Source of the DNA: Gammaproteobacteria bacterium
GTDB taxonomy: Bacteria; Pseudomonadota; Gammaproteobacteria; Arenicellales; Arenicellaceae
Assembly (NCBI GenBank): GCA_017854775.1
Contig: JAFMHC010000001.1
Location: 3,095-67,094 of the forward strand
Length of the DNA: 64,000 bases
Direction: 5' to 3'
Made by a program: the position numbers and the translations under genes
Shown: in pieces, positions 1 through 64,000 of the stretch
Layout of the letters: each line of letters opens with the position of its first letter
How positions within the stretch are numbered: position 1 is the first letter of the stretch
The notes under the pieces: generated by a model
Seen by the model: only the letters and a program-made list of their open reading frames with translations
Databases searched by the model: none
What the model was told of the DNA's origin: nothing

Positions 1-38
1 GGCCCGTCCAAGCGAACGTAAGCTTTGAACCTTATAGT
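1..38 (-). repeat. attC-like site, left part only (cut by window edge)
   Basis: Minus strand reads CTATAAG, which contains the stop codon of ORF 32-319, then CGTTCGCTTGGACG. That matches CGTTCGATTGGACG in the site at 678-749 at 13/14 positions. Confidence 0.6.
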
Positions 39-319
39 TCGATTGCCTTTCGGTCTTTGCCAACGATATATTGCTTTTCATTTTTAAAGTCTATTACCCT
101 AGCGATTTCATTTAAATTCTGATCTTGAATTTCTAAATTACCTAAATAGTAGTTCAAATCTGACTTGTTAAAAAAGGTTTTGGCTACTAATTTAGGTTTT
201 TCTAAGTCGTTTCTTATTACAGCTATGTGAGAAGCTGCATGTCGATAAAAACCGGCTGGAATTTCCACGGAATTTACTTTGCAGTATGCTTCTATTAGCT
301 CTGTGTATTTACTTGCCAT
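32..319 (-). CDS. hypothetical protein, probable integron gene cassette
   Basis: 95-aa ORF. ATG lies just after a GTTATAG core site and the stop codon overlaps the next inverse-core-like sequence. Confidence 0.7.
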   Translation of the reverse strand: MASKYTELIEAYCKVNSVEIPAGFYRHAASHIAVIRNDLEKPKLVAKTFFNKSDLNYYLGNLEIQDQNLNEIARVIDFKNEKQYIVGKDRKAIEL

Positions 320-330
320 AGATCTCAGTA

Positions 331-396
331 GCTATAACGCCCGACAAACAGGCGATGCACTGATACCACGTTGGTGGACACTTTCATGCATATAGC
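331..396 (-). repeat. degenerate attC-like site
   Basis: Minus strand ends CCTGTTTGTCGGGCGTTATAGC. Positions 334-354 match 680-700 at 18/21. The left end reads GCTATATGC instead of a canonical inverse core. Confidence 0.6.
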
Positions 397-671
397 CCGA
401 CGATAGAAAAAAGCACACCAATTGGCGCTAAAAATAGAGGAATGGTGACAAATGCCAGCTTGTCCGACTTGACTAAAGAGTAACGCTGGGGGAATAGTTT
501 GCACAATGAATAAAGGAGATTAGCCAATAATAAGCAGCCAATGACTAAATTACCTATGCGCGCGGGATCAAAACTAGCAACAATGAAAAATGGACTAAAT
601 AATGCTCCGAGATACATTAAAAATGCGTTTACCGCTCTGATACACGATGTCTCAAATGCTCTAATAGTCAT
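384..671 (-). CDS. small membrane protein, probable integron gene cassette
   Basis: 95 aa with three hydrophobic stretches; ATG 7 nt after a GTTATAT core site. Confidence 0.7.
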   Translation of the reverse strand: MTIRAFETSCIRAVNAFLMYLGALFSPFFIVASFDPARIGNLVIGCLLLANLLYSLCKLFPQRYSLVKSDKLAFVTIPLFLAPIGVLFSIVGLYA

Positions 672-677
672 GGATTC

Positions 678-749
678 ATATAACGCTCTACAAACGGGCG
701 CGTTAAAAACGCGTCCAATCGAACGCAGTGAGTGTTAGTTTTGTTACTT
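678..749 (-). repeat. attC-like recombination site
   Basis: Minus strand: AAGTAAC (overlaps the stop codon)...CTCACTGCGTTCGATTGGACGCG TTTTTAA CGCGCCCGTTTGTAGAGCGTTATAT. It has an inverse core, an internal hairpin and a GTT core. Confidence 0.7.
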
Positions 750-1160
750 ATTATTGAGTTCACTGGAAGACATTAAATCAACTATATGTCTGTTGAAATT
801 TTTCACATAATTAGTAGCCTCAACGGCAAGTTCAGAGTCAGGGTCTAGCCCATCAGTTCCGAAGAATATTATTTGCCGAAACTTGTGCTTCATAAGAAAT
901 TCATTTGAAACATCTGCACCTTTAATAGGACAATCTAATTTATCTCTTGAGAAACATAACAAGCCTATATGGTTATTTGCAACAGCTTTTAATGCGTCAG
1001 CTTTCGGATCCGCTGTTTCTAACCATTTCATTTGTGATCTTGCCGCGATTTCCTTTAATTCAGGGTCGTCTAACGATTCAGAATGCTTTGCGGGCGTACT
1101 AGAACAACCTGAGACAGAAAGTAAAAGGAGTGTGCCTAGAATGATATGTGTAGCTTTCAT
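744..1160 (-). CDS. lipoprotein of unknown function, probable first cassette
   Basis: Preferred start MKATHIILGTLLLLSVSGC gives a lipobox and has GAGG upstream. The ORF track start at 1208 is probably too long. Confidence 0.7.
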   Translation of the reverse strand: MKATHIILGTLLLLSVSGCSSTPAKHSESLDDPELKEIAARSQMKWLETADPKADALKAVANNHIGLLCFSRDKLDCPIKGADVSNEFLMKHKFRQIIFFGTDGLDPDSELAVEATNYVKNFNRHIVDLMSSSELNNK

Positions 1161-1375
1161 ATTTACCTCAATTACGCCCAATACAGTGCGTGCGTGTGAA
1201 GCCATCATTTAATTTAAGTATTTTAAAATTCATTTTTGAGAGCTCTTTATTGAGCTGAATTAAGCAATAAAGCGACTAGAGTTATGAGGCCATACATCAG
1301 TATAGCCCCAACCTTCCATTATTTTTATTCATATAATACAGCGCGAACTCAGCGGCATATCGGTGACTACTTTAA

Positions 1376-2707
1376 TCACGAAGCCGATTTTTTACCGATC
1401 AACGACAAGCCGATTACACCGGCAATTGGCAGCAATATTGCCAACCAGTTAAGCCCATAGGCGCCCTTTCCTGCGACTCCAACACCGGCCATAATTGCTA
1501 GGCCACCGCACATGCCAAGGCCAAAAATAATGACTGCTAGGCTGGTGTTGTGCTTGCTGCTGCCGCCCCCAATTTTTCGCTCTAACCACATGAATAGAGG
1601 TAGCGATATCATCATGATTGTGAAGTAGACTAAAATCCAAACTGGCCGATAAGCCCACCAAAGCCCGCTGCCGGGTTGCACTGACAAAACTACCGGTAGT
1701 AGCCAAAAGCAAAAGCCGATGGTTAGAATCATGACCGTGCTATGCCAAAGGAATATCGGCATTATAAAACCGTTAATCAACACCGTCGCGGTCCATACTT
1801 TGGCATTCGATAGCCAGCGTCTGGCTGGGCCCTCAAGTGCTAGAAGCAAACCGATTTGAGTCAAGCCTAGCGCTATAAGCGGCAATTTAGGGGGTGTCGT
1901 ATTACTGAAATCGGCACCTGGCACCCCAATCAAACTTATCGGATATGGCCCAAATAGTGTCAGTAATACAAGAAATGAACCTGCCAAAATCGCTAAGCAC
2001 AGGGAAGGCCCTAGGCCTCTAAAGCGACCTTGCTGCCAGGCATACCCTAGTTGATGAACCGCGCCCCAAATGAAGAAATAATTGAACCAGCCATACCATT
2101 TGTACTCAGTATTGAAATAGATGATATCGCCGATTACCGCCATCGCAAACGGTAATATCACGCTAAGCAAACCAAGCTTGCGCCACAGCGCGCGGGTTAC
2201 CGGCACGAACATCACAATCACAAAGTAAATTGCTAGGAACCAGGTTGGCACTAGCGATATTTGTGACCCTACTTGGATCATCTTCTCTGACAAACCTAAG
2301 TAGTAGCCAGCTATGCCCAATACCGCCCATAGTAAAACTAAGGGTATCGCAGGGCCGAGCAAACGCCGTAAACGAGATTCAAGCCAGAACGAATAACGTA
2401 ACCCTTTCGCTTGCGCGCCATCCCATGAAACACCATTAGAGTAACCACCAACAAAGAAGAAAACCGGCATTACCTGAAATAACCACGTTAACCATTGCGC
2501 CGACGGTTGAATTTGCAATAAGTGGTCCATGCTGGCAATACCCCCCATAAACGCAGGTGCGGCAATAAGCCAGTGACCCATTACCACAGCGCTAATCGAC
2601 AGAGCTCTAAGCAGGTCAACATAGCGGTTACGATCAGCCGGTGTTTGCGCAGCAACCTCGGCGGCTCTGGCCCACATGCCTTTTTTTTTATTTGAGTTTT
2701 TTTGCAT
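1376..2707 (-). CDS. acyltransferase family 3 membrane protein
   Basis: RNRYVDLLRALSISAVVMGHW and VMPVFFFVGGY motifs; about 11 hydrophobic segments. Confidence 0.85.
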   Translation of the reverse strand: MQKNSNKKKGMWARAAEVAAQTPADRNRYVDLLRALSISAVVMGHWLIAAPAFMGGIASMDHLLQIQPSAQWLTWLFQVMPVFFFVGGYSNGVSWDGAQAKGLRYSFWLESRLRRLLGPAIPLVLLWAVLGIAGYYLGLSEKMIQVGSQISLVPTWFLAIYFVIVMFVPVTRALWRKLGLLSVILPFAMAVIGDIIYFNTEYKWYGWFNYFFIWGAVHQLGYAWQQGRFRGLGPSLCLAILAGSFLVLLTLFGPYPISLIGVPGADFSNTTPPKLPLIALGLTQIGLLLALEGPARRWLSNAKVWTATVLINGFIMPIFLWHSTVMILTIGFCFWLLPVVLSVQPGSGLWWAYRPVWILVYFTIMMISLPLFMWLERKIGGGSSKHNTSLAVIIFGLGMCGGLAIMAGVGVAGKGAYGLNWLAILLPIAGVIGLSLIGKKSAS

Positions 2708-2732
2708 AAGAGTTTTTATTATTTAGCTGTCT

Positions 2733-3494
2733 TCATGTTAGCTTTGATTTTGTTACTTTTTGATCTCGTTCTAAGTCACTAAAAGCACTCAAATGCCAGT
2801 TGCGAATCGCTAAGATCATAGTAACGCCGTGTCGTTCGCTAATCGGGATCTTTCGCTCTTGCTCTGACAACTCATCGAATAATGAGTCAATCATTTTTAA
2901 GCGGTTGCGCAAGTCTGCTTGGCCTTTGCTGGTTAACACCCCATTCTTAACGACGCGCAAAGCTCCGCTTTCTTCGAACGAAGTATTAAAAAATTCAGTT
3001 TGAATTGTCGACCGAAAATATTTTTCAATTGGGCCATTTGGGTTCCAAGAAAAATTATTTGCCATAAGTAGACGAACTCGGTTATTCGGCTGCAACTCGA
3101 TGAGTCTCATCTTATCTAAGCGAGCGAGTAAGGTAATGATTTCGGTATCGCCAATATCATAACGCATCACAATCTCCTCAACCTTCCAATGGTTGACCAA
3201 ACAATAGGCAACTACCAATAGCTTCGGATCTTCGATTAAGGCTTGCTCTTGCTCAAGACTGATTGAGGTGACTCTATCTTCCAAAGACTCAGACACTTCC
3301 AGCAAGGCATTTATGTCGACCTTAAGAAGCTCACAAATCGCGTCTAAACGATTCAAACTGAAGTTGCTATTGGCGAACATCTGCTTAACGGTCGATTCCG
3401 AAACATCCAGTTTTTCGGCTAAAGCACGATAGGTAAAGCCTTGTTGTTTAAGCGTAACCTTGATCGCATCAACGATTTGCTTTGATCTTGCCAT
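2733..3494 (-). CDS. XRE/Cro-type HTH transcriptional regulator with large C-terminal domain
   Basis: N-terminal LKQQGFTYRALAEKLDVSESTVKQMF helix-turn-helix; divergent from pspA. Confidence 0.85.
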   Translation of the reverse strand: MARSKQIVDAIKVTLKQQGFTYRALAEKLDVSESTVKQMFANSNFSLNRLDAICELLKVDINALLEVSESLEDRVTSISLEQEQALIEDPKLLVVAYCLVNHWKVEEIVMRYDIGDTEIITLLARLDKMRLIELQPNNRVRLLMANNFSWNPNGPIEKYFRSTIQTEFFNTSFEESGALRVVKNGVLTSKGQADLRNRLKMIDSLFDELSEQERKIPISERHGVTMILAIRNWHLSAFSDLERDQKVTKSKLT

Positions 3495-3639
3495 ATTGTA
3501 ACTAAATCCGGTTAAGTATTAAAATATTGAACTAAACGTCCATTTCACCGCTACTTTCGAATATTTAGTTGCTCATGTCAACACCACACTTCACGATGGC
3601 CTAAGTCCTAATCAACTAATGTACACCTATGAGGCAATT

Positions 3640-4302
3640 ATGAAATTGATCAAACGACTAACTACTTCGATAACCGCGACCTTAGATTCAGCGGTTGGAC
3701 AACTTGAAAACCACGACGCCATCGTCGAGGCGAGCATTAAACAGACCCGCCAAGCGGTCGCCAAAACACGGGCGCGCATCAACACCTTGCGGCAACAGCA
3801 TCAAGCTTATCAGGCTCAGCTTAGAGAAGCCAAAGAACAATTTGACCTGTGGACAAAGCGCGCCGCAGATCTGGCCACAAACGATCAACAAAAAGCGTTG
3901 CAGTGCGTCGCTCGGCGAAATCAATGCGAGGCCGATATAGGTCGCTTGAGTTACTCCGAAAAACAGCAAGCTGATTTGATTCGAGACGTTACCGCTAACC
4001 TGCAAACCTTGCAAACAAAGCTAGATGAGATGACGCAAAAGCATAATCTGATGCGCTCACGACAAACCGTCGCCGACGTCAATCGAGCGGTCGCCTATGC
4101 CAATACGGATGACAATCTGAACGATACCTTTGAACGCTGGGAGTCGGCCGTGTTAGAGCATGAGTTTGCAGTCAGCGACGCCTGCTCGCGCGATAGTTTA
4201 GATCTAGAGTTAACCCGTGCCGAAGATGAGGCCGACCTATTGGCTCAACTAGCGATAATTACTGAAGACTCACAACAACAATCGGAGAAGACTAATGAAT
4301 AA
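3640..4302 (+). CDS. pspA: PspA/IM30 (ESCRT-III superfamily) protein
   Basis: Coiled-coil with ENHDAIVEASIKQ and QKALQCVARR segments typical of PspA; GAGG ribosome-binding site before the ATG at 3640. Confidence 0.8.
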   Translation: MKLIKRLTTSITATLDSAVGQLENHDAIVEASIKQTRQAVAKTRARINTLRQQHQAYQAQLREAKEQFDLWTKRAADLATNDQQKALQCVARRNQCEADIGRLSYSEKQQADLIRDVTANLQTLQTKLDEMTQKHNLMRSRQTVADVNRAVAYANTDDNLNDTFERWESAVLEHEFAVSDACSRDSLDLELTRAEDEADLLAQLAIITEDSQQQSEKTNE

Positions 4303-5698
4303 CGCACAAATTACCTCTGATACGGCATTTTCTGAAACCAACATGACGGGGCCAGAACGACACGGTGACTTACAAGAGTCACCGCGAGATAGAGAGTCGC
4401 TATTTTCGCGCTTAGAGAAAATAGCCTCACTATCGCAAGTAGTCCGCGGTTTCGGTGCTTGCGCAATTATCGCTTCAATGTCTTTGTTTATGTTGCAAGG
4501 TTGGGCTGAAGGCAATGACATCACACGCTATCTAAAGCTACTTGCACAGACCGGCTTATTAACCGGGGCGGGCTTAGTGCTAAGTTTCCTAATTAAGGAA
4601 TTCAAAGGTGCACGCGTATTCTTTGGCTTGGCGTTGATATCAGTGGTCGCCAACTTCACCATTCTCGGGTCGCTTACTTACTCGATGTTTGCGATGGATA
4701 TGCAATTAGTCAGCTATCCAGAGTCGATGAAGTGGGAGGTTACCCAGACGGCCTTATTCATGCCGGTATTCTTAGGTGCTTTGTCGCTATTGTCGGCGGT
4801 TGCTTACTTTGGTTTTAGTATCTTCTCACGTCAAATCGCCAAGCCCCTTAGTATCGGGTTTTTGGGTTTGTCAGCATTACTGCTTGTGCCTGTGCGTGCG
4901 CCGCTAGTTGCCGTAGGCCTTGCGGCTGTCGCACTTTGGGGAGCATTATTTCTAATACGGCGCTTAAGCAAGCCAAAAACCGTTACAGGAGAGGTCGCTG
5001 GGAGCACGTCAAGAGCACTATTGATGACCAAAGAAACCAAAGCATCGTTAGGCATCTTACTGCTGCCAGGCCTAATCATTCTTGCTCGTGCCGTTAGTTT
5101 TTATAATATTGACGATGCTACGCTATTAGCCTTCGCCAGCTTACTATTTTTTAGCGTCAGAAGTGTGGGCAGCTTGATTAGCGGTAACGCTATATTAAAG
5201 CGCTTAGTTGAGATGTTTCAATTAGCGACCGCGGGCTTTATTGCGATTATGACAACTCAGGCATTGCCTCTGGGATGGAATAGTATCGATGTGTTTATCG
5301 GTGCAACGCTCTTTCTCGGTTTCGCCTATGAGCAATTGCGCAGCGACAGCGATAATTGGTGGAAGACGCTAGTCGTCAATGTAACCACTATTGCCGTGGT
5401 GCCAATCGCGTTGATCAATGCCAGCCTTGACTATGAGCTTATCTATTCGCTACAAGCCTTACTTATCTGTGGTTTTGCATTTGCGTTGACGCTTAGCGCT
5501 GGCACGTCTATCGGCAAAATGCCCTTCAGCCGGTTAATCGCGATGCTCGGCATTATTACCGCAAGCTTAATTGTGTTGTTTGATCTAGTTCAGCTTGCTC
5601 AGTTAGGTAATTGGATGATTATTGGCTTGAGTGGCGCGATATTAATTGTTGGCGCATCACTGTATGAGCGTTTTGGTCTAAAACTACTCGCGAATTAA
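4295..5698 (+). CDS. polytopic membrane protein of unknown function
   Basis: 467 aa with about 12-14 hydrophobic segments; overlaps the pspA stop codon by 8 bp. Confidence 0.8.
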   Translation: MNNAQITSDTAFSETNMTGPERHGDLQESPRDRESLFSRLEKIASLSQVVRGFGACAIIASMSLFMLQGWAEGNDITRYLKLLAQTGLLTGAGLVLSFLIKEFKGARVFFGLALISVVANFTILGSLTYSMFAMDMQLVSYPESMKWEVTQTALFMPVFLGALSLLSAVAYFGFSIFSRQIAKPLSIGFLGLSALLLVPVRAPLVAVGLAAVALWGALFLIRRLSKPKTVTGEVAGSTSRALLMTKETKASLGILLLPGLIILARAVSFYNIDDATLLAFASLLFFSVRSVGSLISGNAILKRLVEMFQLATAGFIAIMTTQALPLGWNSIDVFIGATLFLGFAYEQLRSDSDNWWKTLVVNVTTIAVVPIALINASLDYELIYSLQALLICGFAFALTLSAGTSIGKMPFSRLIAMLGIITASLIVLFDLVQLAQLGNWMIIGLSGAILIVGASLYERFGLKLLAN

Positions 5699-5721
5699 TA
5701 CTAGCAGCAAGTAATTTTGAG

Positions 5722-5750
5722 GGCGGAGACTAATTCTCCGCCTTTTTTTT
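5722..5750 (+). terminator. rho-independent terminator
   Basis: GGCGGAGA-ctaat-TCTCCGCC followed by T8. Confidence 0.85.
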
Positions 5751-5769
5751 GCATTTATTTTGCTCGCGT

Positions 5770-5799
5770 GTAAACCTTTTGGCTCGCGACGCCATCTTA
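5770..5799 (+). promoter_or_regulatory. putative ECF sigma promoter (autoregulatory)
   Basis: GTAAACC-N16-CATCTTA directly upstream of the ECF gene; same layout as 35237-35266. Confidence 0.55.
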
Positions 5800-5824
5800 C
5801 TTCTAAACATAAGAGATTTTTGTC

Positions 5825-6370
5825 TTGCTTGAAGAAGAATCGCAACTAGTGCTGCGCAGTCAAAGCGGCGACCAGATTGCATACGAAAAGTTATACAGAG
5901 CCAATATAGGAAAAGTTTTTGCCCTATGTTTGCGGCTCTGTGGGCAGAAAGAATTGGCCGAAGACCTTGCTCAAGAGTCATTTATACGAGCATGGCAGAA
6001 AATCGGCAGTTTTCGCGGCGACAGCAAATTTAGTAGTTGGTTGTTTCGCCTTACTAGCAACGTGGTAATAGGCCACTTGCGCAAACACAGTAAATGGCAG
6101 GTTGATAGCTTAGACGAGGAAGACTCTTATGAGACAAGCGAATGGCAGCAAACACAAAGCGTCAATCGCCCCTTCGGCTTACACCAAGAGATTGATAAAG
6201 CCTTACGCTGCTTATCCGACACCGCACGCGTGGTACTAATAATGCACGAATACTTAGGCTATCAACATAACGAAATTTCCGATATCACCGGCATGGCCGT
6301 TGGTACCTCAAAGACTCATTTACACAGAGCAAGAAAAACCTTGAAGGCGCAGGCAGAGCAAGCAGCATGA
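5825..6370 (+). CDS. ECF RNA polymerase sigma factor
   Basis: Region 2 (AEDLAQESFIRAW...FSSWLFRL) and region 4 (EISDITGMAVGTSKTHLHRAR); TTG start. Confidence 0.92.
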   Translation: MLEEESQLVLRSQSGDQIAYEKLYRANIGKVFALCLRLCGQKELAEDLAQESFIRAWQKIGSFRGDSKFSSWLFRLTSNVVIGHLRKHSKWQVDSLDEEDSYETSEWQQTQSVNRPFGLHQEIDKALRCLSDTARVVLIMHEYLGYQHNEISDITGMAVGTSKTHLHRARKTLKAQAEQAA

Positions 6371-6984
6371 GCTATAAAAAAGACAGCATGAAGAATAAAC
6401 AACAAGGCGTCGACGACGATGTTAAATACTTAGATGAGGTTAAATACTTAGATGAACTTAATTGGGACATTCAACCAGATCGAGATCTATGGCCCGACGT
6501 GCACTCCAATATTCGCTTTGCTGGCAAACCGGAGTTGCTTGTTAAATCCAGCACTTTGCCAGCTCACAAAAGTGCCGTACAACGCCTCTGGATGCCGATG
6601 TCGATGGCCGCTTGTATGATGCTGGCGCTCGGTGCATTCGTGATGTCGAGCCTGTCGTTTCAACGAGCTCAAGACACCTACCAATTGCAGGCCAGCTACA
6701 TTGATTATCAAAAAAGCCAAATCAGCCTAATAGAGCAACAACACGCCCACGTTCGCGCACAATTCACCACCCTGCTTAGCGGCGAACTGGGAACCATAAA
6801 CCCAGCAACAGTGGCCGAAGTTCAAGCCGTGTTGCTGACCATAGACAGCGCATCACTGGAACTCAAAGAAGCCATTTTAGCGCAGCCGACTAACGCCAAT
6901 TATTCGTCAATGCTGGCGCACACATATCAACAAGAGTTAAACCTTCTGAACAAGTTTAAAACAGCAAATGGCATGTCCATTTAG
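6367..6984 (+). CDS. putative anti-sigma factor (single TM)
   Basis: 4-bp overlap with the sigma gene; PDRDLWP motif, one TM segment, helical C-terminus. Confidence 0.75.
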   Translation: MSYKKDSMKNKQQGVDDDVKYLDEVKYLDELNWDIQPDRDLWPDVHSNIRFAGKPELLVKSSTLPAHKSAVQRLWMPMSMAACMMLALGAFVMSSLSFQRAQDTYQLQASYIDYQKSQISLIEQQHAHVRAQFTTLLSGELGTINPATVAEVQAVLLTIDSASLELKEAILAQPTNANYSSMLAHTYQQELNLLNKFKTANGMSI

Positions 6985-6996
6985 CGAGGTAAAGTA

Positions 6997-7893
6997 ATGA
7001 AAAACACAATCAAATTAACGCTACTAACACTGATCCTTTCAGTATCGCTGGCGGCTCACGCGGATAAAATAGATCGCACTATTGACGTCGAAACTAATGG
7101 CCGAATTGACATCGAAATTATGGATGGAAAAATCGTTGTCGAAGGCTGGGATAAGCCACAAGTCAGAGTTGTTGGCGATGTGCCGATCAATGGTAATAAT
7201 TTCAAATTCGAGACTCGTGGCTCTGATACTAAAATTGAACATACCGGAGAACATGGTTTCTGGAATAAGCGAGGTGGCGGCGGCAGCTATGCTAACTTAA
7301 CCGTTTATGCTCCTCGCAATAGTAGCTTTCGAATAGACAGCACCTCAGCCGACTATGTATTGAGGGATATCAATGGGCAAGTGCGGGCTGACACCATGAG
7401 TGGCGATATCTCGCTCGAGGGAGGCGTTGGCAGTATTGACTTAGAGTCGGTAAGCGGAAATGTCACCGTTGCAGGATCTTCTGGCCGTCTCAACCTATCA
7501 TCGGTTAGCGGTAGCATTCGAGCCGATGGAGATGCCGAACAATTTGATGCACAGACGGTATCGGGCGACATTAACGCGCATATCGGCACCTCAAACCGAA
7601 TTAATTTGGCGTCGGTCTCAGGTGATATTAACCTTAGAGTTAACCTAAGCGAGAGAGCTCGGCTCGACGCCGACACGGTAAGCGGTGATATAGAGATTGA
7701 GTTCGGCTCGGCTCCTATTAACGCCTCATTCGAAATTGAAACTGGCCCTGGTGGCGACGTAACAAATTTGCTTTCAGATCATAAAGCCAAACAAAATTTC
7801 TCGTTCTCAGGATCAATGCGATTCAAGCTTGGTGACGGCGACAGCACAGTCAACTTAGAAACCATGAGTGGCACTATTAAATTAGATCGCTAA
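6997..7893 (+). CDS. DUF4097 (Toastrack) beta-repeat exported protein
   Basis: Signal peptide followed by repeated (T/S)VSGDI-type units. Confidence 0.88.
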   Translation: MKNTIKLTLLTLILSVSLAAHADKIDRTIDVETNGRIDIEIMDGKIVVEGWDKPQVRVVGDVPINGNNFKFETRGSDTKIEHTGEHGFWNKRGGGGSYANLTVYAPRNSSFRIDSTSADYVLRDINGQVRADTMSGDISLEGGVGSIDLESVSGNVTVAGSSGRLNLSSVSGSIRADGDAEQFDAQTVSGDINAHIGTSNRINLASVSGDINLRVNLSERARLDADTVSGDIEIEFGSAPINASFEIETGPGGDVTNLLSDHKAKQNFSFSGSMRFKLGDGDSTVNLETMSGTIKLDR

Positions 7894-7918
7894 GCCACAC
7901 TCTAATCCGAGCTCAGCA

Positions 7919-8851
7919 CTATGAATGGCGTCTGAATTCTAAGTCCGCAGGCCACGGTTTATGATCACATTGGTCGCAAACAATGTCGATCACCAAAGGC
8001 TTACCGCAATTTGAGTGTGTTAACGGGCCAGATTCGTTTGCGTAGTTAAGATTACCGGCTACCCATTGTCTTAAGGTCATCACGAACGGGAACAAATCTT
8101 TGCCCTTATCAGTCAAAATATAATTGTGTCGTGGTGGGTTCTGCTGGTACTCGACTTTTTCGAAAATATTATTGCTAACCAACTGCTTTAAACGCTCAGA
8201 CAGAACGCTTGGAGGGGTATTCAGTTGAGTTAAAAACGCGTCGTACCTTTGCACCCCCAAGAATGAGGCAATCAAAACTAATAATGTCCATCGGTCGCCA
8301 ATAAGTGACGCCAAGTTAGAGTTGCCATGATCGGCGTCAGAGGCATTCTTAACGCGCTTTCGATTTTGCGTATTGTAAGTGCGAATCTCTTCGAGCTGTG
8401 ACTCTAAGCGCTTACTTAGTTGGGACCAAGCAACGTCTTCGAATAATAAATTTTGTTTACACGCCCTGCATACCACTTTAGGCCGCATGAAAGCATTGCA
8501 ATGATGGTGAAAAAGCCCGTCCGATATATCAACATAACCGAAAGTCTTCCAATCATCCTCCCATTTTGCGGCCAGCAAGGAAGGGCCGAACAAACCTAAA
8601 CCCTTCTCGGTAAATTTGTACTCAAACCTGTTCACCGCGCTACTGTATGGGTGTTTATAAAAAATCTCGTGCTCGATCAAGGCATTTAATCGGCGCGTGA
8701 GGGTCGAGCGGCTAGCGCCCGTCGCTGATTGAAAAGCATCAAAGCGATTAACGCCATAAAACGCCGAGCGAAGAATAAGCAGGGTCCATCGATCTCCAAT
8801 AACATCCAGACCATCGGCTATAGCTTGATTAAGAATAAGTTGTTCAGACAT
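7919..8851 (-). CDS. tandem (double) HxlR-family winged-helix regulator
   Basis: Two copies of IGDRWTLL...RFDAF/RYDAF...Y..TEKG/TDKG. Confidence 0.9.
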   Translation of the reverse strand: MSEQLILNQAIADGLDVIGDRWTLLILRSAFYGVNRFDAFQSATGASRSTLTRRLNALIEHEIFYKHPYSSAVNRFEYKFTEKGLGLFGPSLLAAKWEDDWKTFGYVDISDGLFHHHCNAFMRPKVVCRACKQNLLFEDVAWSQLSKRLESQLEEIRTYNTQNRKRVKNASDADHGNSNLASLIGDRWTLLVLIASFLGVQRYDAFLTQLNTPPSVLSERLKQLVSNNIFEKVEYQQNPPRHNYILTDKGKDLFPFVMTLRQWVAGNLNYANESGPLTHSNCGKPLVIDIVCDQCDHKPWPADLEFRRHS

Positions 8852-9046
8852 AGCAACAGCTTAGCAAACGCCCATAAAGATGTCGCGCACAGACGCTACT
8901 TGGTAAAGCAATCAAGGTGAAAACTGAGAGTTCTTAAGGTGAAACACTTAGAAGACAGTCGTGAACGGTCTATAAAACAGCCATGAACCACATTTAAATT
9001 TATCGAATGACTAATAAAAGTTAATTAAATATTGACCACTATGATC

Positions 9047-9101
9047 TTGACGCATCGTCTAATTAGCTATTTAATTGCACATAAGTTTCATAGAAGTAGT
9101 T
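9047..9101 (+). promoter_or_regulatory. sigma70 promoter with putative operator
   Basis: TTGACG-N17-TTTAAT followed by AAGTTTCATAGAAGTAGTT at 9083-9101. Confidence 0.55.
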
Positions 9102-9175
9102 ACCTAATAAAAAAATAGTAGTCAAATAGGTAGCTAAATAAATTAGCCTAACATCAGCAAACCAAAGAGATCGCG

Positions 9176-10693
9176 ATGACAGTTACTTGGAAAAACACGG
9201 TAAAGCATACAATCAAACGTGGCATTCATCCCTACCTCAACGGCGCGTGGGCCCCTATTTTTGATGAAGTAAACGCCACAGACATGGAGGTAATTGGCGA
9301 AATCCCGAAAGACATTGACGGCGTTTATATACGCAACACCGAAAACCCAGTGCATAAGCCGCTTGGGCATTACCACCCTTTCGACGGTGACGGCATGTTG
9401 CACTCAATGTCATTTAAAGACGGTAAAGCTGAATATCGAAACCGCTTTATTCGCACCAAGGGCTTTGACGCGGAGCAAGAGGCCGGTAAGGCACTCTGGA
9501 CTGGATTCGTAAACGACGCCAAATTATCAACAAGACCGGGTTGGGGCGCGCAAGAATATATTAAGGATTCAAGTTCCACAGACGTAGTCGTTCACGCTGG
9601 CCAAATACTCTCAACCTTTTGGCAGTGTGGTGAGGGTTATCGACTTGACCCTTACACCTTAGAGCAACACGGTACAGAATCGTGGGTTCCTGAAGAAGGC
9701 ATTTCAGCACATCCTAAAGTAGACGAAAATAGCGGCGAAATGATGTTTTTCAATTATTCGAAAAAGCCGCCCTATCAACACTACGGAGTGGTCAGCAAAG
9801 ACAACAAACTGGTGCACTACACACCTGTGCCGCTACCTGGCCCTCGCCTGCCACACGATATGGCGTTCACTGAGAACTATTCTATACTCGCCGATTTGCC
9901 ATTTTTTTGGAATCCAGAAAAATTAGCCCGCGGTAAGCACGTACCAACCTATTACCCTGACACGCCGACTCGCTTCGCGATTCTCCCGCGCTTTGGTAAT
10001 CAAGACGATGTTCAGTGGTTCGAGGCCGCACCGACCTATGTTTTGCACTGGATGAACGCCTATGAAGAAGGCGATGAAATTGTCTTAGACGGCTATTTTC
10101 AAGATAAGCCTGATCCAGCTCCGATGCCAAAAATGCCAAAAAATGCAGGCAAATTCATGGCTGGCTTAGATCAACAATCATTTCAATCTAAGCTGCATCG
10201 CTGGCGCTTTAATCTAAAAACCGGTGAAACTAAAGAACAGCGCTTAAGCGAGCGTGTACTGGAGTTTGGTACTTTTAACCAAGCATACGCTGGCAAAAAA
10301 GCACGCTATCTTTATTCTACCTATAGCAAGCCAGGCTGGTTTTTATTTGCCGGCATTGTTAAACACGACCTAGAAACCGGCGAGACAAGCGAGCTCTACT
10401 TTGGCAGTAAACGTTATGGCAGCGAAGCTCCGTTTGTGCCGCGCATTAACTCGCAAAGTGAAGACGATGGCTATTTGGTAAGCTTTATAACGGACACCAA
10501 GCTAAATCGCTCTGAATGCGTGTTAATTGATGCTCAAAATATCGAGGCGGGGCCGGTCTGCAGCATTATTTTACCGCATCGAATTGCCAGTGGAACCCAT
10601 GCTACTTGGGCTGATGGGCCGACTATTCGGACCACCCAAGAGCGCCAAACTCCGCCGCGCGATACAGCACAATATTCGGCTAATAAGGGCTAG
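9176..10693 (+). CDS. carotenoid oxygenase / lignostilbene dioxygenase family protein
   Basis: YHPFDGDGMLH, SAHPKVD, RLPHDMAFTENY, YVLHWMN, GSEAPFVPR and GTHATW motifs; all four Fe-binding His are present. Confidence 0.93.
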   Translation: MTVTWKNTVKHTIKRGIHPYLNGAWAPIFDEVNATDMEVIGEIPKDIDGVYIRNTENPVHKPLGHYHPFDGDGMLHSMSFKDGKAEYRNRFIRTKGFDAEQEAGKALWTGFVNDAKLSTRPGWGAQEYIKDSSSTDVVVHAGQILSTFWQCGEGYRLDPYTLEQHGTESWVPEEGISAHPKVDENSGEMMFFNYSKKPPYQHYGVVSKDNKLVHYTPVPLPGPRLPHDMAFTENYSILADLPFFWNPEKLARGKHVPTYYPDTPTRFAILPRFGNQDDVQWFEAAPTYVLHWMNAYEEGDEIVLDGYFQDKPDPAPMPKMPKNAGKFMAGLDQQSFQSKLHRWRFNLKTGETKEQRLSERVLEFGTFNQAYAGKKARYLYSTYSKPGWFLFAGIVKHDLETGETSELYFGSKRYGSEAPFVPRINSQSEDDGYLVSFITDTKLNRSECVLIDAQNIEAGPVCSIILPHRIASGTHATWADGPTIRTTQERQTPPRDTAQYSANKG

Positions 10694-10747
10694 AGCAAAA
10701 GCACGTGCTTAACGGTTAGCGCTATACTACAACTGTATCGTATAGTT

Positions 10748-10766
10748 AAGTTTCATTGAAAAGGTT
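10748..10766 (+). promoter_or_regulatory. second copy of putative HxlR operator
   Basis: AAGTTTCATTGAAAAGGTT, 15/19 identical to 9083-9101, directly after TATAGT at 10741-10746. Confidence 0.5.
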
Positions 10767-10774
10767 TAGAAGTC

Positions 10775-12010
10775 ATGAGCAAATCTCGAATTTACATTCT
10801 CGGCGGCCATCGAAGCGACTTCGCTCGAAACTGGGTTCGTGAACAAAAATCAATCTTCGATCTATTTAGCGATTCAGTCAAAGGCGCGTTAAACGATACA
10901 AAACTTGACCCAGCTGACATCCAAGTCGGTCATGTGGGCAACTTCGTCTCTGCTTCCTATACCGGTCAAGCTCACTTAGGTGGCTTCTTCGGCCACGTTG
11001 ACCCAGCGCTAGCCTACTTACCGGCATCGAGTCACGAAGCTGCCTGCGCTTCAGGGTCGATGGCGGTGCTGGCGGCAATGGCCGATTTGGAGTCAGGTCG
11101 CTATGATCTTGCCTGCGTAGTCGGCATTGAGATGATGAAGGTGGCAGAACCAGCGGTAACAGGCGATCCGCTGGCTGGTGCCGCTTGGATTGGTAAGGAG
11201 TGGGTCGACTCAAAAGCCGTCTGGCCTTGTGCTTTCAGTGATCTAATTGACGAATATTCAGGCACCTTTGGGGTCTCAAAAACGCACCTAGAAGCAATCT
11301 CGGCTAAAAACTATGCAAATGCTAAACATAATCCTAACTCACAATCTCGCCATTGGGATATTAGCCCAGAAGCGTTTAGCGACAACGACGAGTTAAACCC
11401 GATTATCGCCGGTAACATCCGACGCTTAGACTGCGGCCAAATCACCGACGGTGCAGCAACCGTATTATTAGCAACCGCTGATCGAGCACAAGCCTACGCC
11501 AACGAACATGGCATCAGTCTCGACAGTATCCCCTACATAAAGGGCTGGGGACATATAAATGCACCGATGCAATTTAGCGAAAAGCGTCGCTTAGCTCAAG
11601 GTAAAGAGACGCTGTTGCCGCATGTGAAAACGCTATTCCAACAAACGCTGAAGCGAGCTGGCCTAGCTGGCATAGAACAGATCAGCGGCATGGAAGTTCA
11701 CGACTGCTTTAATATTACCGAATATATGATAGTTGACCACTCGGGTTTATACGCACCGGGGGAGGCTTGGAAAGCAATAGAAAACGGCGACACTCAAATT
11801 GATGGTAGATTACCAATCAACGCTAGCGGTGGCTTGATCGGCCAAGGTCACCCAGTTGGAGCAACCGGTATACGAATGTTATTTGATTGCGCCCAACAAA
11901 GCACTCATCGTTATGAGGGGCTGCAAATTGCAAATGCTGGCGATATGATGACGTTCAACTTAGGCGGCAGCACAACGACCTGTGCCAGCTTTATAGTCGG
12001 CACTGCCTAA
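10775..12010 (+). CDS. SCP2-type thiolase (acetyl-CoA acyltransferase family)
   Basis: EAACASG, EVHDCF, GHPVGATG and NLGGS motifs. Confidence 0.9.
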   Translation: MSKSRIYILGGHRSDFARNWVREQKSIFDLFSDSVKGALNDTKLDPADIQVGHVGNFVSASYTGQAHLGGFFGHVDPALAYLPASSHEAACASGSMAVLAAMADLESGRYDLACVVGIEMMKVAEPAVTGDPLAGAAWIGKEWVDSKAVWPCAFSDLIDEYSGTFGVSKTHLEAISAKNYANAKHNPNSQSRHWDISPEAFSDNDELNPIIAGNIRRLDCGQITDGAATVLLATADRAQAYANEHGISLDSIPYIKGWGHINAPMQFSEKRRLAQGKETLLPHVKTLFQQTLKRAGLAGIEQISGMEVHDCFNITEYMIVDHSGLYAPGEAWKAIENGDTQIDGRLPINASGGLIGQGHPVGATGIRMLFDCAQQSTHRYEGLQIANAGDMMTFNLGGSTTTCASFIVGTA

Positions 12011-12051
12011 ACAAAGCTGTGGGTTTATAGCCTTACGGCTAACGCCTAAGG

Positions 12052-12450
12052 TTAATAGCGCTTTTCGATTGGCTCAGTGCGCTCCCACTTAGCGCGCCCG
12101 CCTGGCTTCAGCCTAGTTCTTAGTTCGCCTGAACGGTCGATGTTCAACGTCGCCGAGCCAGGCTTGTCTGAGCCCACAGAAAACGTGTCTCCAGCCCAGC
12201 GGGCTCTTTTTTTGCTCACGCTCAGTACATTTTCAAAAATCTTGGTGCCTACCAATCCTGGGGCCCAGTCGTTGCGCATAACTTCTGCTTGGTAACCACT
12301 CTCGGATAGGGTGATCTCGATATATATCGACTCGCCAACTTGTTTCCAATAGCCATTTAGCGGATCATCGCCCTGTTGAGCAAGTGCGACACCTAGACCG
12401 CTGGCTAAACCTAAAACCAGTAAACAAAAACCATTCCATCTTGTGGCCAT
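12052..12450 (-). CDS. exported DUF2147-like protein
   Basis: Signal peptide, DPLNGYWK, C-terminal WER. Confidence 0.6.
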   Translation of the reverse strand: MATRWNGFCLLVLGLASGLGVALAQQGDDPLNGYWKQVGESIYIEITLSESGYQAEVMRNDWAPGLVGTKIFENVLSVSKKRARWAGDTFSVGSDKPGSATLNIDRSGELRTRLKPGGRAKWERTEPIEKRY

Positions 12451-12696
12451 AACTCTCCAACCCCGGCGCCCTAGTCATGCAGCGCATTTTTATATTTATA
12501 AACTCGTTATATTAGCAATAAACCGCAGTACCCGTTTCTGCGAAGCTTGTCGAGTTTCATTATTCAATACACTTTGCAGTTGATCGTTTTTAGTGTCAAT
12601 ACTTTAAACTGCTAAACTCAAGTTTCAACGTTCTGGCCGAACACGTTTTGGCTGATTGAGAATTATCGAGTCAAATAATTTATTCATGAGCATCCA

Positions 12697-13368
12697 CTAC
12701 AAAAGCCTAGTAGCACTAAAGTCTTGAGACGCGGCCAAACTTGAAAGCTCAGTAATTGCCTTGTTAACTATGATATCGCTCTCAACTGGACCGAGAAAGT
12801 CGCATACCAATACATACATCTGATGAGCCAAATCTTGGCAGTCTTCAACACTAACGGTTGGATCAAAGTGAATTGCATTCAACCCGTCTGACGCCCAATT
12901 GGCTACCACATCGGGCATCGAACTCAAGCCCTCGTCGGCGACAGCTTTGACCAACTCGCGATGATTACTGGCATCTGCACGTTTTATATATTGAGAAACA
13001 AGCTGGAGATAACGAGCAGTAACCTGCAAATGCGCCGGTAAACGTTCCAAACTTCCCTCTTCTGCGGCAGGTTCATCGGCACTCAGCGGGGTGCTCTGCT
13101 GCGGTAATATGTACGGCGGCACCGGCTTTAGATCGTCATACAGGCGCGACGATGCACTGTGCAAACCAATCATTAGCCCCTTTTTTTCGTTGACGCCAAG
13201 GCCCAGGTACTCTACCAGCTCGGCAACAACTTCAAACACATCCAGCGGCACAGTTGAGTACTTATCATGCCAATGGGAAAAGGCAGATTTAATCATATTT
13301 CGGTCATCACTCATGCGCGCAAGCCCGGCGTACACAATGCGCTGATTCAACTCGATAGTAGTAGCCAT
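12697..13368 (-). CDS. hypothetical protein, last gene of the kinase-CheX-Amt operon
   Basis: 223-aa soluble ORF, 16 bp downstream of amt. Confidence 0.75.
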   Translation of the reverse strand: MATTIELNQRIVYAGLARMSDDRNMIKSAFSHWHDKYSTVPLDVFEVVAELVEYLGLGVNEKKGLMIGLHSASSRLYDDLKPVPPYILPQQSTPLSADEPAAEEGSLERLPAHLQVTARYLQLVSQYIKRADASNHRELVKAVADEGLSSMPDVVANWASDGLNAIHFDPTVSVEDCQDLAHQMYVLVCDFLGPVESDIIVNKAITELSSLAASQDFSATRLL

Positions 13369-13384
13369 AATTTAACCCCAGCTC

Positions 13385-14692
13385 CTATTGATCGGCTTTA
13401 ATATGAGTAATCACAAAATCGCTATAACCCACTTCTTTGTGCTCACTAATATCTAAACCCCTTTGCTCCATTTTGGTGGAAACACGAAGCTTCATGACTT
13501 TGTTCAAACCAGCAAAGACGATTAACGATGCCCCAAGAGCCCATACCAGCGCAGCAACAATGCCAATTACTTGGGCCATTATTCGCTCTACATTAAACAT
13601 ATCGCCTTGATAAAATAAACCGATAGCGAGTGTTCCCCAAGCGCCACAAAAGCCATGCACCGAGACCGCTCCAACGGCGTCGTCGATACGAAATCGATTT
13701 AATACTTCGGCCGACGATACAACTAAAGCACCGCCGATAAGGGCAGCAAAAAAAGCCATGCCCGGGGCTAACGCGTCAGCCCCAGCGGTAACTGACACCA
13801 ATCCACCTAAACAACCGTTGACGATCATCGTCATGTAAAACCCACGCTTAGTAATCACTAACCATGCCAATGCGCCACAGATGCCGCCAATAGCGCCAAG
13901 ATGCGTGTTTAGTAAAATTTTGCCGAGATTAGAAAAATCACTATTAACCGACCCACCGTTAAAGCCAAACCAGCCAAACCATAAAATGAAGCCACCCAAG
14001 GCTACGAATGGCAAGCTATGACCAGAGATCTTGTGCACGTCTCCTTTACGACTAAAGCGCCCAGTTCGGGGACCAATGATAATCAGTGCACCAAGCGCAC
14101 ACCAACCACCGACCGAGTGGACTACGGTGGCGCCAGCAAAGTCTACAAAGCCCAGGTCTCGCAGCCAACCAAGGTTATCACCACTACCGCCCCAAGCCCA
14201 GGAACCGAACACCGGATAGATCACCGAGGTGACCAAGAACGCGCCAATGATATATGGCAGAAAACTGAACCGCTCAGCAACCGCACCCGACATTATAGTG
14301 GCCGCCGTGGCGGCAAACATCATTTGATAGAGTAAATTTAAACTTTCGCCGGTGGTTTCATAGGCTGGAAAAAACGAAGATGTTCCAAACCAACCGGACT
14401 CGTTCGCGCCAAACATCAAGCCAAAACCAAACACCCAATAACCGACTGTGCCTAAACCGACGTCGGTAAAGTTTTTTAAGATTACGTTAACCGCGTTCTT
14501 AGACCGCACCATGCCGCCCTCTACAAGCAGGAATCCGGCTTGCATGATTAAAATCATGGCGCAGCAAATGGCTATCCAGATATAACTAAGCACCTGCAAG
14601 GGATCAGCGGCTTGAACGTCAAGCTCCTGCGCGGACGTTAGTGAGGGCAATGTTAACGACAAAACACTTGCTAGGATTATAATATTTCGCAT
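13385..14692 (-). CDS. amt: ammonium transporter (Amt family)
   Basis: DFAGATVVHSVGG, WFGWFGFNGGS, DDAVGAVSVHG and EQRGLDISEH motifs; signal peptide. Confidence 0.95.
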   Translation of the reverse strand: MRNIIILASVLSLTLPSLTSAQELDVQAADPLQVLSYIWIAICCAMILIMQAGFLLVEGGMVRSKNAVNVILKNFTDVGLGTVGYWVFGFGLMFGANESGWFGTSSFFPAYETTGESLNLLYQMMFAATAATIMSGAVAERFSFLPYIIGAFLVTSVIYPVFGSWAWGGSGDNLGWLRDLGFVDFAGATVVHSVGGWCALGALIIIGPRTGRFSRKGDVHKISGHSLPFVALGGFILWFGWFGFNGGSVNSDFSNLGKILLNTHLGAIGGICGALAWLVITKRGFYMTMIVNGCLGGLVSVTAGADALAPGMAFFAALIGGALVVSSAEVLNRFRIDDAVGAVSVHGFCGAWGTLAIGLFYQGDMFNVERIMAQVIGIVAALVWALGASLIVFAGLNKVMKLRVSTKMEQRGLDISEHKEVGYSDFVITHIKADQ

Positions 14693-14707
14693 GGTTATTT
14701 AGCCTTT

Positions 14708-15163
14708 TTATGCCTGATTTAAATTGATAATAAGATGCGCATTCATGCCTTTCCAGACTACTGGAATAACATAAATGCTGGCCACACTAGACACCCGTAG
14801 CTGCTCGCTCTTACCTTGTAAAACTATTGGGGTGGTGAGCATAAACTGATCGCCAAAAACGCTTCGAGCGTTACCAGCTATGGTGTTACTCACTTCTCCA
14901 ACTAGGTCCATCAACTTATCGTCGCGCGTTGTCATCAAACCAATTTCGGAGATGAGCTTGATGATCATTCGTTTCGGTGCAGTAAAAAAAACTGAGCCTT
15001 TATAGTTACCAGATATGCCGATAATGCCGGTGTAATCACTGAGGTATTTGTTCACGTCTTGAATTAAAAACGGCGTACTAACCTTGGCTTCTGTGCCGGT
15101 AGTTTTATCAAAATAGTTTGTTAAACCATCAATAAAAACTTCTAAATTTCCATCTTTCATCAA
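14708..15163 (-). CDS. cheX: CheX-family phosphatase
   Basis: YTGIIGISG and DLVGEVSNTIAGN (E-x-x-N) motifs. Confidence 0.92.
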   Translation of the reverse strand: MMKDGNLEVFIDGLTNYFDKTTGTEAKVSTPFLIQDVNKYLSDYTGIIGISGNYKGSVFFTAPKRMIIKLISEIGLMTTRDDKLMDLVGEVSNTIAGNARSVFGDQFMLTTPIVLQGKSEQLRVSSVASIYVIPVVWKGMNAHLIINLNQA

Positions 15164-15525
15164 ACGATGTCCTCAATTAATTCTTCTAATGCTTCTATTA
15201 GCTCTAAGTCTCTGAACGGCTTACATAGAAAACCATAGGCACCTAGGTGCATTGCTTGTATCAGTGTGCTTTTATCAGCCAAAGCAGACACTACTAGTAT
15301 TCTGACATCGGTATCTAAGGCTATTATCTGCCGAATAGTTTCTATGCCATCCATCAGAGGCATAGTTATGTCAAGAGTCATCACCCTCGGCTTGAGAAGC
15401 TTAAATTGTTCGACCGCTTCGACGCCATTTTGCGCCGTGCCGACTATTTCAAAGTCTTCATCTTTAAGGACATTTTGAATTTTTTCTCGGATGACCATAG
15501 AGTCATCTACTACCATAAATTTCAC
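15160..15525 (-). CDS. single-domain response regulator (CheY-like)
   Basis: VVDDS, LDITMP, VVSA and KPF receiver motifs are intact. Confidence 0.92.
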   Translation of the reverse strand: MKFMVVDDSMVIREKIQNVLKDEDFEIVGTAQNGVEAVEQFKLLKPRVMTLDITMPLMDGIETIRQIIALDTDVRILVVSALADKSTLIQAMHLGAYGFLCKPFRDLELIEALEELIEDIV

Positions 15526-15550
15526 TAGTAATAACCTCGCGTATAATGTG

Positions 15551-17524
15551 TTAAATGTGTGAAGTGTTTAATTCACGAGGCTTTGGGATAGAAACCTTAA
15601 ATTGACAAAATTGTCCATGCTTATGCTGCACGCCGACTTTTCCGCCAAGTTCCTTGGCCATAGTGTGAACAAGGTCTAAACCAACGCCTCGGCCGCCATC
15701 TAGATTGGCCTCTGAAAGGCGACTAAAGCTTGGTTGAAAAATCAGTTTAAACGCGTGATCAGGATTAATTCTATCGAGTTGCTCCGCTTTTATAATGCCT
15801 AGCTCGACAGCTCGGTCTAGAATTGCTTGGTTGTCAAAACCTTCGCCGTCATCCCTGACTAGCAAATTGTAGACCCCATCAATTTCGTTGATGCTTGCGG
15901 TAACGTTTATATAATCTGTTTTACCTGCTTGCACTCGCTCTTGAGGCGCCGTGGAGCCATGTACAATACTGTTTCTAACCAGTTGCACCGCCATGCTTTG
16001 AATTGGCGCTTGTAAAGTCACAGGTAGCTGATCCAAGGTCAGTCCATATGCGCTAAAGTGAGCCCGTTTACCGTTTCTGTCGCTGACCGTTTTTGCTAAG
16101 TCACTGAGTACATTAGCAAAGCCAGTCGGAGCCGGAGTCTCCTCAGTCGGTTCCAGCTCGGCATCTTCCTTAACGAGAAGATCTTGGGTTTGACCCTCAG
16201 CCAATTTCTCAAGCAAACTTTGCATGCGCTCTAGCTCAGTAAATAATGCCTTCAGTCTAGTAATTGCCGGCAATAGGGACTTACCGGTTAGAGTCTCACC
16301 ACTCGAAGTGACCTTAACAAGCTCTTCTTCGAGACTATGGGCGATGAACTCAAATTTATGTAGACCTAATGCCGATGCATCACCTTTTGCCTTATGAACG
16401 CTTCGAGAGATCTCGGCTATTTTATTGCGAATCTCTGCGTCACCATGCCCACGCTGCTCTAGCGTTGCGTTAACTCCGTTTAGATCTGACTCGGCTGAGT
16501 CAAAGAAAGCATTCAACTGGCGTCTATCAACTTGCAAGATACGCAATAAAAGATCTATCTGTGCCTCTTGCTCTTCTTTAGTATCGGCCAGTTCGCGCTC
16601 TAAGAGAACACGTCTAGTCTCGTCGGTAACGGATACCAACAGCTGCTTCAGTTCACCGCCTTCCATTACTCGATTAAATTTAAAATCAAGGTAACGACTC
16701 TCGTAACTGCCATCTCGGCGAACCAGGTTAACTTCTACTTCGATAAGAGGATTTAAATCCTTGATCAGCTTTTCTTTAACTCGATCACCGTACAACAGCC
16801 CTAAAAACTCACGTGCGGTTTGTACCGTGTGAGCCGAAACATACTGACCAATGAAATCGAAGAAGTTTCCGTCTAAGTCACGGTCGGTTTTAAACATTTG
16901 CTTCAAAGATGCCGATTGTTCCAAACCTATTTGATAGTCGTGATCGAGTAGAAATAAGCCCTCAGACACCGTGCTCATAATACCTTTTGTCTCATTGACT
17001 ACTTTGACTTCGATGTCTTCGTTATCAGACAGTCGTAAAATCATCGGTACAATCAATAATAGGTAGAGGGCAACAGCAATAAGCCCAGCAACTACCTGTA
17101 GATAGGTAATCAATTTTAACTTGCGCTCTAGACGCCGATCGATTGTCTCTGTTAATTTTTTCGCCGATTCGGAAGCAAGTTGATAGTTGCCAACTTTAAG
17201 CTGAGAAATAAGCTGATCTAGGGTAGAAGGCACTGGCGACAAAAACTCGGATAACGCATAGGTATTTAATGCCTTACCACCAATGCGCACCGACTGACCT
17301 GTGACGAACGACTCTAAGCGCCTAATAATATCGGCCGATTCTACGGGCTGTAAATTAGCCGAGACTCGATCGGTAACTTGCATCACCGCAAACGCATAGC
17401 GAGACTCTTTTTGAGCTGTTGACAATATCGCGAAGTTCAACAACAAATACAGCAAGAACGCTGCAACCAACCCAGCAGTTGCAAAGGTTATCCCTTTGAA
17501 CCGCAACATATTATTCAAGCCCAT
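15551..17524 (-). CDS. transmembrane CheA-like histidine kinase (2 TM, PAS-like, Hpt, HATPase; no CheW domain)
   Basis: Hpt motif VHKAKG; N box LVRNSIVHG; RDDGEG; GRGVGLDLV. The protein ends right after the ATPase domain. Confidence 0.88.
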   Translation of the reverse strand: MGLNNMLRFKGITFATAGLVAAFLLYLLLNFAILSTAQKESRYAFAVMQVTDRVSANLQPVESADIIRRLESFVTGQSVRIGGKALNTYALSEFLSPVPSTLDQLISQLKVGNYQLASESAKKLTETIDRRLERKLKLITYLQVVAGLIAVALYLLLIVPMILRLSDNEDIEVKVVNETKGIMSTVSEGLFLLDHDYQIGLEQSASLKQMFKTDRDLDGNFFDFIGQYVSAHTVQTAREFLGLLYGDRVKEKLIKDLNPLIEVEVNLVRRDGSYESRYLDFKFNRVMEGGELKQLLVSVTDETRRVLLERELADTKEEQEAQIDLLLRILQVDRRQLNAFFDSAESDLNGVNATLEQRGHGDAEIRNKIAEISRSVHKAKGDASALGLHKFEFIAHSLEEELVKVTSSGETLTGKSLLPAITRLKALFTELERMQSLLEKLAEGQTQDLLVKEDAELEPTEETPAPTGFANVLSDLAKTVSDRNGKRAHFSAYGLTLDQLPVTLQAPIQSMAVQLVRNSIVHGSTAPQERVQAGKTDYINVTASINEIDGVYNLLVRDDGEGFDNQAILDRAVELGIIKAEQLDRINPDHAFKLIFQPSFSRLSEANLDGGRGVGLDLVHTMAKELGGKVGVQHKHGQFCQFKVSIPKPRELNTSHI

Positions 17525-17888
17525 CTAAAACACCAAGAATTAGTTACTCTATTGAAATTTCAATCCAGTCTCTTTGTTATTTTTATACGGTGAAAAATCC
17601 TTTCGAAAATGTAGCCAATACCTCCTGAAAAAAGGAAATATAGACAATGTTTTACTCATCGATATCAACAACTGCTGTTTAAAAATCAAATAAATTAATA
17701 AGTTAGCGTAGTCTATTATTACAACTGCCGATAAAACAGGATCAAATGAGATTGAATTGTAATCTTTTGTTTCATGCAGTCTCAAAAAATCAGACCATCC
17801 CTTAACTTCACCTATTTACTAGACATTCGCGACAAAAGTGCTCTGAAAGCGACATCCATGCCTAACTTTAGTCTGATCGGTACAGAAG

Positions 17889-18281
17889 CTAGCGCTTTTC
17901 AAGTTTAAGATGCAATGCTTGAAGCCGCTCTTGGCCAATCACTCGAGCGCAGTGGCCATGGCTCTCATCAAAAACCACACCGCCTACTAAATAGTCTTCA
18001 GCGACAAACAAATCGCCAGCGGAAAACCGTTGAGCAGAACCATCGCGCAGTTGGATCTCTATCACACCTGTTAAAATAATTAACAGGGTGGGATCACCGG
18101 CAATATGCCAGTCAGACTGATACGGGGTGGTGCTAGAGCGCAGTCTGAAATTTAGTGCCGCCTGTTGCTCCGATAGCATCCAATTTGATGCACCGCTTAA
18201 CTCGATCTCACGAATGCCAAATACTGATCTACCGTAACCATCGTTGGTCACACTGGGTATTTTCTTAACTGATGTTTGCAT
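17889..18281 (-). CDS. cupin-domain protein
   Basis: DWHIAGDP...GVIEIQLRDG...GDLFVAED...GH pattern; start chosen at MQTS. Confidence 0.7.
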   Translation of the reverse strand: MQTSVKKIPSVTNDGYGRSVFGIREIELSGASNWMLSEQQAALNFRLRSSTTPYQSDWHIAGDPTLLIILTGVIEIQLRDGSAQRFSAGDLFVAEDYLVGGVVFDESHGHCARVIGQERLQALHLKLEKR

Positions 18282-18285
18282 GGTC

Positions 18286-18696
18286 TTAACGGCGACCATT
18301 TAAGTATTTTGGTAAACCGTCGTCAATCGATAGCCAATCAACCTTGGTGCCAGTATAAATATGCGCATCAGGCGAAAGCACCGGAGCCACGTCAAGGGTC
18401 GCTAGTGAAAACTCTACTAAATCGTTATCTTCTCCCGACTCAAAAACCAAACTGGAGCCACACTGCGAACAGAACTTACGTTTTGTACCGTTATCAGCGA
18501 CAAAAGTTTGTAATAAGTTCTCGCCCGTTAGCCAACGAAAATCCGTGCGGGCAACAGAACCAAACGTAGCGAAGGCCGCGCCATGAAATTTTCGGCACAT
18601 GGTGCAATGGCAATGCCCCATTTTGCCTGACAATTTATCGGCCTCATACTGAATGCCGCCACACAAGCATTGACCTTGATACGCCGCGTTGCTCAT
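18286..18696 (-). CDS. GFA/CENP-V family Zn-binding protein
   Basis: GQCLCGGIQY, CHCTMCRK and FCSQCGS motifs; start at MSNAAY. Confidence 0.92.
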   Translation of the reverse strand: MSNAAYQGQCLCGGIQYEADKLSGKMGHCHCTMCRKFHGAAFATFGSVARTDFRWLTGENLLQTFVADNGTKRKFCSQCGSSLVFESGEDNDLVEFSLATLDVAPVLSPDAHIYTGTKVDWLSIDDGLPKYLNGRR

Positions 18697-18806
18697 TTTA
18701 ATTCTCCTATAATTTGAGTCTACTTTTTCACTTTTAGCAGATTGAGGCAAGGGCTAATGTGGTTTTAGAGAAACCCTCAAGGTTATTTAGTAATCGCGCG
18801 CCCAAT

Positions 18807-18840
18807 AAAAAGCCCCGATCAGTATCCTGATCGAGGCTTT
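18807..18840 (-). terminator. groEL terminator
   Basis: AAAGCCCCGATCAG-tatc-CTGATCGAGGCTTT, with a U tract on the minus strand. Confidence 0.8.
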
Positions 18841-18916
18841 CTAAGCATTTGGATTGGAAAGTAGGTGGCCTAAAATCTGCTCACGCAACTATAAATCACG
18901 TCCCTTCCAAGCAGTA

Positions 18917-20572
<1,656 letters not shown>

Positions 20573-20598
20573 CTATAATTAATTTGTTAATTCTTGTA

Positions 20599-20624
20599 CG
20601 TGATCTCTACATGTAGGGATCACG
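20599..20624. repeat. 26-bp near-perfect palindrome in the groES-groEL spacer
   Basis: CGTGATCTCTACATGTAGGGATCACG; one mismatched pair. Confidence 0.8.
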
Positions 20625-20669
20625 ATTTTAATGAGGTCTAAGGCTTAAGATTTTGTTTTCAATCGAGGC

Positions 20670-20728
20670 GAATAAAAGCGCAGGGAGGGCGCGTGCGTTT
20701 TGCACGTAACCGACTGAGCATTTTATTC
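20670..20728. repeat. imperfect long inverted repeat (REP/ERIC/MITE-like)
   Basis: GAATAAAAGCGCAG...CGTGC-gtttt-GCACG...CTGAGCATTTTATTC. Confidence 0.55.
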
Positions 20729-20760
20729 AACGAAGAGTGAGAGCAAAAGCTTGGGCCGAC

Positions 20761-21048
20761 CTATTCGACAACGCCGACGATGTCATCTTCTCTCATCACC
20801 AATAAATCTTCGCCATCGACCTTAACTTCCGTTCCAGCATATTTGCCGAACAGAACTTTGTCGCCTACCTTAACGTCTAAGGCGCGAACCTCACCGTTGT
20901 CTAAAATTTTGCCATTGCCGGCAGCGATGATTTCGCCTTCAGATGGTTTCTCTTTTGCTGATTCAGTAAGGATGATGCCGCCAGCAGAAGTTGCTTCTTC
21001 TTCGTTACGACGAACGAGAACGCGGTCATGAAGTGGACGAATAGCCAT
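20761..21048 (-). CDS. groS: co-chaperonin GroES
   Basis: [16 protein letters not shown] and KYAGTEVK motifs. Confidence 0.99.
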
Positions 21049-21099
21049 TCGTTATATCTCCAAAAAGGGGTTAATTAAAATAAGTTAAATAAGAGTAAA

Positions 21100-21125
21100 T
21101 TAGCACTCTAATCTAAGAGTGCTAA
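21100..21125 (-). promoter_or_regulatory. CIRCE-type inverted repeat with an 8-nt spacer
   Basis: TTAGCACTC-TAATCTAA-GAGTGCTAA; the arms match the consensus exactly. Confidence 0.85.
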
Positions 21126-21127
21126 TG

Positions 21128-21153
21128 ATATGGGCGAAGTCTATAAAGTCAAT
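21128..21153 (-). promoter_or_regulatory. sigma32-like groES promoter
   Basis: Minus strand ATTGAC...GCCCATAT (-10 similar to CCCCATnT), directly upstream of CIRCE. Confidence 0.55.
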
Positions 21154-21167
21154 ACATAGACTGGGTT

Positions 21168-21638
21168 TTATTTTTTATCTTTTGTCTCAGAGACGGTGTA
21201 TTCACCCTCAATAACGTCACCTTGTTCAACGTGAGGGTTGACCGACGAATTCGAGGAGCCATAAACAGCTCCGCCATTACCTTTGATGAAATTCTTAGCG
21301 GCCCACGCGATCAATGCTTGTCTGACTGGTGGAATTAGAATTGCAAAACCAATAGCGTCAGTTATAAACCCAGGCGTCATCAATACCGCACCAGCAAATA
21401 AAAGAGCGACACCCTCAGCAATTTGCATCGCCGGAACACGGCCTGCATTGGTCTCTTGTTGTAGCTTGGCGAGCGTGGCGAAGCCCTGCTGACGCACTAA
21501 ATAGGCACCGAGCACTGCAGTGAAAATAACGAACGCAATGGTGTTAAATAGCCCTATGGCACCACCAACGCGGATTAGCACGGTGATTTCTGCGACTGGC
21601 ACCGCGATGAATAAGAAAACAAGAATGAGAAATGGCAT
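21168..21638 (-). CDS. fxsA: FxsA family membrane protein
   Basis: EITVLIRVG and LMTPGFITDAIG motifs; usual position upstream of groES. Confidence 0.93.
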   Translation of the reverse strand: MPFLILVFLFIAVPVAEITVLIRVGGAIGLFNTIAFVIFTAVLGAYLVRQQGFATLAKLQQETNAGRVPAMQIAEGVALLFAGAVLMTPGFITDAIGFAILIPPVRQALIAWAAKNFIKGNGGAVYGSSNSSVNPHVEQGDVIEGEYTVSETKDKK

Positions 21639-21646
21639 ATTCAACT

Positions 21647-21674
21647 GATAAGGCCATTTTATAGGTTTTCAAGG
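21647..21674 (-). promoter_or_regulatory. possible sigma32 promoter for fxsA
   Basis: Minus strand CCTTGAAA-N13-CCTTAT; good -35, weak -10. Confidence 0.35.
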
Positions 21675-21746
21675 CGCTACTTGATAAAACCCTTGAGCGA
21701 TCGAAGATTTTTAAAAATCCGCAAGCCTAGCTGGTTTACACCGACA

Positions 21747-22070
21747 TTAATCAGGCTGACGCTGGCCGCCGCATTGCCAACATAATTCAAAATTTGCCGG
21801 GCTTGCCTGCTGACAGCGATTACAACGCCAGTCTGGTCCGCTGACATCTTGGCGCTTGCTTTGAGAAATTATTTCAGTCGCATGCTGAGCAAGCGACTGG
21901 TCGACCCAAAGCTCGGGCCAGACACTAGTAAAAGGCACTTCACCCATCAAACTTGAGGTATGGTGGTTACGCAGCTCGCAAGTAATATCGTGTTGCTCTA
22001 GCAAGCTGCGCATCAACCCTACTTCGACAATATTGTCGGCTGTAAAAACCTTGTTCAAAGTAGATGCCAT
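21747..22070 (-). CDS. DUF2007-like protein with RanBP2-type zinc finger
   Basis: SLLEQHDITC...GEVPF...PELWV; C-terminal WRCNRC...CWQC. Confidence 0.8.
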   Translation of the reverse strand: MASTLNKVFTADNIVEVGLMRSLLEQHDITCELRNHHTSSLMGEVPFTSVWPELWVDQSLAQHATEIISQSKRQDVSGPDWRCNRCQQASPANFELCWQCGGQRQPD

Positions 22071-22082
22071 AATTTCCAGTTA

Positions 22083-23135
22083 TTAATTTCCAACATTCAA
22101 TCTTATCGTTTTTCGATACCAATTATTAAGGAATTGATCTCCTTGATCACCCGCTGGAAAGGTATATCGAGCACCATTAATTTCAACGATTACGTTGGTT
22201 CCTGGCGCAGTTTTTCCAAGCCCCATGTTCAATCCACCTTGGTGACAAATGCGGCCGGTAGTCGCCCTATTGTTAAATCGATACAGATCACCTTTGCCCT
22301 CAAAGCGAAGACTAGCATTGCCGCCCTGGGTATAAGCCTTAAAGTCAAAACAGGCACCTCTTATTCTTCCATTGGCCGAGCTAGATGGTCTGTTAGCTAC
22401 CGGAACTGGGCGTGTATTTCTGGCTGCAGCCGCATTTTTGCGATCAATGCTATAGCGCTGCTGACGGCCGTCAGTATCGACCACGGTTACATCGTTGGCG
22501 AATAAGTCGATTCTTATCCGCTCGGATGTATATCTATTCTCTAAGTAGACTGAGTCACGATCTCGACGGGTTTCATCAAATTGCGTCGATGCTCCCCGTG
22601 TGCGATCCATGCTCCATTGCTTGGCAGCTACTTGTTGTAATGAAACACCGCCGAATACAACTAGCGTTACATTTGCAGCCGTTACGTTCGGGTCATTCCG
22701 CGCGCCGTCATTGCGATTCCGGTTGTCGCGACGTCCGTCGTTTGCACGATCATCGTAGCGGTCATTTCGGCCACTGTCAGCGCTAATAGTTAGTGAACTG
22801 ACCTTGTCATTCCACTGACGATCAAAACATTGAATATCGTTATCAATACGCGCGAATGATCCACGATAGTTATCATCGGCATAAATTCTAACCTCGGAAC
22901 CTTGCGGCACTCGTATTGAAGAAACGCTGTCGTTAGCAAAACCGGCGTCGCGCATACTGCGGTATTCGCCAGCTCTTAAGGTTTGGCTTTTGCCGCCGAA
23001 ATTGCAATGCTCATAAATGGTGACATCACGATACGGATCAATGGATACCCGTTGATTGCTTTGTGCGGTAACCGCACCTGAAAATGTAATTGTCGCTGCT
23101 AGAATCGCAAGCGTTGAAGTTAAATCAAATTTCAT
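22083..23135 (-). CDS. secreted beta/gamma-crystallin domain protein
   Basis: Signal peptide; VTIYEHCNFGG, NDSVSSIRVP, IYADDNYRG and NDKVSSL Greek-key motifs. Confidence 0.88.
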   Translation of the reverse strand: MKFDLTSTLAILAATITFSGAVTAQSNQRVSIDPYRDVTIYEHCNFGGKSQTLRAGEYRSMRDAGFANDSVSSIRVPQGSEVRIYADDNYRGSFARIDNDIQCFDRQWNDKVSSLTISADSGRNDRYDDRANDGRRDNRNRNDGARNDPNVTAANVTLVVFGGVSLQQVAAKQWSMDRTRGASTQFDETRRDRDSVYLENRYTSERIRIDLFANDVTVVDTDGRQQRYSIDRKNAAAARNTRPVPVANRPSSSANGRIRGACFDFKAYTQGGNASLRFEGKGDLYRFNNRATTGRICHQGGLNMGLGKTAPGTNVIVEINGARYTFPAGDQGDQFLNNWYRKTIRLNVGN

Positions 23136-23394
23136 AGTGCCCCCGGATGGACGTGTTTAGATTTATTTATCAATTATAGTGTATCAGCAGCTGCATAGTA
23201 TTAACTTCATGAGCGGTATCGGCTTCATTAGTAAACATGCACACTGCATTAGTTTCGTATTCAAATATAGCAATGTTAGTATTAACCCTAGCTGAACCTA
23301 ACTGCATTGACAGCACATCAAGCTTGCAACAACTTTACCAAGCCGGTGAAATACCGAGCTCCATTCACTTAAATTAGAAATTAATAGAGACATC

Positions 23395-24456
23395 ATGAGT
23401 CGTTTTTGGTCAGACATTGTTAGTCAACTCACGCCCTATGTTCCTGGCGAGCAACCGCAAATTAGCAAGCTAATTAAGCTAAATACTAATGAAAACCCGT
23501 ATGGTCCATCGCCTAAGGTCACCGCGGCAATTTCCACGGCTAACAACCACGACCTGCGCAAGTACCCTGACCCAAATGCAGCCCAACTTAAAGCAACCAT
23601 AGCCAAGCATTTTAAACTTGATGACCACATGGTGTTTGTTGGCAATAGCTCAGACGAAGTGCTGGCGCATGTCTTTAGAGGGCTATTAAAGCAAAGCAAA
23701 CCGCTATTGTTTCCTGACATCACCTATAGCTTTTATCCGGTGTACTGCAAGCTCTTCGAGATTGAGTATCGTTTAATTCCTCTGAACGATGACTATTGCA
23801 TCGGCGTCGACGATTATGCGCTCGACAATGGCGGCATTATTTTTGCCAATCCAAATGCACCAACAGGCATTGCATTATCGATTGAAGAGGTTGAAACCTT
23901 AGTGCAACGCAATCCAGAGTCGGTGATAGTAGTTGATGAAGCCTACGTAGATTTTGCTAATGACAGTGCAGTAAGACTAATCAAGCAGTATGACAATCTA
24001 TTGGTAACTCAAACACTGTCGAAGTCACGGTCACTGGCTGGATTGCGCGTAGGCATTGCGCTCGGCCATGCTGACTTAATCGAGGGCTTAGAACGCATCA
24101 AAAATAGCTTCCACCCCTATACTTTGGACGCTCTGGCTATGGCAGGCGCGACTGCCGCCTTTGAGGACAATGACTACTTCGAAGGCACTTGCGCCAAGGT
24201 GATAGCAACACGACAACGAACCTCCTCCGAGCTTGTTTCAATGGGCTTTGATGTACTGCCATCTAGCGCTAATTTTGTCTTTACCCGCCACTCTGAGCAT
24301 GGCGCGGAGGAACTTTTTCGAGCGCTCCGCGATCACGGCATCGTGGTGCGCTATTTCGACAAGCCTAGAATTAACCAGTTCTTGCGCATTAGCATTGGCA
24401 CCGACGATGAAATGAACTCGTTACTGTCAGTGCTTAGAGCGATAATGAGCAACTAA
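23395..24456 (+). CDS. hisC: histidinol-phosphate aminotransferase
   Basis: KLNTNENPY, NPNAPTG, VDEAYVDF and TLSKSRSLAGLRVG motifs. Confidence 0.95.
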   Translation: MSRFWSDIVSQLTPYVPGEQPQISKLIKLNTNENPYGPSPKVTAAISTANNHDLRKYPDPNAAQLKATIAKHFKLDDHMVFVGNSSDEVLAHVFRGLLKQSKPLLFPDITYSFYPVYCKLFEIEYRLIPLNDDYCIGVDDYALDNGGIIFANPNAPTGIALSIEEVETLVQRNPESVIVVDEAYVDFANDSAVRLIKQYDNLLVTQTLSKSRSLAGLRVGIALGHADLIEGLERIKNSFHPYTLDALAMAGATAAFEDNDYFEGTCAKVIATRQRTSSELVSMGFDVLPSSANFVFTRHSEHGAEELFRALRDHGIVVRYFDKPRINQFLRISIGTDDEMNSLLSVLRAIMSN

Positions 24457-24485
24457 TGGCTAACGTCTAGCACCTAATACTCGCC

Positions 24486-25904
24486 TTAACTGAATACCAT
24501 TTCGTCGTCATCAACCGCTGTGAAACGTAACGCTAAGTTGTCAAGAATGAAGTTCTGATTCAGGCGCCAAGGCTTGTTGGTGGATTGCTTAGGCAGCATG
24601 TCCAGCGAGCGCTGGATATAACCCGAGGTCAAATCCATTAAAGCCATATCTTGCATGTCATCAGTGGCGGTAGCACACGCTTGGCTGTAGTTGTTTTTGT
24701 CCATGTGATTAATCAACCGGCTGGCGTAACGATGGGTTAAGTCAACCTTCAAAGTCCAAGATGCATTAGTGTAGCCGACCGCAAGAAATGTGTTTGGCAC
24801 GCCGCTAAGCATCATGCCCTTGTACGCGTAGGTCTCTTTAGCCACTAAGGGCTCGCCATCGATCACAAAATCAATTCCGCCAAAGAATTGCATTTTCAAA
24901 CCGGTGGCGGTAACGATCACATCGGCGTCCAAGCTGGTGCCCGACTTTAGCAAAATGCCGCGTTCGTTGAAGCCTGCAATGTGATCCGTTTCGATACTTG
25001 CTTTATCGGCTTTTATGGCCTTAAAAAAATCAGCATCCGGACATAGACAAACTCGTTGATCCCACGGGTTATAATTTGGAGTGAAGTGCTTTGCCTCAAA
25101 TTTGTCCCCAAGCTCGGCTTTCACTTGATCAGTAATTTTCTCTTTGGCACGCTCAGGCCATGTTTTGCAGTACCAGTAGATAAGCATGGTGCTCAATATA
25201 AACCACCACCTAGCCGCCCACCTACCGACCCATTTACTCAAGCCATTGGCAATTGGGTCAACCGATGGCTTAGAGCCCATGTAGGTTGGCGAGCGCTGTA
25301 ACATAGTGACATGTTTAGCCGTTTTCGACATGTTTGGCACTAGAGTAACGGCGGTCGCGCCACTGCCAATGATGACCACATTCTTATCTGCGTAATCGGC
25401 GTCTTCAGGCCAGAACTGAGGGTGAATTACCTCACCTTTAAACTTCTCAATACCGTCAAACTTGGGCGCATGAGCCTCGTCATAGTTGTAGTAACCGGCA
25501 CACATGAAAATATAGCGACATGTGAAAACCTCACCATCGGCGGCCTCAAGTGTCCAGATCGACTGCTCAGAAGACCAATTTGCCTTAACGATATGTACAC
25601 CGTATTGAATCTGTTTGTCGATTCCATATTCGCGCACGGTTTCATCAAGATAGCTAAGAATTTTATGCTTTTCGGCAATCGACGACTTGTCGTCCCATGA
25701 GCGAAACGAAAATCCAAAGGTATACATGTCAGAATCTGAGCGTATCCCAGGGTAATTGAATAGATCCCAGGTTCCACCTAAGGCCTGGCGACGCTCCAAA
25801 ATCTTGTAACTCTTACCTTTATTGTAGGTTTGTAAGTGGTAAGCAGCACTGATGCCCGAGATTCCCGCACCAATAATGATGGCGTCGTGATGTGATATTG
25901 TCAT
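24486..25904 (-). CDS. flavin-containing monooxygenase (EthA/AlmA-like)
   Basis: GAGISG, WDLFNYPGIRSDSD, HPQFWP and GSGATA motifs. The start at MTIS overlaps the upstream stop (ATGA). Confidence 0.92.
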   Translation of the reverse strand: MTISHHDAIIIGAGISGISAAYHLQTYNKGKSYKILERRQALGGTWDLFNYPGIRSDSDMYTFGFSFRSWDDKSSIAEKHKILSYLDETVREYGIDKQIQYGVHIVKANWSSEQSIWTLEAADGEVFTCRYIFMCAGYYNYDEAHAPKFDGIEKFKGEVIHPQFWPEDADYADKNVVIIGSGATAVTLVPNMSKTAKHVTMLQRSPTYMGSKPSVDPIANGLSKWVGRWAARWWFILSTMLIYWYCKTWPERAKEKITDQVKAELGDKFEAKHFTPNYNPWDQRVCLCPDADFFKAIKADKASIETDHIAGFNERGILLKSGTSLDADVIVTATGLKMQFFGGIDFVIDGEPLVAKETYAYKGMMLSGVPNTFLAVGYTNASWTLKVDLTHRYASRLINHMDKNNYSQACATATDDMQDMALMDLTSGYIQRSLDMLPKQSTNKPWRLNQNFILDNLALRFTAVDDDEMVFS

Positions 25905-26800
25905 TTTCTCGCCGAATCGCCTGTAAAATAAGGGGCCAAGGTTTGTTTCCATTGGTCGACTAGACCGGAGTCATCGTGATCCCAAGGATGAAAATCGTTT
26001 TCCATAAACTGCTTATACAGACCACGCATATCACTGATCAAGCCGCCTTCGCCATAGAGACTATTCCAAAGCTCTTTTCGCTCCTTCCAAGTGACCTTGT
26101 GGCCCAACTGTTTGAGCAAAAATCGGCTCGACATCCAAATGTTAAAGGGGAATTCAAAACGAGTGAAAATTTTATATTGCTGACGCAATAATTTACGATC
26201 ACCGACGCATTGTTGATATACATCAAAGGCAACCGACTTATGCTCGATTTCTTCGATCGCGTGCCACAAAAATAAATTGCGGAATGATTCAGGAAAATTA
26301 GCCATATGCTCTGGGTGGGTTAAAGCATGATGAGCCATAACCGCCGTTACATGTTCAGCACAAACTGTTCTTGCCAAGCGCTTTTCAGGTGTCCAATTTT
26401 GCTCTCGCTCTTTTAACTTAACTTTGAAGAAGTCATTGAGCTTGCCGGTCTCGTAGCCTAATTTATCAAACTCTTTATTCACCAACCTATGCTGCAACGA
26501 ATGATGTGCCTCTTGGTGTGCGAAGTCGCGCACCTCTGCTTTGAGTTTTGGATCAGTGATTTGATCTTCAAACAACATTACCGATTTAATAAATTCGCCC
26601 TCTCCCGCTGGAAAACTTGCCGACATAGCAACCCACATAGCACTGATACAACTATTGCCGTTGTAATAAAAAGGGCCGTCAAAATCATCGAACTCGAACC
26701 TTACTCGGCGGGGCACAATTTCGAGTTTAGAGCGCGACGGCGAGGCCGCAAGGCTGCTAGGGCTGAACGAATCGCTCAAAGATGGATTATTTATCGACAT
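25901..26800 (-). CDS. metal-dependent hydrolase (ferritin-like, PF10118-type)
   Basis: FPAGEGEFI, QEAHHS, CAEHVTA and WHAIEEIEHKSVAFDVY motifs. Confidence 0.88.
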   Translation of the reverse strand: MSINNPSLSDSFSPSSLAASPSRSKLEIVPRRVRFEFDDFDGPFYYNGNSCISAMWVAMSASFPAGEGEFIKSVMLFEDQITDPKLKAEVRDFAHQEAHHSLQHRLVNKEFDKLGYETGKLNDFFKVKLKEREQNWTPEKRLARTVCAEHVTAVMAHHALTHPEHMANFPESFRNLFLWHAIEEIEHKSVAFDVYQQCVGDRKLLRQQYKIFTRFEFPFNIWMSSRFLLKQLGHKVTWKERKELWNSLYGEGGLISDMRGLYKQFMENDFHPWDHDDSGLVDQWKQTLAPYFTGDSARK

Positions 26801-26843
26801 TTACTTAACCTGTCCTCAGTCAAATGGTGAAATTCATGTTGTT

Positions 26844-26861
26844 GTTTACAGCTTTGTAAAC
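26844..26861. promoter_or_regulatory. palindrome, candidate TetR operator
   Basis: GTTTACA-gctt-TGTAAAC between the divergent hydrolase and tetR genes. Confidence 0.35.
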
Positions 26862-27001
26862 TAGAATAACTACTTTAGAGGCAATTTACAGTTCTGTCAA
26901 CACAGTCTGAACTAAGTAATGCTTGTGAACACTTCACTTGGTAACTTTTTATTAACTTCCTTTCTAGTAGCAACTTCTTTGGATACAGCAGAAACTAAAT
27001 A

Positions 27002-27664
27002 ATGGCACGTAAAACACATAGCTCTCCCGAACAAGCTCAGCAGGCTATTCTTGATGCCGCAGAGGCGCTGATGATTGAGGTCGGCCCGGCCGGCCTGCGT
27101 ATTAGTGCAGTGGCAAAAAAAGCAGGCATGGCCCATCCAAATATCATTCACCATTTTGGCTCCAGAGATGGGCTAATTAATGCGCTAGCCGAACGCGTGG
27201 GTCAACGAGCCACGGCAAGAATAACCAAAGCGATCAAGCAGGCAACCGACGCCGAACCCGAAGATCGCATTGCGGCAATGACTCACGTTTTAGATACCGC
27301 TTACCCTGGAGATGAGGGAAAAGCGGCTGTATGGCTGCACCTCAGCGGGGCGCAAAGCTCGTTAAAGCCCAACATGGAACGAATCGTTGAATTATCACAT
27401 AGCTTGCGAAAGACAATTGACCCAGACGCCAGCCTTGCCAATACCAACAGATTAGTCATGCTGGTTACTCTTGCTCTGGTTGGTGAGGTAGTTTCAGGTC
27501 AAGGAATTAAAGGCGCTCTCGGCTTCAGTGACGACGAAGCCGATGATGACGCCGACGATAGCCGAGCACATTTTCGTCGTTGGCTAACTGAGATTTTGCT
27601 CAACTTATCTGATCGCCAATTAAACACAAGCCTTAGCGACAACAATCAACTGGAAAGTAAATAA
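27002..27664 (+). CDS. TetR-family regulator
   Basis: ILDAAEAL...LRISAVAKKAGMAHPNIIHHFGS. Confidence 0.93.
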   Translation: MARKTHSSPEQAQQAILDAAEALMIEVGPAGLRISAVAKKAGMAHPNIIHHFGSRDGLINALAERVGQRATARITKAIKQATDAEPEDRIAAMTHVLDTAYPGDEGKAAVWLHLSGAQSSLKPNMERIVELSHSLRKTIDPDASLANTNRLVMLVTLALVGEVVSGQGIKGALGFSDDEADDDADDSRAHFRRWLTEILLNLSDRQLNTSLSDNNQLESK

Positions 27665-27665
27665 T

Positions 27666-28520
27666 ATGAATAAATTTAATAATTCGGTCGCGGTTGTTAC
27701 CGGTGCTGGTAGCGGTATCGGCCGACATCTGGCTCTTAAACTTGCGTCTTATGGCGCATCACTTGCCATCTCTGACATAAACGTCGACGGCTTAGCCGAG
27801 ACTAAAGCCCAAGCTACAAAACTGCTAAAAAATTCCAATACACGAATCGTTGCTAGCGCACTAGACGTTTCAAACCGGGAGGCAGTATTTGCCTATGCCG
27901 AAGAAATTAAGCAAGAATTTGGTTCGGTGAATTTAGTCATTAATAACGCGGGAGTTGCTTTATCTTCTGGCACCTTGAGCGAAACCAGTGTTGACGATTT
28001 TGAATGGTTAATGAGCATCAATTTTTCTGGCGTTTTGTATGGTACAAAGGCTTTTTTACCGATCCTTGAAGAAGCCGAGTGGGGGCACATTGTTAATATA
28101 TCGAGCCTATTCGGCTTAATCGGCGTAGCCGAACAATCGGCTTATAACGCCAGTAAGTTCGCAGTTCGCGGTATGACAGAAGCGCTAAGACAAGAGCTCG
28201 ATGCAGCCAATAGCCATATCAGCTGCACGTCGATACATCCCGGCGGCATAAAGACCCAGATCGCAATGAACTCTCGGGTAAGTAAACCGCTTGATAGTGA
28301 TACTAAGAAACTTAAGGAAAACTTTGAAGACCTTGCAATGACCACTCCAGAATCTGCAGCCGAACAAATTTTAACGTCGGTTTTAAAAAATAAGCGCCGT
28401 TTAGTACTAGGCAAAGACGCTAAAGCTTTAGATTGGGTACAACGTCTTTTTCCGAATCATTACCAGCGAGTTATAAATTGGTTTATGCAGCGCGCTTTAG
28501 CTAAGAGCTCTAAGACTTAA
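27666..28520 (+). CDS. short-chain dehydrogenase/reductase
   Basis: TGAGSGIG, NNAG and YNASK motifs. Confidence 0.95.
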   Translation: MNKFNNSVAVVTGAGSGIGRHLALKLASYGASLAISDINVDGLAETKAQATKLLKNSNTRIVASALDVSNREAVFAYAEEIKQEFGSVNLVINNAGVALSSGTLSETSVDDFEWLMSINFSGVLYGTKAFLPILEEAEWGHIVNISSLFGLIGVAEQSAYNASKFAVRGMTEALRQELDAANSHISCTSIHPGGIKTQIAMNSRVSKPLDSDTKKLKENFEDLAMTTPESAAEQILTSVLKNKRRLVLGKDAKALDWVQRLFPNHYQRVINWFMQRALAKSSKT

Positions 28521-28552
28521 AGTTTAATTTAAGTTAAAAATAGTCCGCGATC

Positions 28553-29140
28553 TCAGGTCGGCTGGTTGCCGGCTTTCCACTTGATATTACAGCCAATACT
28601 CGCAATCTGGTGGGGATTAACAGCCTCGCCTAAATAGACAGAATTAATCGCCGCCGCTAATTGATCACCACTGACTTCAACTGAATTGCCTGGGCGAGCG
28701 GCGTCCATTTGGCCCCTATACTGCAAAGCATGGTCGGCATCAAACACAAAGAAGTCGGGAGTGCATGCCGCCGCATAGGCTTTTGCAACCTGTTGGCTCT
28801 CATCGTATAGATACGGAAAATTAAAGCCATATTGATGAGCAAATTCAGTCATCGCCTCTGGGCCATCTTGCGGATAATTTAGTACGTCATTTGAGCTAAT
28901 CGCCACAACAGCAAAGCCCTTATTGACCGCATCGTTAGCAAGCTCGGCCATACGTTCAGCGATATGGATTACATAGGGGCAGTGGTTACAGATAAACATG
29001 ACCAGTAACGGCTTAGCACTTAATTCATTTAGACTAACGCCCGCTTCGGCCTTACCCAGCATAGGTTGATTTCGATTCGGTAAGGTAAAATCCGCTGCAG
29101 GCGACCCAAGCGCGCGCATTGTGGAAAGAACCGCCGACAC
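28553..29140 (-). CDS. thioredoxin-fold (AhpC/TSA, PRXL-like) protein
   Basis: FICNHCPYV, ACTPDFF and IGCNIKW motifs. Confidence 0.9.
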   Translation of the reverse strand: MSAVLSTMRALGSPAADFTLPNRNQPMLGKAEAGVSLNELSAKPLLVMFICNHCPYVIHIAERMAELANDAVNKGFAVVAISSNDVLNYPQDGPEAMTEFAHQYGFNFPYLYDESQQVAKAYAAACTPDFFVFDADHALQYRGQMDAARPGNSVEVSGDQLAAAINSVYLGEAVNPHQIASIGCNIKWKAGNQPT

Positions 29141-29838
29141 TAGGACTTACCCCGGCTGGCTATTGACTTGGTGATTTTGTCAGCATTTTCACGACTTAGT
29201 TTTCGCGTCTCCATGCCCTTCAAAACCCCTCGCTCAGCCTCGGTTAATACTTGCATCGGCCACTCTAATAGCTCATGAAGATTGGCCAACATACGCAGGC
29301 TTAAACCCCAAAGTATTTGCTCCTTGCTTTGATCGATCATCACCGCAGGCATGCTCAAAGCAGGGTCTTTGGGATGTTTATAATCGAAAGCATTGGCCCG
29401 GTCATCTAACACACTGATAGGCAGCCAAACCATATCTGCCACTTCATAGTTAGCCAGCAAATCAAGCTCTCGTTGTGGCTTAAAAACAAAACAGGCAATG
29501 TGTACGCTGAATACGTCATTGATTTTTAAGCCATAGAGATCATCGAGTTGGCCGATGAAATCATCATCGGTCAGTTCAGCGCCGACTTCTTCAAACGCTT
29601 CACGCACGGCAGCCGCCTTTGAGTCAGCATCTTCGCGCTCTATCTTGCCGCCAGGAAACGACATTTGCCCCGACCACGGATCGTTCTCATGCTTGGCTCT
29701 TTGCATCATCAGCAATTCAGTACCATGCTCACCATCACGCAATATAATTGAAACGGCGGCCTTGATAACGCTCTCTTGCGGGCGCACGCGGGGCTGATAG
29801 TCTCGAATACGTTGAATTTCTGATGCCCCAATTAACAT
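29140..29838 (-). CDS. Nudix hydrolase, CoA pyrophosphatase-like
   Basis: WSGQMSFPGG and AAVREAFEEVG (Nudix box); ILWGLS. Confidence 0.9.
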   Translation of the reverse strand: MLIGASEIQRIRDYQPRVRPQESVIKAAVSIILRDGEHGTELLMMQRAKHENDPWSGQMSFPGGKIEREDADSKAAAVREAFEEVGAELTDDDFIGQLDDLYGLKINDVFSVHIACFVFKPQRELDLLANYEVADMVWLPISVLDDRANAFDYKHPKDPALSMPAVMIDQSKEQILWGLSLRMLANLHELLEWPMQVLTEAERGVLKGMETRKLSRENADKITKSIASRGKS

Positions 29839-29934
29839 AAAAGCATTTTTAGGTAGTCTGTCATCGCTACAATTATGCCCTAAGGCATCAAAGTGTTCTA
29901 GAATACAAACCTAGCAACTGATTAATAATTTTCC

Positions 29935-30753
29935 ATGAGTTTATTCACAGATTCAATCGCGGTAGCAACCAACAGCATTCAAAAACAATACGCCGAGAAG
30001 ATCGATTGCGCAATTATCTTGGGCAGTGGGTTATCAGAATTGTCGCTGGATGGATTTCAACAGCTCGCGCGCATTCACTATAGTGATATAGAGGGGCTGC
30101 CAACGCTAACCGCACCCAGCCATAAAGGTGAAATTAATATCGTCAGCAATGGCTTAAAAACCATCGCCCTGTGCGCTGGCCGCCATCATCTCTATGAAGG
30201 CTATAATGCACAACAAGTAACGACATTGGTTTACACCTTAGCTCAATTGGGCGCCAGCGAACTCATTATTACTAACGCCGCTGGGGCACTAAACCCGGAT
30301 TTTCGACCTGGCGATGTAATGTTAATAGAGGACCATATTAATTTCACCGGCCATAATCCAATACGAGGCCAAGACCAAAGCTTTGGAATATTATTCCCAG
30401 ACATGTCAGAGGCCTATAGCCTTAATCGAATAGGGCAAGCTTCGCTCGCGGCCGAAAAACATCAGGTTCGCTTGCATAGAGGTATCTATATTGGCGTACT
30501 AGGGCCATCGCTAGAAACATCAGCCGAGCGACGCATGATGCGCAGCTTCGGAGCCGACGCAGTAGGCATGTCTACCGTACTTGAAAGCACCGCCGCTAAT
30601 CATTGCGGCATGCAGGTTCTCGGTTTGTCAGCGATTACAAATCTAGCGCTAGGCGATGCCGATCAGCAACCTGACACGATTGAAGAAGTACTTGAAAATG
30701 CCGCCATCGCAGGGCAAGGAATGAAAAAAATCTTAAATGAGATACTCAGCTAG
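29935..30753 (+). CDS. punA: purine nucleoside phosphorylase (trimeric type)
   Basis: IILGSGL, GRHHLYEG, TNAAG, GPSLETSAE, VGMSTV and ITN motifs. Confidence 0.92.
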   Translation: MSLFTDSIAVATNSIQKQYAEKIDCAIILGSGLSELSLDGFQQLARIHYSDIEGLPTLTAPSHKGEINIVSNGLKTIALCAGRHHLYEGYNAQQVTTLVYTLAQLGASELIITNAAGALNPDFRPGDVMLIEDHINFTGHNPIRGQDQSFGILFPDMSEAYSLNRIGQASLAAEKHQVRLHRGIYIGVLGPSLETSAERRMMRSFGADAVGMSTVLESTAANHCGMQVLGLSAITNLALGDADQQPDTIEEVLENAAIAGQGMKKILNEILS

Positions 30754-30900
30754 GCTGGATAATGTAGTCAGTTTGGTGAGCAAAGGCTAAATAAGCGAAT
30801 AGCTCGACAAGATAACGATTTGAAATATGGGGTAGCTCTTAACTTAAGATGCCCTCAAGCCGAACAGAACACTAATCACTCAGCGATATCAGAATAAGAC

Positions 30901-30980
30901 AGAGCCTTCAGCCCCAAGGAAGGAGCCCGGCGACTGTAATAAAGAGCCCTCAGTCCGAAGGAGCCCCGCGACTGAATAAA
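30901..30980. repeat. two imperfect ~40-bp direct repeats
   Basis: AGAGCCTTCAGCCCCAAGGAAGGAGCCCGGCGACTGTAATAA followed by AGAGCCCTCAGTCCGAAGGAGCCCCGCGACTGAATAAA. Confidence 0.7.
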
Positions 30981-30988
30981 AAGCACCC

Positions 30989-31756
30989 TTACCAGCTGAG
31001 GTCAGTACCTAACAAAAAGCCAGAACTTGAACCAAGCTCTTCTATGATCGGGTCTTCAAGATCCAAATTAAAGACACGATAACCGGCCTTAAATGACCAT
31101 GATGGTAACGGTTTATACAGAAGACCAGCCTCAATTTCATAACCGGTCGCTTCGCCATCTTGAAGTTCATCTTCTAGTTCGGGGAAATACGAGGTTAAGC
31201 CATAAACTTGTACGCTGCTAAAAACATCATAACGCCCACTTAGCGATACCTTTGGGCCACTAGCATCAAGTTGAGAGTCGATACTCATCTCTTGCCAACC
31301 TAAACCAAGCTCTAGGTTTGACTTGTCTTGGCTACCAAACAACCGATGCTTCACATCAAAATTAAAATAGCTGCTGTCTTTAGGTAAACCGAAAACATCG
31401 TTATTGTCGTTCTGCAAGAGCTTTGCGCTCACGCCCCAGTTGTTGGTCCAAATTTCACTTTTGCCGAGAAATGAGCTGTACTCGCCATCGCCAAATACCG
31501 ATACGTTGACATCATCGGATAACCACATTAGATTGGGCTTAGGATCAAGTGGGTCATCTCCGGCTTGTGCATGAGCTGCATCGCCATTGATCAATATCAA
31601 CGCTATAAAAAGGGCTGCAAAAAAATAACAAGACTGTACAAACACTGAGCGAGCAGAAGCTCGGGCGCTATCATTGCGCTCTGTATGTACCTCTACCTTG
31701 TACAAATTGTCCGCTTTAGAAACGCGGCTTTGCTTTTCTAATTTCATGATCTTCAT
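30989..31756 (-). CDS. putative outer-membrane beta-barrel protein
   Basis: Signal-like segment ending AHAQ; alternating aromatic beta-strands; terminal W. Start codon uncertain. Confidence 0.65.
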   Translation of the reverse strand: MKIMKLEKQSRVSKADNLYKVEVHTERNDSARASARSVFVQSCYFFAALFIALILINGDAAHAQAGDDPLDPKPNLMWLSDDVNVSVFGDGEYSSFLGKSEIWTNNWGVSAKLLQNDNNDVFGLPKDSSYFNFDVKHRLFGSQDKSNLELGLGWQEMSIDSQLDASGPKVSLSGRYDVFSSVQVYGLTSYFPELEDELQDGEATGYEIEAGLLYKPLPSWSFKAGYRVFNLDLEDPIIEELGSSSGFLLGTDLSW

Positions 31757-31990
31757 ATGACCAGTTTAGTTTTAATTATACTCTCTGAAAACAAGCGCCA
31801 CATATAATGTGTCTCTATCACTTGTTCTTCTAACCTATTGTTTACGTTTTAGTAAAACGCTAACAGTAAAATCAGTTATTCTTTTTTATTGTCAATAAGT
31901 ATAGCGCTAAAGTGTGTCAGTTTTATGGCAAATTTAGGGCAAAACCACAAATTTAATGTTTGAAATCGACTATAAAGAGCATTTTTCACT

Positions 31991-32380
31991 ATGAACTCAT
32001 CACTTGAACGCGTCAGAATCGATAAATGGCTGTGGGCCGCTCGTTTTTACAAAACCAGACAATTGGCCATTAAGGCGCTGAAAAATAGCCAAATCACCCT
32101 CCTCAATCAAAGCCTAAAACCGGCAACCAACATCAAAGTTGGTGATTTATTATCGATTAAACGAGGCCTACATAAGCTCGAGGTCGAAATTTTAGCTCTG
32201 AGTGAACAGCGAGGCTCAGCGACAATCGCACAAACTCTTTATCAAGAAACACCAGCGAGTATCGCCGACAATAAGGCCCTTAAGGAGCAACTAGCGGCAC
32301 AACCTAAAGTTGACATTGACCGGCGCAAACCCGACAAACGGGGAGTGCGGTCACATCGTGCGGTTAAACGCGGCGAATAG
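31991..32380 (+). CDS. hslR: ribosome-associated heat shock protein Hsp15 (S4 domain)
   Basis: VRIDKWLWAARFYKTR, LYQET and RKPDKR motifs. Confidence 0.95.
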   Translation: MNSSLERVRIDKWLWAARFYKTRQLAIKALKNSQITLLNQSLKPATNIKVGDLLSIKRGLHKLEVEILALSEQRGSATIAQTLYQETPASIADNKALKEQLAAQPKVDIDRRKPDKRGVRSHRAVKRGE

Positions 32381-32392
32381 CCTACGACAATC

Positions 32393-33010
32393 TTAGCGCT
32401 CGATCATCTCAGACATGGCAGCATCAATCTCATTCCTCAATTGCGGGTAACTGGTGGCCACCGGAAATTGAGGAAACTCTTCAATTACTTTCTGCGGCGG
32501 GCAAAACAAGATGCCTTGCTCAGCTTGCCCCAGCATTGTGGTGTCGTTATACGAATCACCCGCAGCGACCACGTTGAAATTTAGTTGCTGCAAGCGTTTT
32601 ACTGTCTCGCGCTTATGATCAGGCATACGAAGCTTGTAATTGTTGATACGCCCTTGATCATCGATAATCAATTGATGACAAAAAATAGTCGGCCAATCAA
32701 GCTGCCGCATCATCGGCTCAGCAAATTCTTGGAACGTGTCAGATAGAATGATCAGCTGATAATCGGCTCGCAATTGATCGCTAAACTCCTTAGCCCCCGC
32801 TAATGGCGACAAGGTATCGATTACCGCTTGAATATCGTCAATTCTAAAGTCATGCTTATTGCAAAGGTCCAAACGAAAGCGCATTAGCTGATCGTAATCG
32901 GGAATATCCCGAGTGGTCGCCTTAAGTTCTTCGACACCTACTTTTTCTGCAAAGTTGATCCAAATTTCAGGAATTAAGACGCCTTCTAGATCTAAGCAAA
33001 CAATATTCAT
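32393..33010 (-). CDS. thrH: phosphoserine phosphatase / homoserine phosphotransferase
   Basis: CLDLEGVLIPEIW, TTRDIPDYD and AAGDSYNDTTML motifs. Confidence 0.95.
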   Translation of the reverse strand: MNIVCLDLEGVLIPEIWINFAEKVGVEELKATTRDIPDYDQLMRFRLDLCNKHDFRIDDIQAVIDTLSPLAGAKEFSDQLRADYQLIILSDTFQEFAEPMMRQLDWPTIFCHQLIIDDQGRINNYKLRMPDHKRETVKRLQQLNFNVVAAGDSYNDTTMLGQAEQGILFCPPQKVIEEFPQFPVATSYPQLRNEIDAAMSEMIER

Positions 33011-33063
33011 TTTGAAGCACAAGTTTAGTTAAGTTTTTGCACGATAAAGGCTATGGCCCTAGG

Positions 33064-33122
33064 TTTCAACTACTTTTGGTTTCAACTACTTTACTTTCAA
33101 CTACTTTAGTTTCAAGCACTTT
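33064..33122. repeat. 4x TTTCAACTACTTT direct repeat
   Basis: Copies start at 33064, 33080, 33095 and 33110 (the last reads TTTCAAGCACTTT). Confidence 0.9.
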
Positions 33123-33154
33123 TAACCACAGGACTAACGTGACAGAATCCGCGC

Positions 33155-34309
33155 ATGAAAGACATTCCACTTAGCCTCTACATCCACGTGCCTTGGTGCG
33201 AGAAAAAATGCCCTTATTGCGATTTCAATTCGCACATGGCTAAAGCCGAGGTCGATGAGCGCGGCTATATACGAGAGCTGCTAAAAGACCTAGATAATGA
33301 TATTGAAAAATACGCCGAGGTTATCACCGAGCGAGCAATTCAAACTGTTTTCATTGGCGGCGGCACACCCTCGCTATTCAGTGCCGCGAGCTACCAACTA
33401 TTATTTGATGGGCTAAGAGCCAGACTAAACTTTAGCAGCGCAGTAGAAGTTACCCTCGAAGCCAACCCAGGTAGCAGTGAAGCCGAAAAATTCAACGGCT
33501 TCCGAGAGGCTGGCATCAATCGGCTATCAATCGGCGTGCAGAGCTTCGAGCAAACTCATTTATCGGCTTTGGGCCGAGTGCATAGCTCACAAGAAGCGCT
33601 AAACGCGGCCCACTATGCCCGCCAGGCGGGGTTCGACAATTTCAACTTAGATTTGATGTTTGGCCTACCTCAGCAAAATTTACAACAGAGCTTAGCTGAT
33701 ATTCAGCAAGCATTAGAGCTGTCACCAACGCATCTGTCCTGCTACCAGCTTACGATTGAACCAAACACCCTATTTCACCATAACCCTCCGATCACTCCAG
33801 GAGATGAATTGCTATGGGATATGCAAGAGCAGTTACAAGCTGAGCTGGCCAGCAAAGGCTATTCTCAATATGAGGTCTCGGCTTACTCGAAAACGAACAG
33901 ACAATGCCAACACAATCTGAATTATTGGCAATTCGGCGATTATCTCGGCATTGGCGCTGGCGCGCATGGCAAGCTAACGCTCGAAAACGACTCGGTATCA
34001 CGCGCTTGGAAAATAAAACATCCGAACACCTACATCGCCAGAGATAACAAAATAGGCGCAAGCGAAACAGTCGCTACTCAGCAACTGCCGTTTGAGTTCA
34101 TGATGAACGCCTTGCGCTTGAACGAAGGCTTTGAGATAGAGACCTTTACCTCGCGATGCAAACTAAGCCAGCAGACCATTCAACCTTTACTAGACAAGCA
34201 CCAGTCCGAGGGACTCATCGAGGTTAGCCCAAAAAGAATTCGCCCAACCAACTTCGGCCACAACATGCTAAACAATATGCTGGAAGACTATTTGTCTCTA
34301 GGCGAGTAA
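33155..34309 (+). CDS. hemW: radical SAM heme chaperone HemW
   Basis: LYIHVPWCEKKCPYCDFNS, FIGGGTPS and HNLNYWQFGDYLGIGAGAHGK motifs. Confidence 0.93.
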   Translation: MKDIPLSLYIHVPWCEKKCPYCDFNSHMAKAEVDERGYIRELLKDLDNDIEKYAEVITERAIQTVFIGGGTPSLFSAASYQLLFDGLRARLNFSSAVEVTLEANPGSSEAEKFNGFREAGINRLSIGVQSFEQTHLSALGRVHSSQEALNAAHYARQAGFDNFNLDLMFGLPQQNLQQSLADIQQALELSPTHLSCYQLTIEPNTLFHHNPPITPGDELLWDMQEQLQAELASKGYSQYEVSAYSKTNRQCQHNLNYWQFGDYLGIGAGAHGKLTLENDSVSRAWKIKHPNTYIARDNKIGASETVATQQLPFEFMMNALRLNEGFEIETFTSRCKLSQQTIQPLLDKHQSEGLIEVSPKRIRPTNFGHNMLNNMLEDYLSLGE

Positions 34310-34345
34310 ACCGACGCCGCTAAACCACTATGATTAAAGCACTAG

Positions 34346-34413
34346 GATTAAACGGCTGGAGCCAATGGGGATTAAACGGTTGGGGCAAATGGGGCTAAAT
34401 AGCTGGAGCAAAG
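34346..34413. repeat. 3x ~24-bp degenerate tandem repeat
   Basis: GATTAAACGGCTGGAGCCAATGGG / GATTAAACGGTTGGGGCAAATGGG / GCTAAATAGCTGGAGCAAAG. Confidence 0.8.
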
Positions 34414-34415
34414 AA

Positions 34416-35204
34416 CTAGTCTGGCACGCTCACCTTACCGGCAACGTCTTTATGCTCAATGCCGCCCGACGAGTCTTCTAAGACGGTAAATTCTCCGCCA
34501 ACTTTATTCACATTAATAGAACCACTGCTGTCACTTCGCACTAATACGCTGCCCTTTATATACTCAGCGCTGATGCTTCCCGAGCTATCAACCTCGACGG
34601 TAAAGTTGCCGGCAACATAGCTTGTCGCAATAGAACCCGAGCTGTCAGTTACCGACACGTCGCCGTTTACTCGATTAATTCGCAAAGACCCAGAAGAATC
34701 CTCAACAGTCACATTACCGTCAATATCTTCGATGACGAGCTCGCCAGATGAATCAACCATCACCAGTGAAGCCGCTCGCACCACACTCGCCTTGCCGCTG
34801 CTGTCGGTGACGTCGAGCTTAGCGTTGACCGGCACGTGTAAGGTTAAATCAATATAGGCGCCATCACTATCAGTACCCCAGAGCATGCCCTCGGCAAACT
34901 TGGTTTTTACGTAGGTGATATCGCTCTTTAGCTCAGAGCTAACATCCATATCTGCCAACTGAGACTCACGCTCAGCGCATAACTTGGCTTCAATCAAAAC
35001 AGTTTTTCTATCCGCATCGCCGACTATTTCGAGCTTGCCGGCCCCCGCCACAATCGTTAATAAGGACGAATCGCTTAAGCTAAGTTCGCGCTTGATATCA
35101 CGAGTAAATTCACAATCATCTCCCCACGCCAATGCCGACGAAGAAATTACAAATGGCGACACCAATATCGATGCTACCGCCAAGCCTACTAATAAATTTT
35201 TCAT
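34416..35204 (-). CDS. second DUF4097-like beta-repeat exported protein
   Basis: Signal peptide; many DSSG(S/E)(I/L) repeat units. Confidence 0.85.
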   Translation of the reverse strand: MKNLLVGLAVASILVSPFVISSSALAWGDDCEFTRDIKRELSLSDSSLLTIVAGAGKLEIVGDADRKTVLIEAKLCAERESQLADMDVSSELKSDITYVKTKFAEGMLWGTDSDGAYIDLTLHVPVNAKLDVTDSSGKASVVRAASLVMVDSSGELVIEDIDGNVTVEDSSGSLRINRVNGDVSVTDSSGSIATSYVAGNFTVEVDSSGSISAEYIKGSVLVRSDSSGSINVNKVGGEFTVLEDSSGGIEHKDVAGKVSVPD

Positions 35205-35236
35205 TATTTACTCCAATTATTTAAATCACTAGCTAG

Positions 35237-35266
35237 TTAGATGCATTTTTTTTGATTTTGGATTCC
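35237..35266 (-). promoter_or_regulatory. putative ECF sigma promoter
   Basis: Minus strand GGAATCC-N16-CATCTAA; same -10 and spacing as 5770-5799. Confidence 0.55.
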
Positions 35267-35340
35267 ATTAATCTGCTTATTTTTATCGAATGCTCAACGT
35301 CGATGACATTTCGGTGGCTACATCATGATAATCTCACGCC

Positions 35341-35763
35341 ATGCTATGGATAAAATCTTTACACATTATCGCGGTCATCTGCTGGATGGCTGGAATCTTT
35401 TACCTGCCTCGCCTCTTTGTTTATCACGCGATGTCAGAAGACACTATTAGTAAAGAGCGCTTTAAAGTCATGGAACGCAAACTTTACAACGGCATAATGA
35501 CACCCTCGATGGTGGCGTCAATTATATTTGGCGCTTGGCTCTGGATTGGCTGGGGCTTCAGCGGTGGCTGGTTATACGCCAAACTCGCACTGGTATTGGC
35601 CTTGGTAACTTACCATTTATGGTGCGGGTCAACCATCAAAAAATTTGCCCGAGACGATATTCGGCATGGCCATGTTTTCTATCGCTGGCTTAACGAAGCA
35701 CCGATATTGCTGCTGGTCGGCATTGTTATTTTGGTCGTCGTTAAGCCAGATTTAGGCATTTAA
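35341..35763 (+). CDS. hemJ: protoporphyrinogen oxidase HemJ
   Basis: WIKSLHII...WMAGIFYLPRLFVYH, MERKL and RWLNEAP motifs. Confidence 0.95.
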   Translation: MLWIKSLHIIAVICWMAGIFYLPRLFVYHAMSEDTISKERFKVMERKLYNGIMTPSMVASIIFGAWLWIGWGFSGGWLYAKLALVLALVTYHLWCGSTIKKFARDDIRHGHVFYRWLNEAPILLLVGIVILVVVKPDLGI

Positions 35764-35795
35764 TTTTTAAAATAAGCGCATGCCGTAACAGCTTA

Positions 35796-36347
35796 CTAAT
35801 CGTCGGCCGAATAGGGATCTTCGGCTAACAGATAAGCGATCACTTCTGATCGGTTGCTCATGCTATCCATCATACTTTTGAATTCTTTGATCTTTTCATA
35901 GCGATCGCCAAATTTACGTTCATACAACTCGTGCATTACCTCAGCAGTCGCCGCATCTAAGATCTCATGTTGCCAGTGATCAGTGAAAATCTCACTCAAC
36001 TTAGATGCTAAGCCCTTCTCTTTGAGCAAATTCCACTCGCCTTTATCCAGCCAAACGGCATTCACTGTCGGGCTCAGATCCAATCGGTGCTGAGTGTCAG
36101 CAGAAATACGATATTTTGTCATCAAACGCTTACTTAGAGGGCAAATCATCGCTCTTGAGGTGTCTTCTGAAATCACCTCAACCTCAGCGCTAACCGGAAA
36201 TTCTGATTCTGGGTGCTGCTCCTGCCAGTGCTTAAAATCACGCAATAAAATCAGCTCACCAGCGCAATTTGAGCACGACTGACAAGCAAATAAATCATCG
36301 AAGTAAGAAGACTCTAGTCGTCCGGTTCCGCAAGATGGGCATTTCAT
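35796..36347 (-). CDS. zf-TFIIB-like zinc ribbon protein
   Basis: MKCPSC...CSNC, then a second degenerate ribbon (CPLSKRLM...VWLDKGEW). Confidence 0.8.
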   Translation of the reverse strand: MKCPSCGTGRLESSYFDDLFACQSCSNCAGELILLRDFKHWQEQHPESEFPVSAEVEVISEDTSRAMICPLSKRLMTKYRISADTQHRLDLSPTVNAVWLDKGEWNLLKEKGLASKLSEIFTDHWQHEILDAATAEVMHELYERKFGDRYEKIKEFKSMMDSMSNRSEVIAYLLAEDPYSADD

Positions 36348-36403
36348 AATAATTTACCTTTTGTTGATGAGTTTTAAACCTACAATTACTTTAGCATGAA
36401 ATA

Positions 36404-36459
36404 TTACATGTAACAATTCTTGACAAACTTACATGTAATAATTTATAGTCTCTTACATG
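36404..36459 (+). promoter_or_regulatory. sigma70 promoter overlapped by three TTACATG(TAA) operators
   Basis: TTACATGTAA at 36404 and 36429, TTACATG at 36453 (includes the ATG); TTGACA at 36420 and TATAGT at 36444. Confidence 0.8.
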
Positions 36460-37113
36460 ACGAAAAAATCATCAGCAGAATACCAGCGAGAGTATCGCAA
36501 GAGATTGCGGGAGCAGGGCCTGGTCAAAAAAGAGGTTTGGGTGTTGCCAGAGAACGGCAAATCACTCGCAAGCATCGAGAAAGAACTACGCAAGCCAACG
36601 CAACGGTCTATGGCCTTAGAAACTGGAACAGGAGGAATTGATATGAATGCAACTTTAAATGCAACTAATGTTAACGATAAGTCGGCCCACAGATGGACGA
36701 CCGAAAGCCTTTTTGGCGCACTCAAAGAGCGCCCCGCTTTCAATAACGATAGCTGCTCAATCGAAATAATTGACGGCATAGATTCAATCATAGTTGTATC
36801 TATGCACAACTATGGCGATTTACCCATTTTCGTCACCGCCGGTGGTGATCAAATCTTAGCCGAAGCCGTGTTGTTTTCACTCGATGAAGTAAAAGACACC
36901 GCCAAATTTAATGAATACGTATTACGAACACACAAGTATTTACCATTGTCGACCATCAGCCTCGAAACTGACATCACACATGGCGATTACTACTATATGT
37001 TCGGCGCCTTAAGCGCATCGTCCAGTGTTAATCAGGTTGTGGTGGAAATAGAAACCCTAGCTGAAAACACGATTCAAGCAACCGAGGCGTTTCAAACGTT
37101 TCTCAAAGAATAG
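36457..37113 (+). CDS. YjfI/DUF2170-family protein with N-terminal basic putative DNA-binding extension
   Basis: C-terminal LPIFVTAGGDQILAEAVLF...LPLST...YYMFGALSASS is DUF2170-like; N-terminus AEYQREYRKRLREQGLVKKEVWV. Confidence 0.8.
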   Translation: MTKKSSAEYQREYRKRLREQGLVKKEVWVLPENGKSLASIEKELRKPTQRSMALETGTGGIDMNATLNATNVNDKSAHRWTTESLFGALKERPAFNNDSCSIEIIDGIDSIIVVSMHNYGDLPIFVTAGGDQILAEAVLFSLDEVKDTAKFNEYVLRTHKYLPLSTISLETDITHGDYYYMFGALSASSSVNQVVVEIETLAENTIQATEAFQTFLKE

Positions 37114-37162
37114 CCCGCCTGTCTCAACTAACAATTTTAAGTAAACTAAATCGGAGTAAAAA

Positions 37163-37855
37163 ATGAACATTTGGTCAAAAATGATTACCGCACTACGTGG
37201 CGGCGCAAACGAAGCCGGTGAAGCAATTGTCGATGCGCAAGCATTGCGAATTCTTGACCAAGAAATCAGAGACGCGTCAGAAGAATTAAACAAGTCTAAG
37301 GACGGCCTCGCTTCGTTAATAGCACAGCAAAAACTGGCTGAAGAGAAAGCCTCTTCACTAAAAACTGAGATCAAGAAGAACGAAGGCTTTATTCTTGCCG
37401 CGCTCGAGAAGAAAGACGAATCGCTAGCCGGCGAACTGGCCACACGAGTAGCCAACTTTGAGAACAGTCTTGAGAGCGAAGCCGAGGCGGCCAAAAACTT
37501 TAAAGAACAAGCTGAAACCTTGCGTAATTCAATCCGTACTGCTGAACATCAAATAAAGCAATTGAAGCAACAAACTGAAACTGTTAAGGCAACCGAAGCA
37601 GTGCAACGTGCCCAACAAGTGGTGGCTCAACGCCATAACGGCAGCAGCTCTAAGCTTAGAACAGCGGTGGATTCGCTTGATCGAATTCAAGAGAAGCAAA
37701 AGCTTGCATCCGCGAAGATGAGTGCCGCCGCTGAAATTGCCGCTGACTCAAACGAGACCTCGCTTGATCAAAAGCTACGCGACGCGGGCATTACTGGCAG
37801 CAGTAGCTCTGATGACGTTCTGGCTCGAATGAAGGCGAAGGCTAAAAAGAAGTAG
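37163..37855 (+). CDS. PspA/IM30 family protein (YjfJ-like)
   Basis: MNIWSKMITALRGGANEAGEAIVDAQALRILDQEIRDA; C-terminal LDQKLRDAGI. Confidence 0.92.
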   Translation: MNIWSKMITALRGGANEAGEAIVDAQALRILDQEIRDASEELNKSKDGLASLIAQQKLAEEKASSLKTEIKKNEGFILAALEKKDESLAGELATRVANFENSLESEAEAAKNFKEQAETLRNSIRTAEHQIKQLKQQTETVKATEAVQRAQQVVAQRHNGSSSKLRTAVDSLDRIQEKQKLASAKMSAAAEIAADSNETSLDQKLRDAGITGSSSSDDVLARMKAKAKKK

Positions 37856-38048
37856 TTTTGGGCTTTTGAGATATACGCGAGCCATCTCAAAACAAAAAAC
37901 TAGCATAGCTTTCCAAACACTTGTTACTATCAACGCCGGGGTAGAACAAATCAAGCATCAGAACTTTAGTGCCGCGCTGCTTGGAAAGCTAGCGAAATAA
38001 CAATAAGTGGTAGTAAGCCACTACTCAACAACAAATACGGAGTCGCCG

Positions 38049-38726
38049 ATGTTCGCAATTTTTCTTCATGAGAGCATGAATCCATTTCACCAAACGGTAA
38101 CGTCGTTTCCAACGGTGATCTATACGGTGCTGCTGATTGTTTGTTCGTTGTACTGGGTAGTAGCGGCATTAGGTTTGGTCGATCTTGAAATTTTGGATTT
38201 AGACATGGACGGTGACATTGATGCCGCTGATTCAGTCGAAGCTCAAAACGGCATAGCTGGGGTATTGCTCAAGCTTGGCCTCAACGGGGTGCCATTGACG
38301 ATAGTACTGACTATCATTGCGATAATCGGTTGGATTGCTTGCTACTACGCAATCTATTTTGGCGGCGCATTAATCCCCAATTTTTGGCCGCTTGAACTCG
38401 CCTATGAATTAGTAATATTCGTCGCTGTAACTTACCTAACTATTTTGCTGACCGCACAGGTCATCAAGCCCATTCGCACTCTATTTCAAAAGCTCGAGCG
38501 CGACGAGACTAAGCATATCGTTGGCCAGGTTATCATCGTCAGGTCTGGCGTGGTAAACAAGGATCGTGGCGAAGGCTTGATGAATGATGGCGGTGCCGGT
38601 TTGCTATTGCAGATTCGGTCAACCGGTGAACAAGAGTTTGTAAAAGGCGACGAAGTGGTCGTGATAGAAGAAAACAAAGAAAGAAACTTATTTCGTGTAA
38701 TTGCAAAATCTGAATTTAGCGATTAA
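38049..38726 (+). CDS. YqiJ/NfeD-like membrane protein with C-terminal OB fold
   Basis: Four TM segments, LGLNGVPLTI, and C-terminal GAGLLLQIR...KGDEVVVIE; GGAG ribosome-binding site before 38049. Confidence 0.82.
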   Translation: MFAIFLHESMNPFHQTVTSFPTVIYTVLLIVCSLYWVVAALGLVDLEILDLDMDGDIDAADSVEAQNGIAGVLLKLGLNGVPLTIVLTIIAIIGWIACYYAIYFGGALIPNFWPLELAYELVIFVAVTYLTILLTAQVIKPIRTLFQKLERDETKHIVGQVIIVRSGVVNKDRGEGLMNDGGAGLLLQIRSTGEQEFVKGDEVVVIEENKERNLFRVIAKSEFSD

Positions 38727-38765
38727 CACACAAAATTAATATTAACGATAAGAAGGAGTTAAATA

Positions 38766-40652
38766 ATGGCTGATTTATCAGGGTATATGCCACTAATCAT
38801 TGTCACCGCGTTGTTGCTATTTTTCATAACCGGCTTAGCGATGCTGCTGAAAAAGTTCTACAATAAAGTAGCTCAAGGAACCGCTTTGATCATAAATACC
38901 ACACGATCAAAGCCCAAAGTGACCTTTACTGGTGGCTGGGTATTTCCGATTATCCATATGAAGGAATTGATGAAGATTTCATTGATTACTTTAGAGGTTG
39001 ATCGGCGTGGAAAAGACGGCTTAATCTGTCAAGACAACATGCGTGCAGACATCACCGTTGCTTTCTATCTTCGAGTCAACGAGACAGAGGAAGATGTATT
39101 ACGTGTGGCAAAAGCGGTGGGGACACAAAGAGCATCAGATACCCAAGCTGTGTACACATTATTTGCTGCGAAATTCTCAGAAGCACTGAAGACGGTCGGT
39201 AAGACATTAGAATTCGAACAGCTTTTCGAAGATCGTCAACGCTTTCGTGACGCGATTGTTGATGCAATTGGCAGCGACCTCAATGGCTACTCGCTTGAAG
39301 ACGTAGCAATTGATTACCTAGAACAAACTCCAAAGTCTGCGCTTGATCCAAATAATATCTTGGATTCGCAAGGTATCAAAAAGATCACCGAGCTAACCGC
39401 AACGCAAAACATTCAAACCAACATCTTCGAGAAAGACGAAGAGCTGGCGATAACCAAAAAGAACGTAGAAGCGCGTGAGGCAATGTTAGAACTTGAGCGC
39501 CAACAAGCCGATGCCGAAGCCAAACAAGCACGTGAAGTAGCGACTGTTATTGCTCGTGAAGAAGCTGAGACGTTGAAAATTCAAGAAGAAGAACGTTTAA
39601 AATCAGAAACCGCCTCTATTGAAGTAATACGCGACTTAGCGATTCAAACTGAGAATCAACAACGTGAAATCGAAATTGCTAACGAAAATCGCCAGCGTGC
39701 GGTGGCAATTGAAACTGAGAAAGTAGAACGCACCAAACGTATGGAACGTGTTCACAGTGATCGCGAAGTTGAGCTAACCAGCATTGAAGCCGAGAAAGAC
39801 ATCGAGCGCGAAAAGAAAAACATCGCCGATATTATCCGCGAACGCGTCGTGGTCGATAAAAGTGTGGCGATAGAAGAAGAAAAAATTAACGAAGTACGTG
39901 AAGTCTCCGAAGCCGATCGCGCTAAGCAAGTGCAGGTTAAAGCGGCCGAGGGTGATGCCGAAGAGAAGAAGGTTCGCGAAGTTAAAGCCGCTGAAGCCTT
40001 AGAGCTCGCTGCTAAACATAAGGCGGTTGAAATCACCACCCTCGCCGAAGCCAACCTAGAAGCCTCTGAGAAAGACGCCGCAGCCAAAATTAAACTGGCT
40101 GAAGGTGTTCGCCACGAAGAAGCCGCGAGCGGCTTAGCCCAAGCCGAAGTGGTTCGCGCAACTGGCGAATCGGAAGCCAAGGTTGTTCGCGATAAAGGCC
40201 AAGCTGAAGCCGACGTGATTCGCGTAAAAGGTGAATCGGAAGCATCAGCCACCTTAAGCGTAGGCCGCTCAACAGCCGACATTACACTGGCTCAATTCAA
40301 AGCCGAAGCCGAAGGCTTAACCGAGAAGTTCGAAGCCATGAATGCAATGAGCGTTGACGCTCGCTCGCATGAAGAGTTCCGCATGACTCTAGAAACAGCC
40401 TTGAAAGAGAGCTTAGCCACGATCGATGCTGGTAAAGAAATCTCCAAAGAAAATGCCGAGGTTCTTGGCACCGCATTACGTGAAGCTAAGATCGATATTG
40501 TTGGCGGTGAAGAGCACTTCTTCGATACTTTTGCCAAGTCACTATCAATGGGTAAGGCGATTGACGGACTAGCCAATAAGAGTGACACCATTCAGTCATT
40601 GCTAGGTCAAATTTCTAACTTTATGCCAAAGCCCGAAAACGACCCAAAATAG
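38766..40652 (+). CDS. flotillin-like SPFH protein (YqiK-like)
   Basis: N-terminal TM, GLICQDNMRADITVAFYLRV, DVAIDYLEQT and a long EA-rich coiled coil. Confidence 0.92.
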   Translation: MADLSGYMPLIIVTALLLFFITGLAMLLKKFYNKVAQGTALIINTTRSKPKVTFTGGWVFPIIHMKELMKISLITLEVDRRGKDGLICQDNMRADITVAFYLRVNETEEDVLRVAKAVGTQRASDTQAVYTLFAAKFSEALKTVGKTLEFEQLFEDRQRFRDAIVDAIGSDLNGYSLEDVAIDYLEQTPKSALDPNNILDSQGIKKITELTATQNIQTNIFEKDEELAITKKNVEAREAMLELERQQADAEAKQAREVATVIAREEAETLKIQEEERLKSETASIEVIRDLAIQTENQQREIEIANENRQRAVAIETEKVERTKRMERVHSDREVELTSIEAEKDIEREKKNIADIIRERVVVDKSVAIEEEKINEVREVSEADRAKQVQVKAAEGDAEEKKVREVKAAEALELAAKHKAVEITTLAEANLEASEKDAAAKIKLAEGVRHEEAASGLAQAEVVRATGESEAKVVRDKGQAEADVIRVKGESEASATLSVGRSTADITLAQFKAEAEGLTEKFEAMNAMSVDARSHEEFRMTLETALKESLATIDAGKEISKENAEVLGTALREAKIDIVGGEEHFFDTFAKSLSMGKAIDGLANKSDTIQSLLGQISNFMPKPENDPK

Positions 40653-40668
40653 GCTGCTCGAAAGCGAG

Positions 40669-40702
40669 ACACCGCAGTAGCTGTAGTCACTGCGGTGTAT
40701 TT
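40669..40702 (+). terminator. intercistronic hairpin / weak terminator
   Basis: ACACCGCAGT-N10-ACTGCGGTGT followed by ATTTT. Confidence 0.6.
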
Positions 40703-40808
40703 TGCTTAAACACTTGCCGAACCCTAATCGCTTTGCCCTAGACCCTTTACTAGACCCTTTAGTTGATCTAAACGCATTGCCCAATTGATTGCCAAGGACA
40801 GAGAAAAT

Positions 40809-43800
40809 ATGCCACAAGACGAAAAGCAAATAGTCGACTCCGCGGTCGCTGAAGCCGGTGCCTACGATGTCATTCGCAAACGTTTAGACGAGCAAGGAAC
40901 TCGGCTAAAGAAACTTGCGCAAACACTCAATGAAGCTCGCTTAGCCGAATTTGGCGGCGTGCAAATGCAGGCCATTGGTCGCACCCGTATTCGCACCGAA
41001 AATAACTGCGTGCCACGCGACATAGTGCAAGTTGGCAATACCATGCTGTTTGGCTATAACGTATTCATTGGACTAAAAAAGGAAACTAAGATCGATGACG
41101 TATTTGCCGCATTAGAACTGATTGAAAACAACGACAGCTTCGAATTAAAGCCTGTCGACCTAAGCACCACTTTTCTAAGCGACTCACGTTTTCAAGGTGA
41201 CTTTGATGAGCTATACCGATATTACAAAGAAGCCCGCTTAGTTAAGCTGACAACTAAAGACGGCAAGTTGCTAGCTGGCTTCCAAGTTGGTGAGCGGGCC
41301 AATGATTTGCGCGTTTTTCGCTGGTCAATCTCAGCTGATGGCAACGACATTAGCTATATCGATAATCGCGGTGAACGAGATATTCAACTCCCCGATCAAT
41401 ACGATTTTGAATGGACTGAATGCAAACGCGACAATTTTGTCCATGGCAAGCATCCTCATGTAAATATCGCCGATAAGGTTTTTGTAGAAACGATTGGTGG
41501 CGACCTCACGATAAAGATCGAAGACAACACCGAAGATGGCTTGGGCATCTATTCTGAACCAGTAGACGAAGCCAACCAATCGCTTGACGATGCTGATATA
41601 TCGTATGCCTTAGTCGGTGATTTAGTACTATTGGCAATCAAGCCTTATAAAGAAGAAACGACCCGTTATTTAGTTTTTAATACCCTAACCGAAGATGTGC
41701 ATCGCATTGATGCCATCGGCCAGTCGTGTGTTCAGCTGCCTGAAGACCACGGCATTATTTTCCCTGGCGGCGTGTACCTACAAACAGGGGAAACTAAACT
41801 ATTCCCTGATCAAGTAAGCGGCCTAGTTTTCAAACGCACCATTCGCTCGCCCAATGGCGAAGACGTGTTATACGTTTTCTACGAGCCAATCGAGGGGCGC
41901 TTTGCTCTTTTCAGCTATAACTTAATTACCAAGGGGCTGCAAAACCCGATCTACAGCAATGGCTATGCATTGCGTAACGACGGCAAGCTAGTAATATTTT
42001 CAGCCGAGCATGAGCCAACACGAGTACACCCCATGCAAGTTTGGCAAACTTCGTACATCAGCACTGAGTATGCCAGCCAACAACCTGAAAGCACGACCGA
42101 GCTGGGCAAAATTGGTAACTCCGAATTGGTTCGTGGTGTTTCTGACCTCTACTCAATTCAAACACAAATCGCCAACAAAGAAGTATCGATGCGCCATTAT
42201 GAAGAACTAAATGGCGCGGCAAAAAGAGTATTCGATACGCATTACTGGCTAGACAACTCCAGTCACGATGCAATAGCGGCAACACTGCGCGAGGTATCGG
42301 CAACCGCCGAGCTGGTGATCGACGAATTTGAGAAAGTTCAGAGCATTCAACAGCAGTCAACCCAGTCACTTAGCGACGCCAAATCTCAGCAACGTAAATT
42401 GCTCGGCGCTATCTCGACGACTACCTGGGAAAACGCCGCTCAATTTGTTGCCTCGATCTCTAAAATTCGCAAACAACGCGGACACATAGCGACGATCAAA
42501 AGCTACCGTTATATTAATCTCGAAGAGCTTACCGAACTAGATGACGAATTGGTCTCGACTGAAGCCGACTTAGGCGCGCGAACAGTTGAATTCTTAGCCG
42601 ACGAAAATGCATTAGACTCATACTCGCAACAAACCAGTGAGGTCACCGAGGCGATTGAGCAAGCGACCACCGATGCTGAGATACGCCCATTACTGGAGAG
42701 TATCGTCGAGACAACCTCTCAGCTGGATTTATTGTCTGAGTTAATCACCACACTAAAGATTGACGACACCACCATTCGAACTCGCATAGTCGACACCATC
42801 TCGGAAGTCTATGCCAAGCTAAATCAAACTAAAGCGCGCGGCACACAAAAGCAAAAAGGCTTAGGATCAGAAGAAGCTATTGCGCAATTTTCAGCCCAAT
42901 TCAAGCTGTTCTCGCAAAGCATCACCAATGCCTTAGGCGTTGCTAACACGCCCGATAAGTGTGATGAACAACTGGCCAAACTGCTGGTTCAATTGGAAGA
43001 CTTAGAAAGCCAATTCAGTGACTATGATCAGTTCTTAAGCGACATTATGGACAAGCGTGAGGCGATTTACGAATCGTTTGAAGCGCACAAACAAAGCTTA
43101 ATGGAAGCGCGCCAGCGTCGCGCGCAAACCTTAACAGACTCAGCTGATCGAATTCTGAAAAGCATTGAAAAACGCTCACTAAAATTAAAAGACAGCGACG
43201 AGCTAAACACCTACTTCGCCTCGGACACCTTAGTTTTAAAAACTAATGAGTTGATCCAACAACTGCGCGACTTAGATTCTGAAGTAGCCGCCGATGATGT
43301 GCACTCGCGCTTCAAAGCGTTAAGAGAACAGTCGGTCCGCTCACTAAGGGATAAAAACGACATCTACGAAGATGGCGGCAAAGTCATCAAGCTTGGACCC
43401 AAACACAAGTTCAGCGTTAATCAGCAAGAGTTAGATCTGACGATTATTCCGCGTAATGACGAGTTGTTCTTTCATCTAATCGGCACCGACTACTACGAGC
43501 CAGTCAACGACCAGACGCTGCAACAGTCACAGCAGTATTGGTCAATGTCATTGGAATCTGAGACGCCTGAACTGTATCGGGCAGAATACCTAGCCTACTT
43601 GGTCATCACCGCGGCACAGCAAGAGCGTGACGAGCTAAGCATGGCGACCCTAAAAAGCGCCGCTAAAGAAATCGACGTACTAACCAAGCTGGTTCGTGAC
43701 TTTTCAACGCCGTACTACAAACATGGCTATCAGAAAGGCATTCATGACAGTGATGCCGCTCTGATTATCCAAGCCGCTCTGCCAGTAATGGCTTCTGCTG

Positions 43801-46163
43801 AGCTATTAATGTTCGGGCCTTTTGCGCGCGGTTTAGCATCTCTCTTCTGGGCCAACTTGAATGATTCAAAGGTTAAAGACAGTTGGCAACAGCGTGCCAC
43901 CTCGGCGGTCACCTTAAATAGGCTATTCGCCGATAATAAAGCCGAAGCCTTGCTAGCCAGCGAAATCGCTGAACACATAACCGCCTTCATCGAACACTAC
44001 CCAATTACCGCAGACCCGCAGAGTGTGAGTAGATCAGCCCACTATTTGCTAGAGCAGCTGGCAAGCAATGCCACACAGTTTAGTCAAAGCAAATACGCTC
44101 GTGATTTAGTCGCCGACTTTAACCGAGCTCTGGACGACAAGTCGCGCCAGCAGTTCACCTCGTCGCTAGAGGCTCTGGGCGCACAACCAGATCAACAATG
44201 GGCATTGGCGCACGCATGGTTAACTGCGGTAGTAGAGCGCAAAGAGTTAGGCCCCTTAAAACGTTACATCCCGGAAGCGGCGGCGAATTTAATCGGCGGT
44301 GTTGAGCTAAGCGCCAACGATGCCAAACTAGAACTAAGTATTGGCAGCTTACTCGGCGAGCATATTAAAATCACCAGCCAGACTCTTAATTTTAGTTTGG
44401 ATGAATACTGGCAACGTATGCAACGCCATGAAAACAAAACACTGCCCGAATACCATCACTATTTAGAGTTACGCTCGAACACCATGAAGCAAGAGCGTAG
44501 CCAATTGAAGCTAGAATCATTCAAGGCTAAACCGCTTAGTTCCTTTGTTCGAAACCGCTTGGTCAACGAGTCTTACTTGCCACTCATTGGCGACAACTTA
44601 GCCAAGCAAATGGGCACCGTCGGCGAAAATAAGCGTACCGACCTGATGGGCTTGTTGATGATGATCTCACCGCCTGGCTACGGTAAAACCACCTTGATGG
44701 AATACGTCGCCAATCGTCTCGGCTTAATCTTCATGAAGATCAACTGCCCCGCCCTAGGTCATGATGTAACCTCATTAGACCCAGAGCAAGCACCCAACTC
44801 GACCGCTCGCCAAGAGCTTGAGAAGATCAATTTGAGCTTTGAGATGGGCAATAATGTGATGCTCTACCTTGATGATATTCAGCATACTCACCCGGAATTT
44901 TTGCAAAAATATATCTCACTTTGTGATGGTACTCGTCGTATTGAAGGCGTGTGGCGTGGCAAAACGAAAACCTATGATATGCGCGGCAAGAAGTTTTGTG
45001 TCGTCATGGCCGGTAACCCATACACCGAGTCTGGCGAAGTTTTCAAAGTTCCAGACATGCTGGCTAACCGCGCAGATATTTATAACCTCGGTGACATTTT
45101 AGGCGGCATGGAAGAGATATTTGCCCTTAGCTATGTTGAAAACTCACTGACCTCGAACCCAGTACTGGCGCCGCTTGCGACTCGTGAGATGCAAGATGTT
45201 TATCACCTAGTGGCAATGGCGCAAGGTGAGAACGTGGCAACTACCGAACTCAGTCATCAATACAGCGCCGCTGAATTAAACGAAATAACCAGCGTGCTGC
45301 AAAAGATGTTTGTGATTCAAGAGCTGATTCTAAAAGTGAATCAACAATACATTGCATCGGCTGCACAAGCTGATAGATATCGCACCGAACCACCGTTTAA
45401 ATTGCAAGGCAGCTATCGCAACATGAACAAGATGGCTGAAAAAATCTCATCGGTGATGAACCAAGAAGAGCTGATGCAATTAATCGAAGACCACTATCAA
45501 GGTGAGTCTCAGCTACTAACCAATGGTACCGAAGAAAACTTACTGAAACTGGCCGAACTTCGCGGCAACATGAGTGAACCGCAAAAAGCACGCTGGGCGC
45601 AAATCAAAGACGACTTCTCACGCAGCAAAGCAATGGGCGGTGAAGACGCCGATGGTAGCGTTAAAATTGCCAATCAGATGATCAACTTAGTCGAGCAAAT
45701 AAAAACTATTAAGACCTCAGTTGAAGGTTCTTCAGTTGCTGCCAGAGAACGACTAGAAGATCAAAACCAATTCGAAATAAAGCTGGCTAGGTCTCAACGC
45801 AAAAACCAAGCCGAGAACCTAGAGGCTTTGTTAGCGGCACTGCAAAAGATTAGTGACTCTGTCGGCCAGCCCTCTGACACCGTGGTAGAAATTATCAATC
45901 AACCATCGTCCAAGATCGGCGATACCCTAGAAGTGTTAGCCAAGTCAATGGAGCACAGCATTAAGCCATTAATTCTCAGTATGGAGAAAAAAATGGACAT
46001 TGATTTACGCACACTGGAAAACATCCAAGAACTAGGTAATCGTATAGATGCGATCAAAATAGCCGCCGCTAAAACTACTCGCACTATCGAAAAAACCAGC
46101 TCAAAGAAACGTAGTAAAAAAGTCGATACCGATAAAGATAGCTCTGACAGTAAACGCTTCTAA
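40809..46163 (+). CDS. large AAA+ ATPase (DUF3686, so-called DNA repair ATPase family)
   Basis: Beta-rich N-terminus, long helical middle, Walker A SPPGYGKTT, Walker B LYLDD, AGNPY, LANRAD; ATG at 40809 after GAGA. Confidence 0.88.
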   Translation: MPQDEKQIVDSAVAEAGAYDVIRKRLDEQGTRLKKLAQTLNEARLAEFGGVQMQAIGRTRIRTENNCVPRDIVQVGNTMLFGYNVFIGLKKETKIDDVFAALELIENNDSFELKPVDLSTTFLSDSRFQGDFDELYRYYKEARLVKLTTKDGKLLAGFQVGERANDLRVFRWSISADGNDISYIDNRGERDIQLPDQYDFEWTECKRDNFVHGKHPHVNIADKVFVETIGGDLTIKIEDNTEDGLGIYSEPVDEANQSLDDADISYALVGDLVLLAIKPYKEETTRYLVFNTLTEDVHRIDAIGQSCVQLPEDHGIIFPGGVYLQTGETKLFPDQVSGLVFKRTIRSPNGEDVLYVFYEPIEGRFALFSYNLITKGLQNPIYSNGYALRNDGKLVIFSAEHEPTRVHPMQVWQTSYISTEYASQQPESTTELGKIGNSELVRGVSDLYSIQTQIANKEVSMRHYEELNGAAKRVFDTHYWLDNSSHDAIAATLREVSATAELVIDEFEKVQSIQQQSTQSLSDAKSQQRKLLGAISTTTWENAAQFVASISKIRKQRGHIATIKSYRYINLEELTELDDELVSTEADLGARTVEFLADENALDSYSQQTSEVTEAIEQATTDAEIRPLLESIVETTSQLDLLSELITTLKIDDTTIRTRIVDTISEVYAKLNQTKARGTQKQKGLGSEEAIAQFSAQFKLFSQSITNALGVANTPDKCDEQLAKLLVQLEDLESQFSDYDQFLSDIMDKREAIYESFEAHKQSLMEARQRRAQTLTDSADRILKSIEKRSLKLKDSDELNTYFASDTLVLKTNELIQQLRDLDSEVAADDVHSRFKALREQSVRSLRDKNDIYEDGGKVIKLGPKHKFSVNQQELDLTIIPRNDELFFHLIGTDYYEPVNDQTLQQSQQYWSMSLESETPELYRAEYLAYLVITAAQQERDELSMATLKSAAKEIDVLTKLVRDFSTPYYKHGYQKGIHDSDAALIIQAALPVMASAELLMFGPFARGLASLFWANLNDSKVKDSWQQRATSAVTLNRLFADNKAEALLASEIAEHITAFIEHYPITADPQSVSRSAHYLLEQLASNATQFSQSKYARDLVADFNRALDDKSRQQFTSSLEALGAQPDQQWALAHAWLTAVVERKELGPLKRYIPEAAANLIGGVELSANDAKLELSIGSLLGEHIKITSQTLNFSLDEYWQRMQRHENKTLPEYHHYLELRSNTMKQERSQLKLESFKAKPLSSFVRNRLVNESYLPLIGDNLAKQMGTVGENKRTDLMGLLMMISPPGYGKTTLMEYVANRLGLIFMKINCPALGHDVTSLDPEQAPNSTARQELEKINLSFEMGNNVMLYLDDIQHTHPEFLQKYISLCDGTRRIEGVWRGKTKTYDMRGKKFCVVMAGNPYTESGEVFKVPDMLANRADIYNLGDILGGMEEIFALSYVENSLTSNPVLAPLATREMQDVYHLVAMAQGENVATTELSHQYSAAELNEITSVLQKMFVIQELILKVNQQYIASAAQADRYRTEPPFKLQGSYRNMNKMAEKISSVMNQEELMQLIEDHYQGESQLLTNGTEENLLKLAELRGNMSEPQKARWAQIKDDFSRSKAMGGEDADGSVKIANQMINLVEQIKTIKTSVEGSSVAARERLEDQNQFEIKLARSQRKNQAENLEALLAALQKISDSVGQPSDTVVEIINQPSSKIGDTLEVLAKSMEHSIKPLILSMEKKMDIDLRTLENIQELGNRIDAIKIAAAKTTRTIEKTSSKKRSKKVDTDKDSSDSKRF

Positions 46164-46183
46164 CATTAAGGTAAAATAAGTTC

Positions 46184-46585
46184 ATGCAATTAAGCATCAC
46201 AGATCCAGCGTTTCTCTTTCCGGGGATTTCACTACTATTCTTAGCCTATACCAATCGCTACTTAGCCTTAGCCAGTATTGTTCGGTCATTAAATCAGAGC
46301 TTCGATGACCTAGATGGGGAAAACCGAGTGCAGCAGATCGAATCAATTCATCTACGAATCTTGCTGATCAAATACATGCAGGCATTTGGAGTCGTGGCGT
46401 TTTTATTCTGCATTTTTTCCATGCTAGCGTTAATCTCTAGCCAGCAGCATTACGGTGAGGTTTTATTTGTCGCGAGTCTCGCGTCGATGACTATCTCACT
46501 ACTACTGTCGCTGACTGAAGTGCTAAAATCTGGGCAGTCTTTGAAGTTGGAGCTTGATAGAACGCATGTGCGAAAACGTAAGTAG
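46184..46585 (+). CDS. DUF2721 membrane protein
   Basis: TDPAFLFPGISLLFLAYTNRY, LIKYMQAFG and SLLEV-like EVLKSG motifs. Confidence 0.85.
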   Translation: MQLSITDPAFLFPGISLLFLAYTNRYLALASIVRSLNQSFDDLDGENRVQQIESIHLRILLIKYMQAFGVVAFLFCIFSMLALISSQQHYGEVLFVASLASMTISLLLSLTEVLKSGQSLKLELDRTHVRKRK

Positions 46586-47157
46586 TGTTTTTCGTAACCA
46601 CGAAATACCCAAGCAACATACATCTAAACCTAGGCCACGCCACGCCAGACCTGATTTATAAAAATGATACACGTAGTTCTGATAATATCGAAGGCAAAGG
46701 ACAGGAAGATTTTGAAGGTCTAGTCATTCAATACGGAAGTGAAAGCTACCTTTCATGGTTTAGAATTTTGAATTTTCTTAATTTACGTTGATACGGTCCA
46801 TGGTTTGATATCAGCTCGTCTTACTAATTAATAGTGATAATCATTTCAGAGACTTGAGCACCCTTCAGTAAAACTTAAATTTGAAGTGCTGACGTTTAGC
46901 TGTTAGATTTAACGGCTATCGTCGGAGGCATTACCGCATGATACTTTCCAGTCGATAGCATAAAAAGATTGATAGTGTTATGGGGGTGTAGTTTGTAACT
47001 AATATTGTTAAATAAGACTACATTGCGGTAATAATGTTAAATATAAAATGAGCTATTCTATAGTTTATTGATCGTCGTGTGGGAATTAGGGGAATATATG
47101 ATGGATAGCAAGGGTGTTGCGCTGTATTTGGTCAAGACTACTAGGTTGGGCATTTAG

Positions 47158-48675
47158 TTGGGTTTGAAACTAGAGAGTAAAAGTAGAAACGTCGGATGGT
47201 ATGAAACTAGGCCGTCTGAAACTGTTGTTATTTTTATTCATGGCGTTTTTTCTAATTCTGAAAAATGCTGGACCGCGAGTGGAGATATATTTTGGCCAGA
47301 GTTATTGGCAAATGATCCTCGAATTAAATGCCCAAGAATTTTTTTAGCTGAGTTTTATACCTCCTATAGTTCGGGCGACTACGGAATTGAAGAGTGTGCA
47401 AAAGAAGTTTACGGCCAGTTAAACCGTGTTGACTCCAATCTAAACGAATCTCCTCTTTCATTTCCCAAAATAGTGTTTGTAGCACATAGTACTGGCGGGA
47501 TTGTTGCAAGATATATTCTAGACCAGTACCGCGAATCTTTTGTTGGAAAAGATGTAGGGTTATGCCTATATGCGTCACCATCATATGGTTCTAAGTTAGC
47601 TAATTTACTCGGCATTATTGGAAGGTTCGCTGGGCATAAGTTGGCACGAGAGCTTAAATGGGGAAGTGATATATTAGTGAATCTTGAAAGTCGATTTGTC
47701 CAGCTAGTTCATAGTGACCGGATGAAGCTTGTTGGATTAGAAGCTATCGAAAATAATGCGCCTTTAAGTATACCAATATTGAGGACACGAGTCGTTGAAA
47801 GTACTTCTGCTGCTAGATACTTTGGAAATAGAAAAATAGTACCCAACACAGATCATAGCTCTATCGTAAAGCCTGTAGATCATTCCTCGGTATCACATCA
47901 ACTTCTTATTGATTTTCTTTTAAATGAAAAGTTATTAACTACTAATAGCAATTTAAAACAGATTAAGTACCCTTCTTTATTTGATCGCTATCAGACTAAA
48001 TTCGAAGATTTTTATTTAAGTCGAGATGCTGATGGAGAGCTCAGCAGTCTATTTAACCAATATAGCTTGTGGGTGAGTGGACCTCCTGGTTTTGGTAAAA
48101 CAGTCGCGTTAACAAGGGTTATTGAATTAGGAGATCATTACGTTCGCTATATTTCTCTAGCCGCTTGCGTAGGCTCGCCAGCTAGATATTTAATGTTAGT
48201 GATCAACTCAGAGCTAAGTAAAATTGCTGTCGACGATAGTTTACCTATTAATGATTGCCTTCGAAATACTGCTGAAATCATAAGCGCTGAATGTAAACGG
48301 ATGCCTTTTTGTTTATTTATAGAAGAGATTCCAATTGCGGATGAGGAGGAATTTTCCACCTTCGTCGAACTTATTTTTGCATTACTTAACATATTAAATA
48401 GTTGTGATAATTTTAAGTTGATTTTATCTTCTATATTCCACCCTGATCGCGTTCCGCCTGAACTCGAAAAAAATTATGAAAGAATGCAGATATTGAAATG
48501 GTTGCCTTGGGATGATGAAGATTTTGAAAAATTGGCAGATATACTAACTTTAGATACAGGTATAGAGCTTGATGCAGAGCTTCTCTCTGGTGAGCTTGAA
48601 AACAATCCACGGCAGCTAAAGCAATTGTTTAGGGATAAGCTTAGGAATAGGTCAGAACGAAAGAGTCCATTATGA
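47158..48675 (+). CDS. alpha/beta hydrolase (PGAP1/SesB-like) fused to a STAND-type P-loop NTPase
   Basis: FIHG, AHSTGG and TDHSSIVKP hydrolase motifs; GPPGFGKT, LFIEE and NPRQL NTPase motifs. TTG start; see the finding on the upstream in-frame ATG. Confidence 0.82.
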   Translation: MGLKLESKSRNVGWYETRPSETVVIFIHGVFSNSEKCWTASGDIFWPELLANDPRIKCPRIFLAEFYTSYSSGDYGIEECAKEVYGQLNRVDSNLNESPLSFPKIVFVAHSTGGIVARYILDQYRESFVGKDVGLCLYASPSYGSKLANLLGIIGRFAGHKLARELKWGSDILVNLESRFVQLVHSDRMKLVGLEAIENNAPLSIPILRTRVVESTSAARYFGNRKIVPNTDHSSIVKPVDHSSVSHQLLIDFLLNEKLLTTNSNLKQIKYPSLFDRYQTKFEDFYLSRDADGELSSLFNQYSLWVSGPPGFGKTVALTRVIELGDHYVRYISLAACVGSPARYLMLVINSELSKIAVDDSLPINDCLRNTAEIISAECKRMPFCLFIEEIPIADEEEFSTFVELIFALLNILNSCDNFKLILSSIFHPDRVPPELEKNYERMQILKWLPWDDEDFEKLADILTLDTGIELDAELLSGELENNPRQLKQLFRDKLRNRSERKSPL

Positions 48676-51236
48676 AAAGAAAACTTGCACCCAATACTAT
48701 CGTGCCTCAATCGCTTTACGTTGAGCGTAAGGCGGACAAGCAAATAGCAGAGCTGATCTCAGATATGGGCCGACCTGGTTATGTTCTTGTTGCTCGTCAG
48801 ATGGGGAAGACAAACCTCTTGATCGCAGCCAAGAGAAATCTAGAAAGTGATCAAGACATTTTCGCCTACGTTGATTTATCAAATAGGTTTGAGACAGAAA
48901 GAGAGTGTTTCAGAAGTATTATCGATAAAATTCTGGATGGCAGAGAAGAAAGCCTTGGCACTTTAGACTCTGTAATCACTAAAAGTAGAATCGCTGAGGA
49001 CCGTGCTCCGCATATAGAACACGCTCGAGAGTTGCGAGCTATTTTGAACGCAATTAGCGGTAAGCTTGTTATTATTCTTGATGAAATTGACTCCCTAACT
49101 GCTGCAGACTATTCAGATAAAATTTTTGCGTTAATTAGAAGTATTTACTTTGAAAGGGTGAATCACCAAGAGCTAGAAAGGTTGACATATATCATTTCTG
49201 GCGTAGCTGAACCAACAGAAATAATTAAGGACAAATCGATTTCTCCTTTCAATATTGGTCAAAAAATACTTCTCGGTGATTTTACAAAATCTGAATATCG
49301 TAATTTCTTGAACTCGGCTTCGTTGTGTTTGGGTGAAGACGTCGCGGACAGAATTTTCTACTGGGCAAATGGTAACCCTAGATTGACATGGGAAATATGT
49401 TCTTCTGTAGAGGAACGGTTAATAGACGGTGAACTTGAAAGTACCGAAATGGTAGATAGGCTTGTTAAAGACCTATACTTTAATAAGTTTGACAGGCCAC
49501 CAGTCGATCATATTCGAGCGTTAGTAAAGGCTGATAAAGAAATTAGAAAAGCATTGGTTTCGATACACTATGACAAGGGGGATACACTAACCGATGAGAT
49601 TAAAAATAGGCTGTATCTTTCGGGCATACTAGGAACAAGCTACGAGTATGGCGATGTTGTGATAAAGAATAGAGTTATAGAGGAATGTCTAAATGAGCGA
49701 TGGCTATCTGAAATAGAGGAACAAACAACCGATTCTCTTCAACAAGGTGTTGAGTTTATTAAAAACGGAAATTATGAGAAAGCCAGTGAGGTTTTCTATG
49801 ACATGTATGTTGATGAAAACAAAATCGATGGGAAGAACTCCTTAGCGATCACAGACTACCTCTCTCTATCTTATTTTCATACAGCGAACTATCCAGGAGT
49901 AGTTAGCTGTTTAGAGGATGGTCGCTACGATAAGAAAGGTCAATTTGATCGCTATATTGACCAATCATATAGGCTGGGTGTTTCTTATAGCTTTATAGAT
50001 CAGAAAGAGAAAGCGTTGAAGGTCTTTGAAGAAATAGTCGATGAACAACCAGAAAATAAATACTACGAATCTTTAATTAGCTCTGCGATGATTTTATCCT
50101 CGTATGACGACTCTGAATCACAAAAAAAGTCGTTATTGCATTGTCAAATAATACTCGATGATGTTGCTTCTGGCTTAAATTTAAGAAATGAAGTGATAGC
50201 TCTCACGCATTATAACTTAGCAGTTATAAACCAGACTCAATCCAAGGGCACAGCAGTTTTACAGTATATTGAAGCTTCTAGAGCAGGAGATAATGCGCAA
50301 AAAATCACACCGTTAGTAGAGGCATTTAAGATTGAGCCGAGTAAAGCAAGTTCTTTCATTAATGAAATAGTTGAAATTTTGATGTCTGGAGACATTAAGC
50401 TTGATACATATAATGTTCATGCATTAAGTTTCACTAAGGTAAAACTTTTTGAGCTCCTCAGTATTCTTTCTGATTGTGGTCTGGACGACGAGATAGAAAA
50501 AGTGATCACCGTCATTGGAGAGTTTTGTTTAAACTCCAAACATGAAATGTCGAGGCTCCTATTTGATTTAGGTCATTTATGTCTTTCGGGGAAAAGGAAA
50601 GAGCATGCGTTATATTATTTTAAAAAATCGGTATCGCAACCACGAGAGTTAAGTACTCCCGAAGCAATATTCGACTCGAATAAATATCTAGCTGTTTTTG
50701 ATGACAGTCAAGTAGATGCATTGAATTTGTATCTTAAAGGTTTTCAAAACTACGTTCAGGTTCCAAGCATTGTTGATGTGTTGTTATTTGAGCGAAAAGT
50801 TACGCAGTGCGTTACTAGCGGTGATACGGGTAAAGCGATCAAGTACTGCGACCTTATTATTAAGTCTGGTGGTACTTTTTCGGGTTTTTCTAGAGAAACG
50901 TTATTGCCTATTTTTTATTGGAGAATGATCCTTGATAAGGAGGAATACCAGAAACATCAATACGCAGATTTAATTATTAGTACTTTAGCCGAGAGCGAAG
51001 GAAAAAAAGACGATAAAAATTATTTCACTGCAAGTCATGAAAGTTATAAAAAGGCAGCGATGGAAATAGTGAATATTGCCTCGAAAGTAGAGACTTATGT
51101 GAGAGCGGAAAGGAAGTATGGAAGGAACGATATTGTAACTGTTACATATCTTGACGGGCGGTCTGAAAATAAAAAATATAAACTTGTATCAGAAAGTATT
51201 AGTCAAGGGCTCTGCTCTCTAAGCGACCCTTCATAA
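48672..51236 (+). CDS. AAA_35-type STAND NTPase with TPR repeats
   Basis: LYVERKAD, VARQMGKT, IILDEID and GNPRL motifs, followed by TPR-like helical pairs; ATGA overlap with the upstream gene. Confidence 0.85.
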   Translation: MKRKLAPNTIVPQSLYVERKADKQIAELISDMGRPGYVLVARQMGKTNLLIAAKRNLESDQDIFAYVDLSNRFETERECFRSIIDKILDGREESLGTLDSVITKSRIAEDRAPHIEHARELRAILNAISGKLVIILDEIDSLTAADYSDKIFALIRSIYFERVNHQELERLTYIISGVAEPTEIIKDKSISPFNIGQKILLGDFTKSEYRNFLNSASLCLGEDVADRIFYWANGNPRLTWEICSSVEERLIDGELESTEMVDRLVKDLYFNKFDRPPVDHIRALVKADKEIRKALVSIHYDKGDTLTDEIKNRLYLSGILGTSYEYGDVVIKNRVIEECLNERWLSEIEEQTTDSLQQGVEFIKNGNYEKASEVFYDMYVDENKIDGKNSLAITDYLSLSYFHTANYPGVVSCLEDGRYDKKGQFDRYIDQSYRLGVSYSFIDQKEKALKVFEEIVDEQPENKYYESLISSAMILSSYDDSESQKKSLLHCQIILDDVASGLNLRNEVIALTHYNLAVINQTQSKGTAVLQYIEASRAGDNAQKITPLVEAFKIEPSKASSFINEIVEILMSGDIKLDTYNVHALSFTKVKLFELLSILSDCGLDDEIEKVITVIGEFCLNSKHEMSRLLFDLGHLCLSGKRKEHALYYFKKSVSQPRELSTPEAIFDSNKYLAVFDDSQVDALNLYLKGFQNYVQVPSIVDVLLFERKVTQCVTSGDTGKAIKYCDLIIKSGGTFSGFSRETLLPIFYWRMILDKEEYQKHQYADLIISTLAESEGKKDDKNYFTASHESYKKAAMEIVNIASKVETYVRAERKYGRNDIVTVTYLDGRSENKKYKLVSESISQGLCSLSDPS

Positions 51237-51312
51237 AATACCTTAATTGATGTCTGGTATGTTTTGCAGAGTGGGACGACCTCAAAGCTAAACTTTAAGT
51301 GGAAGCTGAGCC

Positions 51313-51786
51313 TTATTTACTATGCGAAGCTCCAATAAAATTAAATTGACGCCAAGCTTCATAAGCAACGATAGCTACCGAGTTTGATAGGTTCAAACTG
51401 CGGTTATTAGGTTGCATCGGTATAAGTAATCGATTGTCTTTTGGCACAGAATCCATCACTTCGGTTGGAAGCCCCTCGGTTTCTGAGCCAAAAAGTAATA
51501 CGTCGTTATTCTCAAATTTAATATCGGTATAGTTTTTAGTCCCTTTTGTTGTAATAGCAAATATACGTTTCGGAATTTCTGATTCTAGAAATGCCTTGTA
51601 GTCCTTGTGACGAGTTACTTTAGATATATCATGGTAATCCAGTCCCGCTCGACGCAGTTGCTTCTCCTCAAAATCGAACCCCAGCGGCTCAATCAGGTGT
51701 AATTGAAAGCCTACATTTGCAGACAACCTGATGACATTACCTGTATTAGGAGGTATCTTTGGATTATGGAGAACAACGTGAATCAT
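51313..51786 (-). CDS. trmL: tRNA (cytidine/uridine34-2'-O)-methyltransferase
   Basis: PKIPPNTGN, LRRAGLDY, FGSETEGLP and RSLNLSNS motifs. Confidence 0.96.
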   Translation of the reverse strand: MIHVVLHNPKIPPNTGNVIRLSANVGFQLHLIEPLGFDFEEKQLRRAGLDYHDISKVTRHKDYKAFLESEIPKRIFAITTKGTKNYTDIKFENNDVLLFGSETEGLPTEVMDSVPKDNRLLIPMQPNNRSLNLSNSVAIVAYEAWRQFNFIGASHSK

Positions 51787-51982
51787 TTTTAGTAGTTATG
51801 GTGATATTTAACTGACGCTAGAATACACGAATAAATTAAAATTTCTTTAGGGAAATATTTTTAGCATTAAAAGAGAAGTTTTATCTCTTTTTATTTTTAT
51901 AAAACAAAGACTTAGATTTTCGATACTAAATTTTTAGAGCGACAGCTAGGCTTTGAAGGCGCAACTAAATAGCTGCGACCGA

Positions 51983-52885
51983 CTAACCGGTTGCCCTTTC
52001 TTTTGAAGCTTTAGCCAGTAATAGAGCACCAGTCAAACCACTCTGATCGCCCAACGATGGCAGCACAATAAGCTTTTCGATGCCACCAACTCGGCTATCG
52101 ATAGGCAGATAACCCGCTAGGCGCTTTTCAGTTTCGCTGCGAATTTTACCCAGCAGGCCGTCAACGCCCATGACCCCACCGCCAATAATAATAAGCTCGG
52201 TCGACAGAATTGTTAGTAAATTAACGCACATATCAGCGAGATTTACCGCCACCTCATCCCAGATTGCATCATCCGCATCAATAAGCTGAGGGTCACGGCC
52301 GGCTCTTTTTGCAATGGCGGGTCCGCAAACTAAGCCTTCCAAGCAATTGCCATGAAACGGGCAGCTTCCGGCTACGCCATTGCTTGGAATTCTCATGTGT
52401 CCAATTTCAGGGTGCATAAACCCGCTTACCAAATCACCGTTAACTATGATGCCTCCGCCAAGGCCGGTGCCGACAGTCACATAGACAGCATTACTAAACC
52501 CTTGGGCGGCACCATAGGCCGCTTCGGCTAGCAATGCTCCATTGACGTCGGTGGTTATTGATACTGGTACTGATAATGCATCAGCTAAGTGCTTTCGAAG
52601 CGCGAATTCACTCCAACCAACCTTAGGCGTTTTCAGGAATGTGCCATACGAGTCTGATTGAGGGTCTATATCGATTGGCCCAAACGACGCGACGCCGATT
52701 GAAGTAAGCTCGCCATATTCAGCCACACAAGCTTCAAAAAGATCGGTTATTTCTTTAAGGTTTGTTTCGGGATCTCGGGTAGGTATACGCTTTGTAACAA
52801 TAAAATTTGTCGGGTCAGTTGCGACACCACAGACAATTTTAGTACCGCCTACCTCTATCGCGCCAAACAGTGGATGCTTCATCAT
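51983..52885 (-). CDS. ROK-family fructokinase
   Basis: GAIEVGGTK, SFGPID, TDVNGA, HPEIGH and CPFHGNCLEG motifs. Confidence 0.9.
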   Translation of the reverse strand: MMKHPLFGAIEVGGTKIVCGVATDPTNFIVTKRIPTRDPETNLKEITDLFEACVAEYGELTSIGVASFGPIDIDPQSDSYGTFLKTPKVGWSEFALRKHLADALSVPVSITTDVNGALLAEAAYGAAQGFSNAVYVTVGTGLGGGIIVNGDLVSGFMHPEIGHMRIPSNGVAGSCPFHGNCLEGLVCGPAIAKRAGRDPQLIDADDAIWDEVAVNLADMCVNLLTILSTELIIIGGGVMGVDGLLGKIRSETEKRLAGYLPIDSRVGGIEKLIVLPSLGDQSGLTGALLLAKASKERATG

Positions 52886-52893
52886 CGGTATTT

Positions 52894-53958
52894 TTATAAG
52901 TTTATGGTGAACGTTTTAGACAAGCTAAGTGGCCTGTCAGCCGCTTCGGTATAAGGAGAAATGCAGTGCAACTCACCGGCCACAAAATCAGTACTTAATA
53001 CCGTCATGCCGAACATGTGTTGGGCACCTAAACCAGTAGAGCTGCCACTATCAAAATGTGCTTCCCAAGGGCCGTCTAAAGAGCTTGATTGATATAACCT
53101 GATTTGTTTATTAACGTCCGAGTCGGGCTGGCCTTCAAAGGTGCGATTGCAGGTAGCAATGATCAAATAGAACCGTTCATGTACATCGTCGTAGATGACT
53201 TTGGGCAACTCAAGTTGTGTAAAGTTATTTCCATCGGGCATTAAAACCGGCGGGTACAAGTAATCGATTTCGAACCCGTTATCGCTGCGATTTAATTTGG
53301 CATGCCCCAAAGCTGGTGTGTGGCTTGCGCTCTTCGCACACCAGAACATGTGCAGCTCTTGATCATGCACGATAATGAACGGGTCGCGCCAAGCCAGTAT
53401 CGGGCCACCCTCTTCGCCATCGCGATGGCCGAGTTGCTCGCGCTCAGCGATATAGTAGCCTTTAGTGGTAATAGCCTGCCAGTGCTCTTCTGGTGATGAA
53501 ATAAGCTGTATCGAATCGGCATCAATAGCATAGCCATCGTGACTAATGGCGAGGCCCATTGATTGAAGAAATTGTTGCGGTTCAGCACTCGCTTTAAGCC
53601 CGGTGAACGCGACCAACTTAGTGTCGTCTTCGAGCCGCGTTATCGAGCTACTCCAAATCGACTTTGAATCAAAGTCATTATGCTCAGGCCGAGATGCTTG
53701 AAAATTACCTTGGTCTAACCAACTATCACCATTGTCATCAGAGACAAAATGTCGTACATGAAATGGCACACCATTTCGTTTTGTCGGGTCGAGTAATTGC
53801 CCATGCCCATCAAACCGAGCAACGGCGAGGCAATACAGATGTAAGGTCTGGTCTTGCTGATAGGACCAAGCATCCCATAAATAGTAATCTGGGTGGTCTA
53901 TGCCATCAGTAAAAATGTGGCTAGACGTATTTTGTAAAGTTACAGTCATAAGAATCAA
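52894..53958 (-). CDS. GH68/GH32-clan beta-fructofuranosidase-like protein
   Basis: YLWDAWS (nucleophile), WSSS, WRDPF (RDP) and QLELP (acid/base); no signal peptide. Confidence 0.78.
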   Translation of the reverse strand: MILMTVTLQNTSSHIFTDGIDHPDYYLWDAWSYQQDQTLHLYCLAVARFDGHGQLLDPTKRNGVPFHVRHFVSDDNGDSWLDQGNFQASRPEHNDFDSKSIWSSSITRLEDDTKLVAFTGLKASAEPQQFLQSMGLAISHDGYAIDADSIQLISSPEEHWQAITTKGYYIAEREQLGHRDGEEGGPILAWRDPFIIVHDQELHMFWCAKSASHTPALGHAKLNRSDNGFEIDYLYPPVLMPDGNNFTQLELPKVIYDDVHERFYLIIATCNRTFEGQPDSDVNKQIRLYQSSSLDGPWEAHFDSGSSTGLGAQHMFGMTVLSTDFVAGELHCISPYTEAADRPLSLSKTFTINL

Positions 53959-55190
53959 GCCAACGCTTTATATTCACTTTGCTCAAGTTCGAGCAAGCGT
54001 TGTCTGGTCGGGTCTTTAACAAGGTTGTATAAGAAACCAGCAAACAGAACCAGCGAGAAACCAGTTGCGACAATAAATCCATAGACGGCTTGACCGCCAT
54101 TGGCATCACTGACAATACCCATAATTAACGGGCCACAGGCAGCACCCAGTGCGGTGAAGAACAAGATCACACCGGCCGCAGCTCCGTGCTTGTTTTTTTC
54201 AAAGCAGCTAATGCCTTTAGAATTTAAGGTAGGATAAATTGCCGACATAAAAAGGCCGGACAGCGGTAATAAATAAACCGCCCAATCTCGACCTGCGACA
54301 ACACTAATAACAAAGCAAACGGCGATAGCGCCACTTAATATGACCATCACCATAGACCAATTGAAACGCGCCATCGCCCACATTCCGATAAAACGCCCGG
54401 CGGCACGCAACACAAAAAAGATGGTCAGCGCGTAAGTGGCAAGCAGTAAAGCACTGCCGTCGTAGCCGATCAAATAGGTTGGCATCCAAACATAAATAGC
54501 ACTTTCAGTTGCGACGTAAAGAAAAGCACCAATAGAAAAACTAAGCGCAAAGCGGTCTTTAGTCATCGCTAGAGTGCGTTTAAAATTAATCGGTTCTATC
54601 GTTTTCTGCATTGTTTCTGGATATTTCACCCGCGAAGCGATGATAATAATCACCACGCAAAGAACCGCGGCCGAAACATATAGCCATTTCCATTCGAGCC
54701 CCTGCGTTAGCAGGTAAGTGACTATCAGCGGCCCAATGATTGCACCAACACCAAAAAAACCTTCAGCGCCATTCATAATCGAGGTGTGTTCACGAGTCGA
54801 GCTAGTGATGTCACCAATTAGCGCTAGCGCGGCCGTTTTAAACACGCCGATGGCCAAACCAGACAACACCATTAAGGTCAGGTAGAAGGCGAAAGAGCTG
54901 CCGACAATAAATAGAAATGAATTAGCGGCAAATAAACTAAGACCTAGAATAATGGTCTTTTTGCGCCCGAGCTTGTCGGCCAGATGGCCAAGAAACATTC
55001 CCGATATTGCAATCGCCATCATCGGCCCGTAATGCAAAAGCCCAGCCGCAGTTAAGCTTAAATCAAACTGTTTCATTACCTCTGGAATGATCACACCAAC
55101 CGCATCTGTGGTCATTGCGAACATCATGAACATTAGATAGGTTAAGTATCGAACCGTTCTCAGGTTACTTCCGTGCACAACATTAGTCAT
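53955..55190 (-). CDS. MFS sugar transporter (FucP/GluP-like)
   Basis: 12 TM segments; GHLADKLGRKK, YVATE and SAIYPTL motifs. Confidence 0.9.
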   Translation of the reverse strand: MTNVVHGSNLRTVRYLTYLMFMMFAMTTDAVGVIIPEVMKQFDLSLTAAGLLHYGPMMAIAISGMFLGHLADKLGRKKTIILGLSLFAANSFLFIVGSSFAFYLTLMVLSGLAIGVFKTAALALIGDITSSTREHTSIMNGAEGFFGVGAIIGPLIVTYLLTQGLEWKWLYVSAAVLCVVIIIIASRVKYPETMQKTIEPINFKRTLAMTKDRFALSFSIGAFLYVATESAIYVWMPTYLIGYDGSALLLATYALTIFFVLRAAGRFIGMWAMARFNWSMVMVILSGAIAVCFVISVVAGRDWAVYLLPLSGLFMSAIYPTLNSKGISCFEKNKHGAAAGVILFFTALGAACGPLIMGIVSDANGGQAVYGFIVATGFSLVLFAGFLYNLVKDPTRQRLLELEQSEYKALA

Positions 55191-55336
55191 TTACGCTTCT
55201 CCCGCAATTCTTATAAAAATAGTAGTTCGCCAATAAGCTTAAGTTTACCGATAGACTAGCCAAGCTTGAATTAGTACTGATTTACCAATTCAAGCCCAGT
55301 TCTATCTAAAACCCGGCTCTAATCAGGCGATGGTAA

Positions 55337-57619
55337 TTAGAAGTTATAGCGAATTGTTGCAGAGGTTGTTCTACCGTTAATAGGGCGAATTCTGACAAAA
55401 CTACCAGGTGTTGCTGAGCCTTCTTCACCCTCAGTAAAACCTTCTTCATCAAACATATTATTCGAGTTAATGCTCAAACTTAGTTGATCGTTAAACGAGT
55501 AGTTGAAGAACAAGTTTGCCGTGACGTAGCTGTCAAACTTGAGGTCGTTATTATCCTGTACAAAGACTTCGTCAGTACCAACAAAGTTGACGCCCAGATT
55601 CCATTTGTCGGTTGAATATTGAGGCGTGATATTAAAAATATAGTCGGCTTGACGTCGTGGCGTATTGCCCGCGTTGCTGCCACTGGTCACTTCCGAATCG
55701 GTTAGTGTAACGCTGCCCTTTAAGGCAAAGCCATTATTAAAATCATAGTCTCCCTCAAACTCAAACCCTGAGGCCTCGAAGGTATTACCGCGTAAGGTTT
55801 GTGAAGTTACTTCAAACTGTCGTGATTCTGCTGTGTCCGCATCGAAATAAGTAACATACAACGCTGCATTATCACCAAGGTACTTAAAACCAATCTCGGT
55901 TTGCTCAACAGTGCTAAATGCCGATTCGTTTAGAATACTGCCATCGATGTTTAAACTGCCGGTAACTCGATCCGGTGATGAAATGCTGCCGCCTTCTGAG
56001 ATATTAGCAAACAATGCCATATTGTCATTCAAGGCGTAGTTGATACCAACAGACCAGGAGTCAAAGTCGGTATTGTAATCAGCCCGTCGCGCTGCACCTA
56101 GCGTAGGCACGGCTTGTTCATTCCCAGCGATCGTTCCATCACCGTTAACGTCTAGCGCTACTAAAACCGTATTTTCTTGGAATGTGCCGCTAACATCATA
56201 GTCATCATTACGATAGCTGGCGTCCCAACTTATGTTCTCGCCGATATCCCCGGAAAGGGAAATGTAAGGCGCTGTTCCGTCAATCTCAAAGTCGTATGCA
56301 CGGGTACAACAATTACCAAATGCTGGGTTACCGTACAACACACCGCCAATTGAATCACCTTGATCGAAAACACTCAGGTTGCCATCAAGACGGCGGTAAT
56401 ATTGGTTAAAGTTCCAAGTGGTGCTGATATCTTGATTGGCAAAAGAAACTCCGGCTTTTACTAGAACCGAACCGAAATCACCAGTCAGGCTTAGGTCTGC
56501 AAAGTCATTGCCGGTGTCATTAACTTGGGTATCAAAATAAACGATCTCAACTGATGGGCCAGCGGCACCATCTACAAAGGTATTAGCCGGAAACGGCGAT
56601 GCGAAGTTACCTTCAATTGAGGCGGTTCGATATTTAACCGCGGCGGTAAGATAGTCGGTAAACTGATAATCAGCCGCAATCGCAATTGAGGTCATTTCGG
56701 CTTCAAAGCCGTCACCATTGATCGCGTCTATACCATTACGGCGAGGTGCAAAATCGGTGGTATTTAAAAACAGGGTGCCGTCGCCAAAATTAGTGCCCAG
56801 TTCAGAGAAGCCCGAGCCGGTAGCGCGTGCAGGAATCGGTAAATAGGTAGGCACTTCATCGTCTAAATGCTTGAGATGAACTCGCACCGAGCCTTTATCA
56901 AAGTTTTTAGCAATCGTCGCCTTAACTTGAAAGCCCTCTTCTACATTATCGTCGGCTTCGCGTGGGCCCTCGCCCGAACGATAAAAGCCGCCTACATGGT
57001 AAGTCCAGTCGCCACCTAATATATTTAGCCCTAAGTCACCGCCATTTTCAAAATCTAAGCGAAGCGTGTCGTAGTCTAGCCCAGCGGTTACACCAATCGA
57101 GCCGCCAGCGTCTTCGCCCGTTTTTGAGATGAAATTGATGATTCCACCGGGTGCATTGGCCGCCTGTGTTGATGATGAACCACCACGAATAGACTGAATA
57201 CTTGATACCGTTGTATCAAAACGAAGCCAGCTATCAGCGGTGGCAAATGCCGTATCACCAACCAACATCACCGGAAAACCATCTTCTTGCAATGAAAGGT
57301 AACGGGCGCCGCCTGAACTAATTGGCAGACCACGAACTTTAATATTTGCGTTAGCATCGCCCGAAGATGATTCCGCTTGTATGCCAGGTATGTTGCGAAA
57401 AATTTCAGCGGTGGAGCGCGCCGCAAAGTCGACGATGTCGTCGGCTGGCAAGGCTGTCACTGACATTGTTGATTCAAATTTCGTTGTTGGCTTAGCAATA
57501 CCGGTGACGATAACTTCTTCGATAACGCTATCGGCTTGTTGTGCATAAGATATTGGCGAAATTACACTAACAACACAAAGCGCTATGGCGCTCAGTTTAA
57601 ATTTATTTCGGTTAAGCAT
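55337..57619 (-). CDS. TonB-dependent receptor (SuxA-like sugar uptake)
   Basis: Signal peptide, TonB box EEVIVTG, NIPGIQAE plug, IRGGSS, C-terminal NGRT...RYNF. Confidence 0.93.
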   Translation of the reverse strand: MLNRNKFKLSAIALCVVSVISPISYAQQADSVIEEVIVTGIAKPTTKFESTMSVTALPADDIVDFAARSTAEIFRNIPGIQAESSSGDANANIKVRGLPISSGGARYLSLQEDGFPVMLVGDTAFATADSWLRFDTTVSSIQSIRGGSSSTQAANAPGGIINFISKTGEDAGGSIGVTAGLDYDTLRLDFENGGDLGLNILGGDWTYHVGGFYRSGEGPREADDNVEEGFQVKATIAKNFDKGSVRVHLKHLDDEVPTYLPIPARATGSGFSELGTNFGDGTLFLNTTDFAPRRNGIDAINGDGFEAEMTSIAIAADYQFTDYLTAAVKYRTASIEGNFASPFPANTFVDGAAGPSVEIVYFDTQVNDTGNDFADLSLTGDFGSVLVKAGVSFANQDISTTWNFNQYYRRLDGNLSVFDQGDSIGGVLYGNPAFGNCCTRAYDFEIDGTAPYISLSGDIGENISWDASYRNDDYDVSGTFQENTVLVALDVNGDGTIAGNEQAVPTLGAARRADYNTDFDSWSVGINYALNDNMALFANISEGGSISSPDRVTGSLNIDGSILNESAFSTVEQTEIGFKYLGDNAALYVTYFDADTAESRQFEVTSQTLRGNTFEASGFEFEGDYDFNNGFALKGSVTLTDSEVTSGSNAGNTPRRQADYIFNITPQYSTDKWNLGVNFVGTDEVFVQDNNDLKFDSYVTANLFFNYSFNDQLSLSINSNNMFDEEGFTEGEEGSATPGSFVRIRPINGRTTSATIRYNF

Positions 57620-57865
57620 GATGCTGGTCTCCTCCAGTAATGTTTATATCAACCGCAACAGATAAATCGCTTGGTTGTTATAGCCCTAGTTAGAACCTAA
57701 GCTATAACCTTAGTCAGAATTCTAGTTATGACAACTTAAAGCTTAGCCTTATTTTAAATTATAGTTTTAAGGCCATTTTCTGTTTGCGTCTTATTCATGA
57801 CTTACACCACCCTCATGTCGCTTATTTATATTTTCTACGGCAGTAGTGTAAGCCAGCTTCCAAAC

Positions 57866-57901
57866 AATACAACCGATTGTATTCTTATGCAACCGGTTGT
57901 A
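57866..57901. promoter_or_regulatory. two tandem LacI-family operators
   Basis: TACAACCGATTGTA (57868-57881) and TGCAACCGGTTGTA (57888-57901), both CG-centred palindromes. Confidence 0.8.
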
Positions 57902-58154
57902 TTGCAGAATTTTCAAGAAAAAGCGTATTATCAGCGGAGTCGGCTCTTATAGTCAGAGTCAGCCCTTAGATAAGTGGTGGCGCTAAAACGAGGTTACTAT
58001 TCGTGTTCTCGACAAACTCAGAACAGGGACAACTCTTTTGTGTGATCAGGTTCCTTAGTAACTCTAAGTTCTGTTAGACTTTTTAGAGAATTGGAAAATC
58101 AAGCTATTACGCTAAAATGTCTACTCAAGATTATTTAACAAAAAATATTACGCT

Positions 58155-59153
58155 ATGAAAATGTCGGATTTGGCTCGTATTGCCGGTGTGTCGAAGTCGA
58201 CAGTTTCGCGTGCGCTCGCGGATAGTGACCGAGTTACTAAAGAAACTCGTGAGCGAATACAAAAACTAGCACAGCAGCATAACTACCGAATGAATGTTAA
58301 GGCGCGAAATTTCCGCCTGCAAAATATTCTTACTATTGGCGTACTTCTGCCGTCAAATGGGCGAGCCGATTGGCTCGCGACAGACCCATTTATATTGGAA
58401 ATGTTGGGTTCAATCGCCGACGCGCTAGAAGCCAAAGGCGGCCACGAACTATTATTGGCCAAGCACTCAAATAACGACCCATCTTGGATCGAAGAGTTCG
58501 CCCGAACACGAAGTGTTGATGGCATTATTGTGGTCGGCCAAAGCCTCTATCATCAAGAGCTCAACAAAGCGGCAAGCGCGCATAAAGCAATGGTTGTCTG
58601 GGGAGCTGAAATTGTAGACCAAAAATACATTACCGTTGGCACTGATAACTATCGCGGTGGCAAACTAGCAACCGAGCACCTACTTGCCCAAGGCCGCAAG
58701 AGATTCGCCTTTCTCGGTGATACTCGATTCCCAGAAACACGTTTACGCTATGAGGGCTATAGAGACGCATTAAAAAATGCAGGCTTAGAATATCGAGCCG
58801 AGTTGACTACAGGCTCTGAGAACGCCAGCGATGTTGCGTTAAAATCTATTTCAGACTTACTCAATGCAGAACCGACCTTTGATGCGCTTGTCGCCGCCAG
58901 TGACATGTTGGCATTTAGCGCGATTAAAGCGATAGGCAATTTTGGCCTGAAAGTCCCCGATGATGTTGCCGTGGTAGGTTACGACGACATCACCTTATCG
59001 GCCTATAGCAACCCAACACTGTCGTCAATATCGCAAGACCGGCAAGCTGGCGGCCAAGCCTTGGTCGATCGCTTATTTGAGCTAATCGAAGATGGCAAGG
59101 CCAACAACACCATCATTGACACTAAGCTGGTGGTTAGAGAGTCTTCAACCTAG
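58155..59153 (+). CDS. LacI-family regulator
   Basis: MSDLARIAGVSKSTVSRAL HTH; ARNFR hinge; VPDDVAVVGYDD. Confidence 0.96.
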   Translation: MKMSDLARIAGVSKSTVSRALADSDRVTKETRERIQKLAQQHNYRMNVKARNFRLQNILTIGVLLPSNGRADWLATDPFILEMLGSIADALEAKGGHELLLAKHSNNDPSWIEEFARTRSVDGIIVVGQSLYHQELNKAASAHKAMVVWGAEIVDQKYITVGTDNYRGGKLATEHLLAQGRKRFAFLGDTRFPETRLRYEGYRDALKNAGLEYRAELTTGSENASDVALKSISDLLNAEPTFDALVAASDMLAFSAIKAIGNFGLKVPDDVAVVGYDDITLSAYSNPTLSSISQDRQAGGQALVDRLFELIEDGKANNTIIDTKLVVRESST

Positions 59154-59220
59154 CGCTATAAAGAGTCATCAACCTATAATTAAAAGTCATCAGCTTAGTG
59201 ATTAAAGAGCCATCAGCAGC
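59138..59220. repeat. 4x ~21-24-bp degenerate tandem repeat starting in the lacI 3' end
   Basis: AGAGTCTTCAACCTA / AGAGTCATCAACCTA / AAAGTCATCAGCTTA / AGAGCCATCAGC. Confidence 0.7.
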
Positions 59221-59288
59221 GACCTAATCAGTAATTATAAACACGGCGCAAATCGCGATCAGCCGGCCTCCTTCTCGAGTAGTTATAG

Positions 59289-59645
59289 TTAATCTCCCAA
59301 GTCTGGCCAGGCGAACGTGCGTTCTTTTTAGAGCTTGCTGAGTTACGTAAACAGAATGGAATTACTCAGGTGCAATTGGCCGAGACACTAGACGTATCTC
59401 AGCAAACGATTAATTCTTATGAAGTGACACGGCGACGTATCCCTGTGTCAGCACTGCCAGTTTTGGCGGGGTTATTTGATGTGTCGGTGGACGAGCGGCT
59501 AGGTGCAGGCAATAAAAAGCCCGCGAAACCCAGGCCAAGTTCGAAACTTCAACAGCAGTTAAATCGAGTCATGGCACTGCCTCGATCTAAACAGAAGTTT
59601 GTTATTGAGATGATTGATACGGTTATTCAGCAACAGGCTTCTTAA
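59289..59645 (+). pseudogene. XRE regulator of the type found beside Rhs/SymE modules, 5' end eroded
   Basis: In-frame ERAFFLELAELRKQNGITQVQLAE...KLQQQL...KQKFVIEMIDTVIQQQAS. There is no ATG between the in-frame TAG at 59286 and helix 1. Confidence 0.65.
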
Positions 59646-59694
59646 ATCTAATACACCCGACTATTTAAGAGTCGGCATTCCTAGAGGGACCGTC

Positions 59695-60060
59695 CTAGCT
59701 GTTATTTTTTCCAACTAATGACTTAAGAGCCTTACTCGCATTAGAGGCGAGCAACCTTATATTCATCCAATCTGCTCTAGAAATTATTTGACTGTCAATT
59801 TCTAGAGGTTGCACATTTTCCAAACAAGCATCTAAGGCATATTTGAATTTTTCAACTTCCAAAGCAACAGGAGCGCTCTCGCTTTCTAGTTCTTCCATAA
59901 AGTCATCAAAACAAAAATCATCATACAGAGCACAAATAGCTTCGGTAAAAGATGACGTTCTAGAATCACTTTTATTTAGTCGTACTTCTTTTTGATAAGC
60001 CTCATCAGCAATTTCGCTGATAATTTCATCTATATTTTTAGTCCAATCTTTAAATAACAT
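59695..60060 (-). CDS. putative cytoplasmic immunity protein
   Basis: Acidic 121-aa ORF; its ATG overlaps the stop of an upstream toxin remnant (TAATG). Confidence 0.65.
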   Translation of the reverse strand: MLFKDWTKNIDEIISEIADEAYQKEVRLNKSDSRTSSFTEAICALYDDFCFDDFMEELESESAPVALEVEKFKYALDACLENVQPLEIDSQIISRADWMNIRLLASNASKALKSLVGKNNS

Positions 60061-60267
60061 TACTCGCTCCCAGAGAATCTAAATTGAGGTATAAGCATAT
60101 GTATTTCTGGAGAGTTTCTAGCACTAGAATCTCCATTTGGATTCACAATAATTAACACCATTGTTATAACGAACATACGGCTCTCTATATTCACTCTGAC
60201 CCCGATAGATTTCAGGCTTTTCGTTGGGTCTATTTAGTCTTAGTTTGTTTAGTTGTGTTTTCAGTCC
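60060..60267 (-). pseudogene. frameshifted toxin C-terminal remnant
   Basis: Removing one base at 60147-60148 gives a 68-aa open frame: ...EPYVRYNNGVNYVNPNGDSSARNSPEIHMLIPQFRF... Confidence 0.55.
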
Positions 60268-60291
60268 TTATAAATTTCAGTGGTTCTATAA

Positions 60292-60825
60292 TTAATACCC
60301 TAAATCAATAAGCCCTTTAACTTTTGCAATCTCAGCTTTCAGAATTTTCCTGAAGGCCTCTTGATAATCATAAAATTCGATTTTTTGGTCGACAATCCTT
60401 AGCCTGTTTTCAAGCATTTCATGCATGAGTTTTAGATTATCAACGGTTTCCAATGGAAGCATTGTAAGCAGAGGTTCGAGGGATTTCCCCTCTAAATTCA
60501 GCTTTTGAACGCTCTCAATAAAAAGGCTCGGGCGCGCCTCCAAAGACAAGCCTAATGCTCGATATAAGTCTCCAAGTTCACCACCATCTCTTGATGAAAT
60601 TTGCCCAAAAGCGAGGCTTATAGCTAACTCGTTACCACCTTTAACCAAGCTCAATAATTTGACATATTCAGAGTCAGACGCACGACAGCCATTACACTCA
60701 ATTATCTTTTGATAGCTCGCTTGCGAAAGCTCACTAAAAAATAAGCTCCAAGGGCTCGAATCATCGGCAAAAGCACTAGTAGTACAACTGACACTGAGCA
60801 ATATCGGAATAAAATATTTTTTCAT
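60292..60825 (-). CDS. exported putative immunity protein
   Basis: MKKYFIPILLSVSC signal/lipobox; lies 7 bp downstream of the DUF5675-like fragment. Confidence 0.7.
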   Translation of the reverse strand: MKKYFIPILLSVSCTTSAFADDSSPWSLFFSELSQASYQKIIECNGCRASDSEYVKLLSLVKGGNELAISLAFGQISSRDGGELGDLYRALGLSLEARPSLFIESVQKLNLEGKSLEPLLTMLPLETVDNLKLMHEMLENRLRIVDQKIEFYDYQEAFRKILKAEIAKVKGLIDLGY

Positions 60826-60832
60826 TTTCTAC

Positions 60833-61216
60833 CTACTGTGAAATGCGAGTGCCCAAAGGAACTGGGCCACGGATTGAGTTACCACCGACAACAACCGTAA
60901 TATCTCCTGAACCATCAAAGGTAACCAAATCAAGTAAAGACTTCATAGCAGGCCTACTACGACCAACAAAATCTTGCCCTCTGGTCTCGCCGATTGCAAA
61001 GCAACCCTCGCCATTTGGAGGCGTATTACCAACATGCAGTTGCACATTGGTATATAGCGGTGCGGTACCCGTTAACTCAATTCTATTCGGATTGTGATTA
61101 GTTCGTACAAAAGCAACGAAACTTCCCTCAGGTATCGGGAACTTTCTACGGTTAGACCCTCCAACGGCATCTTCTAAATCGAAACCAGAAAATACAACTG
61201 GTGTTCGATCAACCAT
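60833..61216 (-). CDS. orphan toxin C-terminal fragment, DUF5675 / L,D-transpeptidase-like
   Basis: GFDLE...IPEGSF...VQLHVGNT...GCFAIG pattern; frame open back to the preceding stop at 61238. Confidence 0.65.
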   Translation of the reverse strand: MVDRTPVVFSGFDLEDAVGGSNRRKFPIPEGSFVAFVRTNHNPNRIELTGTAPLYTNVQLHVGNTPPNGEGCFAIGETRGQDFVGRSRPAMKSLLDLVTFDGSGDITVVVGGNSIRGPVPLGTRISQ

Positions 61217-61237
61217 ATATGTCTTGATAATTGTTTC

Positions 61238-61726
61238 TTAGTAATTCAACTGCAATGACTCAACATAGTCTTCCCAGACGGCTATTTTTGCTAACCATTC
61301 TGGCTCATCATTTACTTGATATGAATTCACAAACTCTTCTGTGTATCCAACCTCAACGCCAGAGAGCAACTTAATTGCTTTCGCTGTTTGCAAAGTATCG
61401 TTTATCGCTAATTGTTTCTTTATAGCTCGAACCAGCACTGGTAGTACCTCATCAGTATATATCCCTTGCTGAGCAAGCTCATGCAGGTGTTTGACACTAA
61501 GATTTATAGCAGTCGAGCTAAAAACTGCATAATGAGTTTCCATATTTTCTTCTAAAACTCTAACTATCTCTGGTATCCCCTTGTGACCCTTTTTCGCGGA
61601 TTTTGCTAAATCTTGCCTAAGGGTTTCAACTGAGTAATTAGCTTTAGGTGATTCTTTGCTTTCAGAAGCACACCCCAAAACCAAAGAAAGAACTAAGGTG
61701 GTAATAATTAAACTTATTCTATTCAT
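61238..61726 (-). CDS. lipoprotein, putative immunity protein
   Basis: Lipobox LVLGC; starts 2 bp after the stop of the Rhs CT. Confidence 0.72.
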   Translation of the reverse strand: MNRISLIITTLVLSLVLGCASESKESPKANYSVETLRQDLAKSAKKGHKGIPEIVRVLEENMETHYAVFSSTAINLSVKHLHELAQQGIYTDEVLPVLVRAIKKQLAINDTLQTAKAIKLLSGVEVGYTEEFVNSYQVNDEPEWLAKIAVWEDYVESLQLNY

Positions 61727-61727
61727 A

Positions 61728-62425
61728 TCAATTTGTCCTCGGCTGGTACGTTTGAAATCCTCGATCGTTATATTGAGGAACTAAATAAACATCACCATTG
61801 TAATTATCTGGAACCACTCTCGGTAAACCTTCACCGGGTTTACCATTCTTGACGCCAGAGAACACTGTTGGCCCAACAGATCCATTTAATGGCAGCCCCA
61901 AATGGTCAGCTAACAACTGTGCCATAGAACGTTCTCCATCGCCTGCGCTACATCCATGCAAAGTAATGTCGTCGGCTCCAGAAAAAAGTATTGGATCAAG
62001 TCCACTAAGGGACGCAGCACCACTGCCTAAAGCGCCGTCACCAGTATTGAAGAAATTTTGAACTGTATACAAGGAGTGTACAAACTATTCAGACCAGTAC
62101 TTGATTGATGAACATATAGACCTGCATTCCCGCTGTGCCCAAAATACTGAAGACCATCAACACCGCCCCTTTGGGCTGAGTAATCAATAACGGCATTAAT
62201 GAATTCTTTTCCACTTCCGACATTAACTATTGAGTGGTTCCCGGGATTGTTTCGAGCCCAAGTTCTAGCTGCCAATTGAAACATTGATCCTGAACCACCA
62301 GCCTGACCTACTACAACCAAATCTAATCCATTAGGGTCATAACGATTGATCGGGTTTCCAGCAACGTAGGCATAGGTATTCATGCCACCCTGTAACCCAA
62401 TCGGATCAGAGGTGACGTACCTATC
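61728..62425 (-). pseudogene. orphan Rhs C-terminal toxin cassette, frameshifted
   Basis: [34 protein letters not shown] core end; split into ORFs 62027-62383 and 61728-62072 by an 11-bp insertion. Confidence 0.85.
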
Positions 62426-62433
62426 CCGCCTCC

Positions 62434-62883
62434 CTATTTATATGGAACCCTCTTACCCGAATATTTTATTATTTTAGCATGCACTCTTTTTTCTACTAAA
62501 ATTTTGTCCAGGTTGCCAATGCGAAAAGAATGTATAGAACCTTCGCAATCATTGTAACCATAATCTAAGTCAAGAATTACATGCTCTAAGGACAACTTAT
62601 CTAAGCAAAAGAAAACGCCTTCATCTTCATCTAGGTCATCTCTGTACACCAAAGAACTGCTAAAAGCTCGCTCTCCGTCGTTCAAGGAAAAACGCGCTGA
62701 CCTGAAATTGTTACCTTCCAACACTTTAGGTGCGACAACAATAATAGGAACACTATCATCACATAGACTTTCATCGTTCAACACCTTTGCATAGACAAGG
62801 CCTGCTTTGTCATCATTGCCATATGATTGGTTAACTGAAATTAGAAAAACTGAAAAGAAAATTGCTAGATAAACTGTTTTCAT
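62434..62883 (-). CDS. exported putative immunity protein
   Basis: [22 protein letters not shown] signal peptide; TAATG overlap with the upstream toxin. Confidence 0.72.
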
Positions 62884-63374
62884 TAGTGTTTGATCCATTC
62901 GTTATAGGGCGGTGTAACATTTTCACCATCGGAACTGACGTGCACAATGTCTGGGCGCGCGTAAACTGGTTGCCCTCCAAGTAAATCTGACAATTTTTGC
63001 GCAAAAGAGTCCTCGCCGCCGCCAACATAACAAGCATAAAGATAGATGGGTTTATCTGGGGAATAATTAGGTAAACCCCTTAGTTGGCGAGCCACATCAG
63101 TAGGCATATCCCATCCTGTGTAATTTTTTCTATTTTCTATCGCCTCGCCATTTTTATCTCCATGGCCACCAACGCTGAGAGACCCTTCTGGAGGCTGTAC
63201 CCTTTGCAATCTACCTCTGTATTTATCGCCATCTCCAGCGCGTATTAGGTTGAGATCCACTTGCAACCCTAAGGCATCAGTCCATTTCAAAGGATTCCCA
63301 CCAACATACCCATAAGTATTCAAACCACCTCGTAACCCAATCGGATCAGAGGTGACATATCTATCTGTCTCCAA
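62883..63374 (-). CDS. orphan Rhs C-terminal toxin cassette
   Basis: [34 protein letters not shown], then VGGHG...LYAC. Confidence 0.88.
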   Translation of the reverse strand: METDRYVTSDPIGLRGGLNTYGYVGGNPLKWTDALGLQVDLNLIRAGDGDKYRGRLQRVQPPEGSLSVGGHGDKNGEAIENRKNYTGWDMPTDVARQLRGLPNYSPDKPIYLYACYVGGGEDSFAQKLSDLLGGQPVYARPDIVHVSSDGENVTPPYNEWIKH

Positions 63375-63387
63375 ATAATTGCAGCAA

Positions 63388-63639
63388 TTACAGTTGCAAT
63401 ATCCTTATTAGTGCCTGAATACTAAAAAAAACACTAATAAGAGTAAGGAAAACATAGTAAATTTTAGCGTTTCCTCTATTACAGTCCTTGTATAAAAAAA
63501 GTAAAAGTCCGAATACGAGCAAGCACAATAGAAGCTGGAAGGATAAAATCGATAAATACCCGACTGAACTACTTACGAAGTTTAATACGACGATAATAGT
63601 TAGTAAGAGATGCAGAAGAACGTTAATAATAGTTTTCAT
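63388..63639 (-). CDS. small membrane protein, putative immunity protein
   Basis: 83 aa, three TM segments; ATGA overlap with the upstream toxin stop. Confidence 0.65.
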   Translation of the reverse strand: MKTIINVLLHLLLTIIVVLNFVSSSVGYLSILSFQLLLCLLVFGLLLFLYKDCNRGNAKIYYVFLTLISVFFSIQALIRILQL

Positions 63640-64000
63640 CTTGATGTGCTCGAATTTGATGATCCAGAAGTACTTGTAGCTCCTCCAGACGTTGTAGCAC
63701 CTGTTGAACTGCTGAGGCCAGTGCCGCGAGACTGAGGCTTCCAAGCTCTTGGAGGAGCAGTTCCTGGCACTCCAGGAGCGTTACTAAATTGCTCCTGACT
63801 CCAAGTTCTGCACGTATCGTCCCAACCATAAATAGATGTTGACCTTAATTTGCTATCTAACAGCTTTTTGAACGCCTCATTTTGTGCGGCTGTGGTTTTT
63901 TTAAAAGCCTCAATAGTCCCACCTTTTGCAGTATCAGGATAAACCTCTCCCTGCAAGAAGTTGCCGTTCACGCCATAGCTATAAGATGAATACCTGCCAT
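63636..64000 (-). CDS. probable Rhs toxin C-terminal region (5' end outside the window)
   Basis: Frame is open to the window edge (GRYSSYSYGVNGN...); YGWDDTCRTWS; Ser/Thr/Gly-rich tail. Confidence 0.6.
   Translation of the reverse strand, partial: GRYSSYSYGVNGNFLQGEVYPDTAKGGTIEAFKKTTAAQNEAFKKLLDSKLRSTSIYGWDDTCRTWSQEQFSNAPGVPGTAPPRAWKPQSRGTGLSSSTGATTSGGATSTSGSSNSSTSR

Follow-up and report, generated by a model that had tools for sequence, protein, structure and literature searches.

An operon that combines a receptor-type ammonium channel and a previously undescribed partner protein with a chemotaxis-like kinase, CheY and CheX was characterized in a gammaproteobacterium of the family Arenicellaceae (assembly GCA_017854775.1, contig JAFMHC010000001.1, positions 3,095 to 67,094; this stretch of 64,000 nucleotides is referred to as the window). 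The most likely reading, which is favored only somewhat over its alternatives, is that a split ammonium receptor, composed of the Amt and a 223-aa protein (p223), feeds a class III-type histidine kinase, and thereby probably offers a means of sensing ammonium to a kinase whose own periplasmic sensor has lost conservation. To our knowledge, no publication has described such an arrangement, while ammonium receptors fused to transducers and class III histidine kinases are both known.

Gene content and conserved linkage of the operon

The locus comprises five genes on the minus strand (12697-17524), which are separated by 25, -4, 15 and 16 bp. The preliminary description had reported these open reading frames and spacings, and its observation was confirmed in full as far as it was examined. 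The first gene (15551-17524) encodes a membrane sensor kinase of 657 aa. Pfam profile searches identified an Hpt domain (337-431) and a HATPase_c domain (507-649), but no CheW domain (no PF01584 hit), and NCBIfam CheA models matched residues 475-647. Two transmembrane segments are predicted at about 9-38 and 135-168, and the AlphaFold2 model (mean pLDDT 85) shows a short helical periplasmic segment between them, a PAS-like alpha/beta domain (189-301), a four-helix Hpt with the phospho-histidine H377 in the motif VHKAKGD, two short helices, and a CheA-P4-type ATPase domain (488-647), directly after which the model ends. H377, the N-box and the G-boxes are conserved, and Foldseek matched the catalytic domain to CheA P4 with TM-scores of 0.80-0.88 and an rmsd of about 2 Å. 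Only the two short helices (446-456 and 469-483) lie between Hpt and ATPase domain, and the superposition on CheA P3P4 is poor (rmsd 14-16 Å), although a monomer model cannot exclude dimerization.

The second gene (15160-15525, minus strand) encodes a single-domain CheY-like response regulator of 121 aa (Response_reg, E 1.8e-27) with the acidic pair D7/D8, the phospho-acceptor D52, S80 and K102. It overlaps by 4 bp with the third gene (14708-15163, minus strand), which encodes a CheX-type CheY-P phosphatase of 151 aa (CheX, E 1.4e-19) that contains the D-x3-E-x2-N motif of the CheC/CheX family as DLVGEVSN (Park et al., 2004). The amt gene (13385-14692, minus strand; Ammonium_transp, PF00909, E 5e-105) and the gene for p223 (12697-13368, minus strand) follow. 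In agreement with the preliminary description, no glnK gene is adjacent to this amt, in contrast to the two other amt genes of the genome, which are each located next to a P-II gene; the P-II genes of the genome are on contigs C271, C103, C323 and C140 (our numbering), none of them on the contig of the window. Also in agreement, no CheW or MCP gene is present on the contig of the window, and those of the genome are on contigs C13, C134, C192 and C207. FliM is absent in 41 of 41 genomes of the genus, and the only CheW domains belong to a ChpA-like system.

A survey of 201 genomes of the order revealed that the linkage is conserved. All 20 amt-linked kinases form one clade (SH-aLRT 100, stem length 0.91) with a single nested loss, and the 40 paralogous kinases outside the clade have no amt. 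The amt label requires two changes on the tree, compared to a mean of 18.4 after shuffling, and this was reached in 0 of 500 shuffles. The cheY and cheX genes follow the kinase gene in 54 of 61 family loci surveyed. Absence of amt from most homologous operons and its transcription from an own nitrogen-regulated promoter had been named in advance as findings that would contradict a functional connection, but amt is present in 18 of 19 orthologous kinase-CheY-CheX operons found in the order survey, and the exception is the nested secondary loss, in which the triad was kept. Independent starting points led to the same linkage: four of four contexts found with Amt contain the cassette, including that of the cultured Eionea flava, and nine of nine hits found with p223 have an Amt gene directly upstream. 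Gene order and tight spacing are kept across at least 24 species in at least two orders, down to about 40% kinase identity.

No sigma54-type site precedes amt, and metatranscriptome contigs span all four gene junctions, including that of cheX and amt, although contigs from RNA libraries can contain DNA carry-over. In the 364-bp gap upstream of the kinase gene a candidate sigma70-type promoter is present (17756-17785, minus strand; TTGAGA-18-TACAAT, 10 of 12 consensus matches). However, promoter-like hits in the region are no more frequent than expected by chance (12 found versus 9.3 +/- 3.2 expected), and the upstream regions of relatives are too diverged to test conservation; therefore, it remains only a candidate.

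Receptor-type residues of the Amt and conservation pattern of the kinase

The Amt (435 aa) has the characteristics of the Amt/Rh fold with Trp/Ser vestibule, Phe gate and twin His (H192/H346), and all pore residues are intact. Its best PDB matches are the two solved ammonium receptors, Sd-Amt1 (310 bits, alignment of residues 36-417) and Ks-Amt5 (300 bits), by a margin of more than 120 bits, while Af-Amt1 scored 179 bits and EcAmtB about 99 bits. All six N1/N2 ligands are present (Q51, E58, N74, D77, T132, S135), as well as the access residue F54, which is found in place of Tyr, and N292, which is equivalent to the Asn that narrows the cytoplasmic exit in Sd-Amt1. The published signature of ammonium receptors, QX6EX15NX2D[F/T]X54-60TX2[S/T] (Pflueger et al., 2018, 2024), is missed in its strict form in only two respects, namely, V78 replaces F/T and the spacer has 53 residues. 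All 32 p223-linked Amts keep the ligand set, and the exit-blocking Asn is kept in 29 of them and is Tyr in the other three. In contrast, the two glnK-linked paralogs of the same genome lack the full site. It should be noted that N1/N2-type Amts make up about 30% of all Amts and include genuine transporters such as plant AMT1 (PMC11152129), so that transport cannot be excluded and the site alone does not prove receptor function. The protein carries no fused transducer, but only a tail of about 30 aa; the C-terminal RGLDISEHKEVGY tail noted in the preliminary description is present, and the conserved C-terminal extension reads SDFVITHIKADQ. The motif in this extension differs between cassette and stand-alone contexts.

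The p223 protein has no family in Pfam or NCBIfam. It is predicted to be a cytoplasmic, all-helical protein (pLDDT 81) with two domains (4-73 and 112-222) joined by a disordered linker (91-108), and no PDB fold match was found (best E 0.94). It follows N1/N2-type Amts directly in all cases found with p223, also as stand-alone amt-p223 pairs in genomes that lack this kinase, and thus its significance had been underrated in the preliminary description; it is the most novel component of the operon.

The regions of the kinase differ markedly in conservation. At equal divergence of the catalytic domain (HATPase identity 0.49 versus 0.51 and 0.45 in the PilJ-bearing sister clades), the amt-linked clade has an identity of 0.18 in the periplasmic segment, its least conserved region, and of 0.71 in the PAS-like domain, its most conserved region. 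The sister clades show the reverse, with periplasmic identities of 0.66 and 0.46. In addition, the periplasmic segment of the amt-linked kinases is shorter, about 96 aa versus about 170 aa. The claim of the preliminary description that the kinase senses through its own input domains is therefore doubtful, although the periplasmic segment still folds confidently as a helical bundle in the model and may retain some role.

A proposed split ammonium receptor and its alternatives

In the proposed model, the Amt would bind ammonium at the lateral N1/N2 site below the twin histidines, with a cytoplasmic exit narrowed by Asn as in Sd-Amt1. Its occupancy-dependent conformational change would be read on the cytoplasmic side by p223, probably through the conserved C-terminal extension of the Amt, and passed on to the highly conserved PAS-like domain of the kinase. 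The kinase would autophosphorylate on H377 and transfer the phosphate to CheY, and CheX would rapidly remove it, which would give a fast, resettable signal. Because the genus has no flagellar switch, CheY-P most likely acts on a target shared with the paralogous kinase-CheY-CheX triads, plausibly type IV pilus-based motility. The triads without amt or p223 have the same CheY and CheX and share much of the CheY alpha4-beta5 face, and thus the output probably lies elsewhere. The gene content, the conserved linkage, the receptor-type residues, the inverted conservation pattern and the co-transcription are results of the analysis, while ammonium binding without net translocation, activation of a transducer by ammonium, the physical contacts, the direction of signaling and the output are inferred. 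The use of Amt as a chemosensory input elsewhere is exemplified by an Amt-HAMP-HAMP-MCPsignal-CZB fusion with the complete N1/N2 site that was found in this study. However, the stand-alone amt-p223 pairs indicate that p223 could be an Amt regulator rather than a transducer, and the PAS-like domain is shared by all paralogs and could bind a cytoplasmic ligand on its own. Taken together, the suggestion of the preliminary description that the operon is an unfused version of an Amt-kinase sensor is supported by these results, with the reservations on input domains and p223 given above and with the kinase better described as class III-type than as a CheA.

Of the alternatives, the reverse direction survives best, but it seems unlikely. 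In this view the kinase senses something else through its PAS-like or periplasmic domain, and CheY-P, directly or through p223, gates the Amt and replaces the missing GlnK as regulator of ammonium uptake. This would be in agreement with the absence of glnK at this amt, with a CheY that has no output domain and no flagellar motor to act on, with the constant association of p223 and Amt, reminiscent of GlnK and AmtB, and with the amt-p223 pairs that occur without the kinase. However, the roughly 35 paralogous triads use homologous CheY and CheX with no Amt or p223 nearby, so that the output of the family is not an Amt. Furthermore, the clade that acquired amt is exactly the one whose periplasmic sensor lost conservation, which would leave the kinase without an evident specific input, the Amt has the receptor-type blocked exit, and a phosphorelay rapidly reset by CheX is an unusual way to gate a channel.

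Still less likely is flux sensing without contact, in which the Amt conducts ammonium, the PAS-like domain senses the resulting cytoplasmic signal (NH4+/NH3, pH or a metabolite), and p223 only tunes the channel, so that co-expression matters, but no complex of Amt and kinase is formed. The high conservation of the PAS-like domain, the existence of N1/N2-type transporters and the intact pore residues are in agreement with this view, but the PAS-like domain is shared with the PilJ-type paralogs, where it cannot be ammonium-specific, the genome already has two glnK-linked Amts that would supply cytoplasmic ammonium, and the exit-blocking Asn is largely conserved in p223-linked Amts. Mere co-regulation of an amt-p223 pair inserted into a signaling operon and kept there for shared expression, with no functional coupling to the kinase, is the least likely alternative; although the pair exists as an independent module in other lineages and was lost in one genome within the clade, it is disfavored by the wide conservation of order and spacing, the shift of conservation within the kinase specifically in this clade, and the context-dependent motif in the Amt extension.

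Comparison with known systems and implications

In Sd-Amt1 of Shewanella denitrificans (Amt-HAMP-GGDEF; PDB 8QJ3/8QJ4/8QPF; PMC11152129) the N1/N2 ligands (Q22, E29, N45, D48, T104, S107), the access residue Phe-25, the exit-blocking Asn-269, the twin His and the Phe gate are identical to those of the Amt described here, apart from V in place of F49 and a D-to-T spacer that is one residue shorter. However, its transducer is fused and produces c-di-GMP, whereas the candidate transducers in this operon, p223 and the kinase, are encoded by separate genes; the Amt would thus work like an ammonium receptor, but it is not a bimodular one. Ks-Amt5 of "Ca. Kuenenia stuttgartiensis" (PDB 6EU6; PMC5764959) has the same N1/N2 site and is the ammonium sensor for a histidine kinase, but it is a single polypeptide with a class I (DHp+CA) kinase, while the kinase described here is a separate membrane protein of the Hpt + CheA-P4 type with a dedicated CheY and CheX and an extra partner protein. 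The fusion found in this study (1063 aa, 43% identical to the Amt of the window) also combines a receptor-type Amt with a chemosensory-type pathway, but its methyl-accepting chemoreceptor signaling domain would need CheW and CheA, and it has neither p223 nor a class III kinase.

Canonical CheA proteins have four invariable core domains (PMC10782961), and the absence of the P5/CheW-like domain, which serves for coupling to receptors, shows that the kinase is not a CheA. Class III histidine kinases reportedly combine a sensory N-terminus, Hpt and a CheA-type ATPase domain without CheW/P5, are encoded together with a single-domain response regulator and CheX, and occur in organisms that lack flagella but have type IV pili (Adebali et al., 2017, J Bacteriol 199:e00218-17), all of which is in agreement with the operon. 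They reportedly also lack a P3-type dimerization domain; in the kinase described here only the two short helices lie at the corresponding position, but dimerization cannot be excluded from the monomer model. As far as could be searched, no Amt or p223-like partner has been described for this class, and in this clade the periplasmic sensor has lost conservation and two extra genes are inserted after cheX. The almost invariable pairing of an amt gene with a gene for a small cytoplasmic protein resembles AmtB-GlnK, but p223 is unrelated to P-II proteins, is encoded downstream of amt, and accompanies only N1/N2-type Amts.

A more far-reaching, tentative possibility is that p223 is the founding member of an unrecognized family of Amt-binding signal transducers with an unmatched all-helical fold, a GlnK-independent reader of N1/N2 occupancy. 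In Arenicella-like and Cellvibrionaceae bacteria it would dock the Amt trimer onto the PAS-like domain of a class III kinase, so that ammonium would steer type IV pilus-based surface motility in bacteria that have no flagella and use no chemoreceptor array for this input.

Amt-based ammonium receptors have so far been characterized only as fusion proteins (Ks-Amt5, Sd-Amt1), and how the signal leaves the Amt trimer is still unresolved. In this operon sensor, candidate adaptor and kinase are separated into individual genes, which makes each step accessible to genetics and biochemistry, and experiments are feasible because Eionea flava is cultured and Arenicella has cultured species. The results assign a first context, and a testable role, to an orphan protein family that follows receptor-type Amts across Gammaproteobacteria, and offer a concrete candidate ligand for class III histidine kinases, which are not known to have an experimentally established stimulus. 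They also suggest how non-flagellated, surface-associated marine bacteria, on algae, plastic and biofilms, might respond behaviorally to ammonium.

Gene content, conservation and transcription of the operon

The preliminary description placed five tightly spaced ORFs, encoding a CheA-like kinase, CheY, CheX, an ammonium transporter (Amt) and a 223-aa protein, in one operon, and this observation was confirmed: the ORFs lie on the minus strand exactly at the positions proposed, with spacings of 25, -4, 15 and 16 bp. The kinase gene (15551-17524) encodes a protein of 657 aa with Hpt (337-431) and HATPase_c (507-649) domains and no CheW domain in a Pfam search, and the CheA models of NCBIfam match only its ATP-binding region. 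It is followed by cheY (15160-15525, 121 aa, Response_reg), cheX (14708-15163, 151 aa, CheX), amt (13385-14692, 435 aa, Ammonium_transp, E 5e-105), and the gene for the 223-aa protein, here called p223 (12697-13368), which has no family in Pfam or NCBIfam. The genome is an Arenicella-like gammaproteobacterial MAG of 381 contigs. It contains three amt genes, two of which sit beside a P-II/glnK gene, whereas the one in this operon does not, and therefore an assignment to the AmtB-GlnK system was rejected. Genes for CheW and MCPs exist, but they lie on other contigs.

The conservation of the linkage was tested from three independent starting points. The first was the kinase. A survey of 201 genomes of the order found the kinase family in 36 genomes, with one to five paralogues each, and 59 neighbourhoods were retrieved (designated L with a number, as are further loci below). 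Every kinase with 38% identity or more to the window protein in the tblastn check (18 species) is followed by cheY, cheX and amt, and p223 follows in 17 of 17 cases in which the contig continues. In contrast, the paralogues with 26-35% identity have cheY and cheX at most, and never amt. A maximum-likelihood tree places all 20 amt-linked kinases in one clade (SH-aLRT 100, stem length 0.91), and the amt label requires 2 changes on the tree, compared to a mean of 18.4 after shuffling (reached in 0 of 500 shuffles). The only kinase-cheY-cheX locus within the clade without amt-p223 (L064:5373-8353, contig C24 of genome G122) is nested deep inside, indicating a secondary loss, and a convergent MFS gene follows its cheX. 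At another locus (L047:5856-7790, contig C7 of genome G196), a second, divergent copy of the amt-clade kinase (43% identity) with a long branch in the tree lies in tandem about 1.4 kb upstream of the cassette kinase. A search for conserved cargo genes beside the paralogous triads found none; an MFS gene more than 500 bp downstream in one sub-clade and housekeeping genes elsewhere were rejected as partners.

The second starting point was the Amt. The contexts of four homologues with 60-69% identity, which include cultured Eionea flava and a Cellvibrionaceae MAG, all show an Hpt/HATPase kinase, a receiver, CheX and Amt, followed by an unknown protein of ~232 aa or a disrupted copy of it. In one MAG (L107:2974-8209) the cassette kinase is called as 590 + 79 aa and p223 matches in two different frames, which could be due to decay of the cassette or to assembly errors. 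Directly after another cassette (L108:9257-13078) lies a second class III-type kinase with a receiver gene, followed by a HAD hydrolase and a NUDIX gene instead of CheX. In the Cellvibrionaceae MAG (L106:8855-11836), glnE, encoding glutamine synthetase adenylyltransferase, lies about 0.8 kb downstream of the cassette on the same strand, a nitrogen-related neighbour that was seen only once.

The third starting point was p223. A profile search of 400 genomes across the class had hits in 10 genomes, and in all nine loci outside the own genome the p223-like gene lies directly downstream of an Amt gene, with a 4-bp overlap or a gap of 30 bp or less. Only one of the nine also has the kinase triad. 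Therefore, amt-p223 is an older two-gene module that one kinase clade captured once and has kept. No recurrent signalling neighbours of the stand-alone amt-p223 pairs were found, but in three loci from one family (L125, L127 and L130) a divergent LolA-like gene lies upstream of amt-p223, and it is followed by an MMPL gene in L125 and L127, the two loci inspected for this.

Contigs assembled from algae-associated metatranscriptomes of closely related strains span every junction of the operon: kinase-cheY (run X16, record 6; 15462-15637), cheY-cheX-amt (run X16, record 5; 14610-15487), and amt-p223 (run X22, record 23; 13180-13703, and run X20, record 14; 13177-13476). DNA carry-over into such libraries cannot be excluded. 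No sigma54-type site precedes amt, the number of sigma70-like hits does not exceed chance level, and an alignment of the upstream regions of six relatives showed that these are too diverged to reveal a motif. No terminator is evident downstream of p223 (fold z-score +1.29), and after 246 bp the operon is followed on the same strand by a gene for a 132-aa protein with a signal-peptide-like N-terminus (12052-12450, minus strand), which is conserved only in the closest relatives.

A receptor-type Amt and its partner p223

In a comparison with all PDB sequences the best matches of the window Amt are the two solved ammonium receptors, Sd-Amt1 (310 bits) and Ks-Amt5 (300 bits), in contrast to the transporter Af-Amt1 (179 bits), the transceptor Mep2 (about 120 bits) and the transporter E. 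coli AmtB (about 99 bits). Ammonium receptors have been defined by a lateral N1/N2 site for two NH4+ ions, the ligands of which are Q22, E29, N45, D48, T104 and S107 in Sd-Amt1, while Phe-25 gives access to the site and Asn-269 largely blocks the exit funnel (Pflueger et al.; PMC11152129). The window Amt has Q51, E58, N74, D77, T132, S135, F54 and N292 at these positions. The strict published sequence pattern did not match, but the residue-level alignment revealed that this is only because V78 replaces F/T and the spacer, at 53 residues, is one residue too short, and not because the site is absent. All 32 p223-linked Amts that were collected keep the six ligands, the Phe and the twin His, and position 269 is Asn in 29 and Tyr in 3 of them, while the two glnK-linked paralogues of the same genome lack the full site. 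However, this class makes up about 30% of Amts and includes real transporters such as plant AMT1 (PMC11152129), and therefore transport is not excluded. The p223-linked Amts also carry a conserved extension beyond the canonical C-terminal GY, the motif of which differs by context: it is SDF[VM][IT]TH.[RK]AD in cassettes and PEFQ[KR][DE].LH in stand-alone pairs.

The p223 family is small and comprises 258 representative clusters at E <= 0.001 among 1.84 billion proteins, nearly all of which are 215-260 aa in length. None of the members tested, including distant ones, has a Pfam domain. The AlphaFold2 model (mean pLDDT 81) predicts two helical domains joined by a disordered linker, and a Foldseek search found no relative in the PDB (best E-value 0.94). 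Two giant PKD-repeat proteins, P0192 (3125 aa) and P0262 (4010 aa), match p223 profile positions ~162-205 thirteen and seven times, respectively, but these matches are probably compositional. Genomes with stand-alone amt-p223 pairs have no full-length member of the kinase family, and two of them have only a ChpA-like hit. Therefore, p223 is primarily an Amt partner and not a kinase accessory.

The kinase and its sensory region

The AlphaFold2 model of the kinase (pLDDT 85) shows, in this order, TM1, a short helical periplasmic segment, TM2, a PAS-like alpha/beta domain (189-301), a four-helix Hpt domain carrying H377, two short helices, and an ATPase domain that superposes on CheA P4 (TM-score 0.80-0.88, rmsd about 2 A). 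The catalytic motifs are conserved across 73 orthologues. The kinase lacks P5, and therefore a canonical CheA assignment was rejected, because genuine CheAs have four invariable core domains (PMC10782961). Its sensory regions, Hpt and CheA-type ATPase domains, the lack of a CheW-like domain, and the association with a single-domain regulator and CheX fit the class III histidine kinases (Adebali et al., 2017), and a P3 dimerisation domain may also be absent. These kinases reportedly have sensory domains, Hpt and a CheA-type kinase domain, no dimerisation or CheW-like domain, and a single-domain regulator plus CheX, and which are reported to have been proposed to modulate type IV pilus motility. 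A later CheA survey does not discuss this class (PMC10782961). Consistent with the proposed role in type IV pilus motility, FliM is absent from 41 of 41 genomes of the genus, while control genomes score, and the only CheW domains belong to a ~2,400-aa ChpA-like protein and two small CheW proteins. With up to five kinase-CheY-CheX triads plus a single ChpA-type system, Arenicella-like genomes represent a large expansion of receptor-array-independent CheA-type signalling in non-flagellated bacteria.

The sister clades carry a periplasmic PilJ (PF13675) sensor domain, while the amt-linked clade has none. Mean pairwise identities were compared at equal catalytic-domain divergence, the values for HATPase being 0.49 in the amt-linked clade, 0.51 in PilJ sister clade A and 0.45 in PilJ sister clade B. 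In the same order, the identities are 0.31, 0.82 and 0.54 for TM1, 0.18, 0.66 and 0.46 for the periplasmic segment, 0.38, 0.88 and 0.59 for TM2, and 0.71, 0.53 and 0.56 for the PAS-like domain. The periplasmic segment is also shorter, with about 96 aa in the amt-linked clade compared to about 170 aa in the sister clades. Thus, the clade that acquired amt-p223 is the one in which constraint moved from the periplasmic sensor to the cytoplasmic domain, as would be expected if the input now arrives from a partner on the cytoplasmic or membrane side.

Inferred direction of signalling

The direction of signalling is an inference, and three observations favour Amt/p223 as the input. First, the Amt is receptor-type. 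Second, the paralogous triads have homologous CheY and CheX proteins, a shared alpha4-beta5 face and no Amt, so that the output of the family probably lies elsewhere. Third, a phylum-wide Amt scan detected a 1063-aa Amt-HAMP-HAMP-MCPsignal-CZB fusion with a complete N1/N2 receptor site (L133:848-4039, minus strand, contig C85 of genome G787), which is encoded next to asparagine synthase and metG. It looks like an ammonium chemoreceptor built on an Amt module, and thus like a receptor-type Amt wired as the sensory input of a chemosensory pathway. Three alternatives remain possible. The reverse model, in which the phosphorelay gates a GlnK-less Amt, seems unlikely, and a flux-sensing model without contact somewhat more so. 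Mere co-regulation is the least likely of the three.

Full-text searches found no paper combining an ammonium transporter with CheX and a histidine kinase, and none describing an Amt in a CheA/CheY gene cluster of this kind, and neither of the two papers on sensor Amts mentions unfused or Hpt/CheA-type arrangements. The AmR-type Amt and the class III kinase system are each already known, and what is new is their combination, the obligate p223 partner and the degenerated kinase sensor. The preliminary interpretation, that the Amt might be an unfused input to, or target of, the phosphorelay, is supported, albeit with corrections. The best explanation, which we regard as only somewhat more likely than not, is that the operon encodes a split ammonium receptor feeding a class III kinase.

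Follow-up and report, generated by a model that had tools for sequence, protein, structure and literature searches.

A basic N-terminal head on BacA/YjfI and twin promoter palindromes point to autorepression of a PspA-flotillin-AAA+ operon in Arenicella

How are operons that join a BacA/YjfI protein to a PspA-family protein switched on? Such operons were found in at least 230 species of the collection searched, among them P. aeruginosa, whose bac operon affects biofilm, rhamnolipids and virulence. The sole earlier proposal for their control is a sigma-54 site, which was placed from the short annotated gene. We analyzed an Arenicella locus of this kind in a window of 64 kb, the whole stretch of DNA under study, and found that the first gene of this membrane-stress operon of the PspA type very probably encodes the operon's own repressor, in which an undescribed small predicted DNA-binding head is fused to a chaperone-like domain. 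The same layout was present in about 80 species, among them P. aeruginosa, in which only the short form of the gene has been investigated. The analysis corrects the gene model to a long form of 206-218 aa whose start codon is the predicted transcription start, replaces the proposed sigma-54 promoter with a predicted leaderless sigma-70 promoter, and names an operator and a likely repressor together with a second, headless isoform that we predict from the sequence.

Table 1. Features of the Arenicella bacA/yjfI locus (positions in the 64-kb window)
Feature	Position	Strand	Details
Operator box 1 (distal, putative)	36404..36413	.	Perfect palindrome TTACATGTAA, 6 bp upstream of -35
-35 hexamer TTGACA	36420..36425	+	11/12 consensus match together with -10
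Operator box 2 (proximal, putative)	36429..36438	.	Perfect palindrome TTACATGTAA within -35/-10 spacer
-10 hexamer TATAGT	36444..36449	+	11/12 consensus match together with -35
Half-site TTACATGACG over start codon	36453..36462	.	Uncertain role; kept in 7/9 Arenicella loci
ATG of long isoform, predicted transcription start	36457..36459	+	No SD; 7 nt past -10
bacA/yjfI-family ORF	36457..37113	+	218 aa + stop
N-terminal head, aa 1-48	36457..36600	+	Basic helix 6-19, strand 22-30, helix 31-44; predicted DNA-binding
Linker, disordered	36601..36693	+	Variable length and sequence, always in frame
Internal RBS and start (predicted start of headless isoform)	36630..36645	+	AGGAGG 36630-36635, 7 nt, in-frame ATG 36643 = Met63
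DUF2170 (CesT/Tir-like chaperone fold), residues 80-216	36694..37104	+	Pfam PF09938
PspA/IM30-family gene (BacB/YjfJ equivalent)	37163..37855	+	PF04012, E 1e-45; likely DUF2170 partner
Rest of operon, presumed under same promoter	38007..46163	+	Three further genes

Judged by its sequence, the Arenicella locus is orthologous to the bac (bacA-F) operon of P. aeruginosa. The encoded protein is homologous along its full length to P. aeruginosa BacA (PA3732/PA14_16140; PMC2587700, PMC10948618; PDB 8q8o), with about 48% identity, and the two operons (bacABCDEF in P. aeruginosa) share a DUF2170 protein, a PspA-like protein, a membrane protein, a flotillin-like protein and a giant AAA+ protein. The match to PF09938 reached 159.2 bits against a cut-off of 27 (E 6e-47), the DUF2170 part matched PDB 8q8o, the short form of P. 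aeruginosa BacA, at E 4e-28, and this domain was modelled by AlphaFold2 with pLDDT above 90. Residues 1-217 align to positions 1-203 of the 206 in the NCBIfam BacA profile NF050185, with a score of 262.3 bits that lies below the equivalog cut-off of 300 and makes the protein a homolog with the same architecture, not an equivalog by the NCBI rule; the head alone matched this profile at E 1e-22. The gene comes first in the operon and is followed by PspA/IM30, flotillin-like and AAA+ genes, as expected for BacA, the three products after the PspA-family protein being a 239-aa protein without family, a 628-aa flotillin-like protein and a 1792-aa DUF3686/DUF7902/AAA+ ATPase. The same gene set has been described for CesT/Tir-PspA operons (Ravi et al. 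2024). No PspF-type activator was found among the genes of the window scanned with Pfam.

We looked at the region ahead of the gene, where the initial annotation had placed perfect palindromes at 36404 and 36429, the second of them inside a TTGACA-N18-TATAGT spacer. Both coordinates were confirmed, as were the spacings of 25 bp from start to start between boxes 1 and 2, and of 24 bp from box 2 to the left half-site TTACATGACG at 36453. With their spacer of 18 nt, the two hexamers form a near-consensus sigma-70 promoter, the top promoter-like site within 35700-37300. Boxes 1 and 2 are the sole matches at up to one mismatch in the window and the only exact copies of TTACATGTAA in the 4.86-Mb Arenicella genome, in which a pair of TYACATGTRA boxes (up to one mismatch, 15-35 bp apart) is likewise unique. 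Exact TYACATGTRA occurs 8 times in this genome against 25 expected, and the 6-bp palindromes tested were all depleted (observed/expected 0.35-0.63), which renders a perfect box pair more striking, not less. Avoidance of CATG by methylation or restriction was considered as a cause of the boxes and rejected, since the depletion extended to every 6-bp palindrome tested. On the other hand, the third element of the "triple" operator first described did not hold up as a general feature: the half-site on the ATG is confined to Arenicella and absent from the loci of other genera compared.

We also searched upstream of 36457 for a sigma-54 element (GG-N10-GC, -24/-12) and found none, the best match departing from the consensus at 4 of its 11 specified positions; GG-N10-GC strings were confined to the coding region of the head, at 36534 and 36556. 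The published work on P. aeruginosa (PMC2587700, PMC10948618), in which a sigma-54 promoter was proposed, deals with the 146-aa short form only and mentions neither the head, nor the operators, nor a leaderless start.

Results of the comparison across species showed that 79 of 80 extended BacA/YjfI genes, each from a different species, are preceded, within 130 bp, by two or more TYACATGTRA boxes (background rate, 12 matches in 457 kb), a count that overstates the independent support because the species are related. Twin boxes were found in Arenicella, Cellvibrionaceae, Pseudomonas, Oleiphilaceae, Oleispira, Hahella, Saezia and others. The equivalent of box 1 lies 47-53 nt before the ATG in 79/80 loci and box 2 starts 27-28 nt before it in 67/80, while a full third box was present farther upstream in 17 loci other than those with the half-site on the ATG. 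When 77 loci were anchored on the ACATGT core of box 2, which is therefore invariant by construction, the -35 appeared as a TTGACA-like hexamer whose first T is kept in 97%, and the -10 as TAnnnT (T 79%, A 81%, last T 87%). Boxes and head co-occur although the upstream neighbours change between loci. One P. paraeruginosa locus (L046) agrees with Arenicella in its twin boxes, -10-to-ATG spacing and internal SD and ATG, and the box sequence itself differs between the genera, being perfect TTACATGTAA twice plus the half-site on the ATG in Arenicella and mostly of the TTACATGTGA type in Pseudomonas. No relevant paper was retrieved when the literature was searched for the motif string.

The initial annotation had suggested checking whether the motif follows the extension, and it does: in a class-wide sample boxes were present at 2/2 extended genes and at 0/10 unextended DUF2170 genes, in line with the 79/80 above. 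Among these 10 unextended loci, 7 carry 2-3 copies of a different palindrome, GACATAWTATGTC. The fusion is not special to the source genome but is the normal form of the BacA family, which has been mis-annotated. Moreover, divergent heads accompany altered palindromes at the same place in the promoter, with one locus per variant: twin TCACCGGTGA at L114, TCACCTGTGA/TCACAGGTGA at L123 and TTACCGGTAA/TTACCAGTAA at L125, with TTACATGTAA retained at L118 and L124. For the variant head P0056, a metagenome scan gave two spurious loci and a word-index search returned P0056 alone, so that the TCACCGGTGA variant stands on one locus.

The distance between promoter and gene is equally constant, the last T of the -10 lying 7-8 nt ahead of the A of the start codon in 66/77 loci. 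In the dRNA-seq of P. aeruginosa PA14 (Wurtzel 2012, Table S3), TU 841 has its TSS at 1374599 and its annotated start at 1374776, with a "5' UTR" of 177 nt, which equals 59 codons ahead of the annotated start. As this annotated start of BacA is Met60 of the long ORF, the PA14 TSS coincides with the first nucleotide of its codon 1, and the PA14 mRNA is leaderless. Considering this ortholog and the 7-nt gap in Arenicella, we infer that the Arenicella mRNA is leaderless as well, in agreement with the start that the initial annotation had deduced from the -10. Contigs from four metatranscriptome runs, searched over 35700-38200, cover the gene from 36486, 36520, 36542 and 36679 onwards and none lies over 36123-36485; their ends differ, and contig ends cannot mark a start.

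The basic segment noticed ahead of DUF2170 was located at residues 9-29, within a head that is conserved in the manner of coding sequence (entropy 0.66/0.39/1.43 at codon positions 1/2/3) and that continues in frame, free of stop codons, in 79/79 loci. An exhaustive search recovered 139 cluster representatives of the head, fused and standalone, the standalone homologs being 44-60 aa long. This is the first functional assignment, although a predicted one, for an unannotated 48-residue domain that occurs fused to DUF2170 or free in phage-like arrays. AlphaFold2 gave pLDDT 36 for the 218-aa protein from the single sequence; the model used was built from a 124-row alignment, in which the head reached pLDDT 70-90 with a helix at 6-19, an extended segment at 20-30 and a helix at 31-44. 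Prediction of a head homodimer from an alignment built for this analysis scored 0.43 against 0.00 for the best control, a mark reached by 20/30 proteins solved as one-chain pairs and by 1/23 solved as single chains. The runs agreed in at least 97% of contacts with partner pLDDT of at least 77, and the predicted interface consists of helix 2 together with a ribbon in which residues 22-30 of both chains run antiparallel. Pairing of the heads is supported, though not demonstrated, by the model, and the predicted form is a beta-ribbon dimer like that of ribbon-helix-helix (RHH) repressors.

Indeed, several features of the head recall RHH repressors such as Arc, MetJ, CopG and type II antitoxins, which are likewise of about 45 residues with an antiparallel two-stranded ribbon dimer, predicted in our case, whose other face packs on helices in the head model. 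By analogy, the likeness would extend to short promoter palindromes, to tandem copies about two turns apart and to a putative autoregulation, and the head would be expected to contact DNA through its ribbon. The order of elements differs, however, being strand-helix-helix in RHH proteins and helix-strand-helix in the AlphaFold2 model of the head.

Among families, no curated DNA-binding family of Pfam matched the head above threshold. The best was PF11455 ("Antitoxin MazE-like", formerly DUF3018) with 15.6-16.2 bits where the cut-off is 22, weak direct matches were seen in 22/42 heads, and no RHH family was among the Pfam matches of the head or of 42 relatives. Alignment of the head to PF11455 members by hhalign gave a probability of 93% and E 2.8e-7 over 25 columns, and both share the motif R-x2-R-x2-LR-x2-GL-x4-W-[VI]-P, the C-terminal halves being unrelated and the Pfam match below the gathering threshold. 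The head thus appears distantly related to DUF3018/MazE-like antitoxins. Those antitoxins carry a toxin-neutralising tail, whereas the head is fused to DUF2170 and no toxin gene adjoins it, the neighbours being the PspA-family gene downstream and a Zn-ribbon protein gene upstream. A sequence-profile search of the PDB with the head gave nothing below E 0.35, KorA and others being at chance level. Weak NCBIfam matches to plasmid RepC (IncL/M) and "plasmid repression protein F" (E about 0.01) were taken as leads only, as were the results of an ESM Atlas feature search, which scored at most 0.87. Two standalone homologs, P0052 and P0084, come from dense arrays of small genes, and a phage P1 Gp16-like gene adjoins one of them; no TTACATGTAA was found near either, so these two are uninformative on the DNA target.

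Between head and DUF2170, the linker is disordered in the model (pLDDT below 50 at residues 51-74), and its length varies, yet no stop codon interrupts it in 79/79 full loci. An in-frame ATG or GTG preceded by a GGAG-type SD was found at about codon 59-69 in 75/79 loci, compared with 20/634 for the same criterion at other in-frame ATG/GTG codons, and the GGAG is kept while the peptide varies at this internal start. From its sequence, this SD and ATG should yield a headless DUF2170 isoform. An internal promoter may also exist for the short form, as an alternative to translation from the same mRNA.

We consider it likely that the long isoform is the autorepressor of the operon. The initial annotation had cast the YjfI fusion as repressor of the PspA-flotillin-ATPase operon, an assignment to which we give the same good probability and which is supported by the box in the promoter spacer and by the over-accumulation of Bac proteins in a bacA mutant. 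In P. aeruginosa, negative control of the bac operon by BacA has been reported, and bacA::Tn raises the abundance of BacB-F (PMC10948618). Read-out from the transposon could itself lift the downstream proteins.

In the mechanism that we propose, the sigma-70 promoter would start transcription at, or one base from, the A of ATG 36457, which would make the mRNA leaderless, and translation from this ATG would give the 218-aa long isoform, made of the 48-residue basic head, the disordered linker and the CesT-like DUF2170. Two heads would pair by their strands into an RHH-like ribbon, and the dimer would read the 10-bp palindrome TYACATGTRA, probably via an exposed, nearly invariant Lys24/Glu26/Trp28 face. 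With box 2 in the -35/-10 spacer and box 1 directly beside the -35, binding to them should keep RNA polymerase away and turn off the entire PspA-flotillin-AAA+ operon. From the same mRNA, the conserved internal SD and ATG (Met63) would produce a DUF2170-only isoform without head. DUF2170, which forms a dimer in the crystal and is predicted to bind the PspA-like BacB (interaction predicted at 0.981; PMC13092808), is the likely input through which a signal would act, and the initial annotation had proposed it as the putative sensor; it could bridge dimers on both boxes, a contact for which the short isoform could be a competitor.

The boxes might instead serve another, separately encoded transcription factor, with the head working in protein or membrane binding or in chaperone modulation. 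The DNA binding of the head is only predicted, with no curated family match above threshold, and the unextended yjfI operons are evidently under another factor via GACATAWTATGTC, which implies that trans-acting regulators exist for this operon type. Nevertheless, box and head stay together in 79/80 loci across many families and changing upstream neighbours, the box is absent from 10/10 unextended loci and changes where the head diverges, the box pair is unique in the genome, and the head is predicted to pair through a ribbon as DNA-binding RHH proteins do, which together make this explanation unlikely.

Alternatively, rather than simply repressing, the long isoform could bind the boxes as an activator or dual regulator. 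The distal box lies immediately ahead of the -35, where class II activators can bind, the 18-nt spacer is sub-optimal, and 17 loci have a third box farther upstream. Against this, the bacA mutant has more, not less, Bac protein (PMC10948618). Also, at almost every locus the proximal box takes up the -35/-10 spacer, a classic repressor position, and the hexamers are already near consensus (11/12), and we judge activation to be very improbable. Finally, the 186 nt upstream could be a conserved 5' untranslated leader with unrelated palindromes, the SD-driven 156-aa protein alone being made; PA3732/PA14_16140 was annotated and crystallised as a 146-aa form, the internal SD is strong and conserved and leaderless translation is usually inefficient in Gammaproteobacteria, but third codon positions vary 2-3.6 times as much as positions 1 and 2, no stop or frameshift occurs in 79/79 loci despite the variable linker length, homologous standalone small ORFs exist and the NCBI BacA model (NF050185) covers the long form, so that this explanation is barely credible.

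Returning to autorepression by the long isoform, it can be extended to a self-titrating two-isoform switch with cooperative repression undone by capping and with the head as a new RHH variant, a joint reading that we offer as a speculation more probably wrong than right. The long isoform would pair both via the head ribbon and via the CesT-like DUF2170 dimer and, with two separate pairing surfaces, could chain across twin or triple operators and repress cooperatively. An abundant SD-driven headless isoform, free PspA-like BacB, or both, would cap the DUF2170 surface and break the chain. How much of the translation is leaderless and how much SD-driven, together with the membrane state of PspA, would then set the expression of the operon. 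The head would be an undescribed helix-strand-helix variant of the RHH fold, common to small phage proteins and DUF3018 antitoxins.

Compared with known circuits, E. coli PspF-PspA and the type III secretion cascade ExsC-ExsE-ExsD-ExsA likewise use a PspA-family effector or a CesT-fold chaperone in feedback, and by analogy the proposed BacA circuit would share with them the control of own-operon transcription via protein-protein contacts. Unextended YjfI of the E. coli type has the same DUF2170 followed by a PspA-family gene, with neither head nor TYACATGTRA. Unlike in the PspF-PspA and Exs systems, the putative DNA-binding module of BacA is fused to the chaperone fold itself, and the promoter is of the sigma-70 type and predicted to be leaderless.

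The promoter scan ranked TTGACA/TATAGT as the top site of the region, with 11 of 12 consensus positions. The window sequence agrees with the initial annotation, which had described two perfect palindromes, the second inside the promoter spacer, and a half-conserved copy over the start codon, present as a half-site (Table). Besides these two boxes, as we call the palindromic candidate operators (consensus TYACATGTRA), no other TTACATGTAA with up to one mismatch was found in the 64-kb window. In the 4.86-Mb assembly, exact TTACATGTAA occurs only as these 2 copies, exact TYACATGTRA 8 times against 25 expected, and a pair of boxes 15-35 bp apart, one mismatch allowed, only once. As six-base palindromes are depleted across this genome (observed/expected: ACATGT 0.37, TGTACA 0.35, ATATAT 0.50, AGATCT 0.61, ACGCGT 0.63), with four-base sites close to expectation (CATG 0.84, GATC 0.95), the box pair is no compositional accident.

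Table. Promoter, candidate operators and genes around bacA/yjfI (window positions)
Feature	Position	Remark
262-aa protein	34416-35204 (- strand)	weak LiaG/LiaX-type matches
Divergent 183-aa protein	35796-36347 (- strand)	N-terminal TFIIB-type zinc ribbon; start 57 bp from box 1
Box 1 (distal)	36404-36413	perfect palindrome TTACATGTAA; ends 6 bp 5' of -35
-35 TTGACA	36420	promoter scan
Box 2 (proximal)	36429-36438	second TTACATGTAA; within -35/-10 spacer
-10 TATAGT	36444	promoter scan; 18 nt between -35 and -10
Half-site TTACATGACG	36453	overlaps start codon
ATG, long ORF	36457	7 nt 3' of -10; without Shine-Dalgarno
bacA/yjfI ORF	36457-37113	218 aa; DUF2170 at residues 80-216
GG-N10-GC strings	36534-36570	head coding sequence
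AGGAGG	36630-36635	7 nt before in-frame ATG
Internal ATG	36643	Met63
PspA/IM30 homolog	37163-37855	first gene after bacA/yjfI ORF
239-aa protein, no family		next after PspA/IM30 homolog
628-aa flotillin-like protein		after 239-aa protein
1792-aa DUF3686/DUF7902/AAA+ ATPase		after flotillin-like protein

We also compared the boxes across species. In a pattern scan covering one genome for each species, the head (residues 1-48) was encoded in 230 genomes, and the best 80 of these 230 loci were retained. Counting TYACATGTRA with at most one mismatch in the 130 bp 5' of the ATG, 79 of these best 80 loci carried at least two boxes (two in 62, three in 17), the background elsewhere in the same loci being 12 matches in 457 kb. 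In 67 loci of this set the first base of the proximal box is 27-28 nt 5' of the ATG; the second box begins at -47 to -53 and, where there is a third, it begins at -64 to -76, with a box-to-box spacing of 21-25 bp. With 77 loci aligned at the proximal box, a TTGACA-like hexamer is seen 5-10 nt 5' of it (first T in 97%) and TAnnnT 13-18 nt 3' of it. The source genome is an Arenicella; the gene occurs in 8 of the 24 further Arenicella genomes, which makes the operon accessory, and boxes, hexamers and ATG spacing are kept in 9/9 Arenicella loci.

As a negative control, 300 genomes of the class were sampled for DUF2170 genes, giving 2 with the head (extended) and 10 without (unextended). Boxes were present in both extended genes and absent near the start of all 10 unextended ones; together with the 79/80 extended loci, the motif co-varies with the extension, a check that the initial annotation had proposed. 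Beside this co-variation, binding of the boxes by a separate factor appears improbable. Seven of the 10 unextended genes (L095-L101) carry 2-3 copies of a 13-bp palindrome, GACATAWTATGTC, within about 100 bp upstream, around TTGACA, and no head homolog was found within 1.5 kb of these yjfI-type genes; the copies suggest a second, separate regulator for yjfI-type operons. Box variants also accompany divergent heads, which is suggestive only, with one locus per variant: twin TCACCGGTGA in L114 (P. nitritireducens-type), TCACCTGTGA and TCACAGGTGA 22 bp apart in L123, and TTACCGGTAA in the spacer with TTACCAGTAA 25 bp downstream in L125. In these three, which are yjfIJK-type operons (DUF2491, ion channel) and not leaderless, the TYAC..GTRA arms are unchanged and the central dinucleotide differs (CG, CT/AG, CG/CA). 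The divergent fused heads of L118 and L124 retain TTACATGTAA, while L115, L117 and L121 show single inverted repeats from GTAA/TTAC-like half-sites.

The Arenicella gene set is the 'CesT/Tir-PspA + band-7/flotillin + AAA+' operon of Ravi et al. 2024 (PMC11237479), a counterpart of the P. aeruginosa bac operon. The head had been proposed to be a fusion on YjfI. On the contrary, the NCBIfam BacA model (206 positions) covers the Arenicella protein from one end to the other, and the first 54 positions of the model are matched (E 1e-22) by the 62 N-terminal residues on their own; the extension is therefore the normal BacA-family N-terminus and no local fusion. Of the Arenicella protein, only residues 77-217 are matched by the P. 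aeruginosa crystal structure 8q8o (146 aa). In both bac papers (PMC2587700, PMC10948618), PA3732 is taken to be a 16-kDa protein whose gene is preceded by a putative RpoN site, and neither mentions the head, the palindromes or the leaderless start. In the window, no sigma-54 consensus was found 5' of the long ORF and GG-N10-GC strings are confined to the head coding sequence; a comparable string may be what was taken for the RpoN site 'upstream of pa3732'. These strings are in part forced by conserved EVWVLP codons.

AlphaFold2 with a 124-row alignment predicted the head at pLDDT 70-90 (helix 6-19, extended 20-30, helix 31-44), a disordered linker (51-74) and a confident DUF2170 fold. Two copies of the head scored 0.43 (best control 0.00), with contact agreement of at least 97% and pLDDT of at least 77 across runs; the dimer mark was reached by 20/30 proteins solved as one-chain pairs and by 1/23 solved as single chains, which supports, but does not show, that the head pairs with itself. 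The predicted dimer is a two-fold antiparallel ribbon (contacts 26-26, 25-27, 24-28, 23-29, 22-30, plus helix 2 on residues 27 and 29), packing its V23/K25/V27/I29 face on the helices and leaving exposed, like RHH repressors, the nearly invariant L22/K24/E26/W28 face. When profiles were compared, eight PF11455 (MazE-like, ex-DUF3018) members matched the basic helix and strand with 93% probability (E 2.8e-7). Because direct Pfam scores to PF11455 are below threshold and the helix-strand-helix order is unlike the canonical RHH one, the predicted head is described as RHH-like in its manner of working, not as a member of the superfamily.

Dimeric heads on the spacer box and on the one adjoining the -35 would keep RNA polymerase off the promoter. 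The repressor role predicted by the initial annotation agrees with these box positions and with a bacA transposon mutant in which the other Bac proteins over-accumulate (PMC10948618), a result that fits repression by the head, with the caveat that transcription reading out of the transposon could also raise them. Activation by the long form, set against the same data, seems quite unlikely. The DUF2170 domain, which forms a dimer in the crystal and has the PspA-like BacB as its predicted partner (PMC13092808), would be the obvious candidate input or bridging module.

A leaderless mRNA had also been proposed, and two observations support it. The A of the ATG lies 7-8 nt after the last T of TAnnnT in 66/77 loci, and, in P. 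aeruginosa PA14, TU 841 (PA14_16140-16150) has its TSS at 1374599 and its first-ORF start at 1374776, the 177 nt between being taken as 5' UTR (Wurtzel et al. 2012, PMC3460626, Table S3). The second Met of the P. aeruginosa long form (P0009) is residue 60, with which the protein begins as annotated and as crystallised; the 59 codons before it span 177 nt, which puts the mapped TSS on the long ORF's first base. An untranslated-leader reading of the long ORF is very improbable, being contradicted by nucleotide entropies of 0.66/0.39/1.43 at positions 1/2/3 of codons 5-47 (80 loci). The frame is also open through to DUF2170 in 79/79 complete loci, with differing linker lengths.

The internal AGGAGG and start were not in the initial annotation. 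An in-frame ATG/GTG preceded by a GGAG-type motif, around codon 59-69 and just 5' of DUF2170, was found in 75/79 loci; of the 634 remaining in-frame ATG/GTG codons, just 20 follow such a motif. The peptide over it varies (TGGxxM, KGExxM, EKEEGM, TGVxxM) and GGAG is retained, a sign that the RNA signal is under selection. Judging from sequence, a headless DUF2170-only isoform should thus also be made from the gene; an internal promoter is a possible alternative source. No internal start with a Shine-Dalgarno was detected in L027 and L037 (Granulosicoccaceae MAGs), which may represent a lineage that lost the short isoform. Their proximal boxes are degenerate (TTATGTGTAA, TTACGTGTAA) and TTACTTGTAA replaces the -35.

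Operons of this type were already known, as was BacA itself. Our literature search found no description of the head or its candidate operator, of a leaderless sigma-70 promoter or of the two-isoform layout; we rate the BacA long form as probably an RHH-like autorepressor, unusual in being fused, leaderless and predicted to come in two isoforms. Upstream, the zinc-ribbon neighbour is kept in most Arenicella loci and not in other genera, and the LiaG/LiaX-type matches (E 1e-7, far below cut-off) place an envelope stress theme 1.2 kb from the PspA operon. When 1.84 billion representatives were searched exhaustively with a head profile, homologues turned up in 139 clusters, about 50 fused to DUF2170 and many standalone at 44-60 aa. 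Two standalone homologs of 46-47 aa (L104:3001-3141 and L105:109-252) lie in tightly packed small-gene arrays, the first of them belonging to a 55-kb contig and the other being 5' of a phage P1 Gp16-like gene; these arrays are phage-like, and the domain probably also circulates in phages.

Follow-up and report, generated by a model that had tools for sequence, protein, structure and literature searches.

The closest described counterpart of the locus analysed here is the P. aeruginosa bacABCDEF operon (PA3732-PA3727; Mace 2008, PMC2587700; Wallart 2024, PMC10948618), whose first five genes it shares in identical order. Co-transcription of bac and a biofilm or stress phenotype have been reported in PA14 only (PMC10948618), and BacB-F are increased 6.1-13.5-fold in a bacA transposon mutant, the same study proposing a sigma54 site for bac and an indirect action of BacA via protein-protein contact (PMC10948618). 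Both bac papers treat BacA as a 16-kDa protein of 146 residues and describe no DNA-binding domain in it (PMC2587700, PMC10948618). The gene set has also been catalogued by Ravi et al. 2024 (PMC11237479), and is thus already known; in excerpts of that article, an identical set appears as the context CesT/Tir-PspA, band-7/flotillin, novel AAA+ ATPase and YqiJ/YuaF, and the propeller, the coiled coil, abbreviated operons lacking PspA and an ESCRT-like analogy are noted, whereas the excerpted text neither assigns an AAA+ clade nor describes an operator or a DNA-binding domain for the CesT/Tir gene. In E. coli, YqiK is homologous to BacD and YqiJ to BacC, and a DUF2170 gene is present too; in K-12, the ATPase does not follow yqiJK and DUF3686 was not found there, so a flotillin can do without the ATPase.

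A bac-type operon from a marine bacterium

The window, a stretch of 64,000 nucleotides, contains at 36457-46585 five co-oriented open reading frames, with intergenic gaps of 39-193 bp, and a small membrane ORF; the source of this bac copy is a marine bacterium. The genes, with the divergent neighbour, are as follows.

35796..36347, minus strand: zinc-ribbon protein, divergent from bacA across a 109-bp candidate operator region
36457..37113, plus strand: BacA/YjfI, 218 aa; a basic domain at the N-terminus is joined by a variable linker to CesT-like DUF2170 (residues 80-216; 159 bits)
37163..37855, plus strand: BacB, PspA/IM30 of YjfJ type (ESCRT-III superfamily), 230 aa; PspA_IM30, 156 bits
38049..38726, plus strand: BacC, YqiJ/NfeD-like membrane protein, 225 aa; from ESM Atlas and hhalign to YqiJ
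38766..40652, plus strand: BacD, flotillin, 628 aa; SPFH/Band_7, E 3e-9
40809..46163, plus strand: BacE, 1784-aa ATPase; DUF3686, DUF7902 and AAA
46184..46585, plus strand: DUF2721 small membrane protein (Pfam); an Arenicella-restricted neighbour

The five shared products are 46/51/41/56/54% identical to those of a P. aeruginosa-type locus (BacB, 51%), bearing out the resemblance to PA3728-PA3732 that a preliminary description of this DNA had noted, along with its grouping of PspA, NfeD, flotillin and giant ATPase genes; the first gene of the span, bacA, and its promoter are absent from that description. The sixth gene differs, being DUF2721 here and a PLD-like bacF in P. aeruginosa bac (the bacF type following Ravi 2024 and relatives). 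BacA scores 262 bits against the NCBIfam BacA model, below the cut-off of 300, and BacB matches PF04012 over its full length, above cut-off. BacC has 3-4 hydrophobic segments followed by a C-terminal beta-rich region; it gave no Pfam match and its alignment retrieved nothing significant from the PDB, while it reaches 0.96 to NfeD-like/YqiJ clusters in the ESM Atlas and 63.7% (E 7e-5) against E. coli YqiJ by hhalign. With one transmembrane segment, an SPFH domain, a long coiled coil, a conserved C-terminal cap and an NfeD-like gene just 5', BacD has the features of a flotillin (SPFH2), and it matches E. coli YqiK by hhalign at 99.9%.

BacE carries a predicted MoxR-like AAA+ module

The model of BacE consists of an N-terminal helix, a beta-propeller-like region (54-413), tandem helical bundles (437-850), a helical domain (880-1170), a single AAA+ module predicted to be of MoxR type (about 1246-1587) and a variable C-terminal tail, in agreement with the beta-rich N-terminus and long helical stalk described previously. 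The nucleotide-binding motifs lie in the following segment.

44664..44885, plus strand: Walker A (residues 1286-1295, ISPPGYGKTT) through Walker B (residues 1350-1359, VMLYLDDIQH), with the insert that precedes helix 2

Conservation within BacE is highest in the AAA region. All its motifs had been called intact; among 43 aligned BacE sequences, Walker A, both sensors and the Arg finger are indeed invariant or nearly so, but Walker B reads DD instead of the canonical DE in 43/43. When the AAA model, which is of moderate quality (pLDDT 69, falling below 50 in the Walker A region; rmsd 5-6 A at best), was compared with 48,161 chains, it matched NorQ (Z 11.1), CbbQ2 (10.6), Rea1 (8.9) and McrB (7.8), and upon re-alignment NorQ and CbbQ chains occupied ranks 1-10 (Z 10.3-11.4; best values 11.4 and 11.3, respectively), with Vps4 at rank 44 (Z 7.7). 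The best structural matches to the whole module are thus MoxR-type ATPases (NorQ, CbbQ, RavA) and midasin/Rea1, with which it shares a pre-sensor-1 hairpin (E208-213/E216-221 in the model) and a long helix preceding sensor 2; a conserved insert before helix 2 (residues 1310-1335), modelled as a loop and short helix with no clear hairpin, may be a further common feature. Pfam AAA_5 also scores above cut-off. Classical-clade AAA+ proteins of the Vps4 type are not known to carry the pre-sensor-1 hairpin. On this modelling, the BacE module very probably belongs to the MoxR clade, and the 'Vps4-like' label of the preliminary description is not supported. The module differs from MoxR-type proteins in its low identity (13-16%) and in its fusion to a propeller and stalk of about 1240 residues; within the operon, no VWA/MIDAS partner was found by Pfam or DxSxS motif. 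MoxR-type AAA+ proteins are expected to carry a Walker B catalytic glutamate (PMC9976466), which BacE does not have; because its Walker B is DD, we file it as MoxR-like in fold and not as a canonical member.

Both NCBI and UniRef name the family 'DNA repair ATPase', and if this label were correct, BacE would be a DNA-acting, RuvB- or McrB-like ATPase located in the operon by chance. RuvB is indeed ranked first by Foldseek for the AAA model, McrB was among the matches above, and a PLD-family gene lies 3' of the ATPase in 15 other loci. The RuvB alignments, however, have TM-scores of 0.14-0.19 and rmsd >10 A, and RuvB falls outside the top 50 once matches are re-aligned; when the ATPase was searched against PDB sequences, similarity was confined to the P-loop of p97/RuvB, and BacE has no Pfam match to a DNA-binding or nuclease domain. 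The constant neighbours are membrane proteins, and among the papers listed, the BacA paper (PMC10948618) is the only one on the family and contains no repair data. We therefore regard a DNA-acting role as very improbable, and the earlier preference for membranes over a repair label without visible support stands.

The invariant DD of Walker B is also what would be expected if the giant protein were mainly a nucleotide-gated scaffold or sensor with slow hydrolysis, for instance in the response of the membrane to phage, rather than a processive remodeller. Consistent with this, the N-terminal half of BacE most resembles, in Foldseek, the propeller-plus-helix proteins of coats and tethers (IFT-A, HOPS), albeit at low TM-scores. 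In a wide fold search with this half, generic helical bundles took up the matches, which makes it uninformative on the propeller. Induction of PA3728-32 by phage infection (PMC12041424) would also fit a scaffold or sensor. Against such a role stands the conservation of Walker A, the Arg finger and both sensors in the best-conserved region, and no PADLOC model matches BacE. DnaA-family ATPases with a DD Walker B are active, which further counts against a protein with little turnover. We consider the scaffold or sensor reading unlikely.

Flotillin is the constant neighbour of the ATPase

The flotillin gene lies directly 5' of the ATPase in 68/69 loci, and in a phylum sample drawn evenly, flotillin adjoins the ATPase in 10/10 and PspA in 3/10. 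PspA is adjacent and co-oriented upstream in 41/60 loci, a linkage that was gained or lost at least 3 times on the ATPase tree. Since adjacency is near-constant for flotillin and patchy for PspA, flotillin is the likelier client of the ATPase, and this gene neighbourhood suggests that a flotillin complex is probably its main one. A complex prediction of flotillin (30-625) with the ATPase propeller (48-432) scored 0.00, which weighs neither way.

The pairing of an AAA+ ATPase gene with a gene of the ESCRT-III superfamily nevertheless recalls Vps4/CdvC, and BacE could be a functional Vps4 analogue that acts mainly on PspA (BacB) polymers, with flotillin as a recruiting scaffold. The upstream PspA genes noted above would fit, as would the PspA-family protein encoded elsewhere in 5/5 checked genomes without an adjacent copy, and the three-helix bundles of the stalk, which are of a generic kind and similar to those of BAG, spectrin and Atg1; excerpts of PMC13713150 describe an SPFH protein that recruits PspA in B. 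subtilis. By structure, however, Vps4/CdvC fall in another AAA+ clade (Z 7.7 vs 11.4), BacE has no Pfam match to an MIT domain, its N-terminus being a helix and propeller, and the PspA link is optional; 12 operons are headed by BacA-PspA with no flotillin or ATPase match in the stretches examined. A Vps4-type role directed at PspA is accordingly unlikely, though not negligible.

A predicted autorepressor switch at bacA

Upstream of and within bacA we identified the following features.

36404..36413, no strand assigned: candidate operator site 1, palindrome TTACATGTAA, just 5' of the -35 box; kept at -47 to -51 in relatives
36420..36449, plus strand: sigma70-like promoter TTGACA-N18-TATAGT, the best among 9 matches (11/12 positions)
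36429..36438, no strand assigned: candidate operator site 2, TTACATGTAA, inside the -35/-10 spacer; kept at -24 to -26 in relatives
36453..36462, no strand assigned: third, partial site (TTACATG), spanning the bacA start codon
36457..36600, plus strand: MazE-like (PF11455/DUF3018-like) N-terminal domain of ~48 aa, from the family alignment; predicted DNA-binding autorepressor domain
36630..36645, plus strand: internal start with Shine-Dalgarno AGGAGG (36630-36635) and in-frame ATG 36643 (Met63); found in 43/45 loci

The crystal structure of BacA, PDB 8q8o, aligns to residues 77-217 only. It differs by one residue from BacA of the P. aeruginosa-type locus, in whose numbering it starts at residue 61, directly after Met60, and the published construct of 146 residues lacks the N-terminal ~48-residue domain. 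In the protein studied here this domain matches PF11455 at E 0.011 (16.1 bits, cut-off 22), and 25/48 members of the N-domain family match at E<=0.1 (best 9e-6); small stand-alone homologues occur. Searches with the N-domain alignment in the PDB gave nothing significant, and leads from the ESM Atlas were all below 0.9. From its sequence, a predicted DNA-binding domain of BacA thus appears to have been overlooked in the bac literature.

The palindrome pair is kept in 43/44 loci and in 30/30 Pseudomonadaceae loci, and paired TYAC-NN-GTRA palindromes occur at the bacA promoter in 100/109 pooled loci with the N-domain vs 47/5450 shuffles (0.9%), counts in which the loci are related and independence is overstated. 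Conversely, short YjfI-type DUF2170 proteins (cf. E. coli yjfIJ) lack both the N-domain and the palindromes (10/10 loci), and no ACATGT pair was found in 19/19 ATPase operons without a co-oriented BacA. The palindrome centre follows the N-domain subfamily (AT, GT/AT, GC, CG), a change seen in 7 loci from about three clades. These conserved footprints suggest that the N-domain may bind DNA. This genome has just one full-palindrome pair, at bacA, and a stricter pattern matched in 3 of 5 other genomes, each time at bacA only. The motif pair by itself is not diagnostic of bacA: in a metagenome scan, 3/80 matches (the best 80 of at least 120) adjoined bacA, the others being repeat-like or chance in appearance. 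Several Lysobacteraceae loci also have a site like the third across the ATG. For locus L063, a wholly different operator was considered and then discarded, since the clade of this locus has a single degenerate site in the spacer and frequently another at the start codon.

Because the -10 box ends 7 nt 5' of the ATG, the bacA mRNA is predicted to be leaderless; a Shine-Dalgarno sequence is absent before the first ATG in 45/45 loci. RNA reads are ambiguous as to the start site: coverage in one stranded run falls to near zero just 5' of the long ATG, and three others cover the upstream region. The internal Shine-Dalgarno and ATG stand against a background of 7% of 2126 control internal ATGs, and are predicted to yield a second, short BacA isoform, domain-less and chaperone-only. 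The P. aeruginosa-type locus likewise has the palindrome pair, the leaderless start and the internal start.

We consider it likely, on this comparative evidence, that BacA represses its own operon, from which the published derepression in a bacA mutant (6-14-fold) would follow directly. Alternatively, a separate, unlinked regulator could bind the palindromes, with BacA acting indirectly by protein contact through an antitoxin-like, protein-binding N-domain. The antitoxin-like Pfam matches of the domain family would be compatible with this, as would the published model with its proposed sigma54 site (PMC10948618); in the P. aeruginosa-type locus, a loose sigma54-like pattern is absent from the 350 bp preceding the long start and from the interval between the starts. 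The sites are present with the N-domain, absent without it and change with it, they pinpoint bacA in this genome and under the stricter pattern elsewhere, and the published BacA construct lacked the domain, all of which makes a separate regulator improbable.

A two-module reading of the operon

Taken as a whole, we favour a bac-type envelope-stress operon of two modules under one switch, to which we assign a probability of roughly 0.55. In its core, flotillin and the YqiJ-like protein would form a membrane scaffold, as their families suggest, and the giant protein would be a MoxR-clade AAA+ motor whose own propeller and stalk replace the usual separate VWA adaptor, most likely to open, recycle or unload the flotillin cage or its cargo. 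PspA and its CesT-like partner BacA would make up an accessory module, which is coupled to the core only in certain lineages. Full-length BacA, translated from a leaderless start, would bind the tandem TYACATGTRA palindromes via its N-terminal basic domain and repress the operon, with short BacA from the internal start supplying the chaperone-only protein; stress may lift repression through contact of the CesT-like domain with PspA, a speculative step. The fullest version, in which a flotillin-dedicated, VWA-independent MoxR-type motor for SPFH cages is combined with a hitherto undescribed kind of two-isoform, one-component regulator of T3SS-chaperone fold that senses PspA in place of PspF/sigma54 control, is tentative and we think it rather unlikely to be right in every part.

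The operon itself is not new, but two refinements make open questions about it testable. The overlooked DNA-binding domain with its 10-bp operator, if true, would directly explain the published derepression, and the switch would be broader than bac, since this domain and these palindromes also stand at the head of a second type of PspA operon. The MoxR placement, together with the flotillin tie, redirects the search from a 'bacterial Vps4' to an opener or recycler of SPFH cages; we know of no dedicated bacterial motor for such cages outside the FtsH-HflKC type.

Flanking genes

DUF2721 is not counted among the conserved members of the operon, as it lies 3' of the ATPase in 5 Arenicella loci only and is unlinked to the operon in locus L007. 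The zinc-ribbon gene adjoins the operon in 7 Arenicella loci and in loci L039 and L275, and is possibly a co-regulated member.

A further example of the bac operon

An ORF call on the window places six open reading frames in the studied span, all on the forward strand and preceded by a pair of putative operator sites:

36404 and 36429, upstream of bacA, palindromes TTACATGTAA flanking the -35 box
36457–37113, +, DUF2170/YjfI protein (BacA), 218 aa (Pfam)
37163–37855, +, PspA_IM30 protein (BacB) (Pfam)
38049–38726, +, YqiJ/NfeD-like protein (BacC) (ESM Atlas, hhalign)
38766–40652, +, flotillin (BacD) (TM segment, Band_7, coiled coil, YqiK match)
40809–46163, +, giant ATPase (BacE), 1784 aa (DUF3686, DUF7902, AAA, AAA_5)
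46184–46585, +, DUF2721 protein (Pfam)

The third gene has no Pfam match; its product clusters with YqiJ/NfeD-like proteins in the ESM Atlas (0.96) and aligns to E. coli YqiJ (hhalign, 63.7%, E 7e-5). In the flotillin, which YqiK matches at 99.9%, a single transmembrane segment is combined with a Band_7 domain and an extended coiled coil. These searches bear out the gene set of the preliminary description (PspA, NfeD-like protein, flotillin, giant ATPase), as well as its likening of the operon to a P. aeruginosa cluster: five genes stand in identical order in a P. aeruginosa-type reference locus, whose BacA differs from the crystal structure (PDB 8q8o) by one residue, with identities of 46, 51, 41, 56 and 54%. 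The operon is therefore the bac operon of P. aeruginosa, and a further example of one already known. The closest named relatives of the window DNA are Arenicella (98%), and the operon's GC content is about that of the flanking DNA.

The bac operon was named by Mace 2008 (PMC2587700), with PA3732 as a 16 kDa protein and a putative RpoN site. Wallart 2024 (PMC10948618) describes six genes and a T3SS-chaperone fold for BacA, and cites an unpublished BacA–BacB interaction. Ravi 2024 (PMC11237479) catalogues the same gene context with a 'novel AAA+ ATPase' containing a propeller and a coiled coil, reports abbreviated operons lacking PspA, and draws an ESCRT-like analogy. Phage infection induces PA3728-32 (PMC12041424).

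A probable core of flotillin, BacC and the ATPase

Gene linkage was followed in 74 homologous loci, 69 of them with at least 3.5 kb upstream of the ATPase and 60 with at least 5.2 kb. Flotillin and BacC lie upstream of the ATPase in 68/69; the membrane framing of the preliminary description stands. Co-oriented BacA and PspA are found in 41/60, and one of the other 19 carries both divergently. An even draw of ten other genomes gave flotillin upstream in all ten, detectable BacC in nine, and long BacA (bearing the N-terminal domain) plus PspA in three. On a 43-row ATPase tree, with locus L039 counted as unlinked and L074 having only 4.7 kb, the PspA label changes four times, three of them forced by well-supported branches. 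The simplest reading is a flotillin–BacC–ATPase core with an optional BacA–PspA module; as counter-evidence to this flotillin-first reading, a PspA-family protein is encoded elsewhere in 5/5 tested genomes without an adjacent PspA.

The gene after the ATPase varies: by names assigned from sequence motifs, it is PLD-like in 15 loci, a rhomboid-like protease gene in 11 and DUF2721 in five. The first two, placed directly after the ATPase in loci such as L014, L018, L045, L052 and L054, suggest interchangeable membrane-acting effectors. Two Ventosimonas loci (L043, L052) have an extra ~250-aa ORF with weak flotillin similarity between BacC and flotillin.

The ATPase is MoxR-type in its modelled fold

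A model of residues 1170–1784 (pLDDT 69, weak near Walker A) places a beta-hairpin ahead of sensor 1 and an insert ahead of helix 2; the sensor-2 motif, GSYR, follows a helix of 33 residues. Searched against 48,161 PDB representatives, the AAA module matched NorQ best (Z 11.1, rmsd 5.9, 232 aligned), then CbbQ2 (10.6), Rea1 (8.9), ClpA (8.2) and McrB (7.8), all middling Z values. Foldseek's own ranking put RuvB first, but at TM <0.2; when its best 997 chains were re-aligned, NorQ/CbbQ took ranks 1–10 and Vps4 rank 44 (Z 7.7). Judged by the model, the flotillin-linked motor is MoxR-type in fold, a testable addition to the known operon, and is not Vps4-like; the Vps4 framing of the preliminary description should go. 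A 2025 review (PMC7619361) states that bacteria appear to have no Vps4-like ATPase.

The motifs previously called intact are so for Walker A, sensors 1 and 2 and the Arg finger, conserved across 43 ATPase sequences; Walker B is DD in 43/43, whereas NorQ requires a Walker B glutamate (PMC9976466). No VWA partner is encoded within the operon. A model of residues 1–1190 (pLDDT 78) agrees with the beta-rich N-terminus and helical stalk described earlier, with a beta-rich domain (54–413) that matches beta-propellers, followed by tandem helical bundles with generic matches only. The family numbers at least 8000, all 8000 scored candidates having matched, and is patchy (11/401 genomes in the phylum). 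The C-terminal tail (residues 1640–1784, window 45726–46163) is poorly conserved; Morganellaceae and Gilliamella copies lack it, and their flotillins are ~100 aa longer.

BacA has an N-terminal domain and a putative operator

The crystal structure spans only residues 77–217 of the window BacA, starting at residue 61 of the P. aeruginosa-type protein, directly after an internal Met. The first ~48 residues, missing from it, are conserved among relatives in the alignment and resemble the MazE-like family PF11455 weakly, below the cut-off (E 0.011); 25/48 BacA family members match PF11455 at E<=0.1, and many small stand-alone homologues of the domain exist. With its length of 206, the NCBIfam model of BacA shows that the longer ORF is already annotated; our literature search found no paper on the N-terminal domain or on an operator.

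The palindromes flank the -35 box of the region's best sigma70-like promoter and are the genome's only full-palindrome pair of TTACATGTAA. In 43/44 long-BacA loci (L039 dropped as a short form) and in 30/30 Pseudomonadaceae loci (three of them repeat genomes already counted), at least two copies of the ACATGT core are found no more than 90 bp from the start, against a background of 1 in 20,000 windows. When no more than one mismatch is allowed, 100/109 pooled, de-duplicated loci carry a TYAC-NN-GTRA pair, versus 47/5450 shuffles; the motif parser dropped three loci, and an unpublished genome was excluded. Most misses come from one Lysobacteraceae clade, whose spacer holds just one site, a degenerate one; another frequently overlaps the start codon. 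Short DUF2170 control loci have neither the N-domain (0/10) nor the palindrome (0/10), and the ACATGT pair is absent from ATPase operons without co-oriented BacA (0/19). Across metagenomes the pair is not diagnostic, with 3/80 listed matches adjoining bacA.

Paired palindromes also occur in 12/12 divergent loci where BacA–PspA heads another operon, with genes resembling the polyamine/ATP-grasp type of Ravi 2024 (PMC11237479). Their centre appears to follow the N-domain subfamily (AT in five loci, two degenerate; GT plus AT in three; GC in three; CG in one), a match that is suggestive rather than a statistical test because the genomes are related.

Two candidate starts

No Shine-Dalgarno sequence precedes the first bacA ATG (0/45 loci) and the -10 box lies ~7 nt upstream of it, which together predict a leaderless mRNA. 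Within the variable linker, 43/45 loci have an in-frame ATG/GTG behind a strong Shine-Dalgarno, the predicted start of a short BacA that would lack the N-domain; where a locus offered several such codons (a few at most), the best was scored. Of 2126 internal ATGs, 7% have such a signal. In Pseudomonadaceae the motif is found at the first ATG in 3/30 and at the internal start in 30/30. Four RNA-seq runs, from strains ~95% identical, have reads over the part of bacA that encodes the N-domain. Across the long ATG, depth falls from 9.6 to 0.75, near zero just upstream, in the sole strongly stranded run; the remaining three have coverage upstream of it. At locus L258, RNA-seq run X23 has a fragment-end hotspot at 12814–12816, 10–12 nt inside the short BacA frame, and run X21 a weaker one at 12821; the hotspot coincides with a coverage step and may be a processing site or a library artefact.

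A proposed mechanism

We propose autorepression by BacA as a testable, sequence-based addition to the known operon. Long BacA would dimerise, as does the CesT-like domain in 8q8o (Wallart 2024, PMC10948618), and bind the predicted sites ~23–25 bp apart, blocking RNA polymerase. Its loss would derepress the operon, matching the published bacA transposon mutant, in which BacB–F rise 6.1–13.5-fold; those authors attribute the rise to protein–protein control, and the term 'DNA-binding' does not appear in their main text (Wallart 2024, PMC10948618). Short BacA would chaperone PspA, as the cited BacA–BacB interaction suggests, while the ATPase ring may use its own propeller and stalk to work on flotillin–BacC assemblies or their cargo. 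How stress might lift repression is speculative.

Neighbouring and related loci

A zinc-ribbon gene (35796–36347, -) diverges from bacA across the operator region, and may be co-regulated, since a homologue also adjoins the operon in L039 and L275. Downstream, a low-GC (0.37–0.39) overlapping gene pair (47158–51236, +) encodes an alpha/beta-hydrolase plus NTPase (505 aa) and an AAA_35 plus TPR protein (854 aa); it has no PADLOC match and looks like an acquired island, perhaps for defence.

In L246–L257, long BacA–PspA heads polyamine/ATP-grasp-type operons whose genes, by eye, are rhomboid-like, channel-like, DUF350-like, lipoprotein and synthetase-like. These operons also carry palindromes of this kind, and the regulator would thus serve two PspA operon types. 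Two short-YjfI operons (L039:3345–5081 and L278) encode a separate 108–118-aa protein with a QVAFD motif, and L039 has TGACAT-N-ATGTC repeats between its divergent halves. In L039 this ORF (108 aa) comes after PspA and the BacA N-domain is absent; the locus would have a different switch and is consistent with its use as a control. In Lysobacteraceae bacA promoters (e.g. L021, L029, L044), the operator sites are repeatedly preceded at short distance by a GC-rich motif, CCGTTCGTCGG, possibly a repeat element or an additional binding site.
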